Source: an uncultured Nitrososphaerales archaeon (GTDB lineage: Archaea; Thermoproteota; Nitrososphaeria; Nitrososphaerales; Nitrososphaeraceae). From it: DNA of 64,000 bases. The notes under the pieces were generated by a model, which saw only the letters and a program-made list of their open reading frames with translations, was not told the origin of the DNA and ran no database searches. The stretch is from contig CAVPXM010000021.1 of the NCBI GenBank assembly GCA_963709405.1, positions 1 through 64,000 on the forward strand, read 5' to 3'. Below are positions 1-64,000 of this stretch, piece after piece. The first letter of the stretch is position 1. Each line of letters begins with the position of its first letter. Position numbers and translations under genes: made by a program.

Positions 1-133
1 CCAATAGGAACGAGAATATTAATTTACCAATGCTTCGATTATTTTGCTATAAAGCTTTTCTTGTGGACTGGAGTATAATCATAATTAAAATAATAATATT
101 AAATTATATTATAGAATTGTAGTATTTTTATTT

Positions 134-328
134 TTATTTGATTTCAATCCTAGTTCCATCAGCATTGTATCTATAGTCTTTACCTGCTTGTTCATCTGCT
201 GTCCTTTTGTGTGAACCATCACAGAAAGGTTGGTTGCTACTTAATCCGCACATACAAATCCACCTACTTTCATTTCCTACTTTGACTTCCGTCGGACCCC
301 TATCTTCTTTTCTAACAAATCTTGCCAT
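134..328 (-). CDS. CDGSH iron-sulfur (2Fe-2S) domain protein
   Basis: WICMCGLSSNQPFCDGSH matches the C-x-C-x2-S-x3-P-x-C-D-G-S-H motif. Confidence 0.9.
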   Translation of the reverse strand: MARFVRKEDRGPTEVKVGNESRWICMCGLSSNQPFCDGSHKRTADEQAGKDYRYNADGTRIEIK

Positions 329-1381
329 AGATAAATAGAAATTACACGCTATTATAAATTTGATACGAGGTCATGACTTATTTAATCTAAGCCATTAAAT
401 GAGTTGAGAAAACCTGGTTGTTGTTATTTCTCCTGCTTCCTCATTGTGTTTTCTAGTTTTTATCATTATAGTCAGATATTTTTGAATCTTTGTCAGATTC
501 TCTGCTAAAGGCCGACGATTTTAGATTCTGTTGGATTTACAGGATACAAACTATCAAGACAGATTGACCCTCCGATCGATGTGGAAGATTATCGGCTACA
601 GTTAGATATGCCAGAGCATTCTGCGGACTAGACCATTCTTTTGCGGAACGGCTCATGATAACAATTCTTAATAGGTGTAAAAAGCATTGTGGGTCCCAAT
701 GCATCGAAGTCCAAATCTGAAGTGCATTCGTAGTCGAAATGATTTAACATTAAAATGATCACGAAGCTTGTATTACCTCTTGTAATTTTCAGCATATAAA
801 AGAATGTTGGACTTTCATTAATCTGGACTTTATTTAAATCTGAAAAAGTAAGATTATATAACGATAGGATGGTCAACGACCAACAATAAATTATTTATTA
901 CGTGATTTTAGAAGATGGCTCATAGATGTATAGAACAACTTAGACTATTCAAAAATACTAAAAAGGCGTGCAAAATTGACAGATGTGGTAATCATTAGAT
1001 AATGTTCTGCTGATGAGGCTTTCAATCCGATAAAGGATTTACTTGACAAATGCCGTTCTATAGGCTAAGTAGAGTCTAATTCCAATTATGTAATCAATTA
1101 TAATATTAAGTCTTCAAACAATACTGGTTATCTACATATTAGTCTGAAAAAGCTAAAGGCAGAAAATACGTATTGGTATAATATGCTGACCTCTAATTAA
1201 TAACCGTAATAAAATTACGTGATATTGGCTATAAATAGATAATGTATTATTGATTCTTCTTTAACGATTCATTTAGAAGTTATCCAAGTACTAGTCCAAG
1301 TCAGTCTGACGAGAGAGAATATTAATTGCTTTTGGTGGATAGATAATTCGAAAGGATTCAAAAAAGATGATGAAGTGTAAT

Positions 1382-1587
1382 TTACAAACTTATTATGAGT
1401 TTACTGAAATGTTCTTTATTTTTAGATATTTCTTCGTTCCGCGTCTGCCCCGTATATCCATGGACTTATACCGTGCTTGTTTGCATTTTGTAATAATTGC
1501 TCTTCAGTCCAGCCATGCATCATATGTGTGCAGACCGGATCACCCTAATCTTTACTAGATCTGATAGTAGTTTTCTTCCGACTTCAA
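1382..1587 (-). pseudogene. Decayed DUF1059-like small metal-binding protein
   Basis: Manual translation across stops and shifts: ..KD*GDPVCTHMMHGWTEEQLLQNANKHGI/VHGYT..; the C..G.TEE.L....H...VHG pattern resembles DUF1059. Confidence 0.45.
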
Positions 1588-1796
1588 ACGAATGATTACC
1601 TGTTATCCCAATGGCTGCTTCTGTGTATGTATTGATGACCTCTATTATATAATCAGTGAAATAAATAGGTAAAATTATTGATTTAGATCTTCTGTTGTAA
1701 TATCAAGCAGTGTTTATTTTTTATGCTAGGAGAGGTTAGTTACCAATGTTAAATAAGATATAAATAGTCTAGTACAGAAAGACTACGAGAAAAACA

Positions 1797-2280
1797 ATGA
1801 ACACCTCAAAAATAATGACAGTTGTTGCTATCGTAGTTACAGCGGCAATCCTAGTATCATCAATCACACTAGCAAATACTGTGGTTGCAAAGAAAGGTAG
1901 CAGTAAAGGAAGCAGCAGTGGAAGTGGAAGCAGCAGTGGAAGTGGAAGCAGCAGTGGAAGCAGCAGTAGCGGAAGCAGTAGCAGGAGCAGTAGTTCATCC
2001 AAGAGTGATTATGACAAGTTCCAGAAATGTCTTTCCGATTTAGGTGGTTCCGCGACAAAAACGCAGATAAGAAGTTGCTTTAGCTCTACCTATGGAGGAA
2101 GCACTAGCAGCGGTAGCAGCGGTAGCAGCAGTAGCGGCGGTGGCAGCAGTAGCGGTAGCACAGCGGTAGCGGCGGTGCAGCGGTAGCGGCGGTAGCGGCG
2201 GTGGCGGTAGTAGCACCGGCAGTTCGGTAGCGGGCAGTGATACAAGCAACAACCCAGATAATACTAGTAGTAACAATTAG
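1797..2280 (+). CDS. Secreted Ser/Gly-rich protein with a small two-Cys helical domain (C-terminus frameshifted)
   Basis: Hydrophobic signal peptide; SG tracts flank YDKFQKCLSDLGG..QIRSCFSSTYG. The ORF stops at 2186, but the Ser/Gly codon pattern resumes after two 1-nt deletions (~2160, ~2177) and ends ..DTSNNPDNTSSNN* at 2280. Confidence 0.75.
1905..2215 (+). repeat. Coding low-complexity repeats (agc/agt/ggt/gga) encoding poly-Ser/Gly
   Basis: Repeated ggaagcagcagtggaagt and gcggtagc units. Confidence 0.85.
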
Positions 2281-2395
2281 AAAAGGCTAGACAAATCATA
2301 GTCATTATCTAATTCCTAATTCTTTTTCAAATTTTTTAACTGAAAGACAAACGGACACTGATAAATATTTATAACTTATCCAAAACGGCTTATCA

Positions 2396-2669
2396 ATGTG
2401 ATTTATAATTAGTGCAAATACCAGCGGAAGCCTGAAACACGATGGTAATGGATCCGAACTTCCTAAAGAATCTGGAAGAATATGTGGATAAAGCCAAACC
2501 AGACGCATCATAGTATTTTGAGGCTAAAGGCGAGAGGGTTAGGGCTTTCGTCGTAGAAATGAAAACAGCTGACCAGATACCTGAATTTGCTGAGCTATTA
2601 TTTCAAGGAATAAGTGTCAATGTGGAATTCCATTCTATAATGAGTTTCAACGATCTTAAGACATTCTGA
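2396..2669 (+). pseudogene. Pseudogene of a small conserved alpha/beta (GYD/DUF3303-like) protein
   Basis: Reconstructs as M*FIISA/IPAEA../MVMDPNFLKNLEEYVDKAKPDAS/YFEAKGERVRAFVVEMKTADQIPEFAELLFQGISVNVEFHSIMSFNDLKTF*, with stops and indels. Confidence 0.55.
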
Positions 2670-2699
2670 AAATGTCATAAAGCCAATCCAGACAGATAA

Positions 2700-3529
2700 A
2701 AAAAGCTAGGATTCCTCTGTTTTCTAACATGACAACTAATCACATATTTACAATCTGGCAACACATAGTTCTAGTTGCAATCCGACAGTATGAAGGTGAG
2801 TTATAGGATGTTTGATTGTCCATTGGCTCTTCGAGACGTATTACCTAAGGTCGTCTATACGGTTGTCACATATTCCACATTTTACAACGTTACAAAAAGT
2901 GACAGAAACAATTTACAATGCATTGCTTGAAAAGATAATTCCGTCGTTCATTGTAATTAGCGGTACCAATCATATCTTTGTAAGAATAGATTCGACTGGA
3001 TTTAGGGTTACACATCATCATAATACTATACGCATCGAAGAGGGTCGAGGAGATAAGAAAATATGCGAAATTATCTATTTGAGCTGATCTATTACTGCAA
3101 ATCATATGTTCGATTAAAATAAGATGGGCTCCTACAAGACACGACAACATGGATTTCAAACCAATCATAACAAGAATTTCTGAGATTGTTCCATTATCTC
3201 TAGTTACGAGTGGCAAGGCATGGATAATGAAGATAATCATGTATTGATAAGAAAAGGATATGCGTTCAGTGTTATTCTAGCTCGATATGATGAGATACAG
3301 ATATGGAGAACACATGGAAGATACAGAAATCAGATGAGAAGACATTGTAAAGTACTATGCAAACAAAGGAACAAGGATGAAACCATTGTTCCGTAACAAA
3401 ATGGCTGTTTGCAGAGCACTTGATGTCTAAATTAATTGAAGAGCAAAAAAGGGAAGTGTCTTTCAGATGCATAACCTACAATATGCACAGACTGGCTAAG
3501 CCCATAAAATCGATGTTTTCTACAAAGCC
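2700..3529 (+). mobile_element. Degraded IS5-family (DDE) element
   Basis: Fragments FTIWQHIVLVAIRQYEG, IPHFTTLQK, IDSTGF and IKIRWAPTRHD; IS-end-like gatgttttctacaaagcc at 3512-3529; many stops. Confidence 0.75.
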
Positions 3530-3769
3530 ATTAAACTCATGTAGCTTTTAGAAGGTAATAAGTCTGTCGAAGGAATTGATTGAAATACAATGAATAGTCC
3601 TATCGCAATCCTGTCGATCCATATTGACAGCGTTTTGTATACCCTTTAAACACTAGCAGGAGGATACGTTGATGAAATCTAGTAGTTTCTATGAATATAA
3701 TGGAACAAAGATCTCGTTTAGAATAATGGTGGAGCAACGGAATCTTGAAGCTTTATGACGTAGTTACAT

Positions 3770-3965
3770 TTCATGTAAGAAGACAAGCATATTGAACGGC
3801 ACTTGAAACGATACCTCGGAATAACAAAACATATTCCAGTTCTTTTCAAAAGGAATAAACCAAAAGAACAAACTCCATCTACGATTCAGACCTATACACA
3901 GAGATTTACTGTTGACGAACTGTTTCAAAGTTTGAGGACAAGAGTAATTAGTTATTTTCTCTAAG
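3770..3965 (+). pseudogene. Possible IS4-superfamily transposase C-terminal remnant
   Basis: IQTYTQRFTVDELFQSLR loosely resembles the Y-x2-R-x3-E-x6-K motif; weak. Confidence 0.25.
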
Positions 3966-4073
3966 CTCATGACAAGCTGCAAACCTCATCTCGTGCTTCT
4001 TGAAAATATTTATTATGGTATTACTGTTTCTTGCAGTTAACGTACTAGGAGTTCAAAAGATCATAGAATAATT

Positions 4074-4850
4074 ATGAGTTATCTTAAATATGTATGCGTT
4101 CATTATACTATTGAAAAATTGAATTTATTCACGTATTGGAAAAGGAAAAATAATCAGAGGTCTGAGTTGAATAACTATCCTATTAGTAAAAAAAGCAATA
4201 GCAATAGTATATTCGGTGACATTATTGGCTATACCGATGTGAAGGAATTGTTCGACATGTCAATTAACGCGCAAAAACCAGTACACATTCTTTTGTGTGG
4301 ACCTCCGGCATCGGCTAAATCGATATTTATGACATGCCTTACAAGCCTCGAAAGATCATACTATGCGGTAGGAAGCAGCTCTACTAAATCTGGGATCTTT
4401 GATTATCTGTTTGAAAATAGGCCGCGCTATTTTATTATTGACGAAATTGAGAAAATGAATAAGAAAGATCAAGTTAGTCTACTCAATTTGATGGAATCTG
4501 GGATATTATCCGAATTGAAACATAATCATAATAGGTCGACTCAATTAAAGACATGGGTTTTCGCTAGTGCTAACAGTATAGAAAAATTATTGTATCCACT
4601 GCAAACAAGATTTACGATTATTAATATAAAACCATACACAGAAGAAGAATTTATCGATATTTCAATTCAGATTCTAGAAAAAGAGGGTATAGATAGAGAT
4701 ATCGCAGTCATAATTGCGGAAGCAGTATTTAACAGACTCAAAAGCCGCAATATCAGGGAATGTATAAGAATTGCTAGATTAGCTGGTGGGAGTGATGCTT
4801 CTAGAGCCCGAAAGGTTATCAATACTTTTGTAAAGTACAGTGAAAGTTAA
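4074..4850 (+). CDS. Stand-alone AAA+ ATPase (RuvB/MCM-like)
   Basis: Walker A GPPASAKS, Walker B FIIDE, sensor ASAN, arginine finger LQTRF, lid NIREC. Confidence 0.85.
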   Translation: MSYLKYVCVHYTIEKLNLFTYWKRKNNQRSELNNYPISKKSNSNSIFGDIIGYTDVKELFDMSINAQKPVHILLCGPPASAKSIFMTCLTSLERSYYAVGSSSTKSGIFDYLFENRPRYFIIDEIEKMNKKDQVSLLNLMESGILSELKHNHNRSTQLKTWVFASANSIEKLLYPLQTRFTIINIKPYTEEEFIDISIQILEKEGIDRDIAVIIAEAVFNRLKSRNIRECIRIARLAGGSDASRARKVINTFVKYSES

Positions 4851-5249
4851 TTTCTCCATATCCTCACAAAATATTAAGCAAGTTTAGCTATGATGGCAGT
4901 ACAGATTTATAGGCTCCACAAAAGAGAATGAGCTTTGATACACTTCTGTTGCCAAATAATGCATAGTTTGGGCGTTAAACCGGAGTTTAACAATTGACGC
5001 CATCCCAGAAGCGCTCCGTTGGTTGTTACTAATATCAAGAGGTTAGTTTTAGAATACAGGAGATTTCGATTCGACTTCTGTGGCAAATCGAAGTACGAAG
5101 TTTCAAATCTAAAGCGTGGGTCTTGAATTCCCATTAGGATATTGTGAATAGATGACGCGAGCATAGTTACTTCGAGCTCTTAACAATCAATCGATGGTGA
5201 AAGAATCAAGATGAATAAATAAAACTTACACAGGGGATTTCGTACACAC

Positions 5250-5594
5250 GTGACATTTAATAATACGGGGATATGTTTAACTATTAATATTGGTGATCCG
5301 AAAGTGGGAAATACCGATGAAATAAATCTCGGTACATCTGGGACAAAGCAATTTATTCCAAAGGAAAAGGAGAATCCAAAGAATAGAGAAACAATATTTG
5401 TTTTGTGTGATTCATGTTTTTGGTCTGCAACCTTCTTCGGTAACTTGATGCTTCATGGAGTCGCCTGTCCCAATTGCCGAAACACAGAACTTTCTAGCTT
5501 TCCCATATTGGCAAACGAATCATTCGTTCTTAATCATGGTGGGAAACGGGGAGTAGAGTTGATATTCAGCCCGAGAATACAAAGTAGACATTAG
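5250..5594 (+). CDS. Small zinc-ribbon protein (CxxC..CxxC)
   Basis: FVLCDSCFWSAT..CPNC..RGVELIFS; start uncertain. Confidence 0.65.
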   Translation: MTFNNTGICLTINIGDPKVGNTDEINLGTSGTKQFIPKEKENPKNRETIFVLCDSCFWSATFFGNLMLHGVACPNCRNTELSSFPILANESFVLNHGGKRGVELIFSPRIQSRH

Positions 5595-5927
5595 GATTCA
5601 ACACCATTGTATTCTTACATATGGTGCTACCTGGAATGAGGCAATATTATTTCTTTGTTTATGAATCTTCGTATTTTTTCATTCATAATTGGATAAAAAC
5701 GACCGATCTGATACTGTAGCAGGGCCTTTCTGCATCGCCGTAAATAATTTTTAGCTATGATCTGTCAAAGATACGCAATCACAAGCGTGCAATATCAATC
5801 TCCAAATCTCCCTTGGCAATTCACAGAATTCTCGGATCCTGTGTTAGATTGACAAAAGACCACCTAAGAAATTTATATAGCAAGTCGCCGCCCTTTTAAC
5901 AGCTGTGCTTCTGCCATAAAACAATAA

Positions 5928-6823
5928 CTAATTGAACATTAGTCTATCTCTTAATTCCTTAGTTCTATTTCTAACGGTTACTTCGGTAACTCCAGCAGCA
6001 GCTGCCAATGGTTGATTGGGTAACAACTTCTCCATTTTTGAGACTGGATAGATAGAGCACAGAAGCAGCAAGTCCCATAGGATCCTTTCCTGCAGATATC
6101 TCTTCTTTCGTGACATTGCTCATGATCTGAGTCGCATGCCGTTTCGTCTTCTCACTTAGTTTAACCCTATTCGCAACCTTAGCGATGCATTTCATGGGGT
6201 CAGGTTGGGGGATTTTAAGGTCAAGTCGATTGCAAAGTACTCTGAAATCCTTTGATAGCTCTTTACGCTTTATGCTACATTCAGTTGCGATATCATTTAT
6301 AGTTCGATGTACTCCCATCTCTCTACACGAAATATATATGGCGGCTGCTAAAACTCCAGAGATGGTTCTACCACGTGTAATTTTTTTCGACTGGGCCTTT
6401 CTGTAGATGTATGCTGCCTTTCTCTACTATGCTGTCTGAGAGTCCGAGTTTATCCTTTAAAACATCTAATCTAAAGAATGCTTGTCTAAGACTTCTGTCT
6501 TTGGGATTATGTTGTTGGGATCTCAAGTCCCAGGTAGCTAACCTGTTCATCCTAGTACGCATAACTGTGTCAAGTTTGTTACCGCTAGCATCCCTGTCTG
6601 TTCTCCCGATTACTGTCGACAATCCCATATCATGACGAGCTAGCGAATGCCGACTTCCGATACGTGTTCCTGTTTTAGATTCATCTACGAAGAATCTATG
6701 CCACTCTGATTCAATATCTTGTAACTTATCAGAAATTACACGACCACAATTATCGCAAATCACCTCGCCTGACGCAGAATCAGTAATTATCCTTTCATTC
6801 TTACAACCTGGGCATTTAGGCAC
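5928..6823 (-). CDS. tfb: Transcription initiation factor IIB paralogue with two +1 frameshifts (pseudogene or sequencing error)
   Basis: Zn ribbon CPGC..CDNCG, B-reader HDMGLST, cyclin repeats, GKDPMGLAASVLY, AGVTEVTVRNR; frame breaks near 6418 and 6009. Confidence 0.9.
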
Positions 6824-6934
6824 ACTGGCAGAATTTGTTATTTGGTTGTTTGAAGGTGTCCTATCATATAATTCTATAACTACGCTAACATCACCATATC
6901 TAATATAATTAGGTAATTACATATAAATGATATA

Positions 6935-6958
6935 GTAAGTTAAAAATTACCAACTTAC
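6935..6958. promoter_or_regulatory. Inverted repeat GTAAGTT-N10-AACTTAC, candidate HxlR operator
   Basis: Perfect 7-bp inverted repeat in the divergent tfb/hxlR intergenic region. Confidence 0.35.
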
Positions 6959-7030
6959 GATCAGGTTAGTTAGCAACTTTGGCTAGTCAGATAACTATAT
7001 AGCCTAAAACTACCAACCTTTATTCGAGAG

Positions 7031-7525
7031 ATGAAGGCTCGTAGACCTGATGTAACAAATTCTGGAACAACAACAATGTCACCAACCAAAAGGAATCCCA
7101 CTGCAACAGAGGACCATACAGGTAGGAGCGATACTTCGTTGAAATGCTGCCCTATCAACAACACCTTTGGTATTATTGGGAAAAAGTTCACAATTTTGAT
7201 TCTGCGAAATATGATATACGGCAAACAATCTAGGTTCAATCAATTATTAAGTTCCATAGAAAATGGGAATCCTAAGACTCTTTCCACAAGGCTAAAGGAA
7301 ATGGAAAAATATGGATTGATCAAACGCGTAGTCTATTCCAACGAAAAGCCTGTCCGGGTAGAATACGAGCCAGTTGAAAAAGGGTTAGCGTTGCAACCGA
7401 TCCTCGATATGATGGCGGCATATTCAATGAAGTATTGTAGTAAGGATATCTTTAAAGATGCGAGGGCCAGAAAATTCCGAGAAGTATATGGCATAGAAAT
7501 GGCTAAATTCCCTTCTTCTGGCTAA
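7031..7525 (+). CDS. HxlR-family winged-helix regulator
   Basis: CPINNTFGIIGKKFTILILR..RFNQL..PKTLSTRLKEME..PVRVEY. Confidence 0.9.
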   Translation: MKARRPDVTNSGTTTMSPTKRNPTATEDHTGRSDTSLKCCPINNTFGIIGKKFTILILRNMIYGKQSRFNQLLSSIENGNPKTLSTRLKEMEKYGLIKRVVYSNEKPVRVEYEPVEKGLALQPILDMMAAYSMKYCSKDIFKDARARKFREVYGIEMAKFPSSG

Positions 7526-8446
7526 AATCCAATATGCCTGCCATTGCGTTTCTTGGAATTTGGAAGAGATCCACAATCGTTCTATAAACTGTACTTGGTA
7601 ACAAAATAGGCAGAATCAGTTTAGTCGTTCGTATACGTGTGATGGCCTTGATTATTCGACAAGAATGGAAGCCTCGAGGATGTATTAAATCGCACTAGGG
7701 TTCTTCATTTCTTAGTTGACAAATAATCTATTGTGTGCTTTATTTTGATTAAAAGATACGAATGGAAGATACTGTATGATTGACAAGCTTTATGCCAATC
7801 AGTCTAAATTGTTTAGGATTCGTTTTCCTCATCATTAATCCAGACTGATAATTCTAATAATCTGATATTTCTGATTAACAAAAATTAGAGACAGAGCATG
7901 ACGATACATTCACATTATCACTGTCTCAATATGTTACCTGCTCTATGTGATACACACGGCAGAAACTATTCAATTGAGTAGTACATCGCAACTGAAGAAG
8001 GAGGGCCTTAGTCGGTAGCTTGACATTTCTCTGGTTATATAAGCGAATTCAAACTAGGAAAAAGGGACGATCCGCTAGACATAAACATAACAAGATACAA
8101 AGCAATAAGAATTCATAATACCTACTTCAGATATCTATATTCGGCGTCATCAATTGAACTATCGTGATCTATAAGAACTGTACTTTCAATCGTCACTTGG
8201 TCTGCGCGATATTTAGAATAAGTATTTTGTTCTGATATCGTAGCCCTTAGGAATCGTTTTGTAGATTTCTAAGATTCTGGATCATTGTAAGATGGCCGGA
8301 ATAGATCGAAATAGGACTAGAATGCTAAGTCTAACAGTTTGTATCTATGTTAAGATTTACGAGGGGTCAATATACACTTATGTGAATATAGACACGTTCA
8401 AAAAAAGGGTGTTGAATCGAAGTATGTTATACCTTGCTCTATTCGG

Positions 8447-9076
8447 TTATCCCGCATTGGTCGCATTAAAGGTAGATAAGCTTTTAAGATCGTTGACCAT
8501 CTTTCCCTGTGTACCTACAACATTTACAGAGTAGGTTGCAGTAAAGTCTTTATTCTTGCCTCCTCCAGTGTTAACTAATTCAATAGCATTACCAGTGAAT
8601 GGAACGGAGCCAGATTTACCTGATGAACCTAAAGTTGTGAGTGCGACAGTATCTTTTCCTAGCTTTATCATGTCATTTTGACTTCCAAACTCCTTAGGGA
8701 TCGCTGTTTTATTGTCTAGTCTTACAAAGTTCCATACAATTACGTTTACTGGTTTACTTGCTTGATATGTGAGTATCCCAGAGTAAACTCCCCGATCGTT
8801 TCTCGGACCCAGTATAACTGCCGTATGCTCATTTTCATGTCCTGGTAATTTACTTGCTGACGAGGACACGCTTCCTTGCCACACGACATTTTGGTTTAGT
8901 GCTGGAGTAGGCTGACCACTGCCTCCTTGGGCAAAGGCCACTTGATTAACGAAGTGCGTCCCAGTAATAACTGTTGTTGATGAAATTAGTAAAGCCATTG
9001 AAGCAGTTATAATTACGGCTGCTAAAGCCATATTCCTCGATTTTGTAATCATCGCTAGCAAGGAGACGAGATTCAA
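8447..9076 (-). CDS. Exported hypothetical protein
   Basis: Signal-peptide-like N-terminus ending in AFAQ, followed by a beta-rich body. Confidence 0.75.
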   Translation of the reverse strand: MNLVSLLAMITKSRNMALAAVIITASMALLISSTTVITGTHFVNQVAFAQGGSGQPTPALNQNVVWQGSVSSSASKLPGHENEHTAVILGPRNDRGVYSGILTYQASKPVNVIVWNFVRLDNKTAIPKEFGSQNDMIKLGKDTVALTTLGSSGKSGSVPFTGNAIELVNTGGGKNKDFTATYSVNVVGTQGKMVNDLKSLSTFNATNAG

Positions 9077-9162
9077 TTATATACTATTATGTGTAATATT
9101 ATATAGCATTACCCCAAATGCAATTCACAACAGTACAGAACAAGTTAATTCTCACCCAAGAC

Positions 9163-9925
9163 CTCTACTCTGTAAAATTACTCATTTTTATTAAAAAATA
9201 CAGTTACAGTGTTGGAAATATTAATCCTTGGGAATTAGCTTGTAGCGTTATTATGTAATTAACATGGTAGTTGTGACTTATGCCGTTAAACAAGTCATGG
9301 CATGATTACAATGAGTCATTAATTGAACGTGGATATATTCTGATGGATATCGGGTTTCTCAGATCTTGGACTAAGGAGGTAAAGAAAATGAATCAAGATA
9401 AGGTTGGAGCTCCATTTGAATATTCTGATGTTTACATCGAGTTTCTAGCATTTCTTAAGGTTGGATTTAGGGTTGCTTATAGAACTATCCAAGGAATAGT
9501 AAGAGGATTGTCTGAATATATAAGGATTGAAGAAATTCATTTTACACAGATAAGGAGAAAGATACTAGAGATTAAACCATCTGCAAGAAATCTAGATCTA
9601 AATCTAGATAATGATGAAGATGACAAGAAGCCCATGACAGTGATAGTTGATGCTTATGTTCTTACTATAACAAAGTAAGGAGATTATATAGAACAAAAAT
9701 GGATCAGGAAGAAAAAAGAATTTATCAAGCTACATATTGCAGTCGATACCAGATCAGAGAAGATCGTATTCTACAGAGTACCTAAAGGTAATGTTCATGA
9801 TTTCAAAGAGTTTAATTCTATGGTAAGAGAGGTATCTGAGGAATATTATATTGACAAGGTTTATGCTGATAAGGCTCATGATATAGAAGGAGTTTTAACT
9901 TTGTTAGATGACCTGAATATAAGGA
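9163..9925 (+). mobile_element. IS5-family (IS903-like) transposase pseudogene, 3' truncated
   Basis: WHDYNESLIERG..YRTIQG..VIVDA; in-frame TAA at 9676-9678, then FIKLHIAVD..NVHD..YADKAHD. Confidence 0.85.
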
Positions 9926-10173
9926 TATACGTCATGCACTGTGATACATATTCGATGTCCCTCTTGATGTCTATCATAGATCATCTAAAAAATTAACTGA
10001 GATCTTTTTGAGGCACTGATTGTATCTAAGATTAATAATATTATCAAGTGATGAGATCGAACGCTCTTAATATAAGATTGCAATCCAAAAGGATGAAAGA
10101 ATAGGAAAAGGAAATGGTTGGTTGATTCCAATGAATTGAATGAAGGACTACCTAATCCATATAAGGCATTTAC

Positions 10174-10644
10174 TCACGAGCCTTGCAGGGCATCACAGCA
10201 TGGAAGAACAAGTTCGAATGGCGAACTGCTACCAGCCTGTGCGTTCGCTTGACTAGCTAACCCAGGATGATTATTGCTTCCACCAGGAGTATTGTTACTG
10301 ACACTTTTGTGACTAACACCTTTGTTGTCAGGGCTTCTACCCATGTCGTTATTAGCAACTTTGCCGCCGTCATTATGATGACTGATATCTAACCCTGCAG
10401 GTTGGATTCCAATAACATTTACTGCGTTACCGTGACCGGAAACGATGTTATTTAAGGCTTGACATTTAATGTCGAGAGGCAATGTACCTTGCCCACATTG
10501 GTTATTCTCAGTTGTCGTTTGTCTTGTCTCCTTGTATTTGTTATGGTGTGCAAATGCTGTATACGTATGGCTTGTCGTTGTCGAAATAACTAACAACAAT
10601 GCTGCTGAAATTGCTATAATTGCCGAAGTAGTTCTGTTATTCAT
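10174..10644 (-). CDS. Exported hypothetical protein
   Basis: Signal peptide ending in AFA; NQCG..KCQ Cys pair; Asn/Gly-rich tail. Confidence 0.7.
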   Translation of the reverse strand: MNNRTTSAIIAISAALLLVISTTTSHTYTAFAHHNKYKETRQTTTENNQCGQGTLPLDIKCQALNNIVSGHGNAVNVIGIQPAGLDISHHNDGGKVANNDMGRSPDNKGVSHKSVSNNTPGGSNNHPGLASQANAQAGSSSPFELVLPCCDALQGS

Positions 10645-11941
10645 TTACGATTACCTACTAAAACAATCTATAATGATGCTTTATCTGCATTAAGAGAATA
10701 TCTGCCTAAACAAAGAACTATGGGTAGATTACTTCACAATTTATTAGATAATCAACTTGTAAACAACATAAAGAAGATAATGCTGGTGAGAGCTTTTAAA
10801 TGTAATGTTATTGGAGATTTTCGAATCCTATTTTTACTAATAACATATGTTGTTCTCAATTATATCTTGGTTGTCAGAATCTTTGAATTATGATTAAAGA
10901 AGTCCTATATTGTCCGACGGTTTATGGGTAATTCCTTTTTTATTACTAAGAGTGCATTAGTACGATTTTGTTATATTATGAATTGAGCTACAAGTACTAT
11001 CCAAACTATATGAAACTAAATAACAGATAACTCACCCACCTAATAGTGCAGTAGCGATGATTTTAAACATAATCTGTAACCAAACCAAATAATCCTCAAC
11101 TGAAGATCTGAAGGTAAATTCTTGCAAAATCGTTCTAAAGTAACTTAGATCTCAGATGGTAGTCAATGCAGTGTTATGAATGTGCATTACTCAATTATCT
11201 TCGATTATAGAAATCTGAGTTTGGCGTACACTGAACGATTTAGAAAGATTCGAGGTTATCAACAATGTCTGCCTTTTCATAGATATTTACTGCACTCTTG
11301 TCAAAAGTTTCACAATCGCTCGGCAACCCAATAGGCTCGGCAGACAGAGATTTCCCGATGTGAATTGTCAGACTAATATGTAACTCATGATGACTTGTTT
11401 TATCGTTGTTTTTTGACTGCATGTTATGACGTACACATGGCTCTGTAATGGGGCATATCTAATAATAAGGGTGAAAAAATATAGTCGGTTTAATTAATTG
11501 ACAGATTAATACTTTATGTATATCAGTATCTAATACCTAATTTAGTCTCGTGAAACCGTTAGGTCTAGCACATTACCAAACCACTATAGACCAGCCGGTA
11601 TAATTAATTCTCATTCTGAATACCGTTTCGTATAAACTCCAGGACCAAGCCAAGTTGCAGTAATTGCTGAATGTGTGGATTTTCCCTTAAAGATATATTC
11701 AAGAATTAATTCTGGCTAACTTTATTATTGAAATTGCGATAACCTTTTTACGGTTTATAACCCAAAATGTGCTATGAAGAGGAGAAAAAGCCACTAGGGG
11801 ATAGAAGCTATTGGCTTGTTCCGAAGAAAACTGGGTAATGACGTTCTCTTAAACTCTACTACTGAACACAGAAGCATCTACAATTACAAAGAACGTTTAG
11901 CAGGGCAAGTAAGTTAATAAAACGAGAAAATGACTTAAGCA

Positions 11942-12956
11942 TTGGTTTTGCCTGGAGAGGAGACGATTTTGAAAAGGTATAGCAAAAATCCGATTTTGAG
12001 TCCTAAACCTGATAACTGGTGGGAATCCAAGGCGGTTTTTAACTGCGGGGTATTATACGATGGAATGGGAGTTCATATGTTATATCGTGCTGTTGGAGAA
12101 TATGAGGACTATATTTCAAGGATGGGATATGCTTATAGCACTGATGGCTATTGCTTCATGAGACGTGGCGAGGTAGCTATTGCTCCAAATGAAAAATACG
12201 AGAAATTCGGAATAGAAGATCCTCGCTTAGTAGAGATCGATCGCAAGCATTACCTTGTTTATGTTGTCCCATCTACATACGTGCGTGATAAGCCAGAGGT
12301 CTCGTCGGCATTGGCTACGACGAATGATTATCATGCATTTACCAGATTAGGTATCATAACGAAACAAGGCGACGATGACAAGGATGTTGTTCTCTTCCCA
12401 CACAAAATAAAAACCTCCTTAGCAAATAGAGAAGGAACAACTGGGTACTTTTCATTGCACAGACCGAGCCGATGGGTGGGAAACGAATATGGAGTGGATA
12501 GACCGAGTATTTGGCTCGGAGAAGGGAATTCATTAACAGCTTCTCAAAAATATACTCTCCTAATCAAACCAGAGTTTGATTGGGAGGAATTAAAGATTGG
12601 TGCTGGGCCAGCCGCCAATCAAAACTAAGTATGGTTGGCTAGTTATATATCATGGACTCGGCAGCGATAATGTTTACAGGGCCGGCGCGGCAGTTCTAGA
12701 CTTGGAAAGACCAGATAAAGTTCTAGCCCGGACAAGAAGACCAATCTTGCAGCCGGAAGAACCTTGTGAGAAGTACGGTGATGTTAATAATGTCGTATTT
12801 CCTACTGGTGCATGTATAATAGACGGACGATTATTCGTTTACTATGGTGCTGCTGACAAGGTGTGCTGCCTTGCAATAGCTGATCTCGAATCCTTCATCG
12901 CCTATATTAAAAAAGATAGTCACGTCGAGAAGCAATTATGGGCCAAGATATCATAA
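11942..12956 (+). CDS. GH130 (PH1107-like) glycoside phosphorylase/hydrolase, one +1 frameshift near 12611
   Basis: NPILSP..VFNCG..MLYRA..EDPR..DKDVVLFP..KIGAGP/PPIKT..YHG..NVVFPTG..YYGAAD. Confidence 0.88.
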
Positions 12957-14011
12957 TGGACTTATGAATCTGTACCTGAGATGAATTAAGGCATATTATC
13001 TCATATACTTGTTTCCAATGATTCTTGCAGTTGATTCGTTCTACACATAAAAGCAGTATTGTTAACCAGAGAATTGATTGACATCTGTGGTCCAGGATTT
13101 ATGAGTCTAGACATATTGTCAAGTTTATTATGATAATTACGAATCTGATACTACCATATATTTTACTACATTTTTTCCAAAAAAATACAGTTGGTCTCTT
13201 CTAAAAAACAAGATTTAAGAGCCCTCTTCCTAAATAATTTTGTGTTTCTAAGCTTTAAAGAACTTATCCATTTCCAGGAAATATCCAGATAATAGTGAGC
13301 TCATGTGCCGTTCCATAATCTATCTTCAATCATCAGCGTATAATGTCTAAATTACATCAGGATTGAAATATGATGACTGTGATTAGTGTCAACAAGATAT
13401 TACTAAATACATAATCACCTGAAAATGCTACCTACTGCCATCCATAAAATAATGATAACTAATATGATCGTTTCAACAGGTATTGAATTCGACCCTGTGT
13501 CTGAGGTACCTATACAATCTTCATTTATATTTATATTATGTAGACTGTCCCAAGATGCAACTCAGATAGGCAAAAAAGGATAGTTGTACCGAAGCTGAAT
13601 CTTCGTTCTCGAACATACCTTGAACGTAGTTGTCTTTCGTAAAGCTTCTATATTGAGGACCACTTTGATAACTCATGCTCGTTTGCTTCTTTGTATACGT
13701 GTTCGAACTTATCGTACCTATTTTCCCATCACCTTTGTTTGACACTAATTACATCGCCCTAAAGTTCATTCTGTTATTTCGTGGCAGTAACTGAATACAA
13801 GAGTTTGCTACAGTAACTTGAAAATGTCTTATATTGGCGACGAAATATACAAAATAATAGTAATTAGACGAAGATTGCAGGGCGAATACCGAAGTGACGA
13901 TCGGCATCAGTAAGAATAAGCATGCCAGCTGTTACCTAAAAATAGTTAAAAGGGATTACTAAAAGAATAATTAGGAATGTATCTATTGTATGATATAGCA
14001 TCGGGATATCC

Positions 14012-14467
14012 ATGGAACCTGCGACAAAAGGAACAAGATTAGAATCTATACGCGACGCTAATAACACAAGAAAAGAAGATAGAACAGATAGAATGGAGGA
14101 TTATCTAGAAGTGATATTCGAGCTAATTCAGCAAAAAGGATATGCAACGACTATTGATATTTCCAAATATCTTAATGTGAGCTCTCCGAGCGTGACTAAA
14201 ATGGTACAGAGACTGGGTGATAGCGGACATCTGAAATATGAGAAATATAGGGGGATAAGTTTAACTGACGAAGGCGTAAGAGTAGCAGAAAGCATTCGAG
14301 AGAGACATGGCCTTCTCGCGGAATTTTTTAAAATGATCGGTGTGACCGTAGATATAGCTAACAGGGATGCTGAAGGAATTGAACATCATTTGCATCCTCA
14401 GAGTTTACAAAAACTGGAAGAGTTTATACGAACTATAAAAGGTGATTCTAGAATGGGAAAGGGTTAG
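14012..14467 (+). CDS. mntR: DtxR/MntR-family metal-dependent regulator
   Basis: MEDYLEVI..VSSPSVTKMVQRL..RHGLL..DAEGIEHH. Confidence 0.88.
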   Translation: MEPATKGTRLESIRDANNTRKEDRTDRMEDYLEVIFELIQQKGYATTIDISKYLNVSSPSVTKMVQRLGDSGHLKYEKYRGISLTDEGVRVAESIRERHGLLAEFFKMIGVTVDIANRDAEGIEHHLHPQSLQKLEEFIRTIKGDSRMGKG

Positions 14468-15038
14468 ACAAGAATATTTGAAACCAACAAACCATATAGT
14501 TTGTCATCGTCAAAGTGACTCAATTAATTTAAGATTGTAGATGTGTAGCATTGGATATTATATCACAATGTATATGTTAATCTTTAAATCGAAGAGAACA
14601 TAGATTGAATTAGCGGTTATGTAATTGTCAAAAAAGTCCTTGTTGTGTTAAGATTAAATAGTATGCAATGATTCTGCCCAAAGAATTTACTCGCTTTGAA
14701 AACTAACTAACAATCTATCACCCTCATTGACGAAATGATCTACTAAATCGATGCTGTTAGGATTTTGCTTAACTCGCAGATGACTTAACAGGACGTGACT
14801 TAGGATATATCCCGTTGGAAAGGAATGATCGTTGATTAGAATTTGTCTCTGTCCTTTAGCTGAGAGTACTGTATATCTCGACACACACGCAGATATTATC
14901 TAGGTGCCGTACGCTGAGTTGTGATTATTCATGATAGCCCAATGTAACCGAATTAAAGACAGCCTACGTGCTCGGTATACGGTTTTATTTGGTAAACAAT
15001 GGTATTGATTACCAATATTTATATAGGGCTGCAGTTAA

Positions 15039-15530
15039 TTGGGCATTATGGTAGACTATACACCTGAGGATGACAAGACGGCTACATTCAAGGGGTTCAA
15101 CAATGTTTACGATTCCGTCAAGGAAAATTTATTGAGAACCGTAGATGAAATGGCAAAGGCACAGCCCCAATATTATCAATCCATTTCTAATCTTCAGCTC
15201 GATTACATACAGACTGCAAAAAATATTATTCAGACGACATTATCATCTCAAAAACAGTTATTAGGGAACAACTGGACTATTCCTTCTTCGGCCCCTTATG
15301 CAGAACAATTCGTGAATCAGTCAAATCAAATTACTAACAATACTATTAGGGTAGTCGACGCTAATAATCAACTCTTAATCAATAGCCTTGATACTCTAAG
15401 GGAGAACTTGAAGGTATGTAATCGAACGATCGATACAGTCACAGAGTTTAATAATAATGTTGTAAAAGCTTGGAACTCATTCTTTTCGGCAGCGCAGCAA
15501 CAACACAGACAATTCTTGTCTAAGATGTAA
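15039..15530 (+). CDS. Gln/Asn-rich all-helical conserved hypothetical protein (phasin-like)
   Basis: Amphipathic helices; PQYYQSISNLQLDYI..AWNSFF. Confidence 0.7.
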   Translation: MGIMVDYTPEDDKTATFKGFNNVYDSVKENLLRTVDEMAKAQPQYYQSISNLQLDYIQTAKNIIQTTLSSQKQLLGNNWTIPSSAPYAEQFVNQSNQITNNTIRVVDANNQLLINSLDTLRENLKVCNRTIDTVTEFNNNVVKAWNSFFSAAQQQHRQFLSKM

Positions 15531-15762
15531 CCATATCTGAACAGAAATTTATAAGTGACACCAATTTTTTAGATATATAGCATAATGGTGACCTCTTTAG
15601 AAAGAGGATGAATCTTGGCTACTGGCAACTGACATAATGCAGTTTTTATTCATTGAAGGAAAACCTATATTTTTGCCGATTGAATTAGAACCATTTCGTT
15701 ATAATTTGCTACTGTCCTATCGTGTATTGTTGATGGATTCCCTATGTCCTGGATAACGTACT

Positions 15763-16687
15763 AAGTGCCTGTCCCAAAATTGTCCTTCTATAGATGATGA
15801 TGCAACAAGCTAGATGTACCACTGAAAGATAATTTTGCGATTTCTTTTCATATCTTACAAACAGTTTTCTGAATCTGTTATGCCAGGAGTTGGTTCTTTC
15901 TACAACCCATCTTCTAAAATTGTGATGATAATTATGATGGTCTTTCCTCATTGCTGATAGAGGCATCACCTCTATGCCTCCATCTACGTCGAGTGTGGGA
16001 TATGTATCCTCTTCCAACTACGTTATTATATTCAATCTCTAGAATCATATCCTTTATCAAGATAGAAAGAGATTTTGAACATCTTTACCCAAGGCTGGTC
16101 TATTTATTACTATTTTGTCAAGAGATTCTGTTGTACTCTACACAGCATGTGTATTAGCAGCAGTAATAACAACAGATAATTGTATACCCTGCCCATCAGT
16201 TGATACATGATGACGTTTTGTTCCTAACTTGCCTCCTCTAGCTGTAGTGTAGGGCCAACCAGTCATTTGCCACTTAAAGGTGCCTTTGTAAATACACTAT
16301 CAAGTGATTGCCATTTCCAATGAATGCCTACAAGGTCATCATACACTTTTAGCAATCTAATCCATAGTCTTTGAAATACCTTGATGTAGAGCATTGTCGG
16401 AATCGTCTATGACATTTCGAACCAGACCCAAACTCATTTGGCAACATCTTCCATTGACACTCAATTCTTAATACATATAGAATGCTACCCAGCAGTATCT
16501 CCTATACGATACGACTGAACGTGCGATGGTATTATTGGTCTTTCTGAGGGAAGTGTCAACCTTATTTCATCCCATAATTCATCAGGGATTCTTTTGACAG
16601 TTGGAAGGCAATTGATTCTACTATAAATCACACTTATGAGCAGGACAATCTCAAGCTATATTTCTATCTATTTTGGGATGGATTCTA
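15763..16687 (-). mobile_element. Degraded IS5-family element with imperfect terminal inverted repeats
   Basis: C-terminal RRWVVERTNSWHNRFRKLFVRYEKK, upstream LGTKRHHV and WKMLP fragments; ends agtgcctgtcccaaaat / attttgggatggattct flanked by TA. Confidence 0.85.
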
Positions 16688-17183
16688 ATTATTTTATCCT
16701 AATGTAGTTGTCATCTTGTATATGTCATCTTTCTCGAAGGATTTGATAACAATGATTTTAATTATGCTAAGAATACAATAATGTCGTTCTTATCATACAC
16801 TTAGTTTTACTGTACTAAGAACGGAGGTCACATTCAAGTGCCCGACACCAAATACTGCTCCATATAGAATCTAAATGATTCCTGCCTTTGTAGCTTCAAG
16901 GATCTTAGTCACAAGACTCAAAACCATACCAATGAGGCGATTCATTTAGAGACTTTGCTTATGAGATCTTCTTGATTTTGGTTTTAATAGCTTTGGTTAC
17001 AAGCTATTATTATAAAATATGTTACAAATATTCGATGAAGCTGATTTTGTCGTTCAATTTCGTCACCAGTGTATCAGCCTCTCTCGTTATGGTGATACAT
17101 GTTTATACATACGATTTAGTGAGTCATATAATCACACTTCGCGAGGTCAGCACCGTGCAGTTTGTCGATGGATAAGAGTGTTA

Positions 17184-17998
17184 TTAATTAAGGAACTCAT
17201 TTTTCACTATCTTGTTATATGCTTCTATTTTCCCTTGTAGCTGTGGGTAAGAATTTGGTATTTGCTTATCCTTTATCTGATTGTGTACAAGGAAATGTCT
17301 GAACATTTTGGATGTAAACTGCTTTCCATTGTCATGCATTACTCTATCAGGTTTACCATTGATCACTATCCAATCCTCTAATACATTCAGAATATCCACT
17401 GACCTCTTTCTTTTAGACCATCTGCTTGCTACTTTTCTTGAACAATCATCCAGACAACTGATTATGTAATTCCTTTGACTAGAATTACTCAGATAGAAAG
17501 GGCCAAGGATATCCATCTGTACCATCTCATTTGGATGCTTCATGACAAACCGTTTGTAAGTTCTTGTTTTGGCCTTACACTTGAGGATATTAAGCCCATG
17601 TCTCTTTAGTATCTTGTATATAGTTCTGGTGCTTAACGAGATTCCAACAACCTTTCTTAATCTAAACTTGATCCTGCTACATCCAAACCTTTTGGTTAGT
17701 CGTAGATCAAGTATTGTCTCTTCTATTTCTGATGTTACCTTTCTATATGGAGTATTATGAGGTCTTTTAGAGTTATCTAGAAGTCCTTCTATCCCTTTCT
17801 GTTTGTATCTGTTATTCCACTTGTAGTAAGTCTTTCTGGATGTACCGTATCTTTTACAAATATTAGATACTGTATCGCCAGTCCATTCTTTCTCATGTAT
17901 TAGATTAAACCTTGTTCTGATTTCTATATGGATTCACTTCTTGACAGAAGTGTAACCCATGTCTGTAAGCTAAATTGTCACCTATGTTAGGAAGTACA
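17184..17998 (-). mobile_element. IS481-family element (rve integrase core), 3' truncated
   Basis: Left end 5'-TGTACTTCCTAACATAGGTGACA with an internal ACATGGGTTACA repeat; HTH ICKRYGTSRKTYYKW is in frame with VQMD..LDDCSR..HDNGKQF..GKIEAYNK; 1-nt insertion after the GTG start (~17937). Confidence 0.88.
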
Positions 17999-18006
17999 AC
18001 AATTAA

Positions 18007-18471
18007 TTATTGGCTTACCACAATCGGAAAGTCTGAAGATTCCGGTCTAATTGGGTTAAAGAGGATACCATAGACTTTCACCGTTAACATATAATTACCT
18101 GGTGTATGAAATTGGTAAGGTATAGTAATGATTCCCTCAGCAGTATGTAAAGGAAGACCTGTTTGACCTGTAGAAGCAGATGCTGAAAAAACGCCTTTGC
18201 CATTCTTCACGATGGCGAAATCATAATCAATATGGGGTTGTATATTTCCTGGAGACTTGAAAAAGGATATCTTGAATTTGGTTGGTGTATTCACTTTGAT
18301 AATCGTTGGGGTAGGTTCAATCTGGACTCTTAGGCTACCACCAGTTGTGGGTTTGATGAACGTAGAATTCTGCGCGAATGTCGTTAGCGGAAAAGAGACG
18401 AGTAGAAAGGCCAAAATGGATGCTATACAAAATCCGAGTAGGGATTTAAAGATACTATATCTGCATTGCAT
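18007..18471 (-). CDS. Exported beta-sandwich protein of thaumarchaeal surface-protein type
   Basis: Signal peptide ending in TFAQ; QPHIDYDF, LHTAEG, GILFNPI; start re-assigned from 18579. Confidence 0.7.
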   Translation of the reverse strand: MQCRYSIFKSLLGFCIASILAFLLVSFPLTTFAQNSTFIKPTTGGSLRVQIEPTPTIIKVNTPTKFKISFFKSPGNIQPHIDYDFAIVKNGKGVFSASASTGQTGLPLHTAEGIITIPYQFHTPGNYMLTVKVYGILFNPIRPESSDFPIVVSQ

Positions 18472-18890
18472 TACAAGATTACAGATCAACATGGATATTA
18501 AGTATTCATAATAAGTGTTCCTCAAATCTGATGCTTCTGTAGAATACAGGATCGCGTTTGGTAATGAAATAATATCCATTGAAAATCAAGCCTTGTGCTA
18601 AATTGCAATGCCGATATTTGAATATCCAATTTTATTTCTCGGTTTTGTATTTGGCAAAATCCTGATATAGGCCTTAGTTCTGTCACACATCCCACCGGTA
18701 CAGAAGATGTGTGGTTAGCATTGGTTCCAGCCTTATCTAGAAAATTTCCATCGATACCAGGACATAAAAAATACTAGCTAGTCTTATTTATACAATAATT
18801 TGCAAGTGATAGTCACGTCATAAACGTGGTAAATTGGATTACAATCGATTAGATTCATATTTTCAGAACCCGATGTAAACTATTCTCTCT

Positions 18891-20387
18891 TTACCTCCAT
18901 GATTTATTTCTTATAGTTATTGCCGCAAGAGGGAGTAACCACGTGTAGACAAAGGTAGTTAGAAAAGTGAATATTGGGCGGTATAACCATAACCTGTCGC
19001 CTGGGTTGCGTAATCTGAAATCTACAGCATAGATCATACCGGTATACATTATCCCCATGATCCATAAAATGGTAGATCTTAAGTCTCCTTCAAAGGGCAG
19101 AATAACTAATGCGTGAAGCACTATATAAGGGCGAATAAATTTCATCGCTGTCTGTATATAATAGAGCATGGCAACATAAAATGGCCGGCTCCAATACATT
19201 CCTCCAGTAGATGACAGGCTTCGAATGAAACTCTTTTTCCACCTGATCTGCTGTTTAATGAGCGCTGAGACTGTGTTAGGTACTCCTACATTAACCCTTA
19301 CACTATAGCTGTACCTGACATTCCAACGAGGAGGCAAAGAGCGTTTATCATAATCGCGATCCGGGTCTGTAGTCTTTTCCAATAGTGACAAATCGTCATT
19401 TCCCACCGCTAAAATCGGAATCTCGAGCTGGGAGTTTGATCCAGAATGAACGTTGTCATTTTTACTTTTGCCCAACGATTCATCAGGAATGTTCTCCCGC
19501 ATCCTAGGTCTAGTCCCTAGAACATAGGCAGTCATACGTCGATCAGTACAGAACTTAAAATCCATTCCAAGAAACGTATCGTGTGCCCATTCATGAATAA
19601 AATGTTGAATAGCTTCTCTCCTATAGAAACTGAGAGATCCAGCACAACATGTAACAGATGAAAACGAGCTTTCTTCAGCCTTTATTGCTCTACATGAGCC
19701 GTCAATATACACGTCTTGAAATTTTTCCAATATGTTACCAGAGTGTGCACCTCGGACCCTTCCGTGCGAGGTTAGCGCTCCAAGTTGTTTATCAGAAATG
19801 AAGATCTTTGCGGCTTTCTCAACGGCATCATACGCCATGTCGCAATCGCTATCCATGAAGGCATAAATTTCGCCTTTGGATATCTGACTAGCGAATTCTA
19901 CGGCTTTCTTCTTTCCAACACTCCTTGATAGGTGCAAAATACGCAACTGCTGCCTATCATGATTCTTTGCTTTTTCCTCTCGTCTTATATCATCAAGTAT
20001 CTCTGCAGTTCTATCAGTGCTACCATCATTCACTATGATGATTTCTTTCTTGGGGTATGATTGGTTAATGCAAGACTGTACACAGTTCCGAATATTATCT
20101 TCCTCATTTTTTACTGGAACTACAATAGAAATAAGAGGTATGTTATTTGTATTCATAGAACTTGTGGGAATATTCGCCGCATCGATGTACGGATCTTTAT
20201 ATCTAGTGTATGCAAAGAGTAAGATATTAAAAAGGACAAAACTCGAGAAGAAACTATAGAGCCCTAATGTAAAGTCCATCACGAACAACAACAAATAAAT
20301 TTTAAGTGCAAGCACAACTGCGACTGACCCCAACATTAGATATCTTACTAGTCGTCTTTTTCGATCTAATTCCTCTTGTCTTGTCAC
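18891..20387 (-). CDS. Processive GT2 glycosyltransferase, hyaluronan synthase/NodC-like
   Basis: DGSTD, DSD, TCCAGSLSFYRR, TDRRMT, QQIRWKKS; N- and C-terminal TM helices. Confidence 0.85.
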   Translation of the reverse strand: MTRQEELDRKRRLVRYLMLGSVAVVLALKIYLLLFVMDFTLGLYSFFSSFVLFNILLFAYTRYKDPYIDAANIPTSSMNTNNIPLISIVVPVKNEEDNIRNCVQSCINQSYPKKEIIIVNDGSTDRTAEILDDIRREEKAKNHDRQQLRILHLSRSVGKKKAVEFASQISKGEIYAFMDSDCDMAYDAVEKAAKIFISDKQLGALTSHGRVRGAHSGNILEKFQDVYIDGSCRAIKAEESSFSSVTCCAGSLSFYRREAIQHFIHEWAHDTFLGMDFKFCTDRRMTAYVLGTRPRMRENIPDESLGKSKNDNVHSGSNSQLEIPILAVGNDDLSLLEKTTDPDRDYDKRSLPPRWNVRYSYSVRVNVGVPNTVSALIKQQIRWKKSFIRSLSSTGGMYWSRPFYVAMLYYIQTAMKFIRPYIVLHALVILPFEGDLRSTILWIMGIMYTGMIYAVDFRLRNPGDRLWLYRPIFTFLTTFVYTWLLPLAAITIRNKSWR

Positions 20388-20835
20388 TCCTCGTCTTTCT
20401 AAGGTGATTTTCTAACACCTGAAACCATTAGCTCTTCCTTTGTTAAATAAATATATATCATGATTTATAACGTACACTTTCATAGTTGATAGGTATAAAA
20501 CATTCTTTCATAAATAAATACCGGCTCGTTATTTTTCCAGCAAACATAAGGTGTAATCGCTGAGCTAAACGTTATAAAATTTTCCTAAAGGGATAAGTTC
20601 GGACCAATAATTTGTGACGTTCAAATTTATGGTTACCTAAATCTATTAGGCACAATTTACTGATAGTGGGGCATCCACTCATGCCTAAAATCAAATCACT
20701 AGGACGCGTCGATCGCAGTCAACGAGGTATAGCTGAATCCGGCTTTAAAAAATGTGAAGCAATAAATCCGTTGTAATTCTTATGTATTAAATCCGTAAAA
20801 CCTTCTGTCATTGTTGTTTTGCATAGGCATTCTGA

Positions 20836-21883
20836 CTAGATGAACTCAGGTTCCCTACTTTCAAAATGTTTTCGTATCGGCTCAATTATTTTATTAATGT
20901 ATAGAGCCGTAGCATTTTTCAAGTCCATTGGATGAATTTTTTTCCTTATAAAGTCCTTTACAACATCAGTATTGTTATAGTAAGTAATATTACCACCATA
21001 TTTTGATGTACGTTCAATGGTGAATTCTGAACATTCATGGAATATAATATACTTAATCAATTCAAGTACCGGATTACCCTCAATCATATCTACCGGACAG
21101 AAAGCGTTATCAACTTTTTTATATATTGCCTTTTCATCATCATGAATGGTGATCCCACTACTAGGTTTGCTCTTGCTCATTTTACTTGAAATGTGCTTCT
21201 GCTCGATTACACCAGTTTCTCCCAATGTGATAGGTTCTGAGAGGCCTGGAAGCAGATGGTGGTGAATGATGACGGGAACTTTCCAATTAAGTTTGGGGTA
21301 GATTTCTCTTACTAGCATATGGATTTTTCTTTGATCCATTCCAGCGTGAACAATATCTAACCTGAGGGCCCTAATATCTACTGACTGCATCGGAGGGTAC
21401 AGCAACTGAGATAGATCGAGATTATCTTTCTCAGTCCTACCCATAATGGTTAAGGACCGAGTAGCACGTGCTAATGTCATATGTTTGCTAAATCTAACTA
21501 GGTCTTGCCAATAATCTGCTCCACATTTTGAGTAAAGTTCGCTACCTGTTACTATCTGAACAGCTGGACAAAAGAATTTAAACGCTTCTGCATAATATTT
21601 CGCCAATATTGCAATTTTTTCCCAATTTCCTTCCGCCTTGTTATTTATATAGGTGTGCCAGTCAGCAAGAAACACTGTAGCCTTAACGTCGGCCTTGATA
21701 AAATCATTAATCTTAAAACCAGTCAAAACCAAGCTTCCAAGGTGCAATTTACCTGAGATTTCTAGACCAATATAATGTCTGGGATACGAAGTAACCTGTA
21801 GCGAGCTCCTCGAGCTCCTTTGTTCTAACGATCTCTTCAGTAGGGCATCTCGTGATCAAATCTACACGCGTTTGAATATCCAT
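20836..21883 (-). CDS. tyrS: Tyrosine--tRNA ligase (+1 frameshift near 21803)
   Basis: MDIQTRVDLITRCPTEEIV../HYIGLEISGKLHLGS, LADWH, YPPMQSVD, GMDQRK, KMSKS. Confidence 0.93.
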
Positions 21884-22188
21884 CTATAGGAACGGCAAGA
21901 AATAGAGCCTATTAAATTGTATCTGGTTTTATCCTCGCACAAACACATTATATTAGTGAATAGCTGTTCTAATGCAGCTGCACGAAAATTGTACAATTCA
22001 TGCATCACAACGCACAGCTATATTAAGAGCAAACGTAGTTATCGCTGGCAGGAATGATGCACTGTGATAGAATATTGAATACACCATAGACTATTAGATG
22101 TGCTGAGCATATAACCTCTTCAAAATCGTAGCACTCACCATAGAGGTACTATCTGAGCCACTCAAGATTAATATGATTATTTATATTC

Positions 22189-23031
22189 TTGGTAAGCAAT
22201 TGCCGAATGTCATATAGTTACGAAGTTTTGAAGGAGGCAAGAGTTTCTCTCCAACGATATAGAGCACACGCCATATCAAAGCATCACGAACGCTATAGTT
22301 TCCCATTTCTGAGTGGGACTTATTTTTCATATCGAAAAATTGATGTCTTGCGGGTAGTTTCGATAGCGTACTCGATTTCAAAGGAACCGACATTTCTGGA
22401 TGTGGGATGCGGTTATGGAGACTTCTTGAAGAAGATCAGACAATATATTCCACATGCGTATGGTATAGAAAGAAATTCAGAGCTTTTCTATGATTTCGGA
22501 ATTCATAAGCCTGAATTTATTAGGATTGCAGATGCACGCTGGGGAATTGAGCAAGACTTCGACATCATTTTTATTGGTTGGATGGATCCTGGCGTCGATT
22601 TCAGAGATGCGATTCAAACCAAGACCGATGTGGTGATAACTACATTAGATCAAGGACTTAGTCTGGCCGCGGAATTCGATGGTCATGGGTATAAGCGGAT
22701 TGCATATTGGCGTACTCCATCCTGGGAGGACGTCAATTCTGAGATAATGAATCGTCATTACACGAGAGTTCCATTCGAAGCGTTATTAAAACTCTCAAAT
22801 TTGCGAAGTGCACATAATCTATGGTATATATATTGCAGCAACGAGAAAAAGTCTGAGGTTATAATTAAGACGCTGAAACAAAAGATTGAAGAGGAAAGTA
22901 AATCTCTGAGATGTCGATATGACTTTGAAGATGTGTTAGACGAATGCGGGTTTAGATACCAAGAAAGAATGAATGATCCTATCTCTGGTGATGGACAGCG
23001 CCTCTGGGAGATCTGTTTTGATAATATCTAA
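22189..23031 (+). CDS. Class I SAM-dependent methyltransferase
   Basis: FLDVGCGYG motif I, GIE, IADA, FDIIF. Confidence 0.8.
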   Translation: MVSNCRMSYSYEVLKEARVSLQRYRAHAISKHHERYSFPFLSGTYFSYRKIDVLRVVSIAYSISKEPTFLDVGCGYGDFLKKIRQYIPHAYGIERNSELFYDFGIHKPEFIRIADARWGIEQDFDIIFIGWMDPGVDFRDAIQTKTDVVITTLDQGLSLAAEFDGHGYKRIAYWRTPSWEDVNSEIMNRHYTRVPFEALLKLSNLRSAHNLWYIYCSNEKKSEVIIKTLKQKIEEESKSLRCRYDFEDVLDECGFRYQERMNDPISGDGQRLWEICFDNI

Positions 23032-23126
23032 TTTATATAATTTAAGCATACAATTGTTCTATCAGATTTGCTATTCGTACCATTGTGATATGGTGTAATG
23101 TCTATAAGTCAAGGCGCATTAGAAAG

Positions 23127-24392
23127 ATGAAAGTATCTGTACTGGGTGGAGCAAAGGAAGTCGGCCGCTCTGCGTTCCTAGTAAATGCTAATAACACCAA
23201 CGTCCTGTTAGACTATGGCGTTCTCTTAAAAAGAGAGCCCATCTTTCCCGTGCATGTCAGGCCTAAGGACGTAGACGCAGTTGTAGTTACTCATGCTCAT
23301 TTGGATCATTCAGGATTTGTGCCATCTCTATTCTTATCTGGTAATACGAAGATGCAAGCTATAGGGACCCTTCCTACATTCGAACTATCTAGGCTCCTAT
23401 TGGAAGATATGATAAAAATCTCAGGATTCTATCTTCCATTCGAGATCGTTGATATATCGACCATGTTGAATCATTCAAAAATTTTACAATATCGAGAGCC
23501 CATCATGATAAACAACGATCTGAGGATCACGCTATATGAATCTGGTCATATTCTAGGCGGCGCGACCGTAATCGCAGAATACGATGGAAAGCGTGTCTTT
23601 TATACGGGCGATATAAATACGAGGGGTACAAATCTGCTTAGACCTGCTGATTTAGACATAGGTGAAATTCAATTATTAATTATAGAGAGTACATATTCCC
23701 AATCAGAACAGACCCCAAGAGAACAATCAGAGAGGGATCTCGTTGAATATGCGAATGAAGTCGTTGAAAGACGTGGAACACTGTTTATTCCAGCTTTCTC
23801 AGTTGAACGTGCTCAAGAAATAACTTGCGTCTTGAAAAATAACAAATTTCGCCATAAAATTGTAATGGATGGAATGGCTCTCAAAGCAAATGAAATCATG
23901 CTGAGACACCCTTCGTTCCTGCGGAATCCTGAAGCATTCAAGCAAGCGATAGGTGAAGCAGAATGGGTGAGAGGATGGAACAGGAGAAAGAAAGTCGTAA
24001 GGGAACCTTGCGTTATTATATCTCCCGCAGGCATGCTGGTAGGAGGTTCTGCAATCTTTTACCTACAGGAAATTGCAAAGAATGAGAGGAATGGAATTGC
24101 GTTGGTCTCGTATCAGGCAAATAATACACCTGGTAGACTCTTGTTGGAAAAAAGAGTAACCATGCTGAATGGCAAAGAGAGGAGGTGTTTAGCGGACGTA
24201 AGGCGGTTTGAATTTTCTGCACATAACAGTAGAACGGAATTATTTGAAATCCTTGATCGTATTGAAGGCACTCCCAAAGTTCTAACTGTGCATGGCGATG
24301 GTACATCCTGCTTGCGATTTGCAGAAGAAATTAATGAAAAATATGGTTTTGATGCTAAGGCTCCTGACACTGGAGATGTCATAGAAATCTGA
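23127..24392 (+). CDS. Metallo-beta-lactamase/beta-CASP ribonuclease (aCPSF-type)
   Basis: LGGAKEVGRS, THAHLDHSG, SGHILG, YTGD, ESTY, FSAH, VHGD; start re-assigned to MKVSVLGG. Confidence 0.92.
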   Translation: MKVSVLGGAKEVGRSAFLVNANNTNVLLDYGVLLKREPIFPVHVRPKDVDAVVVTHAHLDHSGFVPSLFLSGNTKMQAIGTLPTFELSRLLLEDMIKISGFYLPFEIVDISTMLNHSKILQYREPIMINNDLRITLYESGHILGGATVIAEYDGKRVFYTGDINTRGTNLLRPADLDIGEIQLLIIESTYSQSEQTPREQSERDLVEYANEVVERRGTLFIPAFSVERAQEITCVLKNNKFRHKIVMDGMALKANEIMLRHPSFLRNPEAFKQAIGEAEWVRGWNRRKKVVREPCVIISPAGMLVGGSAIFYLQEIAKNERNGIALVSYQANNTPGRLLLEKRVTMLNGKERRCLADVRRFEFSAHNSRTELFEILDRIEGTPKVLTVHGDGTSCLRFAEEINEKYGFDAKAPDTGDVIEI

Positions 24393-24624
24393 TCTTGTCT
24401 AAATTTTCCTATTTACATTAGGTAGTTATGAGATCATCCTTGATATATTCATTCAATAGACATGGCCAAAGTTCATTTCGCATCTATCCCATGGGCAATC
24501 ACATCTGTTCCACATAGATTATTCAAGAAAAATGTGGATGTAGGAAACAGGCTAATCCTCCAACATATTTCAGACCAGCTTTATTTTTTATTTTAAAAGG
24601 TGCACTCTAATGATTTAGGGTTAG

Positions 24625-25812
24625 CTAATTTCGTGACGTCCGCATAAATGATTCCAATTTATCCATGGCTTTTTCGAGAATATCTTCAGTCGGCAAATAC
24701 ACAACTCTGAAATGATTTGATCCGTATCTGCTACCAAAGCCGGATCCATGTACGGTCAATATCCCTGTATTATCAAAAAAATCTAAGACAAATTCCTTAT
24801 CGTCTTTCCAATGACCTCTTAAATCGATTTCTGGAAATACATAAAAAGCACCACGAGGACTGATACAGCTTATCCCATTCATGGCGTTCAAACGCTTCAC
24901 TATATAATCCCTCCTTCGTCTTAGCTTTGCGACCATCTCTTTAATGTGGTCTTGCGGGCCACGTAAAGCCTGCACTGCTGCAATCTGAACAGGCAAATTA
25001 GACGCTATCCGAACTCTGGCAAGTTTAGGAATATTTGCTCGCAACGATTCAAGACGTTTCGAATTACTATTCAAACAAATGTACCCACAACGCCAACCAG
25101 TCATCAAATAGGATTTTGAAAAGCCATTAAGCAAAATTACGGGTGCATCCTTCGAGACGCTTCCAACACCCACAAATTGCTCGTCAAATACGATTTTATC
25201 ATATATTTCGTCGCAGATTAGATAAAGGTCATACTCAGCTGCTAGGTCAATGACCTTTTGCAAATTCTTTCTATCAAAGACTTCTCCAGTAGGATTATTC
25301 GGATTGATTATGCATATTGCCCTCGACTTTGGGGTAATTTTGGAGACTATGTCCTCCACATCTACCCCTCCATTTTGATGTAATTGAAATTCGATAGGTT
25401 TTCCTCCATAAAATTTAACGTACGATGCATAAGGCGGATAATATGGTCCTGGCATAAGTACTTCACTATTAGGATCTATGACAGAAGCCATGACCATATC
25501 GAGGCCCTCAGACACACCATTTGAAATAATGACATCCTCTTCTATTACCGCCAAGCCTTTTTTACTCTCTTTTTCGACAACTGCCTTTTTCAGTTCTGGA
25601 AGGCCTTCTGATTCCGTATAATAATTTTCTTCGTTATTCACGGCATTTATTAATGCCCTTTTGATATGATCTGGGGTTTTGAAATCAAATCTAACCGGAT
25701 CTCCAATATTTAGGTATATTATCTGCTTTCCAGATTCTGCATAGCTTTTCGCATGCAAGGTAATATCACGAATTGCATATTCTACCCCACTAGTCCTATC
25801 TGAGACTTTCAA
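24625..25812 (-). CDS. PLP-dependent class I/II aminotransferase (AlaA/AspC-like)
   Basis: LNIGDP, INPNNPTG, DEIY, GFSKSYLMTGWRCG. Confidence 0.92.
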   Translation of the reverse strand: MKVSDRTSGVEYAIRDITLHAKSYAESGKQIIYLNIGDPVRFDFKTPDHIKRALINAVNNEENYYTESEGLPELKKAVVEKESKKGLAVIEEDVIISNGVSEGLDMVMASVIDPNSEVLMPGPYYPPYASYVKFYGGKPIEFQLHQNGGVDVEDIVSKITPKSRAICIINPNNPTGEVFDRKNLQKVIDLAAEYDLYLICDEIYDKIVFDEQFVGVGSVSKDAPVILLNGFSKSYLMTGWRCGYICLNSNSKRLESLRANIPKLARVRIASNLPVQIAAVQALRGPQDHIKEMVAKLRRRRDYIVKRLNAMNGISCISPRGAFYVFPEIDLRGHWKDDKEFVLDFFDNTGILTVHGSGFGSRYGSNHFRVVYLPTEDILEKAMDKLESFMRTSRN

Positions 25813-26063
25813 TTAGATAGATACAAGCAATTGAACCGAGATAAATGGTTATGTCTAATACTAATGGACATGATCCGATAATTGAGCAACTGGGAGTGTG
25901 GCCAATTTGTAATGCCCGAAAATTGGGGTTTAGATGAATTATGAGAGAATTACGTTGAAGAATAAAATTAGCATCCCTGAATTTTCTAAAACCATTGATT
26001 TGTCTCTTTTATAACATTTACTAGATGAATTGATATAAGACTACCATTGAATCAACCACTATT

Positions 26064-26138
26064 GGGCCCGTAGCGTAGTCAGGACATCGTGGCGGTCTTC
26101 GGAACCGCAGGGCGAGGGATCGAAGCCCTCCGGGCCCG
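26064..26138 (+). tRNA. tRNA-Arg(UCG)
   Basis: GGGCCCG/CGGGCCC acceptor stem, anticodon arm GCGGT-CTTCGGA-ACCGC, T arm GAGGG-ATCGAAG-CCCTC. Confidence 0.92.
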
Positions 26139-26475
26139 CATCACTTCTATCGTACAGACTATCCTAATCCTAGTGATCTTCCTTATAATCGGATTAATTT
26201 CGTATTTTCACACGTCCCTGGAAGATATAACATGACACAAGTCAAATGTTAAAAGTTATTCATCGACATCAATTGATTAAGGGTAATTATTCTCCCTATT
26301 CATGTTTGGGATTCGTTGATCGGCCCGTTATATCCTAAAGTGACCGATGTCAATCTGATATGTTCTCTTAGTTATTTATCCTTATTTCGATACACAGCTT
26401 CGGCTCCTACAGTACCAAAGGAATGACTCACTCGTGAGCAACCGTGTCAACTAGGCTTGGAAGTGTTATGGACTA

Positions 26476-26823
26476 CTACACAACTGCAGTCTCCCCTTTT
26501 TTCCTCGTTCCTATGTCGATTGCGTCATTTACTGGGGAAATGAATATCTTGCCGTCACCTGTAGAACCAGTACTGACCGTATCTAATATCGTGGTGATGA
26601 CCTTGTCCACCTCAGTGTCACTAACAATTATTACAAAATTAGCCCTGACTGAGAATTCTGATACAAACCGCGCTGTTCCTCTTCCTGATTCTACCACGGC
26701 CTTTTCGCCCTTCCCTCGACCCTTCGCTTCTAAAATAGTACAGCCACCGACCCCGGCTTCTTTTAGCGCCTCATTTAATTCTGTTGTCTTCTCGTGTGGA
26801 ATAATAGCCTCTATGCGTTTCAT
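26476..26823 (-). CDS. glnB: Nitrogen regulatory protein P-II
   Basis: MKRIEAII..GRGKG..TGSTGDGKIFISPV..IDIGT. Confidence 0.92.
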   Translation of the reverse strand: MKRIEAIIPHEKTTELNEALKEAGVGGCTILEAKGRGKGEKAVVESGRGTARFVSEFSVRANFVIIVSDTEVDKVITTILDTVSTGSTGDGKIFISPVNDAIDIGTRKKGETAVV

Positions 26824-27563
26824 GGTGTGCTATAAAAAGAGATTATGATATAAGGTTTTCAATTGATATTTCTAACGTAATAATTATAAGTATAGGAAGT
26901 GAATCATATGTAAATATCGTAAAAATGCTTAATGTGATATGCACTTTTTTCGATTGGAGTGCATTTAGGAATAACACGATATTATCATTTAATGCAACAC
27001 GAGCCTTTGAATGTCATCTATCTCTAGATAGATTGTCTAGCCAGTTGGCTGCTATATAGCGAAATTCCGTGAGACATGTCTCGGACTCGATAGGATAGTA
27101 GGTTTTATATCCACCTAAATTTCAAGTAGGGAGATGTGTACCACACTCGGGTATTCGGTATCGACACTTATAATAAATTGATAGTGATCGATATTTCTAT
27201 TTAAATACTGACCGTGGCTTTGGGAAGGTTAGAGAATATAAGATGCATACTAACTGATTTAGCGCTACACCTTAGGCTCGCGAAGCTATTTCGTTAGCCA
27301 CTTATTGCGTGCGTATGTCTGATGTCGCCTCGCTTCCAGTCGGCCCTAGTGGAATTGCGGTAATGAGCGAGAAATCACCAATTATCAATTCTATTGAGCT
27401 GATGCGCATAGAAATTCAGTCGACCCCTTGCTACTGTATTTAACCAAACTGAACCCTATCATCCGGCGATATTGTGCTTATGCAAGGACCGAATCAGATG
27501 GTCCTCCAGATGTTTTAAATAGTTATAAAATATGAAGAAGAGAGTTCTTCCAAATTGCAACCT

Positions 27564-28559
27564 TTACCGCTGGTTGGAACCAAGGTATGCCAATTGTGCT
27601 AAAAAGGCAGTTAATTGGAGATCAGGATGGGCTCCTGTTGCTAAGCGATAGTCATACTCTGCCATTAAGACAGCAATTTCGCTTTGATTACCGAGCTTCA
27701 AAGAATAGATCTCTTGATTTGCATATTTTAAAAAGTCACCATGTGACATGCCATAAATGGTGGTCAATTCCATCAGCTTTATTCTCGATTCATTAAATTT
27801 GCCTGAAATAGCCATGCGAATAACTTCAGCCACTTTTGCTCTGCCAGACATCCCCATCATCGTAAGCACATTCGACATAGTGACATGCTTTGTTGATGCG
27901 GAAGCCTGAAGGATATTGATAGAAAGACGGAGATCGCCAGATGTAATTTCATATATTTTTGATAGCGCTCTTTCCTCGAACTTTATTCCTTCTTTTTCAC
28001 ATATCATCTTCAAATAATTTATTACATGTGTCTCGCCCAACCTAGTAAATCTAAATATTACACACCTACTCTGAAGTGGATCAATGATTTGTGAAAGGTA
28101 GTTACAAATAATTATGAACCTTGTTGACTTTGAACTATCTTCAATAATTCTTCTTAAAGCTGTCTGCGCTTCTGAAGTCATTTCATCAGCCTCATCAAGA
28201 ATAATTATTCGATACATATTCTGTTCCTTATCAGGATCTGTTACTAATTTGATGACAGCTGCAAATGCTTTTACTCTTTCTCTAACCATCTTGATACCCC
28301 TTTCATCGGACGCGTTTAGCTCAAGTGTGTCTTTTCGCCAGTTCTCTCCGAGCAAATGTTTCGCTATGCATAACGCAGCAGTTGTTTTACCTACCCCCGG
28401 AGGACCAGCGAAGAGCAGATGCGGAATAACTAGAGGATTCTTGATAAGGTTTGAGACTCCGCTAATTACCTCGTTCTGATTAACAATCTGTGCTATCTCC
28501 AATGGCCGGTATTTCTCAGTCCACATCAAATTCTGAAAGGTATTATTTATTGTCGACAT
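27564..28559 (-). CDS. rfcS: Replication factor C small subunit
   Basis: WTEKYRP, GPPGVGKTT, ELNASDERG, LDEAD, LQSRC. Confidence 0.96.
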   Translation of the reverse strand: MSTINNTFQNLMWTEKYRPLEIAQIVNQNEVISGVSNLIKNPLVIPHLLFAGPPGVGKTTAALCIAKHLLGENWRKDTLELNASDERGIKMVRERVKAFAAVIKLVTDPDKEQNMYRIIILDEADEMTSEAQTALRRIIEDSSKSTRFIIICNYLSQIIDPLQSRCVIFRFTRLGETHVINYLKMICEKEGIKFEERALSKIYEITSGDLRLSINILQASASTKHVTMSNVLTMMGMSGRAKVAEVIRMAISGKFNESRIKLMELTTIYGMSHGDFLKYANQEIYSLKLGNQSEIAVLMAEYDYRLATGAHPDLQLTAFLAQLAYLGSNQR

Positions 28560-28854
28560 AGGTGTCTGAGCCTGTGAATTCCAACTGACCGCATATTAGG
28601 ATTGCGAGGTTAAACAACTTTATTCATATTTGCTTAGTGCACATGTTGTATCTGGGCCGTAAGATTGAGTTAGTTATTTAATAGAAATCCTCTACAAAAC
28701 AGCAAATACGTCATTATTAGCTAGCAATGTATAATTAGTGTCCATGATTTAAAAATAATGTCTGCATTGTAGAATATCTGTGGAGTCTATCTTAGCTTGA
28801 TAGTCAACGAAAGATACAATAAAGGATATAACTGAAGGAACCTACATATTAGAC

Positions 28855-29400
28855 GTGCTAAATGGCTGTCATACTTTATCTGCAAACTATGCTATTTCTA
28901 GTCAACTGATTTATTTTATTCAATTTATGTTAGAGGATGTTCGAGTCACCTTTAGGCACAATTTTAACTTAAATCTGGATGGAGTTTGCATAGATGCAAA
29001 GGATGGGGACATTTCAATGATTCCGCGCTGGCTCGCAAAAGTGTTGAATAATAACGGTGTTATCGATTTAAGAGATATCGATGTCTCATCCTACATTTCC
29101 AGATCATTAAATCGTGAGCGAATTGCGAGGGCTCATGACTTATCTAGTATAGATCCTGACTTTTACGTACGATTGAACGATCATCTTGAAGATTCTAGAG
29201 AGACTGATCGCGAAAGATTATCGGTTTCGCTTAATTCTTTTATTGCCTCTCGATTGGAAAAAATCGCAAAGCTTGCAGTTGCCTCGCCTGCATCTCCTGA
29301 GCTCAGAGAAAAATTATCCGCAGAAGAATATGAGCTTTATCTTATGATTCACAATGTCTCAGGCTTATTCAAAGAAAGTGTGTTGAAAAAGTTTGGCTGA
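28855..29400 (+). CDS. GINS complex subunit (Gins23-like)
   Basis: IPRWLA motif and LSAEEYELY; overlaps the mcm start as in the gins23-mcm operon; start uncertain. Confidence 0.8.
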   Translation: MLNGCHTLSANYAISSQLIYFIQFMLEDVRVTFRHNFNLNLDGVCIDAKDGDISMIPRWLAKVLNNNGVIDLRDIDVSSYISRSLNRERIARAHDLSSIDPDFYVRLNDHLEDSRETDRERLSVSLNSFIASRLEKIAKLAVASPASPELREKLSAEEYELYLMIHNVSGLFKESVLKKFG

Positions 29401-31462
29401 ACAACAAACCGCCTCGGCATTGGCAAATGAACTTGAAAGATTTTTGCGTTCGTTCAAGGATAAAGAAGACACCTACAAATACTTTAACAAAATCAATCAT
29501 ATGATGGCGTTAAATTCAACATCAATAGTTGTAGACTACATTGATTTTGACATCTTCTGTCCAGATTTCGCAAAACAGATTACGCACAACCCTGACGAAA
29601 TGTTTGCTGGATTCAACCAAGCAGTAATATCAATACTAAGTGAAATTCACTCGGACTACGCAACCGAAATCCGCGATAAACTCAGAGTCAGAATTGGCAA
29701 TTATACAGTACAGAAGGGTTTGAGAGATATCAATGCCGAAGTAATTGACAAGCTACTCGGCGTCTCCGGCATGGTCGTGAGATCATCGGAGGTCAAACCC
29801 CTCGCAAGGAAGATTGGGTATCGGTGTACGAGTTGTAATGCTATTAATGAAGCGACATTGAAGGGCCTTCTCTTGAAGAAGCCAGTAAAATGCTTGAATT
29901 GTGATGAAAGAGATTTAGAAATGGATCCAGAAAATAGCGTTTTTACCGATTTTCAATTAGTTCGTCTTCAAGAATTGCCCGAAGATTTACCAGCTGGTCA
30001 GCTTCCGCACTACATCGAGGTAACAGTGATGGGTGATTTGGTGGATCAATGTCGTCCCGGAGACAGGATTATGCTAACAGGCATCGTAAGAATAGAGCAA
30101 GAACAGGTTTCACCACTACTGAAGACCAATTTATTTAGGTTAAGGATGGAGGGGAATAATATTGAATATCTAGGTGGCAGGGCCGGCAAAAAGGAAACGA
30201 GAACCATTGAGCGGATTGCAATCAGCAATGAAGATGAGAAACAAATTCTATCCATAGCGACTAAACCTGATGCATACGACAAACTCATAGCCTCATTTGC
30301 CCCTCACGTATATGGGCACGAGGTAATCAAGGAAGCTATCTTATTACTAATAGTTGGGTCTGTAACGAAGAAGCTCGCAGATGGATCATCTAGACGAGGA
30401 GATATTAATGTATTTTTGGTTGGTGATCCCGGAACGGGGAAGTCCGAGATGTTGAAGTTTGCTGCGAAAATTGGTCCTAGAGGGCTTTATACCTCAGGAA
30501 GAGGCTCAACCGCAGCCGGATTGACTGCAGCCGTCATTCGAGATAAATCTGGAATAATGATGCTCGAAGCAGGAGCAGTGGTACTCGCTGATCAAGGGCT
30601 GGTGTGTATCGACGAATTTGACAAGATAAGACCTGAGGACCGTTCCGCCTTGCACGAGGTTATGGAACAGCAGACCTGTTCAGTGGCCAAAGGAGGTATT
30701 GTTGCCACGCTCAATGCGAGGACTTCAATTTTATGCGCGGCCAACCCCATGTATGGTAAATACGATCCTTTCAAGAATATTACTGAAAATGTTAATTTAC
30801 CGATCCCCCTTTTGACAAGGTTTGATCTAATTTACGTGGTAAGAGACAATCCTGAACAAGAGAAGGATAGTCGTATCGCAAGTCACATACTTGAAATTCA
30901 TCGAGATTCAGAACGTGCGGTTCAATCAGCAATCGAGATTGATCTTTTCAGCAAATATCTGTCGTTTTGTAAGCAGATAGAGCCTTCATTAACTACAGAA
31001 GCCATTGATATCATTCGGAATTACTACATGAAAATGCGAAATGTTGAATCTGAAGGAATGATAACCGTCACTCCTAGACAACTCGAAGGATTAGTAAGAC
31101 TTTCCACTGCACGCGCTAGATTATTGTTAAAGAACAGAGTGGAAGCTGAGGATGCTGAACGAGCGATTTATCTTGTCCAGCGAATGCTCGAAACAGCCGG
31201 AATAGATGTGAATACCGGAAGGGTCGATCTAGGCGTACTCCATGGAAAACCACATAGTGAGGTATCCAAGTTGAAGATCTTCATCGAGGTCTTTAGCGCC
31301 CTTTCTGGACAGGATCGAAATGAAGTCAGCGAACGGACTTTTATAGAAGAACTAATCAGAACGAACAAATTTACTGAAGATGAGGCAAGGACGTACATAA
31401 AGAAAGCAATGCAAAATGGTCAAATTTATGAGCGCAAAGCAGGTTTTTATGCTAAAGCCTGA
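29393..31462 (+). CDS. mcm: MCM replicative helicase
   Basis: C4 zinc motif, GDPGTGKS, CIDEFDK, AANP, LLTRFD, TPRQLE; no intein. Confidence 0.97.
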   Translation: MAEQQTASALANELERFLRSFKDKEDTYKYFNKINHMMALNSTSIVVDYIDFDIFCPDFAKQITHNPDEMFAGFNQAVISILSEIHSDYATEIRDKLRVRIGNYTVQKGLRDINAEVIDKLLGVSGMVVRSSEVKPLARKIGYRCTSCNAINEATLKGLLLKKPVKCLNCDERDLEMDPENSVFTDFQLVRLQELPEDLPAGQLPHYIEVTVMGDLVDQCRPGDRIMLTGIVRIEQEQVSPLLKTNLFRLRMEGNNIEYLGGRAGKKETRTIERIAISNEDEKQILSIATKPDAYDKLIASFAPHVYGHEVIKEAILLLIVGSVTKKLADGSSRRGDINVFLVGDPGTGKSEMLKFAAKIGPRGLYTSGRGSTAAGLTAAVIRDKSGIMMLEAGAVVLADQGLVCIDEFDKIRPEDRSALHEVMEQQTCSVAKGGIVATLNARTSILCAANPMYGKYDPFKNITENVNLPIPLLTRFDLIYVVRDNPEQEKDSRIASHILEIHRDSERAVQSAIEIDLFSKYLSFCKQIEPSLTTEAIDIIRNYYMKMRNVESEGMITVTPRQLEGLVRLSTARARLLLKNRVEAEDAERAIYLVQRMLETAGIDVNTGRVDLGVLHGKPHSEVSKLKIFIEVFSALSGQDRNEVSERTFIEELIRTNKFTEDEARTYIKKAMQNGQIYERKAGFYAKA

Positions 31463-32849
31463 TACTCGAATTTAATATTTTAATGGTAGATTAAACCAGA
31501 AGTCTTATTAGTAGGCGTTATTAATAAAGTCCCCCTTCTGTTCCGTCTACACAATAGGCTAAGAAGTAACATACTTAAAATTAAGGTATTCTAGGCTACT
31601 TAACTGAGGATCGAAAAGCTGGAAGGGATCATAAAACGAAACTTGGTCCTCTTCTATTATTCTGAAACTCTACCTCTAATGAGCATCGTTAGTCAGTAAC
31701 AAAAGATTTCTCGTGATACATCACATCAGAATTTTGCCTCATCTGCGAAGGATATTCCATCTCATAGAAGAGGTCTGAAGACTTTTTATCTAGTTTGTAG
31801 CGTAATTTCGAATTCAGTTTTCGAATTACGAATTAGTATAGATTGTCAACGAGTAATACGAACATATTGTTCATTATGATGCTCGAACTAGTCCTTGAAT
31901 GACGTTATTTTTGGAATTAAGATACAAACTACTTTTTATTATCTCTATATATAGTAGTTGTGAGCAGTATATCTCGAATAGGAGTAACATTGAGTTCTTG
32001 TGAAAATTGAGAACGAACCGTATACTGCCCTCTATGCATTTCTTTGGCTAAGCTCAAGCATGCCAGGACCGATCATAGGTTGTTGAGGGATAATACTTGT
32101 AGCATCTTGATCTATCTTAATGGATTTTTGTCGCGTCCAAGGATTAAAACTCTAAGTGATTACAAATTCTAATTTAAATTTAAGCCTATATCTTCCCCAG
32201 AAATCGACTAACGGATCTTTAAAATACATATCGTAAATTGAAGACCAAAAGAAAGAATTACGTTAAGCACTATACCGGTTGGAGTGATTATTAAGGAGGT
32301 TACCATTCAGATGCTAACTGCACGTTTTGATACCATTCTCTAATAGTTGAGCTCAATGCCGCGAGGGATTGGCAATAGAAACTATAGGCAAAGACTTGTC
32401 TTCTTGAGATCTCGGTTTCAGAATTTCGTTAGAGTAAACCCAAAAGGTGACGACTATTTTGATTCGTCAACTTGATGCGATTGAGACATTATCAAAGGTA
32501 GATAGTATGAATATTTTAGATAAGCTCTATATTCAAACATATCACCTTTCTATATGAACAACAGCTACGAGCGCTATTGTGTTTGATATATATCAATTCG
32601 CACCATGATCACACAATTTAAATTCTCTCGCTAACGAGCCTTTCCATAATGAAATGCTCGGATTCATTCTGCAATATGATGCCTATCCAACAACAAAGTT
32701 TTGCAACAGGGTATCATTCAGAATCTGAATTACTTGAAATGAATTCAATCCTTCTATGCGCAAGCTAGTGCGAAGAATCCTTCGTCCGAATCTATCTCAA
32801 AATCTTGAACATGGATTACTTTAATTCAGTTTCGTAACCCTTCAAACCC

Positions 32850-34206
32850 CTAGAATGTTGATGATATCCAAGAGTTGGATAATTTGAAATTTGAATCGGT
32901 TGTAAGAAATGATTTTTCTATGCCGTATCTGTGAATAGGTTTTGTCAAATGCCTGTGGCTTCTTGGCGGAGGTAAATATAGCCCAGTCTTTATGTTCCTC
33001 TCTTTATCAACACGAATTTTTTGCTCCATTCTGCCCTTGTATCCGCATAGTTCACACTGAAATCCTTTATTTTTCCCTTCCGATTTCATTCTTTTACCGC
33101 AGTTCTTGCACAATGGATTAAAAAAACGAAATGTCTGTGAAAGTTCGATTATAGAAAGATATTCCACATTTAGGACTTGTTGATGCATAGATGTTGCCTC
33201 TCGTACTCCGAAACCAATCTCTACCTCATCTCCTATATCCAATTTTGATACGATATTCGCAAGATCTGTAGGTTCATAAACTGCCGCAGCTATACTATTG
33301 CCATAATCATCTTCAACTCCTAATATTACATGTCCACCATTAATGATGCTTGGTTTTATATTCACTCTGCAAATTGAGAAACCAGACATATAAGGTTTAA
33401 TATCTCGAAATTCCAGTTCATTCAGAAGATGCATATTGGTTCCTTGGTTAGATCTAAATACCATATATCCCTCCAAGTGTTCTTCGGGTTTAATCATTTT
33501 GAGTGACGATAGCACAATTTCAGGAGATTCTCCCCTGACCCCACAAAACACAGGATCTGGTCCATGTGGAGCTGACGAGAACTCGATGGTGGGTAAAGTC
33601 ATAACTGTTGAAGGTATTAGGAAATGTTTCCTTACTGCATTTTATCACCTTTGAAGCATCGATCATTCTAACGGTTTGGCAGTTTTCCGATTTTCTATAA
33701 GCAATCGCTTCGAAGGTATGGTCTCCCCAAAGCAGGGTACCAACAGCCGCTAATGAGCCTATTAGCCCTTGGCCGTTTCCAAAAGTGAAATAATCTATGC
33801 TGTCGTATTTTCTTGCAATTTTCTCGGCCATTTCCAGACTCAGAATGTCATACATTGCCTTTCTTCCGAATTCTTGGACGACGTCCGGGACGTATTTACT
33901 ATCTAAAATTACAACACCTGGATTTGCACCGGTGTCAATGGCAGATTCCTCTTCTACGTACTCCGATACATAGTCGATTATTTTATCGCGATCGTAGGTT
34001 CTCAATCGTATGCAAATAGCACCATTCCCTCTAGTTTTCCAAGGTATATTTGGATTCAATCTAATGAGCAGAGGATAATCAATAAAATCGCCTAACCCGT
34101 TTTCCAAAATATGATGAACGATATTGTATGCCAAATAGGTAGTACATCTCCCATCCAACGAATCAGTATCATCTATTCCAATATGCAATACGTCGAGGCT
34201 TGACAT
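32850..34206 (-). CDS. tiaS: tRNA(Ile2) agmatinylcytidine synthetase (+1 frameshift near 33572)
   Basis: IGIDDTDS..CTTY, RLNPNIPWKTRGNG, PHGPDPVFCGVRGE, SNQGT, NPLCKNCG..CELC, RHLTKP. Confidence 0.92.
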
Positions 34207-34735
34207 TCCGTTATACCAAAACGTGGTAACCCTGTCTAAATATTAACTATTCCAATTCTGATAACGTGCAAACGTGACGGACCAAGACTCACTGCGAGAG
34301 ATTATTGGAGTTAAATTATTAAGGTATGTGGCATGACCCACGACTGTATTCTAACTTTTCATGCGTTAAATTCGTTGTCAAGCAGGTACATTTGGGCGTT
34401 ACCTCATAAAGTGCAACTATTCTACTCTTTCAAAGTCGTTTGCTAGCTTTATCGCTAAAAATTGCTAATATTGAACCTGCTGTAGCAGACAGATTTTTAA
34501 AACTATTCAACTGATTAACACCGGCCATCATGAAGCGGGTTGCTCTCGATTTTAAGGGTTAAATTCCAGAAGGTGTATGCATGCTTTATGCGAACACACG
34601 TTATCTAAAGTAAGGATTGGGGATTTTCAAATAATAAATTTTCCGGGAGAACTCGATACAATATAGCAGAATGACCTCACATGTGACATGGTTAAACCTT
34701 ATCAATCTAGGATATTAAAAACCATTTATGTAGAT

Positions 34736-35257
34736 CTAGATCACCTGTTGATTAGGTTGTTGTCCCTTTTGCACGTATCGATAACTTCTCATTGTTCCAA
34801 CTCGTCTAAGGCTTCCTTCTCTTACCATATCAGTCAAGGAATGGGATACGGCCGTCCTATCGTAATTGTATCCGCGCCTGGACAATTCCTCATGAACTCG
34901 GCCCAGAGATCTTTCTGATTCAAAATACCCCTCATAGCATAGTACCCCAATTAACCCTCTACATGTCGCTCCAGTGGAGGGCACCACCTTCGAGTTTGTA
35001 GTATTACTCGATGCTTGGGACTGTGTGCCAGTAAATGTCATTATTCTCGATTTCAAATATGCAATTTCGCCATTTAATTCTTGAAGTTTACTAGTAATTG
35101 CCTCATTCAATTCAGTGGAATTATCGATGCCAAAAAGCACATCCTCTATCACACCCTTGACCCTATCTTTGCCGCATGTTATTTCTATTTCCCAATCTCC
35201 GTGTTTAAGTCTTATCTTAACTTCGTCCGGTTGTGATGGGGGATTATATGCGATCAT
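34736..35257 (-). CDS. Conserved hypothetical protein with coiled coil and C-terminal winged helix
   Basis: VHEELSRRGYNYDRTAVSHSLTDMVREGSLRRVG..YRY. Confidence 0.75.
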   Translation of the reverse strand: MIAYNPPSQPDEVKIRLKHGDWEIEITCGKDRVKGVIEDVLFGIDNSTELNEAITSKLQELNGEIAYLKSRIMTFTGTQSQASSNTTNSKVVPSTGATCRGLIGVLCYEGYFESERSLGRVHEELSRRGYNYDRTAVSHSLTDMVREGSLRRVGTMRSYRYVQKGQQPNQQVI

Positions 35258-35349
35258 TTCATAATTATCCTAGCCTTAATGGTTTTCATCATTATTGGCC
35301 ATGTTGCACAATATTAATTAGGAACCTTTACAACATAATGTTGATCATC

Positions 35350-36381
35350 ATGAGCAATAGTGTATATCGGAATCTATCGTGTAGTGCGATTGATTTGAAT
35401 GACGTTATTAAGCGAACTACGGAACGCTGTTTTTCTACTGACCTAAAAAAACTGTCTAAGGGCCAGAGAATATTATTTGGTCTTGTTGGTAAAAGCATTC
35501 AATCTTTAGATGGACGGTCCAACAGATATAATCCTTATTGTGCAACTACAATAATACCTATCCAACCTATAAAGACGATGACGACTATCTACGCAATTGA
35601 TTCAAGTAGCACGAGGATTGGTGAGACCGATGATGGAAGTATTTATGCTATAAAATGTGGAATTGTTGTAGCTTCTAATTGTCAAACACTGCTCCACTAT
35701 AAACTTGGTCCACTAATATCCTACCTAAGCCGTGAAAATGTCAGAAATTCTGAATTAGATCACAAGCTAGTCAATCTCATCTTGTTTGATCATGAATCAG
35801 CTGAAAGGCTTATGCGAGTAAGGACTGAAAGATCGATTCAATATGAGTTGTCTAAGAGATTTAACAATTCGATAATCCTTGTTGACGGATCATTAAAAGC
35901 CTCTCCACTCGAATCCAGCCAGCAAAATATAATGAAGATAGTTGAGAACTGCTGTGTTAACAAGAATTCTCTCATAGGCATCACAAAGAAAACGAATCTA
36001 AGGATTCTTAGAAGTATTTTGACGCCGCTATCTAAAAGCAGGTCACCGGCATACATGGATGTAGATCCGATTATCAAAGGACTAATGGGAGATCTGATAG
36101 GTAACAACACGTTGGTCAAATTCGGAGGCAATGCTAGTCCAATACTACGTGCAGACATTGTTGATCCGGAGGGCAATAGAGATGTTACCCTAGGAAAATT
36201 ACTCGGCAATGATTCCACAATAAATGGTTATCCGGATTCGTTGAAATTAGCGCATCATATTTCAACTTTCGCTCCTACCGAAATAGCGTGCCTTAAAGGA
36301 TATCTGGTAAGCAAGTACGGGCTAGTAGAAGTCCAGCCTGAGAATATACGAAGCACATTACTTGGATCGGTGTCGTTATGA
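35350..36381 (+). CDS. nurA: NurA-family nuclease
   Basis: YAIDSS, LVDGSL, IGITK, GYPDSLKLAH; the ORF is open from 35233 and the start is uncertain. Confidence 0.82.
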   Translation: MSNSVYRNLSCSAIDLNDVIKRTTERCFSTDLKKLSKGQRILFGLVGKSIQSLDGRSNRYNPYCATTIIPIQPIKTMTTIYAIDSSSTRIGETDDGSIYAIKCGIVVASNCQTLLHYKLGPLISYLSRENVRNSELDHKLVNLILFDHESAERLMRVRTERSIQYELSKRFNNSIILVDGSLKASPLESSQQNIMKIVENCCVNKNSLIGITKKTNLRILRSILTPLSKSRSPAYMDVDPIIKGLMGDLIGNNTLVKFGGNASPILRADIVDPEGNRDVTLGKLLGNDSTINGYPDSLKLAHHISTFAPTEIACLKGYLVSKYGLVEVQPENIRSTLLGSVSL

Positions 36382-37856
36382 GAATCCTATCAAAAAATAA
36401 TGATGGTTTCTTAATGTTGGCAATGAAAACTGAAATAATCAATAAAGGTGAGTATCTACTAATTAGAGACGACAAGTCACACCAAAAATTGGTTGTCCAG
36501 GTATTCGATGAAGAATATCTATCTTCCCAACCACTTATAGATGATATGATTAGAGATGAAGTAGTAACAGCCTCGAGTCTGGAAAACATTCATGATCCCT
36601 TGAATATAAGTATGATATCGAATTTATTGAGAGACGCACGCATTTATCACACCAAAATAAGAGCCGCTATTGATTTTGCTGGGAATCTAACCACTGAAAT
36701 TACTGGCCTTCCTTCCAGGGTATTTTCTAGGGTAAGTCTTCTGAGACTTTCTGAACTTCATTCTCTGCTGGGTAGGACAGGAAACTTTCCTATTCGTCTT
36801 GGCAGAACAGGTATGGCGAATGAAGATATGGTGATCTATGCAGAAGATCTAGATGGTAAATTGAATATCATCACAGGAAAAAAAGAATGTGGTAAATCAC
36901 ACCTTTCCAAAATGCTGGTCAAGACGCTCTTGGAACATGGCGGTTACATAGTAGTTTTCGACTTGAATAATGAATATGCAGGTCTAGCATATAATAAGGA
37001 TAAGTCATCATCGCATATAGCAAGTCGACTCATTAAGCTCGAGCTAGGAGATATCTTAAATTTCTCGTTGGATTACTGTGGGAAGGCTGCAATTTCTAAT
37101 ATGTTGAAGAATGCGCTTGAAATGCCCGGAGCATCGCTACGGGAATTCATGCGCATATGGGATCAACTCGAGTGTAGAAAATCATTAAATCTGGCAAGCA
37201 TTGAGAATGCAATTAACAGCTGGAACATCAATGAATTTGTGCGAGAGGCGCTTATTTCCAGATTTCACACGATTCAAACATCTAAATTGTTTTCAGATGA
37301 CATAAACAAGAAAAGCTTGAAATTTGAAGACATAATCTCAGGAATGAACGGAGGTGCTGCTATGATAGTCAACATGGCTGAACTGTCCCCACTTGTGAGG
37401 AGAATGCTAGTAGAGTTGATATTAAGCAAATTAGTGGAACTGCTCGAAAAAACTCTAATACCACCTATCTTTCTCTTTGCGGAAGAGGCGCACTTGTATG
37501 TTAGAGACACGTATTGGGAGGACATTATTACAAGAATGAGGCATTTTGGAATCTATGCAACCTTTATTACCAACCAGCCTGACGCTATCAATGATGGGAT
37601 CTATAGACAAGTCGATAATATCTTCCTGTTTAATTTCGTGAATGAGAATGATTTGGACAAAATATCAAAGGTATCACTTGCGGACAGTGATACCATTAGA
37701 TCCATAGTCAGGACCTTACCTCAACGTTGCTGCTTAGCGATTGGGAAGGCTGTATGCGATCTACCTGTCGTCGTAAAGGTAGCTACGCTGGAGGTCTTGG
37801 CCATGGGAGAAACAAAAAAATTCTTTAGACGACAAAGTTTAGAGAGCTGTTATTAG
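36378..37856 (+). CDS. herA: HerA-family (DUF87) ATPase/helicase
   Basis: Walker A GKKECGKS, FDLNNEY, Walker B FAEEAH, MRHFG, ITNQP; ATGA overlap with nurA. Confidence 0.85.
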   Translation: MRILSKNNDGFLMLAMKTEIINKGEYLLIRDDKSHQKLVVQVFDEEYLSSQPLIDDMIRDEVVTASSLENIHDPLNISMISNLLRDARIYHTKIRAAIDFAGNLTTEITGLPSRVFSRVSLLRLSELHSLLGRTGNFPIRLGRTGMANEDMVIYAEDLDGKLNIITGKKECGKSHLSKMLVKTLLEHGGYIVVFDLNNEYAGLAYNKDKSSSHIASRLIKLELGDILNFSLDYCGKAAISNMLKNALEMPGASLREFMRIWDQLECRKSLNLASIENAINSWNINEFVREALISRFHTIQTSKLFSDDINKKSLKFEDIISGMNGGAAMIVNMAELSPLVRRMLVELILSKLVELLEKTLIPPIFLFAEEAHLYVRDTYWEDIITRMRHFGIYATFITNQPDAINDGIYRQVDNIFLFNFVNENDLDKISKVSLADSDTIRSIVRTLPQRCCLAIGKAVCDLPVVVKVATLEVLAMGETKKFFRRQSLESCY

Positions 37857-38150
37857 CTTAGGCAGATGTAATTGGGATCTTGACTCGGACTCGAGTGTTG
37901 TGTTATTTATCGGCAGATATACTTCATCACCAATGAAGACAATATATCCTTTGACTTGCGTCTTTTGCATATTAGATTGCTCACCTTAATACGTATCATA
38001 GCTCTGTTCACGTGATCCTCGGATTGCGGATACGTCATGAACGATGCTTCATCACTTTATATTCATTACACACGATAATCATTACACTCAGATAGGAACA
38101 TTCTTAACTTAGACCAGTCTAGCATTTATGTAGTGGTTGTGTAGGGTAGA

Positions 38151-38591
38151 ATGAGCGACAGGAGTCGTGACTTGCTATTTACAAAGGTAGGTACGGTAAT
38201 TTTATTAGTATCAGATATTGATAGGTCTATGAAGTTTTATAATGATATTCTTGGCCTTCCCATTAAAACAAAATCTTCGGATTGGGTTGAATTCTTTAAC
38301 AGGGAAACAACATTGGCCCTCCATCCTATTAAGAAGGGCAGAAGTAAATCTCGTCATGAAGAAATCAAGAGTGGAATGGCTACCTTGGTAGGATTCATGG
38401 TTAGCGATCTGGAAGCAACTGCAAAAATATTAAAGGATAACAACGTGAAATTTTTCAAAGACCTTAAAAATGAATCATTCGGTAAACATGCAATAATCGA
38501 AGATCCTGATGGACATTTAATATCTATCGCAGAAATTAAATCAAAACCTTCCGAAGAATTCGATTTATTGGGATTACTTGGCGCTGAATAG
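38151..38591 (+). CDS. VOC/glyoxalase-family protein
   Basis: VSDIDRSMKFY..LG, FMVSDL, EDPDGH. Confidence 0.88.
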   Translation: MSDRSRDLLFTKVGTVILLVSDIDRSMKFYNDILGLPIKTKSSDWVEFFNRETTLALHPIKKGRSKSRHEEIKSGMATLVGFMVSDLEATAKILKDNNVKFFKDLKNESFGKHAIIEDPDGHLISIAEIKSKPSEEFDLLGLLGAE

Positions 38592-39244
38592 GCATCAAGG
38601 CATTCTGCAAATACGTGATTCCGAGAAACATGCACTATTTGTGATGGGAATGTTTGGACCCATTTGTAGTATCCAGGGTCAATCTGCGTTTATTTCTAAC
38701 TGATTGTGTGGATCAAATTTGAATGCAGATAGCAAGTTGATGAGTTGGAACACATATTCATAGTCATCTAATCGTATTACAATATAGGAGTGGGATTGTA
38801 TGCTCGGAATGTCACAGAATGATCCTAAGAACCTGATGACTAGTGACATCTTAGAAGGTTCTTATCTATAAAATATTGAGTCAGTACATAATAGATATGA
38901 GATTCTGCCTAAATATTAGTAGGATAGCACATTTCATCGTCTATTTAATGGAAATTACCAGGAAATTACCAGGAAAGTTTAAAATCCCCTACATTTTTAA
39001 TTGGTGACTGTCCAAGGCATAATCACTCTTCTTACAACAGATGTTCGTAGTTTCTTTCAAGCACTACTCTTAGATTCCTTACCTATCAATATCCTATGGC
39101 AGGAACATTCACGCTTGTTGTAGCCTTTCTGAATCATCTTTGTATCTCTTATGGTTACGCTTATTTGTGATATATCTTTACTTTGTGAGCAACTTCGGCC
39201 TCTAGCCAAAGTAAATCAGATTAGTTTGACTAATTTCGCTAAAA

Positions 39245-39720
39245 TCAACCGTAATATTTACGCTGACTGCCAGCAGCACCGTCGGGTTCTGTCCTTGAAC
39301 CTATCAGTATATCACTGAAGTAATGCTCATCAATGAGGTTCTCTCTAAGCTTCTCCGGATCTCGCTGCGGTAAGTCTAATTTCAAACCATTACTTAAAGT
39401 GAGAGAGGTCTCAATATTGTTTATTGCTCTGAATTTTCCCCTCATTCTGTACAGCTATATTCAACAGAGGTTGGATATTATCTAATATTTTTCCTAATGA
39501 GTTAAGGTAATACTCACCATGTTTTCTTCTGGTGAGTCGAGTTCTAAGAATACTATTTGCCTTAGAATAAAATTGCTCCCGAGGGAGTGCTATTTTATTC
39601 AAAAGAAATATCAGCTTCATCGCCCGCTATCGCCGTCGTGTTAAACATGTTTAACCAAATACGATCTGAAATGGCTCCTACAATATCTAGTTTTGACACA
39701 GGCTTATTAACCAAATCCAT
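39245..39720 (-). pseudogene. Fragmented winged-helix (ArsR-like) regulator
   Basis: Three overlapping fragments: AISDRIWLNMFNT / LPREQFYSK..RKHGEYYLNSLGKI / KFRAINNIE. Confidence 0.65.
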
Positions 39721-40117
39721 ACTTTTGAAAGTAGTAGAGTTAAAGTAGGTAGATATTTCAAAATATATGTTAGAATATTGTTCTATTTGTAACTGCTCTT
39801 GAGGATGTGCAGCGATCTTCATTCTTTTCATTATTCTATCTGACAACCCTGTTAGATTGTTCAAACATGATAACCTACCGCCGGATGCCTGGACAGCTCA
39901 GCGCAATTTTAACTTTCTAAAGTTGAACCACAAGTTAGCAGTGTTGCTGGCCCATTATTACTTATCATTACAATTCTCAAACTTCGTTGCTTTGTGTTTG
40001 AGATTGAACCCCGGTATGCCTCATTATCAGCCTTTTATGACTGAAAGGGTCGAAATACCATTCAATTTTTTTTTACAAATATTAATAAATGGAGTCCTTT
40101 ATACGTATCTCGATTCC

Positions 40118-41389
40118 TTGTATTTATATCATAATGAAGAATTAGTTTCAAAATTCAAAAATGTTGATGTTTCGATAATTATTCCTACATATAATGAATC
40201 GGAAAATATTTTGAAATTGATTGATGCAATTAAGGTTAATCTCCCCGAGAAAATTATTGCAGAAATTATTATTGTTGATGATAATTCGCCTGATGGAACT
40301 GGTACTGTTGTGGAAAATTACATCCGGACAAGTAAAAATTCGAGACCCATTAATAATTCTCAACTACCTCGAAAACAAAAAGTTGAGAGTAATACTATAG
40401 ATGATTCGATAAGTAGTACAATTCAAATTAAGGTATTACATAGAGAAAATAAAGTAGGCCTTATTCCAGCTATCCTTAATGGAATAGCGTCTTCAGTAGG
40501 AAAATACATTTTGATTATGGATGCTGATTTTTCCCATCCTCCAGACACTATCCCTAAATTGATCAATGAACTGATCCGGGATCCAGATTCGATTGTAGTT
40601 GCTTCACGATACGCTCTTGGAGGTTCCATAAAGGGTTGGCCATACAAAAGGCGAATTCTTAGTAGTAGTGCAATAAAAATTGCTCAGCATAGCTTGAAGG
40701 TACAAGATATTAACGACCCAATATCAGGTTTCTTTGCGATCTCTCGTAATGCTATTGAAAATGTGAAGATCGATACTATGGGGTATAAACTATTGTTAGA
40801 AATACTAGTGAAAGTCAAAGGAAAAAGGGTAAAAGAAATTCCATATACGTTTGTCAATAGAAAATCTGGAAGGAGTAAACTCGATCTACCGGTTGTTCTT
40901 GATTATTTAAGGTCGGTTTGGCGGTTGTATCGTTACGGGCAAAAAACTAGAAACAAAGAGAAATCTAATGTTGAAAAACGCAGTTCAGTCCGATTCTTGT
41001 CAAAAGTGGGTAGATTCTACACGGTAGGCGCAAGTGGTCTTGCATTAAATTTCTTAATATCTTACCTTCTTTCAAACACTATATCAAATATGTGGTATAT
41101 CCACGCGACTATTATAGGGATAGGATTTTCAATAACCTCTAACTTTATTTTCAATAAAATTTGGACTTTTGAAGATATGAAATTTCCGATAAAGTCAACT
41201 TTACGTCAGTATGGACTCTTTGTACTTATTAGTACTTTTGGTGCGGCCCTTCAATTAGGGTTACTCTACATGTTTGTGCAGTATGGGTTCCAATATGGAC
41301 TCTCACTAATTTTTGCTGTTGCTCTTGCATCGGCCAATAATTTCTTCTTGAACAAGAAACTTACGTTCCATGAGAAAATATGGGCATGA
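40118..41389 (+). CDS. Polyprenol-phosphate mannosyltransferase (DPM1-like GT2) fused to a GtrA membrane domain
   Basis: IIPTYNE, VDDNSPDGT, MDADFSHPP, ASRY, DPISGF; C-terminal TM helices with NFIFNKIWTF; start re-assigned from 39857. Confidence 0.9.
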   Translation: MYLYHNEELVSKFKNVDVSIIIPTYNESENILKLIDAIKVNLPEKIIAEIIIVDDNSPDGTGTVVENYIRTSKNSRPINNSQLPRKQKVESNTIDDSISSTIQIKVLHRENKVGLIPAILNGIASSVGKYILIMDADFSHPPDTIPKLINELIRDPDSIVVASRYALGGSIKGWPYKRRILSSSAIKIAQHSLKVQDINDPISGFFAISRNAIENVKIDTMGYKLLLEILVKVKGKRVKEIPYTFVNRKSGRSKLDLPVVLDYLRSVWRLYRYGQKTRNKEKSNVEKRSSVRFLSKVGRFYTVGASGLALNFLISYLLSNTISNMWYIHATIIGIGFSITSNFIFNKIWTFEDMKFPIKSTLRQYGLFVLISTFGAALQLGLLYMFVQYGFQYGLSLIFAVALASANNFFLNKKLTFHEKIWA

Positions 41390-42066
41390 ATATAGCATTT
41401 TTAGCACCTGCAAAATTTCTTACTCTGCCGAAATAAGTCCTGACATTAAGACCTTCTCGGCTAGACTGAAGATTAGGGTATTATTTATTCCTGGTGTAGC
41501 TGACGATAATTAATCAGCGTTGTGATTATGAGTGCATAATACTTAATTCGAATCGCAAGTGTAGATCACTTTGTTATATTCAGTATCACAAAGCCTGAAT
41601 AAGGTTCGGTTGTTGTGACACATCAAGTCATGTTAAAACATAACTGAGTAGATCAAACTTTTATGTGATACGAAATGTTGTTATAATGAGCAACGATTGA
41701 ACGTCATGTATTGGTGAGTGAATCGAGAATATCATCGAAAATAACTTTGTGGGATGTAAGACAGATTCTATATAAAGATAAACCATTCCAGGATTTGTGT
41801 TCGAACCACTTACTCGACTATACGAGTGATAGATGAGTTATCTCGGACCCTCATTCGCATACACATATCGACTCCCCAGAATTGAATTATCGTGCAATTC
41901 ATGATTGAGATGAAAGGCAACTAAATCAATGGAAAATTGTTTGTAATAGTTCGAGCTTTCCGAGTCAACCAACATATATAAAGTGAATCTATACAAATCT
42001 CGATCTGATCAAACATCAACCTATTGAAAACCATCCCCATGATACTCTTTAGCCTTTTCTGTGGCG

Positions 42067-42210
42067 CTAGAACTTCGGAATTCGTTCCTCATCCGCATGA
42101 TGAAAGAACCCCAGAAAGTACGTTTTCGTAGGCCAGCACACCCGCTCGCATAGCCCATTGACACTTTCTGAAGTGTGTATGGCTTTGCCACAATCCAAAC
42201 ATTTAGTCAA
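42067..42210 (-). CDS. Putative CxxC microprotein, not in the ORF track
   Basis: TTG start: MTKCLDCGKAIHTSESVNGLCERVCW..; removing one base gives a second CxxC (LCEGC) and a stop at 42021. Confidence 0.35.
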   Translation of the reverse strand: MTKCLDCGKAIHTSESVNGLCERVCWPTKTYFLGFFHHADEERIPKF

Positions 42211-42609
42211 TTAGCTTTTCACGTCTTATCATTAGTAAACTTAATCGCGATATATTTAACTAGCGAGTTTCCAGAATCGACTAGAGTATGCGACGTTTGT
42301 GATAAGAGTGATTAGTGTCTTCGAATCGGGAGCCTAATTCGAAGATTATTTCATCGTGACAATACCTAGTGACAAATGAAGATGTTGATCTCCGAGAGGT
42401 TTACAAAGAATTTCAGATATTTTCATTTTCTCTTCATGCCTCTTTGATTTAGATGGATATATGAATCTGGCACTCGAAGATAGATTAGCAAAAACATAAA
42501 GGAGTTACGTTTCGTTATTTTCAACCTCTCTTTGCCAGTAACCTGCTTTTATGTCATATATAAATACAAAACGTTTAATAGATTACAGCTAAATTGAGTT
42601 ACTGTACTA

Positions 42610-45138
42610 TTGGCTTTCCGTCATTATACGGGAGATGACGAAAAAACCTCGACGTCTGAACATCCTCAACAGCATCATCTAGTCCGTACACTGGGTTTGG
42701 TCGATGTTATAATGATCGGCATAGCGGGCATGATTGGTGGAGCAATTTTTGTCTTAGTCGGCCCTGCAATAGGATTAGCGGGAAGCGCAGTAATTATAGC
42801 ATTCATTATCAATGGAATTATTACGCTTTTTACTGCCATGGGCTATGCCGAGTTGGGTTCTGCCATGCCAGAAGCAGGTGGGGGGTACCTGTGGGTTAGA
42901 GAGGGATTACCGAGACCGAACGCTTTTATAAGTGGATGGATGGCATGGTTTGCTCATATTGTCGCGGGCAGCTTATATGCAGTAGGATATGCTTCATTTC
43001 AGTATAACTTGCTAAAAATGTTGGGCATAGTCGGTAATGAGCCACTTTTTGGCATTATTCCTGTGGACAAGCTTATTGCTATCTTAGCAATTGCTGCATT
43101 TACTTACGTTAATATCAAAGGAGTTTCCGAGGCAGGAAAAGCTGGAATAATAATTACTATAATCCAACTCGGAACTATTTTTGCCCTAATAGGTGCAGGC
43201 ATATTAACTATGAATAGCAATCCTGATTGGTATAGTAATCTTACAACCAATTTTGCACCTAACGGCATCGGGGGCATAGTAGCCGCGATGGGTTTAACAT
43301 TTATTGCATTTGAAGGATATGAAATTATCGTCCAAACAGGCGAAGAAGTGAAAAATCCGAAAAAAAATATCCCAAGGGCAATATTCATTTCATTGACTCT
43401 TGTAGTATTGCTATATTGTTTAGTTGCATTTGTGTCTGTCGGGGCGATATTTCACAAGAATATTGGTAATTCTATTACTCCATGGCAGTTCATAGGTCGA
43501 AATGGAGATCTAGGAATAATGAAGGCTGCACAACTCTTCTTACCATATGGTTCTTTTATCATTCTCGCAGGAGGCATTGTATCAAGCCTAGCAGCTTTGA
43601 ACGCAACCACATACTCATCTTCTAGAGTTGCATTCGCGATGGGTAGACATTATAATCTTCCCCATCAGCTCAGCACAATTCATAGTAAATTCAAGACACC
43701 CTACATAGCCACGATAATCTCGGGAGTAATAATGGCCGTTGTGGCTTATTCTCTTCCCCTTACACAAATAGCAGTCGCTTCGGGTGTTATTTTTTTACTA
43801 CTCTTTACTCAGGTAAATATTTCAGTCATCACGATTAGAAAGATGTATGGAGATAAGCTAAATTATGGTTTTAAGACTCCATTCTTTCCAGTAATACCGA
43901 TTATAGGGGTTTTTCTAAAATTAGGGCTTGCCATTTATCTGTTAGTCACACAGCCGATAAGTTGGGTGATAAGTCTATTGTGGATAGCGGTAGGCTTTTT
44001 CTTATACCGAATATACACGTTTAGAAGAGAAATAGAACATTATGCACCGCTGATTACAAGTGAGGGAGACCTTACTAGAAAGGATTTTCGGATTCTGATT
44101 CCTTACACTCCGGAGAATCCTGACAGACTGATAAAATATGCCATAAGGGTTGCAAAGGAGAACGGTGGAGAAATCAACGTCCTGAGAATTATTACCGTCC
44201 CAAATCAGACGCCACTTTCCGCTGGAGTTGCATTTACAGAGTCAGCAAGAAGGGCTTTCGAACCCTTGGAAATAATGATAGAAAGGGAAAATATTCTAAA
44301 CCATTATCTCGTAAGAATCTCTCATGACACTACGGAGGCGATATTAGCAACGATTGAGGAACAAAGAATCGATCTGATGATAACAGATTTTGAAACCTAT
44401 CGTAACAACAAAGCTCTTCAAACACTCGTAACCTGCAATGTACTGGCCATTTTGACTGGCGGGACTAGCGATGAAGACCTTGTACTAGAGGAACCTCATA
44501 CGATAGAACCATCGCTAGCTGGTCAACAACCTGGATTGCGAGAAAGTGAAGACAACCTAGGTGGCGTCACTTCCACAATCAGTAAGAAAAACATGGTAGT
44601 CTTGTATGATAGCGAAAACCATTCAGACATAGTATTGAAAACCGCTAGTTGGCTTGAGCATTCAGGTAAATTCAAAGTGAGCGTGCTATCTGTAGAAAAA
44701 CGAGAGGATGGATATAATAATAATCACGAGAAAACCAGTAGGAAGAACCAGAATTATCACGAAGCACAATATGGGGAAATTCGAGAAGAACCAGAAAGTA
44801 GGAAGGACGAGATAGAGGATCTTTTGACCGAACGAGATCAACACAGACAGTATCTCGAGCAGATTGGAGTTGAGTTCAATGAAATTTATTTATCGAAAAA
44901 GACAGAGAGTAATAGTCAACAATTTGCTAAATTGCTTCTATCTGCAATTAATGCTTCTCAAGCAGATTTACTCGTGACAGGCGCTAATATTGGCAAATAC
45001 AATCTATTTAACAATCAACATTTTATTTCAATGCTAGACAAGCTTAACTGCCCAACGATTATAGCGAAAAGCTTTTCCATTCCAGGTGTGAGCCGTATCA
45101 GATCCCTTATTATGAGAATATTTCATAGGCAAATCTGA
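42610..45138 (+). CDS. APC-family amino acid permease with C-terminal USP-like domains
   Basis: GMIGGAIF, YAELGSAMPEAGGGY, FEGYE..GEEVKNP; soluble tail with ILIPY..VLRIITVP. Confidence 0.9.
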   Translation: MAFRHYTGDDEKTSTSEHPQQHHLVRTLGLVDVIMIGIAGMIGGAIFVLVGPAIGLAGSAVIIAFIINGIITLFTAMGYAELGSAMPEAGGGYLWVREGLPRPNAFISGWMAWFAHIVAGSLYAVGYASFQYNLLKMLGIVGNEPLFGIIPVDKLIAILAIAAFTYVNIKGVSEAGKAGIIITIIQLGTIFALIGAGILTMNSNPDWYSNLTTNFAPNGIGGIVAAMGLTFIAFEGYEIIVQTGEEVKNPKKNIPRAIFISLTLVVLLYCLVAFVSVGAIFHKNIGNSITPWQFIGRNGDLGIMKAAQLFLPYGSFIILAGGIVSSLAALNATTYSSSRVAFAMGRHYNLPHQLSTIHSKFKTPYIATIISGVIMAVVAYSLPLTQIAVASGVIFLLLFTQVNISVITIRKMYGDKLNYGFKTPFFPVIPIIGVFLKLGLAIYLLVTQPISWVISLLWIAVGFFLYRIYTFRREIEHYAPLITSEGDLTRKDFRILIPYTPENPDRLIKYAIRVAKENGGEINVLRIITVPNQTPLSAGVAFTESARRAFEPLEIMIERENILNHYLVRISHDTTEAILATIEEQRIDLMITDFETYRNNKALQTLVTCNVLAILTGGTSDEDLVLEEPHTIEPSLAGQQPGLRESEDNLGGVTSTISKKNMVVLYDSENHSDIVLKTASWLEHSGKFKVSVLSVEKREDGYNNNHEKTSRKNQNYHEAQYGEIREEPESRKDEIEDLLTERDQHRQYLEQIGVEFNEIYLSKKTESNSQQFAKLLLSAINASQADLLVTGANIGKYNLFNNQHFISMLDKLNCPTIIAKSFSIPGVSRIRSLIMRIFHRQI

Positions 45139-45872
45139 ATTGTAACTAGTCCTTTTCAGACAAACTACTGAAATAATACCTCTTTAGCTATGGGTCAGAA
45201 AATTCTACATGGTCATATTGACACTTAAAGAATATCATGATAGTATTGTCCGGTGCGAACATCTGACGGGCATATAATGCTTCGTTATATCAAATTAAAG
45301 GCTTATCAAGATCAAAGTACCGGCTTAACCAATTCTAGAGCATGATGGAGATGGTAAAGGGTGCCTGACAGGGTGTCAGAAGCTCACATCTATAAGACTG
45401 ATAACATTAAAGCTCTTAGGCAACTTTTCTTGAACTCACTATCATATTCCAAAAATATATCTAGCAAGAGTGAGACGGCACTTTACTAATAAGATCGATC
45501 ACTCTCATTTTTGGTAGTATCTCATATTTAGCTTAACAACAAAAATGCACTGACTGCTGATATACTACTAATCATCTATCAGTTCAAGATCTAACAAATG
45601 TGCTGACCAAACTTCAATATAGAAACTCACCAGATATTCCATATCTTCTTGTCTTAGTTTTCTTTCTGCTTTTTATGTGCATCGATTGATCAATGTCTTA
45701 ATCATTTAGTTTCACCCATAATCTAATTCTAATGAATCTTGATAGATGACGCTAGATAGCAAGGTGGCTGCCGAATTAGAATGATAACTTCGGCACAACG
45801 AAAATGCAAGCATTCATACCGTAAGAATCTTTTCAAAGATAGTTTCATATGAATATAATGTTCCATCCGGTA

Positions 45873-46547
45873 GCTTTGTTACCTTAAGCGTTTATTGCTC
45901 CCTTGCTATGCACGTTTACGAAAAGGGTCAACCATATTGTACATGTTTAGTCTACAATTCTCTTTTCTACAATGGAAATAGTCGTCAAAACTCTCGGTTC
46001 TATTCTTGATATACTGCATTGTTCTTTCAATAAGACTTTTCTCAATTGTGGAATGTATGTGATGCTTTAATCTCAAGAATCTGCAAGCTTGTGGATACTA
46101 CATATCACAATCTGTAGATATCGAATGCTTACCATATCCTTTTATCAATGATGAAATAAAACGCTCTGCAATGAACATATTTCCTTCTTTTGATACACTA
46201 ATTCCAAGAATTTCCTTGGATTCAGACTCTATTGCAATCCAAATCCACATGTAATTAGAACCATTCTTTTTTTATCGTGGTTGCATCAATGATAAATTCC
46301 GGTGTCCTTTTCTCTTTCGCTTGATTCTTTTAGGTCTGCACTTTTGAATCCATTTACAGATGGATACATTACTCCTTTTGACGAATCGAGATAATGACCT
46401 TTGACGTATTCCTATATGATAAACCTAGAAAGTACAAGTACAATCCATAGTCAACATACTTTGAATCTGTCCTATCTCTTTTAACAATCATGTTAAAGAG
46501 ATAGGACTTCATCTTCAGCTATAGGATTTTCTTTAAGTTAAGACAGC
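45873..46547 (-). mobile_element. IS6-family element remnant
   Basis: YGLYLYFLGLSYR..WIQK..FIIDAT..WIWIAIE..NMFIAERF..IERTMQYIKNRTESFDDYF; terminal repeats gctttgttaccttaag / tttaagttaagacagc. Confidence 0.85.
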
Positions 46548-46939
46548 TCATCCGGCACCTTATAGCCAGTATGACCAGAAAGCATTCATACATTCAATTC
46601 TGGACACAGGGATCTTGGCAAGCTTGGAAAAATAGATAATAGGCATAATGGGTTGATGCAAACATGATCGTTTCAAATCAAGTCAGTCCCTCATCCTTTA
46701 TTGGAATGATATATCGGGAATGCTTTCTAATGCCAAGATTCAAACAGGTAACGGAAAACTTGATGCCCTAGATGTAAGGATAAGTGAGAGCATTGTCTGT
46801 TGTGGATCAGTCACGATATAATCTAAAGGGATTAAACTCGTGGAGTTCATGGGGCCTTCGTATCGTCCTGCGTCAAGCTGTCGCCAAATCAGGAAGGACC
46901 TCATCATCAAGCCAATACCACAGATTTCGTATGCACTAG

Positions 46940-47287
46940 TTACAAATGCTTTTCGTTCCAATGCCTTACAAATGTGTTAGCATTCTTTTCTATCCCGGAA
47001 TATGAATGAATCATAAAGTAATTCATGAATCTCACACATAATTTGTTACATTCCCCACATGTATTCAAGTATGAAGAAGAGTAGCCATAGGCCTCGCCCA
47101 CTATGCATTTTGAGGAGTTTCTAATTTCAACGTACCATCTAAACCACTTAATCGACAGTGGAAACGGCAGATTTTTACTTTCTTGCAGCCGACAATGCCA
47201 TCTAGGAGATAATTCCCGTAGGGTTCTATTTCTATCCATAGCACGATGGAGGTCCAACAGAGCACAACGTTTCTGTTTTTCTAGCAT
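46940..47287 (-). CDS. Conserved Cys/His-containing hypothetical protein
   Basis: ELSPRW..KCIVGEAYGYSSSY..CGEC..HWNEKH. Confidence 0.65.
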   Translation of the reverse strand: MLEKQKRCALLDLHRAMDRNRTLRELSPRWHCRLQESKNLPFPLSIKWFRWYVEIRNSSKCIVGEAYGYSSSYLNTCGECNKLCVRFMNYFMIHSYSGIEKNANTFVRHWNEKHL

Positions 47288-47871
47288 TCTAGACTACCAC
47301 ATAGTAATATATACATCAAAATTTAAGAACATATCTGATATGTAGACGTTCGAAGTAATCTGATTATCGTACTATTCAAATGATGCACCTTTTTCGACTA
47401 TATGCGACGATCAGATGTAGCACAAATGCAAAAAATTCTGCACTCGCACTGCGCACTTCGCCACTCTGGGCTCAATAAGTTTTGTAGGGCGGAAGTTAGA
47501 AGGACTAGTTCATCAATGCTTGCTTATTACAGCATTGCTAAAATGAGCAGAGATGGACGTGCCCTTTACCGACATAATGATTATTTGATCAATCAATCTA
47601 AGTTTGATAATCCTTTGTAAGTGACTTTACATTTTTGAATGCAGATCCAGTAGACTGGTGGCTATCGTGTTTTTCACTCATTCATGTACCTTTGATTTTG
47701 TCACATTACCGACTCTCGATAACTAGTCGAAATCCATACTTTGTTATCACTTACTCCTAATCCACTCGGGTGACAAAGAGACGAACCTACGAAAGTAATA
47801 CTAAATATGCATATGGCCATTTATTGTTATTTTTAAAGCCTAATCAGCTGACCAGTAATTAAGTTAAAGAA

Positions 47872-48252
47872 CTACGAACCCATCATTCCTGGTATCTTAA
47901 TTGGAGTCCTATATGACCTAGTGATCTTCAATCCATGATCAGCAATGACAGTCACTGACTTTAAAGACGAACTAGATGGAGGGGAGAGCATTATTTTTTC
48001 TCCTGGAGATAGTGGGTTGATCTTCTCCGTGGAGTTATTGTCGTATATAACAGTAATGTTACTCAGAGGTAATCTTCCGGTATTTGTAAGCGTCACCCTT
48101 GCCGTATTAAAGAGGTTCTGATTATCTTTAATCGGATCTACATCTAGTGAAAAATTTTTGGTTGCTATTGAGAATACAGATATTAACAGCATCACTGAGA
48201 TAATGGCAATCGCTGCGCTTAAGCAGACATAAACGATCACCTTCATGTTCAT
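47872..48252 (-). CDS. Membrane-anchored Ig-like hypothetical protein
   Basis: N-terminal TM helix; VTLTNTG..LSPGE. Confidence 0.75.
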   Translation of the reverse strand: MNMKVIVYVCLSAAIAIISVMLLISVFSIATKNFSLDVDPIKDNQNLFNTARVTLTNTGRLPLSNITVIYDNNSTEKINPLSPGEKIMLSPPSSSSLKSVTVIADHGLKITRSYRTPIKIPGMMGS

Positions 48253-49116
48253 GTTAGTTCAATTGTGGTATACCAAAAAAGCATATTTAGGTTTAATTGT
48301 GAATTAGTGAATGGGGCATTTCATCATCATACGTTGATAAAGGACACTCAAGGTAAATTATGTATAAAATCAACGATACAGAATGAGATTCATCATATTT
48401 TTTATTGAATAGGATTCTATGGTTAGCCTCACTATGAATCCTATCTGGCTTAAGACTATGCTATATAGAGGTCCTTGAGGGATATACTCTAAGTTAGGTG
48501 ACGAAACACTGATCACTTGCTATTTGCAAGGCAATCCCTAGTCAAAATTCATGAGCAAAAGGGCTAAATAGAATGGAATCTGATACCTTTTTATTGAAGA
48601 TAACATAAACAAAGCAAGACAAATTAAGATACATGCTGAAGTTAAACCTATCACAATAAAGTTAGCTTGTAGGAAATGCAAACGTGACGGGGCGTTATTA
48701 TTTAAGACTAATGATTTGAATATTATTCCGAATTCAGTATTATGGATATGTTCGATCTGCAATGAACAAAATTTTGATGAATTAATTTTTTCGCCAGAGC
48801 GTTAGAACTTCATCCATCACCACGTTTACTGGCTAATGAATACTCGATAGGTCTATATATCGTAATTTGCATAAGGAATGAGGGATGAGGTAATATTCGC
48901 TGCTCCAATCCGAGTGAAAACTATGAGGACCTCGCGACGAACCGACCTTTTATGTAATTATTTAAATAATCGTGCGATTTTTGATGTGTTCATTGATTAT
49001 TTTTCAGAATATGTTGATTAGTTAATTCACTACTGTTCGATGGGTAAAGATTCATTTGAATTAGTATCCTGCTAAAAATGAGCATATTTTAATATACAAA
49101 GTCCGTCATTTAATGC

Positions 49117-49998
49117 ATGCAAATAATTTATGATTATCCACTGTACAGGCCTCCGTCTGAGGCAGATTCTGTGATATTTCAAGTTACACTGGGTTGTTCT
49201 TATAACAAGTGTTCTTTCTGCAATATGTATAGGACAAAGCGCTATGTGGAGAGATCTCTGGATGAATTGAAGCCAGAAATAGACCTCATTGCTAATGAGC
49301 AGCCAGGAGCCAGCCGTATTTTTTTGGCAGACGGAGACGCACTTAACCTTCAAACTAATACCTTGCAAGAAATCTTGGAATATTTATATACGAAATTCAA
49401 AAACCTTGAAAGAGTTTCATGCTATGCGATGCCCAAGAATTTATTACAGAAAAAAGATACTGAATTACAGTTGCTCAAGAATTCAGGCTTAACTATGCTC
49501 TATGTTGGTATCGAGAGTGGTAATGATTTTGTATTGAGGAAGGTAACAAAGGGCGCCACTCAAAGAGGCATAGTTCAAAGTTGTGAGAAAGCGAAGCAGC
49601 ATGGTTTTACTCTATCATGCATGATAATTTTGGGACTTGGCGGTAAGACATATTCTCATCAACATATAATCGATACAGCAAGAATTGTAAGTGAGATTTC
49701 TCCTGATTATTTGGCTGCTTTAGCTTTACATTTAGAAGATGGCATTTATGACGAATTCATGAATAAGTATTCGGAAAAATTTTACCCGTTAGACGATTTG
49801 AGTATTCTGGAAGAATTGGATTCTCTAATAAGAGAACTCACTCCGAAACATCCTATATTATTCCGAGCAAATCATGCATCTAACGTGTATTCCATTGGTG
49901 GCATTATTCCTCAAGATAGAGACAAGCTTTTAAGCTTAATCAATGACCTGAAATGTCATCCAGAAATGTTAAGGGATAAGAATTTGAGAAGATTTTGA
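49117..49998 (+). CDS. Radical SAM protein
   Basis: RPPSEA..GCSYNKCSFC (CxxxCxxC), FLADGDAL, GIESG, FRANHASN. Confidence 0.92.
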   Translation: MQIIYDYPLYRPPSEADSVIFQVTLGCSYNKCSFCNMYRTKRYVERSLDELKPEIDLIANEQPGASRIFLADGDALNLQTNTLQEILEYLYTKFKNLERVSCYAMPKNLLQKKDTELQLLKNSGLTMLYVGIESGNDFVLRKVTKGATQRGIVQSCEKAKQHGFTLSCMIILGLGGKTYSHQHIIDTARIVSEISPDYLAALALHLEDGIYDEFMNKYSEKFYPLDDLSILEELDSLIRELTPKHPILFRANHASNVYSIGGIIPQDRDKLLSLINDLKCHPEMLRDKNLRRF

Positions 49999-50284
49999 TT
50001 TTCCAAAAAATTGATATACCTCTTCCAAGTATACCTCCTAAATATTAGTACCGATAGCAATGTTTCGAATGTAACTTAAATATTGGCTTAATTTTCTTTA
50101 ATGATTATCGATAAATCGAGAATGGAGTAAGTAAACCCAGTGAATGCGCTCGATCACACTGAACGTGCGATAGAACTAAAGTAATTCGACCGACAATCAA
50201 CAAAGAATATCGCAAATTCACTGGTCTGATTAGATAACAGTGTAGAGAAAAAGAAATTTAGGCGAGAGATTCAGTTTTTATACA

Positions 50285-50569
50285 TTACCAATGGTGTTTC
50301 TCATCTGGAATTAACCCAATCTGTTCACGTTCAAAGTATCTTTCGAGTTCTTGAGTCCATTTTTCCTTTGCAGCACCACCACCAAGACCCTTTCTCCTTA
50401 ACCAAAATGCAATAACACTCAGCAAAAATACTGCGAACAGCATTACTCCGAAGATGTAGACCATTACATCATAGAATAGTGGGTCGTATGCAGGTCCAAT
50501 CTGCTTCATCAAGCTCTCGAATGCATAGCTTACCATTGTTACAATGCCTAGGATAGCGCTCATTATCAT
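50285..50569 (-). CDS. amoY: Probable AMO accessory subunit AmoY (small membrane protein)
   Basis: 94 aa with hydrophobic helices then WLRRKGLGGGAAKEKWTQELERYFEREQIG; same strand as and downstream of the amoZ-like gene; TATA-like box ~25 nt upstream; identity rests on recall and synteny. Confidence 0.62.
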   Translation of the reverse strand: MIMSAILGIVTMVSYAFESLMKQIGPAYDPLFYDVMVYIFGVMLFAVFLLSVIAFWLRRKGLGGGAAKEKWTQELERYFEREQIGLIPDEKHHW

Positions 50570-50616
50570 ATAGAGCAAATAAGGTCTTCGATATATACAT
50601 TTTGGTTGTTTCCAAT

Positions 50617-51354
50617 GCTGGATTAAATTAAGGCTCCTCTCCACCTCTTATCAAGAACTTGATAATGTTTATTTTAGATTGTGATTTTGATAAATTATAT
50701 AAGAATATGAACAATATCTGCCATTGGTAAACATGAATTAGATTACAATCAACTAATTTCTTCCTAAACGGATAATAGTCATCAAAACCTCCGGTTCTAC
50801 CCTTACCTATTCCATACCCCTTCTCAATAATCCTTTTTTCAAATGGAGAATGGAATATATGCTTTAGTCTTAAGCACTTGCAAGCTTCACGATACCCGTC
50901 ACACGCCATCTGAATATGCACTATGTTTACCATAAAGCTTAATCAACGATTTCAGAAATGATTCAGCAACTAGTATATTCCTGTGCCTTGAAACATAAAC
51001 TCCAAGAATTATGTGTCGAATTGGTTCTATTGCAACCCAAAGCCATGCATGAGTATAGACGTTCTGAACCATTGCTTCGTCTATGATAGATATGCAGTTA
51101 TCCTACTACTCTTCTTTTTATCTAGAAAAACAACCTTTGGATTGAATTACTGTATCCAATACCATATTGCGACATAGCTTATGTCTACGAATGGTTCCAA
51201 TGCCCTTGAAGTATCTCTCAGACTTAAGCCAAGAAAATACAAATACAATGCATATCGGATAAGAAATGGTCTAGTTCTAATACGTTCAAACATTATCATA
51301 TTATTCTTAATCTGATCAAGCTTTAGCAATTACCATTCTTAACTTAACAGCAGC
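50617..51354 (-). mobile_element. IS6-family element remnant between amoZ and amoY
   Basis: IRYALYLYFLGLSLRDTSRAL..WYWIQ..LWVAIEP..YREACKCLRLKH..FDDYYP; ends gctggattaaattaag / cttaacttaacagcagc. Confidence 0.85.
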
Positions 51355-51585
51355 GTTTTCAATCACGAACCGGCTTGTTTGCAATCCGAATTATTATTCA
51401 AGGCCTTCTTAGTGGCATTTAGGGCCAGCTTAACAACTCCGCCGGAGTACCGAGACGCATTTCAATTATTATAACAGATCGAGTTAGCTGACCAAACAAT
51501 CTATCCTGTACACTCAACATTGATTTAATTATAAAATAGGGGTTATATATTAAAAATTATAAAACATAAAAAAAGATTATTTACG

Positions 51586-51898
51586 TCACCTCGTCACTTC
51601 TCTTTTTTTGCTCCTGCCCATAATAAAGAATGCCCCAGCAACCCCGCCAAATATCACCGCGAGAATGATGATGAATAATACAGTTTCGTTGATGTTAGTT
51701 CCAAGCATAGGTGTCCCTGATCCATAAGCTCCAGCAGATTTGGCGTTGCTTATTTTTTCCCGTGCTAATTTTAACTGTTCCTCGATATTACCTCCAGTTC
51801 CGAATACTGAGCTTTAGCTATCTCAATCGATGGTAAAGCAAACACAGAAATCGCCAGTGCTCCGCGACTGCAACAGCCACTATAGTATGCTTGTTCAT
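51586..51898 (-). CDS. amoZ: Probable AMO accessory subunit AmoZ; two 1-nt deletions; absent from the ORF track
   Basis: Reconstruction (104 aa): MNKHTIVAVAVAGALAISVFALPSIEIAKAQYSGTGGNIEEQLKLAREKISNAKSAGAYGSGTPMLGTNINETVLFIIILAVIFGGVAGAFFIMGRSKKREVTR; signal peptide, helix and C-terminal TM; divergent from rps15. Confidence 0.7.
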
Positions 51899-51998
51899 AC
51901 AATATATTACGACATGATTCAATTATTTAACTTTTGTGCACACGGAAAACAGACAAATTTGAGTAACATTTAAGAGATACGTCCAGCCCTGAACAATC

Positions 51999-52448
51999 AT
52001 GGCGAGAATGCATGCACATACTCGTGGTAAGTCTCATAGTGTTCGCCCAGTTTCTATCAATATACCTAATTGGCTAACGCAAGATTATGCTCAGGTATCG
52101 TCTCTAATTCTTCAATTATCAAGAGAAGGGCTAACGCCAAGTGAAATTGGCGTTTGCCTGCGCGATCAACATGCCATACCCTTGGCAAAACCAATCGTAG
52201 GCAAGTCTATTACTAATGTGCTGAGTGAGAGCGGAATAACACGGGATATGCCCGAAGATTTAGATCAGTTGGTGAAGAAAGCCTTGGGACTTCAAAGACA
52301 CCTGAGGTCTCATAATACCGATCATAGAAATGTTCGCTCATTGGAATTGATTGAGTCAAAAATACATCGTCTTTCTAGATACTATAAGGAAAAAGGAAAG
52401 CTTCAAAAAAATTGGAAGTATGCGACTGTTATAGCACAGCTAGAATAA
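51999..52448 (+). CDS. rps15: 30S ribosomal protein uS15
   Basis: MARMHAHTRGKSHSVRP..LRDQHAIP..ESKIHRLSRYY. Confidence 0.97.
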   Translation: MARMHAHTRGKSHSVRPVSINIPNWLTQDYAQVSSLILQLSREGLTPSEIGVCLRDQHAIPLAKPIVGKSITNVLSESGITRDMPEDLDQLVKKALGLQRHLRSHNTDHRNVRSLELIESKIHRLSRYYKEKGKLQKNWKYATVIAQLE

Positions 52449-52457
52449 AATGTTGGT

Positions 52458-53882
52458 ATGGGTAGCAGGGAACTATATGATACTTTAGGACGATTTAGCG
52501 AAAGAATTAGACTTGCAGTTGAGAATGAGAAAAGTATAGCTATAATTACCTCTCTGAATTCGGATGGATTGTGTTCAGGTGGCATAGCTACGATATCCTT
52601 GCTTAGACTAGGAGGAAAGTGCTCTGTTCGTACTGTTGTAGATCTGACTGCTGATGTTCTGTCTGATCTAAAGTCCTCTGGATATGATCTATTCATACTC
52701 ATCGACCTTGGCATCAATATGGTCAGTAAACTTGATTCACTTGGCGTTAAGTGGCTCCTTATTAATCATCAAATTATGGGATATCAGCTAGAGGAAAAAT
52801 CGTATGATCATGTTATTAATTTAGATAGGTGCGGCATAGATGGCAATAAGGAAATTTCTTCCGGAGGACTGGCATATCTTCTTGCTATGGAATTAAATAA
52901 CAAGAATAAAGATCTCTCGACTCTCGCTGTTGTATCTGCCTTGGCAGAAAAGCAAGATATAGGTGAAAAAAGATCGTTTGTAGGAATCAATTCTGAAATA
53001 GTTAATTCGGCTCAATCAATTGGAGCGCTCAGCGTTAAGTCTGGCTTAATGATTACTGGGGAGACAAGTCCAATTCATGAAGCGATTGCCTGCAACTTGG
53101 CTCCATGTATAGATGGTTTAACTTGGAATTATGAAAATTCATATTCGTTGGTAAAAAACTCTGGGCTTCGAATGAAGAATAAGAATGGACAGTGGCGCAT
53201 ACTCGCGGAACTCGACCATGAAGAAAGAGGGATACTTACGGAGAATATTATAAAATTCATAGTTACCAGTACTACTTCCGGACTACCAGTAGCTGACGAT
53301 CTTACTGGTTACATTTATACTCTGAGAGAAGATCCGGAAACCTCTATTCGAGATGCGAGACAATTTGTGGAATTACTAAATGCATGTGCAAGTGCAAACA
53401 AGGGTGGAGTCGGCTTGGGGATTTGTATGGGCGACAGAAGAATTAGCTTGGATGAAGGAGAAATGATATTTTTAGGTTATAAATCTGCTTTAAAGGAGAA
53501 TTTGTCCAGAATTTTTTCAGAGAGATGGCGCTTGAACGACTATGGAAATTGCGTAATTGTTTCTGGAGAGGGAGCTGTACATGAGACCATGATTGATTCA
53601 GTTTGTTCATTTCTGATGGAGTGTTTAACATTCAATGGTAAGCTCCTTTTGGTAAGAACGATAACCAAAGACAATACACATTATAAATTTTCTGTGATGA
53701 AGGGATTTAAATGTAAATTTCCATCTATTATTGGAGATCTGGTGAAAAATTGTTCTGAAGCGGTAGGAGGAGTCGCATGGGGCAGACCGAACTCAGCTAT
53801 ATGCGAGATTCCCATAATGAGATTAGAGGAATTCATGACATCCATTAGAAAACGGATTGGAGATACAAAATTTGAAGAGTAA
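52458..53882 (+). CDS. RecJ-like DHH-fold protein with degenerate catalytic motifs
   Basis: Lies after rps15; TSLNSDG, IDLG, INHQ, GIDGNKEISSGG, ELLNAC. Confidence 0.78.
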   Translation: MGSRELYDTLGRFSERIRLAVENEKSIAIITSLNSDGLCSGGIATISLLRLGGKCSVRTVVDLTADVLSDLKSSGYDLFILIDLGINMVSKLDSLGVKWLLINHQIMGYQLEEKSYDHVINLDRCGIDGNKEISSGGLAYLLAMELNNKNKDLSTLAVVSALAEKQDIGEKRSFVGINSEIVNSAQSIGALSVKSGLMITGETSPIHEAIACNLAPCIDGLTWNYENSYSLVKNSGLRMKNKNGQWRILAELDHEERGILTENIIKFIVTSTTSGLPVADDLTGYIYTLREDPETSIRDARQFVELLNACASANKGGVGLGICMGDRRISLDEGEMIFLGYKSALKENLSRIFSERWRLNDYGNCVIVSGEGAVHETMIDSVCSFLMECLTFNGKLLLVRTITKDNTHYKFSVMKGFKCKFPSIIGDLVKNCSEAVGGVAWGRPNSAICEIPIMRLEEFMTSIRKRIGDTKFEE

Positions 53883-54126
53883 AGTCGAAATTCGGATTCG
53901 TCTACAGATAAAATTCAAAATAGCATCAGAGTTATGTGCTGTAATGAATTCGCTAATGCCAGACAATATCGACTGTCCGGATGGATTGTCCGTAGAAATG
54001 TATGGGAAGTCTAACTGCCTCGTATTCGACATATCATGCAAAAGAGAAATTTGTGTCATAATAAACACTGTCGACGAAATTCTGAGTCATATCACAATGG
54101 CGAGACACGTGATCTCCAATGCTTGA
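53857..54126 (+). CDS. pcc1: KEOPS complex subunit Pcc1
   Basis: SLMPDN..PDGL..NTVDEILSHI; conserved rps15-DHH-pcc1 context. Confidence 0.72.
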   Translation: MEIQNLKSKVEIRIRLQIKFKIASELCAVMNSLMPDNIDCPDGLSVEMYGKSNCLVFDISCKREICVIINTVDEILSHITMARHVISNA

Positions 54127-55387
54127 CACAAAACTACTAAGGAATCCGAATTTAATAAAAGACCTAATCGGTAAGAGAAATCTAGAATTTCCATTGCAGG
54201 AATTGCTGCTATTGGACTCACGGAGGAGAGAGCTGAACCTTAGAGTAGATGAAATTAGACATAAGAAAAATATTCTAATCAACCAGATTTCGATGAAAAA
54301 GAAGGGGGATAGAGATACTTTAGAAGAAATAAAACTGATGAAAGAAACTAGTAACAATCTATCTAATCTCGAAGCTGAAAAATCAGAACTTGACACAAAA
54401 TTTAAGCGATTAATGATGCTCCTACCTAATTTGATATTAGATTCCGTCCCTATAGGGAAGAATGAATCAGATAATGTAATGGTAAGATCTCATGGAACAA
54501 TTAGGAAGCTAAATTTTCAAGGTAAAGACCATGTCGATTTAAGTACTACTCTTGATCTGGTCGATTTCGAAAGAGCGGCCAAAGTTGCCGGCGCTAGATT
54601 TTACTTTCTGAAGAACGATTTGGTCCTGTTGAATCAGGCGTTAATACGGATGGCATTAGATTTCTTGTCGGACAAATCTTACACTCTTTTGCAGCCTCCC
54701 TACATGATTCGAAAGGAAGCTATGGAAGGCGCGGTAATGCTTGGAGATTTCGAACAAGTCATTTACAAAATTGAGAATGAGGATCTTTACATGATAGGAA
54801 CGTCGGAACACGCCATTGCTTCAATGCATATGAATGAGATCCTTGATGGTAGTAAACTTCCGATACGATACGGGGCAATTAGTCCTTGCTTCAGAAAGGA
54901 AGCCGGAGCCCATGGAAAGGATATGAAAGGCATATTTAGGGTTCATCAATTTGAAAAGGTTGAGCAATTTGTCTACTCACGCCCCGAAGAGTCTGAAAAG
55001 CAGCACGACATCATGTTGGCAATCAGCGAAGCGTTCTACGAACAATTGGGAATTCCAACACGTACAATGTTACTGTGTTCAGGTGATTTGGGAAAGACGT
55101 CTGCGAAAACATTTGACGTCGAAGCATGGATGCCTGGTCAAAATGCCTATCGTGAAATAGTCTCATGTTCTAATTGTATAGATTATCAAGCTAGAGGGCT
55201 GCATATACGATTCAGAGATAGGCCAAATGATGAGACGAAGCTGGTCCACACATTAAATAGCACGCTAGTTGCTACGGAGCGATGCATGGTAGCAATAATT
55301 GAGAACTATCAAACAGATAGGGGCACAATTGAAGTTCCAGACGCCCTTAGAAAATATATGAACGATCTTAAAGAAATTGAGTTATAA
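54119..55387 (+). CDS. serS: Serine--tRNA ligase
   Basis: IGTSE, FRKEAG, FRVHQFEKVE, EIVSCSNC, HTLNST. Confidence 0.97.
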   Translation: MLDTKLLRNPNLIKDLIGKRNLEFPLQELLLLDSRRRELNLRVDEIRHKKNILINQISMKKKGDRDTLEEIKLMKETSNNLSNLEAEKSELDTKFKRLMMLLPNLILDSVPIGKNESDNVMVRSHGTIRKLNFQGKDHVDLSTTLDLVDFERAAKVAGARFYFLKNDLVLLNQALIRMALDFLSDKSYTLLQPPYMIRKEAMEGAVMLGDFEQVIYKIENEDLYMIGTSEHAIASMHMNEILDGSKLPIRYGAISPCFRKEAGAHGKDMKGIFRVHQFEKVEQFVYSRPEESEKQHDIMLAISEAFYEQLGIPTRTMLLCSGDLGKTSAKTFDVEAWMPGQNAYREIVSCSNCIDYQARGLHIRFRDRPNDETKLVHTLNSTLVATERCMVAIIENYQTDRGTIEVPDALRKYMNDLKEIEL

Positions 55388-55509
55388 TAACCAGAACGAA
55401 ACTAGCCGATGCCATCATGATGAATTATGTTCCAGCAGCCTTGAATTGACGTCTGCGTAAAATACCATTGACAAGAAAGCGAAAATAAAAGATAGGAAAA
55501 ATAAAGTTG

Positions 55510-56067
55510 TTAGATGACTTGCCAGGGTCGAGTAGCGAAGGTTACACCTAATCCAGCGCCGATAAGAATTACTTGGTAGGCCACATTGCCCCATGGAACA
55601 GGCTTAAGTATTGCAGGGCCAGTTACTTGAACTGTTTGACCCGGACCGAGGCCTGGCCCAATGTGTTCAATATTCAGTTGAGTGTGAACGTGGTATGTGC
55701 CAGGTTCCAATGCCTTTACTGTTATTGAGTACGGAACGTTTGCTCCCGCGGGAATATCAAATATGTTGCCTGGAGGATCTCTAGACATAAATTCCCATCT
55801 ATTCCCTGCATTTGTCGACTCACTAAATAGGGACAACCATGCTCTGAGAGGCCGATTAACTAGACTCTGAAGCGTACCAGTGACAGTTAGTGTATCACCT
55901 GTATGCAAGGTTTGAGCTGAAAAGGATTCATCAGCTATCCTAACAAATCTACTCTGTAACTGAGCCTGTACTCCGTGTGCATGCGCTGTTGGCAAGTATG
56001 CCAATAGCGTAGACAAAACTGTCGCCGCAACGAGAGACGTCACTATATACGTCTTGCACTTGATCAT
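55510..56067 (-). CDS. amoB: Ammonia monooxygenase subunit B
   Basis: Signal peptide ending AHA then HGVQAQLQSRF, SESTNAGNRWE, YHVHTQLN, C-terminal TM ..FATRPWQVI; ATG at 56067 (GTG alternative at 56097). Confidence 0.96.
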   Translation of the reverse strand: MIKCKTYIVTSLVAATVLSTLLAYLPTAHAHGVQAQLQSRFVRIADESFSAQTLHTGDTLTVTGTLQSLVNRPLRAWLSLFSESTNAGNRWEFMSRDPPGNIFDIPAGANVPYSITVKALEPGTYHVHTQLNIEHIGPGLGPGQTVQVTGPAILKPVPWGNVAYQVILIGAGLGVTFATRPWQVI

Positions 56068-56737
56068 GCCTTTGTATCTAGCGGTACCAGTAGACACAAA
56101 GATATATATTTTGCTGTGATGCCCTGGCGTTTATCAACTTGACTTAGGGCGCAAACCTCGCATCGTGGTAAATAAATGTAGCTTTCGGATCGAGTTATGC
56201 AAATATTTCTCATATAATCGTAGCTTTTTTCATGCTTACTTTTCAGCAGTCTAAAGCTTTCTGTTCATTTGGGTAAACAAAATCAAAGTCATATAGGTTT
56301 GTGCAGGTTTACTAGAGCAAGACAAATCGATTTGAGAACAGATCTCTAACTAATCCGAGAAGGTAAGATATTGTCTAAATATAGGCCGAAATATTACAAT
56401 CTTGTAATTAGAAGGTCTGTAAAAATTTTTCAAAATTCTAGGTTCGAGGCTATGAGATTTCATTTTACGTTAGATGGAATTGATATGAGGGATGTTCGCA
56501 CTCCATCGATTTCTAATACCAAACGATGCGAGTTCGAACTAAAAAGTTGACAATAACTATATCATTCAAATATGATATCAGGGGTAAATGTGATACAAGA
56601 ATATCGAACATACAATGCTAGTTACTGTGTATACGGACACAACGAGTTTAGTAGCTATAAAATACATATGTTAGTTCTGATGAAACCGCAATAGCAATAG
56701 CAAAATTTAAAAAGGTATTGTCTTAATAATACATCAA

Positions 56738-57031
56738 ATGACATTACCGAAGGGATGGGGCACAGGTGGAAGGAGAGGCGAAAGCAGAGACGATGTTGAA
56801 AAGATGATAGGACGCAGAGTCGAGAATATGGCTCCCATATTCATCCTAGGATTTGTGCTGTGTTGGGTTGCTACTGCTGGAGGTGTATATGTGGGTGTTA
56901 CAATATATCCATGGGCATATCCGTTGCCTAGCGGCGTGTATGCGTTGTCTGTTTTGACTGTCATCGAAGGATTGGGATTCCTCTTCATAATGAAGATTAG
57001 TCGCGAGAAGCTTGGTTATGCATCATACTAG
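56738..57031 (+). CDS. amoX: Ammonia monooxygenase subunit X
   Basis: MTLPKGWG..KMIGRRVENM..YPWAYPLPSGVYALSVLTVIE; immediately upstream of amoA. Confidence 0.9.
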   Translation: MTLPKGWGTGGRRGESRDDVEKMIGRRVENMAPIFILGFVLCWVATAGGVYVGVTIYPWAYPLPSGVYALSVLTVIEGLGFLFIMKISREKLGYASY

Positions 57032-57182
57032 GATATAAGATTCCTTATTTGATGGGTTGTGCAATTACCATATTTTCTATGAGATTTCTCACTTCTTTTT
57101 TCTAATTTTTACCGCTTTCTGGAACGTTATTTATGCAAGAGCCGATTTATCACTTATTAAATAACATGCAATTAGACTGTTC

Positions 57183-57197
57183 ATAAATTTTATATAT
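57183..57197 (+). promoter_or_regulatory. BRE/TATA promoter of amoA (likely leaderless transcript)
   Basis: cataaa-ttttatata about 25 nt upstream of ATG 57220. Confidence 0.55.
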
Positions 57198-57219
57198 TAC
57201 CTATCTTAGTACGTTACTA

Positions 57220-57870
57220 ATGGTCTGGCTTCGACGCACAACGCACTATCTGTTTATAGTAGTAGTTGCTGTAAACAGCACACTATTGACTATTAATGCT
57301 GGAGACTATATATTCTACACTGATTGGGCATGGACGTCATTCGTAGTATTCTCTATCTCTCAATCGACAATGCTTGTGGTAGGGGCAATATACTATATGC
57401 TATTTACAGGAGTGCCGGGTACGGCTACTTATTATGCAACCATTATGACGATATATACGTGGGTTGCAAAGGGCGCCTGGTTTGCATTAGGATACCCATA
57501 CGACTTCGTTACAGTACCGGTTTGGATACCTTCAGCAATGTTATTAGACCTGACATATTGGGCAACGAGAAGGAATAAACACGCCGCTATAATCATAGGC
57601 GGGACACTCGTAGGTTTATCTCTTCCAATGTTCAATATGATCAACCTTCTACTGATTAGAGATCCACTAGAGGTAGCTTTCAAGTATCCTCGTCCAACAC
57701 TACCGCCGTACATGACTCCCATCGAGCCTCAGGTCGGGAAGTTCTACAACAGTCCCGTAGCCTTAGGAGCAGGCGCAGGAGCAGTGCTATCAGTGCCAAT
57801 TGCAGCATTGGGTGCTAAACTAAACACGTGGACATATAGATGGATGGCCGCGTGGAGTAAGTGGGATTAA
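57220..57870 (+). CDS. amoA: Ammonia monooxygenase subunit A
   Basis: Canonical 216-aa archaeal AmoA, MVWLRRTTHYLFIVVVAVNSTLLTINAGDYIFYTDW..AAWSKWD. Confidence 0.99.
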   Translation: MVWLRRTTHYLFIVVVAVNSTLLTINAGDYIFYTDWAWTSFVVFSISQSTMLVVGAIYYMLFTGVPGTATYYATIMTIYTWVAKGAWFALGYPYDFVTVPVWIPSAMLLDLTYWATRRNKHAAIIIGGTLVGLSLPMFNMINLLLIRDPLEVAFKYPRPTLPPYMTPIEPQVGKFYNSPVALGAGAGAVLSVPIAALGAKLNTWTYRWMAAWSKWD

Positions 57871-57883
57871 GCTTCCCAACCTA

Positions 57884-57908
57884 ATTTTCTTTTTTTTGAA
57901 GGGTTTTT
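57884..57908 (+). terminator. Oligo-T terminator downstream of amoA
   Basis: attttcttttttttg..ttttt immediately after the stop codon. Confidence 0.5.
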
Positions 57909-58240
57909 GTTCGAAATTCATTTTGTCTTATATTTTAGCAATGGATTACATGTTTACATATTCGAGTCATGAATCTAGCATAGTAAACCTAGGTAAACTA
58001 CGGGTAATTTCATAAGATAATTCCTAAATTCTAATCTAGTTTAAATTCACATTCAATCACAATTGATTATGGAATATGAACGATTAATCTTGATACTTCA
58101 TTCACTCGAACCCTGACTAGTCATTGAATTACATCTAAATTGTACTTGGCCAGGCACTATTCAAATCCACGAGGTTATAAAAGAACCTTGCTTAGTACCT
58201 AATGCTAAATGCTATCCTAGACTGATTATGGTACAGTAAT

Positions 58241-61160
<2,920 letters not shown>

Positions 61161-61215
61161 GTATATAATTTTGAATTTTTCTTGCTTTTAATGCTTTAGT
61201 ATTGGAGAATACTAT

Positions 61216-61362
61216 TCATCCTCCTCCAGTAACAGCATCATATAAACAGCATTCGCAATTATCAAGTTCTCCGCAGTATGGGCATGCGCACATACACGCT
61301 TCCATTGAATTTCCACAATATTCGCATAAAGTTCCGTCGCTAGTAGATGTCTTTTCGTTCAT
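61216..61362 (-). CDS. 48-aa cysteine-rich microprotein (9 Cys) ending in GGG; below the ORF-track cutoff
   Basis: MNEKTSTSDGTLCEYCGNSMEACMCACPYCGELDNCECCLYDAVTGGG*; co-oriented and 55 nt upstream of the oxidoreductase alpha gene. Confidence 0.8.
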   Translation of the reverse strand: MNEKTSTSDGTLCEYCGNSMEACMCACPYCGELDNCECCLYDAVTGGG

Positions 61363-61540
61363 AATGCATCGATCTTAATGTCTTGTGCACTCACCGCTAT
61401 TATAGTTTATAAACTCAGTGTAATACTTCGATGTCCCTCAACTTCATAGTCTTCTAAATGTGATGGGTTACGGATTACTCTGATTTATCCTCTCCTGAAA
61501 AAAACTAATATCTATATAAGTGTTCTAAGAACAGATTCTT

Positions 61541-62497
61541 ATGGTAATTTCTGTTGCCCAGCAGCAACCAGTGGGGACAAGATTAGATGAGATTGAAAAG
61601 TCAAAAATCATTCGTGGTACTGTCCTAGTAAAGCGCGGTTTTGCGCGCATGCAAAAACATGGTGTAATTATGGACATAACTAATGCTGAACAAGCTCGGA
61701 TTGCTGAGGATGCTGGGGCTGTAGCCGTTATGGTACTGGACAAGTTACCATACGACGTAAGAAAAATGGGCGGCGTTGCAAGAACAGCAAGTGTGAATGT
61801 CATACAGGAAATTATTGATACCGTCACTATTCCAATAATGGCAAAATGTAGAATTGGCCATGTCTCCGAAGCAGATCTTCTCCAAGCGATTGGTGTCGAC
61901 ATGATAGACGAGAGTGAGGTTTTGACACCAGCAGATGAAGAACGACATATATGGAAATGGGAGTACACAACGCCCTTTGTGAACGGCGCAAAAAATCTCG
62001 GTGAGGCATTACGAAGGATCGAGGAAGGTTGCGCGATGATTAGAACCAAAGGTGAGCCCGGCACCGGCAATGTTGCGGAAGCAGTTTCACACATAAAATT
62101 AGTCAATAATGAGGTTCGGAGGATCAAATCTTTACACGGAGATGAGCAAGAATTAATGATTGCAGCAAGGGAGATGAAGGCCTCTTTTTTTCTAGTGGAA
62201 GAGACTGCTCGTCTTGGTAGATTGCCAGTTGTTAATTTCGCTGCAGGAGGTATTTCAACTCCAGCAGATGCAGCCTTTCTTATGAATTTGGGTTGTGATG
62301 GCGTGTTCGTCGGATCTGGAATTTTTAAAGCGAATGATGCATGTCAAAGGGCAAGAGCTATTGTTCTTGCCACTGCGCACTATGACGATACCAAGATTGT
62401 TGCTGAGGCACAAAGTATGATTGATGAAAGAAAATCAATGCTTGGGCTTGATACAAAAAATCTTGACCTGAGGATGCAGGAAAGAGGACCATTTTGA
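61541..62497 (+). CDS. pdxS: Pyridoxal 5'-phosphate synthase lyase subunit
   Basis: [41 protein letters not shown]. Confidence 0.97.
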
Positions 62498-63111
62498 AGA
62501 ATTCTATTAAAATTGGGGTTCTGGGTATACAGGGTGACATCGAAGAAAATGTCTCATGTACCATATCCGCATTAAAGAGAGCTAGACGACGGGGAGAAAT
62601 CAAAGTAGTACGCCACTCTGAGGAGATTGAAAACCTGGACGGCTTGATCATACCTGGTGGTGAAAGTACTGTGATGAGCTCACTTATCTCAACCCAGGAA
62701 AATGTCTTTCAATCCATCAAGAGACGCATCTCAGAAGGTATGTCTGTAATGGGTATATGCGCGGGTATGATATTGCTTTCTAGAAGAGCTTATGATAGAG
62801 TTATAGGCGAAACAAAACAGAATTTACTATCCGTCTTGGATATAGTTGTAGAAAGGAATGCCTTTGGTAGACAAAATGAGTCTTTTGAAACCTATTTGAA
62901 GATACCACTAATTGGTAAAACCAAATTTAAGGCCATCTTTATACGAGCGCCGATCGTAACAGAGATAGGTGCCGGAGTGGATGTCGTAGCAAAGTTTGAC
63001 GAGAAGATCGTTGCTGTGAAACAGAACAATATCATTGCCACTGCTTTTCACCCGGAATTGATTGATGACAAGCTTCACACTTTGTTTATAAAAAGTGTCT
63101 CTCAGGTTTAA
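62494..63111 (+). CDS. pdxT: PLP synthase glutaminase subunit
   Basis: GIQGD, PGGEST, GICAG, RNAFGRQ, FIRAP, FHPE. Confidence 0.96.
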
Positions 63112-63146
63112 CAATCATGATGTGGATTCCACGATCAACTAAATGA

Positions 63147-63267
63147 TGCGGGGGGTGGGATTCGAACCCACGAACCGCTAAAGGACGGGATAACCCATTT
63201 CTTAAGATCTTAAGTCCCGCGTCTCCAATTTATTAAATTATATTTGGCCGGGCTCTACAACCCCCGC
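63147..63267 (-). tRNA. tRNA-Leu(UAA) with two introns: 63192-63208 (position 37/38) and 63223-63241 (position 23/24)
   Basis: Removing both introns gives GCGGGGGTTGTAGAGCCCGGCCAAATACGCGGGACTTAAGATCCCGTCCTTTAGCGGTTCGTGGGTTCGAATCCCACCCCCCGCA, a class II cloverleaf; BHB-like motifs at both junctions. Confidence 0.88.
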
Positions 63268-63574
63268 ATGGTATCCAAATTATTGACGACTACGTAATTA
63301 AACCTTAAGTTATGGGCCATTCTGCAGGATAATGGGTGGGTTGAGGATAAACCTACATAATTTACTCTGTGTTCGGCGTATCAGATTTCGCGTGTCGTTG
63401 ACTCATTCAGATCATTTGACCACTATCAAGATTAGATCTCGTGGTTACCTCATTTTACTCCTCGTAAAGTTGCATCCTGACCTAGTACGACTGATAATAC
63501 GGACTTGACCGTCTTTCAATCGGCTAGAGTATGACAACATTAATGAAGCCCTGATGTCATGTAGAAATCTTGTT

Positions 63575-63648
63575 GCCTTGGTAGCTCAGTATGGTAGAGC
63601 GTTGCCTTGGTAAGGCAAAGGTCCCGGGTCCAAATCCCGGCCAAGGCT
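63575..63648 (+). tRNA. tRNA-Thr(GGU)
   Basis: GCCTTGG/CCAAGGC acceptor stem, anticodon arm TTGCC-TTGGTAA-GGCAA, T arm CCGGG-TCCAAAT-CCCGG. Confidence 0.93.
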
Positions 63649-64000
63649 TTCATGTTTGATTCAGATCTGCAACGCTATTAGCCGAAAACTCAAAGTCTAT
63701 AGCTATTATCTTCTTTTAATTAATAGAGAACCAGTTTTCTGAATGATAAAATTGAGTCAATGATTAATCGTCATACTTTATTCTAGATTTGCATATCCAA
63801 ATGCATTTTAGTAACTTTTAATAACTTTTAACAATCTTCTATGATGACCAGATGAATAGGTCAAGGATTCTATTTGTATAAAAGTGTAGGCAAAAACTAC
63901 CGTTGTTTTAAATGCATTGTGATACTTGTGATACTTTAAGACGCAACGGTTTCATACTTTCAGAATATAATGGACATCGTGGTAAGCAACATTAAGCTAA

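Follow-up and report, generated by a model that had tools for sequence, protein, structure and literature searches.

A rearranged ammonia monooxygenase gene cluster in an uncultured soil archaeon of the family Nitrososphaeraceae

The window, the 64,000-nucleotide stretch of archaeal DNA analyzed here, encodes between positions 50285 and 57870, in order, amoY(-), a decayed IS6-family element, amoZ(-), a translation operon of rps15, a recJ-like gene, pcc1 and serS(+), amoB(-), amoX(+) and amoA(+). All of the genes given in an initial annotation are confirmed in place and strand, and it is highly probable, the derivation of the order included, that they form a genuine ammonia monooxygenase (AMO) gene cluster of an uncultured soil ammonia-oxidizing archaeon (AOA) of the family Nitrososphaeraceae. 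The 4.83-Mb assembly contains one copy each of amoA, amoB, amoX, amoY and amoC.

The amoA gene (57220-57870, +) encodes 216 residues and matches Pfam Archaeal_AmoA at 392.7 bits. The 195-residue AmoB (55510-56097, -) consists of an N-terminal cupredoxin domain and a C-terminal transmembrane helix and matches Pfam Monooxygenase_B at 44.7 bits; its match to NCBIfam AmoB_BACT (E 6e-15) is under the cut-off because the C-terminal half is missing from archaeal AmoB, and it shares 57-62% identity with the AmoB proteins of three further AOA families. AmoX (56738-57031, +; 97 residues) has no family match in the Pfam and NCBIfam profile libraries; its N-terminus, MTLPKGWGTGGR, agrees at 9 of 11 positions with TLPKGYGSGGR, a mass-spectrometry peptide of Nitrososphaera viennensis AmoX (Hodgskiss et al. 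2023, supplement), and amoX is directly upstream of amoA in every one of 80 related loci that shows both genes. The spacer between amoB and amoX (56098-56737) is the site of amoC in loci with the ancestral order described below. A tblastn search with AmoC found no match in the window and no amoC remnant in this spacer; the gene is found on another contig (G000:C30:45394-45954).

The amoY gene (50285-50569, -) encodes 94 residues from the ATG at 50569, inside a 119-residue open reading frame, with one central transmembrane helix. Its assignment to AmoY, like that of the second small protein to AmoZ, was proposed in the initial annotation and is borne out by three lines of evidence. The AmoY C-terminus is identical to EQIGLIPDEKHHW, a mass-spectrometry peptide of N. 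viennensis AmoY (NVIE_004540; Hodgskiss et al. 2023, supplement), two further peptides of which match at 8 of 9 residues each; both genes have positional orthologs beside amoBCXA in three other AOA families; and among 31 related genomes searched AmoY occurs in exactly the 22 with AmoA, the same nine families yielding neither protein. An AT-rich, conserved, promoter-like element, AACCAAAATGTATATAT (50591-50607, -), is located 22-38 nt upstream of the amoY start and is invariant in four genomes of the genus and one of another genus. Judged from sequence, it is probably the amoY promoter. Homology to relatives upstream of amoY ends at 50607, with the insertion sequence (IS) just beyond.

This IS6-family element (50628-51373, -), whose limits were set from an 83% identical genomic copy (G000:C83:24171-24887; 34 matches in the genome), lies between amoZ and amoY. 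Its transposase remnants (50628-51329, -) are in three frame pieces, with matches to NF033587 (E 5e-7 and 1.9e-4) that are both under the cut-off. The amoY-amoZ spacer measures 947 nt here versus 297 nt in a relative (G003). The element is absent from all six same-genus loci compared and present in two sets of public contigs (X1 and X2).

The translation operon begins with rps15 (S15/S13e; 51999-52448, +; Pfam Ribosomal_S13_N, 83.8 bits, and Ribosomal_S15, 47.3 bits), divergent from amoZ, and continues with genes for an archaeal RecJ-like DHH nuclease (52458-53882, +; NCBIfam RecJ_archaeal, 269 bits against a cut-off of 360; Pfam DHH_CID, 31.2 bits), the KEOPS subunit Pcc1 (53857-54126, +; NF011470, 28 bits, cut-off 27) and seryl-tRNA synthetase (serS; 54119-55387, +; Pfam tRNA-synt_2b, 134.5 bits, and Seryl_tRNA_N, 55.1 bits). 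The cluster is bounded on the left by a radical-SAM gene (rSAM; 49117-49998, +; Pfam Radical_SAM, 70.8 bits) and on the right by the beta and alpha genes of a 2-oxoacid:ferredoxin oxidoreductase (OFOR; 58241-61160, -; Pfam TPP_enzyme_C, PFO_beta_C, POR_N and POR).

Genomes of three other AOA families (G021, G026 and G030) share the order serS- pcc1- recJ- rps15- amoZ+ amoY+ amoB- amoC+ amoX+ amoA+. The same order, amoC included, is found in 9 of the 80 Nitrososphaeraceae loci, with rSAM to the left and OFOR to the right where visible (L044, L056, L063). In loci of this type rSAM(+) adjoins serS(-) (L043, L044, L056, L063 and others), and the right flank AmoA+ OFORb- OFORa- recurs in L034, L044, L056, L058 and L063. 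In the window these flanks enclose the inner block in the opposite orientation. By outgroup parsimony, the ancestral AOA order would have been rSAM> <serS <pcc1 <recJ <rps15 amoZ> amoY> <amoB amoC> amoX> amoA> <OFOR. The six-gene block from serS to amoY would first have been inverted in place. Both breakpoints are in tail-to-tail intergenic spacers, so no promoter would have been parted from its gene. The resulting junctions, placed from gene orders, are between the ends of rSAM and amoY (49999-50284) and between the ends of serS and amoB (55388-55509); we found no inverted repeat pairing the two and no mobile element marking either. Subsequently, amoC would have departed from between amoB and amoX and, in this species only, an IS6-family element would have entered between amoZ and amoY, just upstream of the promoter-like element of amoY, and then decayed. 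Gene-order comparison thus upholds the suggestion that this is a rearranged, near-ancestral cluster, one that is real but largely ordinary: a single flip of the six-gene block explains its order, which is common to many uncultured soil relatives.

The flipped order is found in 21 of the 80 loci, from several genera, and six more show only the amoY|rSAM junction; all six same-genus loci have the same adjacency. The order is therefore not fleeting, as its initial description as a snapshot of the cluster breaking up had implied. The inversion may have occurred more than once. Inverted-order rows fall into three separate groups on both the SerS tree and the SerS+RecJ+S15 tree, on which the starred branches force at least two changes, and related segments have also been flipped: the operon alone in 10 loci, the amoB-to-OFOR block in L086, and the operon plus amoZ in G007, where the operon splits amoZ from amoY and amoA is 204 kb away. 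Two or three independent origins of the flipped order, or repeated switching between the two orders, with the breaks always in the two tail-to-tail spacers named above, could account for this pattern; we regard this as a serious but rather unlikely alternative. A single clade of all 21 inverted-order rows (versus 46) is not rejected (AU test, p = 0.16), the trees derive from three linked genes and have weak deep branches (77-86), and the junctions lack repeats.

The amoZ gene (51586-51922, -) encodes a short, cysteine-free form of the protein and occupies three frames in the window, where the sole listed open reading frame is 40 residues long (51586-51708). An intact 113-residue same-genus ortholog matches it by tblastn as three segments, each in a different frame (51863-51922, 51801-51860 and 51589-51798), the frame changes being caused by one 1-nt gap and one gap aligned as 4 nt. 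The initial listing of amoZ(-) and IS6 accordingly holds for the presence of both, but amoZ is frame-broken in the assembly, and what is left of IS6 has decayed. AmoZ of this genus aligns to the amoZ-position genes of the three other AOA families (G026, G030, G021) at E 3e-12 to 1e-10 and has in common with them a GAYGSGT-TM core. The N. viennensis-type protein has a 17-residue cysteine-pair segment that is missing here, and the identification as AmoZ is consequently based on position and the C-terminal two thirds.

The missing bases of amoZ are a T behind 51801 and a G behind 51861. The frame breaks are most likely faults of this assembly, since both bases are present in the contigs of four of four public runs of the same species, from four studies; these are contigs rather than raw reads, and so rare variants are hidden. 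With both restored, amoZ has 112 intact codons, and its orthologs are intact at 105-113 residues, with 105 in all six same-genus loci, which argues against a genuine pseudogene. Were the breaks real, the strain or population majority would be pseudogenized and, with the nonsense-bearing copy on contig C83, would have no intact amoZ at all. Several observations are in keeping with this improbable outcome: the two 1-nt deletions do not compensate each other, are outside homopolymers and 60 nt apart, and are the only 1-nt indels that all runs have in common within 8.2 kb, and two TAA codons interrupt the reading frame of the one other amoZ-like sequence that the assembly contains (G000:C83:28611-28889). 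In addition, some of the single bases at which the window departs from X1 and X2 recur in a third public set, X6, suggesting real alleles in the assembly; outside the amoZ breaks, the base calls look like real strain variation. On the other hand, the assembly is only 91% complete, and a same-genus metagenome-assembled genome (MAG; G004) has two nearby frame breaks in amoA, a gene no ammonia oxidizer could lose, pointing to a technical cause in such assemblies. AmoZ is also conserved in all AOA according to the available text of Hodgskiss et al. 2023 and is part of the cryo-EM complex in that of bioRxiv 10.64898/2026.08.31.748207.

The four operon genes between amoZ and amoB might suggest that the translation operon moved into a formerly compact amo cluster, and the amo genes had been described as wrapped around it. 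This is very improbable. In all AOA families examined, the ancestral arrangement has the operon next to amoZ and divergent from it, and a single inversion in place brings it to the middle. Divergent rps15 adjoins amoZ in G021, G026, G030, G007 and G017, and in all of the 80 loci showing both genes except the 10 with the operon alone flipped; 30S protein S15 is among the conserved amo neighbors in Table S15 of Hodgskiss et al. 2023; and the rSAM and OFOR flanks are unchanged.

Contiguity across the region is supported by public contigs: X1 record 1 covers 49900-51310, X1 record 6 covers 51299-58100 and X2 record 22 covers 53269-57611. X1 record 1 and X6 record 24 extend over the left junction, and X1 record 6 and X2 record 22 over the right one, the sole break in coverage being inside the repeated IS. 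The chance that the adjacency is a mis-assembly or binning chimera is negligible: although the assembly is a 100-contig MAG with 3.67% contamination and public contigs have a repeat-induced break inside the IS, independent contigs from three DNA runs in three studies extend across the two junctions and, outside the interior of the IS, across every gene boundary, and the same order is found in 21 other loci from different assemblies.

The available text of Hodgskiss et al. 2023 (PMC10030591) describes a six-gene amoABCXYZ cluster in the Nitrosocaldaceae. The locus resembles it in its gene families, in the relative orientations of amoB to amoX-amoA and of amoZ to amoY, and in the divergent rps15 neighbor; it differs in the inversion of serS to amoY, the departure of amoC from the cluster, the IS6 remnant parting amoZ from amoY, and the short cysteine-free AmoZ. 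With the scattered amo genes of cultured Nitrososphaera and Nitrosocosmicus, as outlined in the same text, it shares the family, a linked amoX-amoA pair and an unlinked amoC, but it keeps five genes within 7.6 kb. The available text on Ca. Nitrosopolaris MAGs (Pessi et al. 2022, PMC10117904) reports adjacent amoYZ, "with few exceptions" on a different contig from the remaining amo genes, and an AmoZ whose similarity to its N. viennensis counterpart is low (32%). This short form of AmoZ and the adjacency recur in the window, and in four Nitrosopolaris-titled loci amoB adjoins serS on the amoZY contig, as it does in the window.

AmoX, AmoY and AmoZ are already known subunits, and the literature drawn on in the initial annotation, on their proposal and on amo dispersal versus clustering, is correct. 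The synteny seen here is inherited from the same ancestral cluster used by Hodgskiss et al., and therefore does not provide the independent support for AmoY and AmoZ that had been suggested. In the available text of a 2026 cryo-EM preprint on the N. maritimus AMO holoenzyme (bioRxiv 10.64898/2026.08.31.748207), the three are structural subunits, named AmoD, AmoF and AmoG, the F-G pair forming a clamp between protomers. That enzyme additionally contains the subunits AmoE and AmoH, and the marine cluster carries Nmar_1504, reported there to be absent from terrestrial AOA; no additional conserved small open reading frame is found within the amo cluster of the window. The enzyme would presumably assemble as in N. 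maritimus and N. viennensis. At the level of the family, none of eight Nitrososphaeraceae genomes is fully syntenic for amo (Hodgskiss et al. 2023, Table S16, PMC10030591). Among the 80 related loci, however, six carry all six amo genes and 63 have amoB on the same stretch as amoZ-amoY. The published view that the amo genes were scattered at the origin of the Nitrososphaeraceae, which rests on those eight cultured-type genomes, is too broad.

The gene content that the initial annotation assigned to this region, strand by strand, is borne out by an ORF listing combined with Pfam and NCBIfam scans. Family scans recover a radical-SAM gene (49117-49998, plus strand), an operon on the plus strand made up of rps15 (51999-52448), a RecJ-like DHH nuclease gene (recJ; 52458-53882), pcc1 (53857-54126) and serS (54119-55387), and, on the minus strand, the beta and alpha genes of a 2-oxoacid:ferredoxin oxidoreductase (OFOR; 58241-61160). 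AmoA (57220-57870, plus strand; PF12942, 392.7 bits, cut-off 25.6) and AmoB (55510-56097, minus strand; PF04744, 44.7 bits, cut-off 22.7) are the CuMMO subunits A and B, and both score above the curated Pfam cut-offs. The ORF listing adds amoY, a small membrane-protein gene on the minus strand (50285-50569; 94 aa from an ATG at 50569), and amoX, a 97-aa gene on the plus strand (56738-57031) that lies outside Pfam and NCBIfam; together with the family scans it also places an IS6-type transposase in three frame-shifted fragments at 50628-51329 on the minus strand. Upstream of the radical-SAM gene, 47872-48252 (minus strand) encodes a predicted membrane-anchored protein of 126 aa with no match in either database. 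AmoA matched no PDB chain at E <= 0.001 in a set that did not include the archaeal AMO structure 9XJ2. Scans with bacterial-type models, which are uninformative for an archaeon, returned 34 sigma-70 promoter-like sites (27.8 expected) and three terminator-like sites (4.2 expected). Contigs from a public RNA library (X15) cover amoY, amoZ-rps15, recJ, pcc1, serS, amoX and amoA with 90-99% likeness and leave 50996-51543 uncovered; as contigs, they are evidence neither for nor against transcription.

AmoX, AmoY and AmoZ were put forward as AMO subunits in 2023 (Hodgskiss, PMC10030591), and a 2026 cryo-EM preprint on the AMO of N. maritimus shows them under the names AmoD, AmoF and AmoG, describes the F-G pair as a clamp between protomers and adds two more subunits, AmoE and AmoH (bioRxiv 10.64898/2026.08.31.748207). 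None of the three window proteins finds a meaningful family in Pfam or NCBIfam, the only matches being chance-level ones to Yip1, FliL and an exchanger. Because these databases hold no models for the three proteins, we tested their identity through peptides, distribution and position. The peptides detected by mass spectrometry for N. viennensis AmoY (NVIE_004540, 82 aa) are EQIGLIPDEKHHW, GLGGGSAKEK and EKWAQELER (PMC10030591, Table S9). The window protein, which ends in KGLGGGAAKEKWTQELERYFEREQIGLIPDEKHHW, is identical to EQIGLIPDEKHHW at 13 of 13 residues, and its segments KGLGGGAAK and EKWTQELER each share eight of nine residues with the corresponding KGLGGGSAK and EKWAQELER. Its length of 94 aa fits that of the AmoY family (about 82-94 aa, one TM helix), and a single hydrophobic stretch, VMVYIFGVMLFAVFLLSVIAFWL, read by eye, is the putative TM helix. 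AmoY occurs in 22 of 31 related genomes (a sample of the group), with homologs in 18 of 18 genomes of the family and in one genome of each of three other families of ammonia-oxidizing archaea (G021, G026 and G030). These 22 genomes, and no others among the 31, also have a match to Pfam Archaeal_AmoA. In G021, G026 and G030 the amoY homolog lies between the amoZ-position gene and amoB, in a run amoZ+ amoY+ amoB- amoC+ amoX+ amoA+ that is the published fully syntenic order (Hodgskiss 2023, PMC10030591). For AmoX, the N. viennensis peptide TLPKGYGSGGR (PMC10030591, Table S9) matches the N-terminus of the window protein, MTLPKGWGTGGR, at 9 of 11 residues; amoX directly adjoins amoA on its upstream side in every locus that shows both, and the window AmoX is 52-62% identical to the amoX-position genes of the three other families. 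Peptide matches, co-occurrence with AmoA and position beside amo genes thus support the proposal that these small proteins are homologs of AmoX and AmoY.

The same three genomes share a longer arrangement, serS- pcc1- recJ- rps15- / amoZ+ amoY+ / amoB- amoC+ amoX+ amoA+, in which the operon is the ancestral divergent neighbor of amoZ; 30S protein S15 is likewise among the conserved amo neighbors tabulated by Hodgskiss 2023 (Table S15, PMC10030591). On both counts, the idea that a translation operon was inserted into the amo cluster does not hold, and the window would instead carry an ancestral neighbor block in inverted form. To place this order among relatives, one genome per species was scanned with an AmoY alignment, which gave 562 relatives. 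The best 80 loci, all from MAGs titled Nitrososphaeraceae, Nitrososphaerales or Thermoproteota, were analyzed together with as much as 10 kb of sequence to either side of AmoY, which was set to the plus strand. Among these best 80, nine loci show the ancestral order with amoC, 18 show it with amoC gone (amoY+ amoB- amoX+), and four run from amoY+ to amoB- before the contig ends. In ten the operon alone is flipped (rps15+..serS+ amoZ+ amoY+ amoB-), and 21 have the order of the window (amoB+ serS-..rps15- amoZ+ amoY+, with rSAM-, the radical-SAM gene, where visible). Another six show only the amoY/rSAM junction, two have odd orders (L070 and L086) and ten are uninformative, including L103 and L104, where no amoB lies within 10 kb downstream of amoY. 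All six amo genes stand at one locus in L034, L044, L056, L058 and L063, and also, scrambled, in L070 (G011:C84; OFORb+ amoA- amoY+ amoB- amoC+ amoX+ amoZ- rps15+..); the genome of L070 has a second AmoA match on another contig.

In the ancestral clusters of L044, L056 and L063 the left flank is rSAM+ and the right flank OFORb- OFORa-, identical to the flanks in the window. Given these like flanks and orders, we read the window as the ancestral locus in which a six-gene block, serS to amoY, would have been inverted in place, with amoC lost from the cluster. The inversion junctions are tail-to-tail both before and after the flip, so that the upstream region of every gene is preserved, and no inverted repeats pair 49999-50284 with 55388-55509, where the junctions lie. 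The sole amoC of the assembly (G000; 4.83 Mb, 100 contigs, completeness 91%, contamination 3.7%) lies on a different contig, whose end is over 45 kb away, and tblastn finds no amoC remnant in the amoB-amoX spacer. That spacer holds a 6-nt deletion polymorphism at 56688, seen in contigs of three public runs (X1, X2 and X15), and X15 has several additional small indels over 56203-56667. We also searched the spacers of the cluster for further conserved small ORFs, such as a possible AmoE: 50 stop-to-stop frames compared with the 80 loci yielded none, the only scores arising where a frame overlaps the end of a known gene. A search for AmoE in the amoY-amoB spacer of the marine-type relative G026, from a small family of 10 genomes, found no credible ORF.

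Loci with the window order fall into three groups on both a SerS tree (69 rows) and a SerS+RecJ+S15 tree (67 rows), and on the three-gene tree the genus of the window and a second group of this order are united at 98% support. Among the loci with this order are some titled Ca. Nitrosopolaris or Nitrososphaera sp. AFS, and this distribution over trees and loci makes it common to several genera. A single clade of all 21 window-order rows is not rejected by the AU test (p = 0.16); these phylogenies are compatible with a single inversion event, and they also leave room for two or three. The suggestion that the window offers a snapshot of the cluster breaking up finds no support, as the order is stable and widely shared (21 of the best 80 loci, several genera). 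When the family is sampled at one genome per genus, amoA lies less than 7 kb from amoY in 4 of 12 other genera and 204 kb away in one (G007); in seven it is on another contig, which is uninformative given the fragmented assemblies.

In the window, amoZ and amoY share a strand, with amoZ upstream and the insertion element now between them; in all six of six same-genus loci the two genes adjoin each other. The ORF listing shows only a 40-aa ORF between this element and rps15, while genomes of the same genus carry an intact amoZ of 105-113 aa at the corresponding spot. By eye, the intact orthologs have a signal peptide, a glycine-rich linker, an amphipathic helix (NIEEQLKLAREKI), a GAYGSGTPMLG motif and one TM helix; the window copy shows the signal peptide/helix/C-terminal TM layout only if two frame breaks are read through. 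Sequence homology to AmoZ is detectable: by tblastn, a same-genus ortholog matches the amoZ-position genes of the three other families at E values of 2.8e-12 (G026), 3.7e-11 (G030) and 9.8e-11 (G021), and in reverse the AmoZ of G026 and G030 match the window at 2e-9 and 3e-9, so the small gene beside amoY was correctly taken for an AmoZ homolog. Aligned to intact amoZ, the window copy is in three pieces in three frames, owing to two gaps, one of 1 nt and one that the alignment shows as 4 nt. In contigs of all four public runs (three DNA libraries and one RNA library, from four studies), one additional T follows 51801 and one additional G follows 51861, and by coordinate arithmetic adding both joins the pieces into a single frame of 112 codons. 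The species therefore carries an intact amoZ, from which the window copy departs by two single-base deletions; the gene is broken in this assembly and whole in the species.

We consider it unlikely that the window copy is a real pseudogene at the strain level. Such a reading would fit the position of the break sites, which lie outside homopolymers, and the fact that they are the only 1-nt indels common to all runs in 8.2 kb. Against it, a MAG of the same genus, G004, has a like pair of nearby frame breaks in amoA (L020 4049-4698, minus strand; G004:C24:168102-168652), a gene that, to our knowledge, no ammonia oxidizer can lose; amoA being indispensable, its three frames are probably an assembly fault, and this favors the same cause in the window. 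A second amoZ-like sequence, at G000:C83:28611-28889 (L022 1501-1779), is 54-56% identical to AmoZ of the genus, with a degraded signal peptide and two in-frame TAA codons, so that it cannot substitute for amoZ; it is 3.7 kb from an 83% identical copy of the element beside the cluster amoZ. Quite improbable is a population without any intact amoZ, its cluster copy frameshifted twice and its only paralog carrying two stops, that is yet a widespread soil ammonia oxidizer; if true, the AmoZ/AmoG clamp subunit would be dispensable in at least some Nitrososphaeraceae. An assembly fault in a species with an intact amoZ is the reading we prefer.

The spacer between amoY and amoZ measures 947 nt in the window versus 297 nt in G003, and the extra DNA aligns with none of six same-genus loci. 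The limits of the element, 50628-51373, are set by the 83% identical copy on contig C83 (G000:C83:24171-24887), and the assembly has 34 matches to it over many contigs. This assembly is unusually large for an ammonia-oxidizing archaeon (4.8 Mb), and the best-preserved copy seen, on contig C7, still has a two-frame transposase. Two of the window fragments match NF033587 at 29.6 and 21.2 bits (cut-off 125), with the reading frame in three pieces; judged on these matches, the element is a decayed IS6 family member with no intact DDE transposase. The only candidate inverted repeats are a 23-nt pair, 78% complementary, at 50648-50670 and 51288-51310, inside the element limits, and no 8-bp target duplication of the IS6 type was identified around it. 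The element is present in the X1 and X2 contigs, and the single contig break in those runs falls within it, which is what a repeat would lead one to expect. Homology to relatives picks up again at 50607, the start of the motif AACCAAAATGTATATAT (50591-50607), which shows no variation across four genomes of the genus and one from another genus; its end lies 22 nt upstream of the amoY start codon. We read this motif as a putative BRE/TATA promoter of amoY itself, giving a leaderless transcript; if so, the element inserted between two transcription units, harming neither. In G001, of the same genus, the spacer (L019 10467-11360) is about 890 nt long, versus 300-360 nt in others, and its DNA does not align with the element of the window, which makes it a separate insertion at this position.

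AmoZ of the form encoded in the window has no cysteines and lacks a 17-residue segment that is absent from 37 of 39 aligned amoZ-position proteins. The two that carry it, L104 (titled Nitrososphaera sp.) and L014 (G026), do so with two cysteines (C...C). The N. viennensis AmoZ (NVIE_004550) peptide SECTENAILAKR (PMC10030591, Table S9) resembles the long form of L014 (CTQHSILAKK), unlike the form of the window. In the AlphaFold model of N. viennensis AmoZ, a disulfide holds a pair of N-terminal helices together (Hodgskiss 2023, PMC10030591), a feature that the cysteine-free form of the window cannot share; with 37 of 39 proteins short, this disulfide-linked pair is not family-wide. Most of the family, as far as these alignments indicate, uses the shorter, cysteine-free AmoZ, a widespread form, and the difference between short and long forms accounts for the figure of 32% similarity published for AmoZ of Ca. 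Nitrosopolaris (PMC10117904). AmoZ proteins also differ in their cytoplasmic tails: that of G007 (L017 6032-6454, minus strand) is zinc-ribbon-like (CxxC...CxxC), and one window-order subclade (L045, L048, L060 and relatives) has a charged tail of roughly 30 residues (EPDWKLEAQRYKDELEAMKRNQNR).

The emergence of the Nitrososphaeraceae has been linked to scattered amo genes (Hodgskiss 2023, PMC10030591), a statement based on eight Nitrososphaera and Nitrosocosmicus genomes (Table S16, PMC10030591). Later reports of soil MAGs with amoXYZ, in the sections on these genes, give presence and not gene order (PMC11131427, PMC11559005, PMC10579303), and among the literature matches listed no title or abstract concerns amo gene order in the family, to which the supplementary synteny of Hodgskiss and of the preprint may add. 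As the subunits were already known, the locus adds no component to the archaeal AMO and its value is comparative: a cluster retained across uncultured Nitrososphaeraceae, a clean inversion and a widespread short AmoZ are of moderate specialist value. For annotation, Pfam and NCBIfam miss amoZ and amoY, and any gene caller would miss amoZ in this assembly. The short AmoZ is relevant to modeling or solving a soil-type AMO from an N. viennensis or N. maritimus template, and the inversion, with its clean tail-to-tail breakpoints, could mark a group of genera as a rare genomic change. Uncultured Nitrososphaeraceae dominate soil nitrifier communities. In the gene orders compared here, they mostly retain the amo cluster, either in its ancestral order or with a single inversion, and scattering in cultured Nitrososphaera and Nitrosocosmicus is therefore later and lineage-specific, not a trait of the family.
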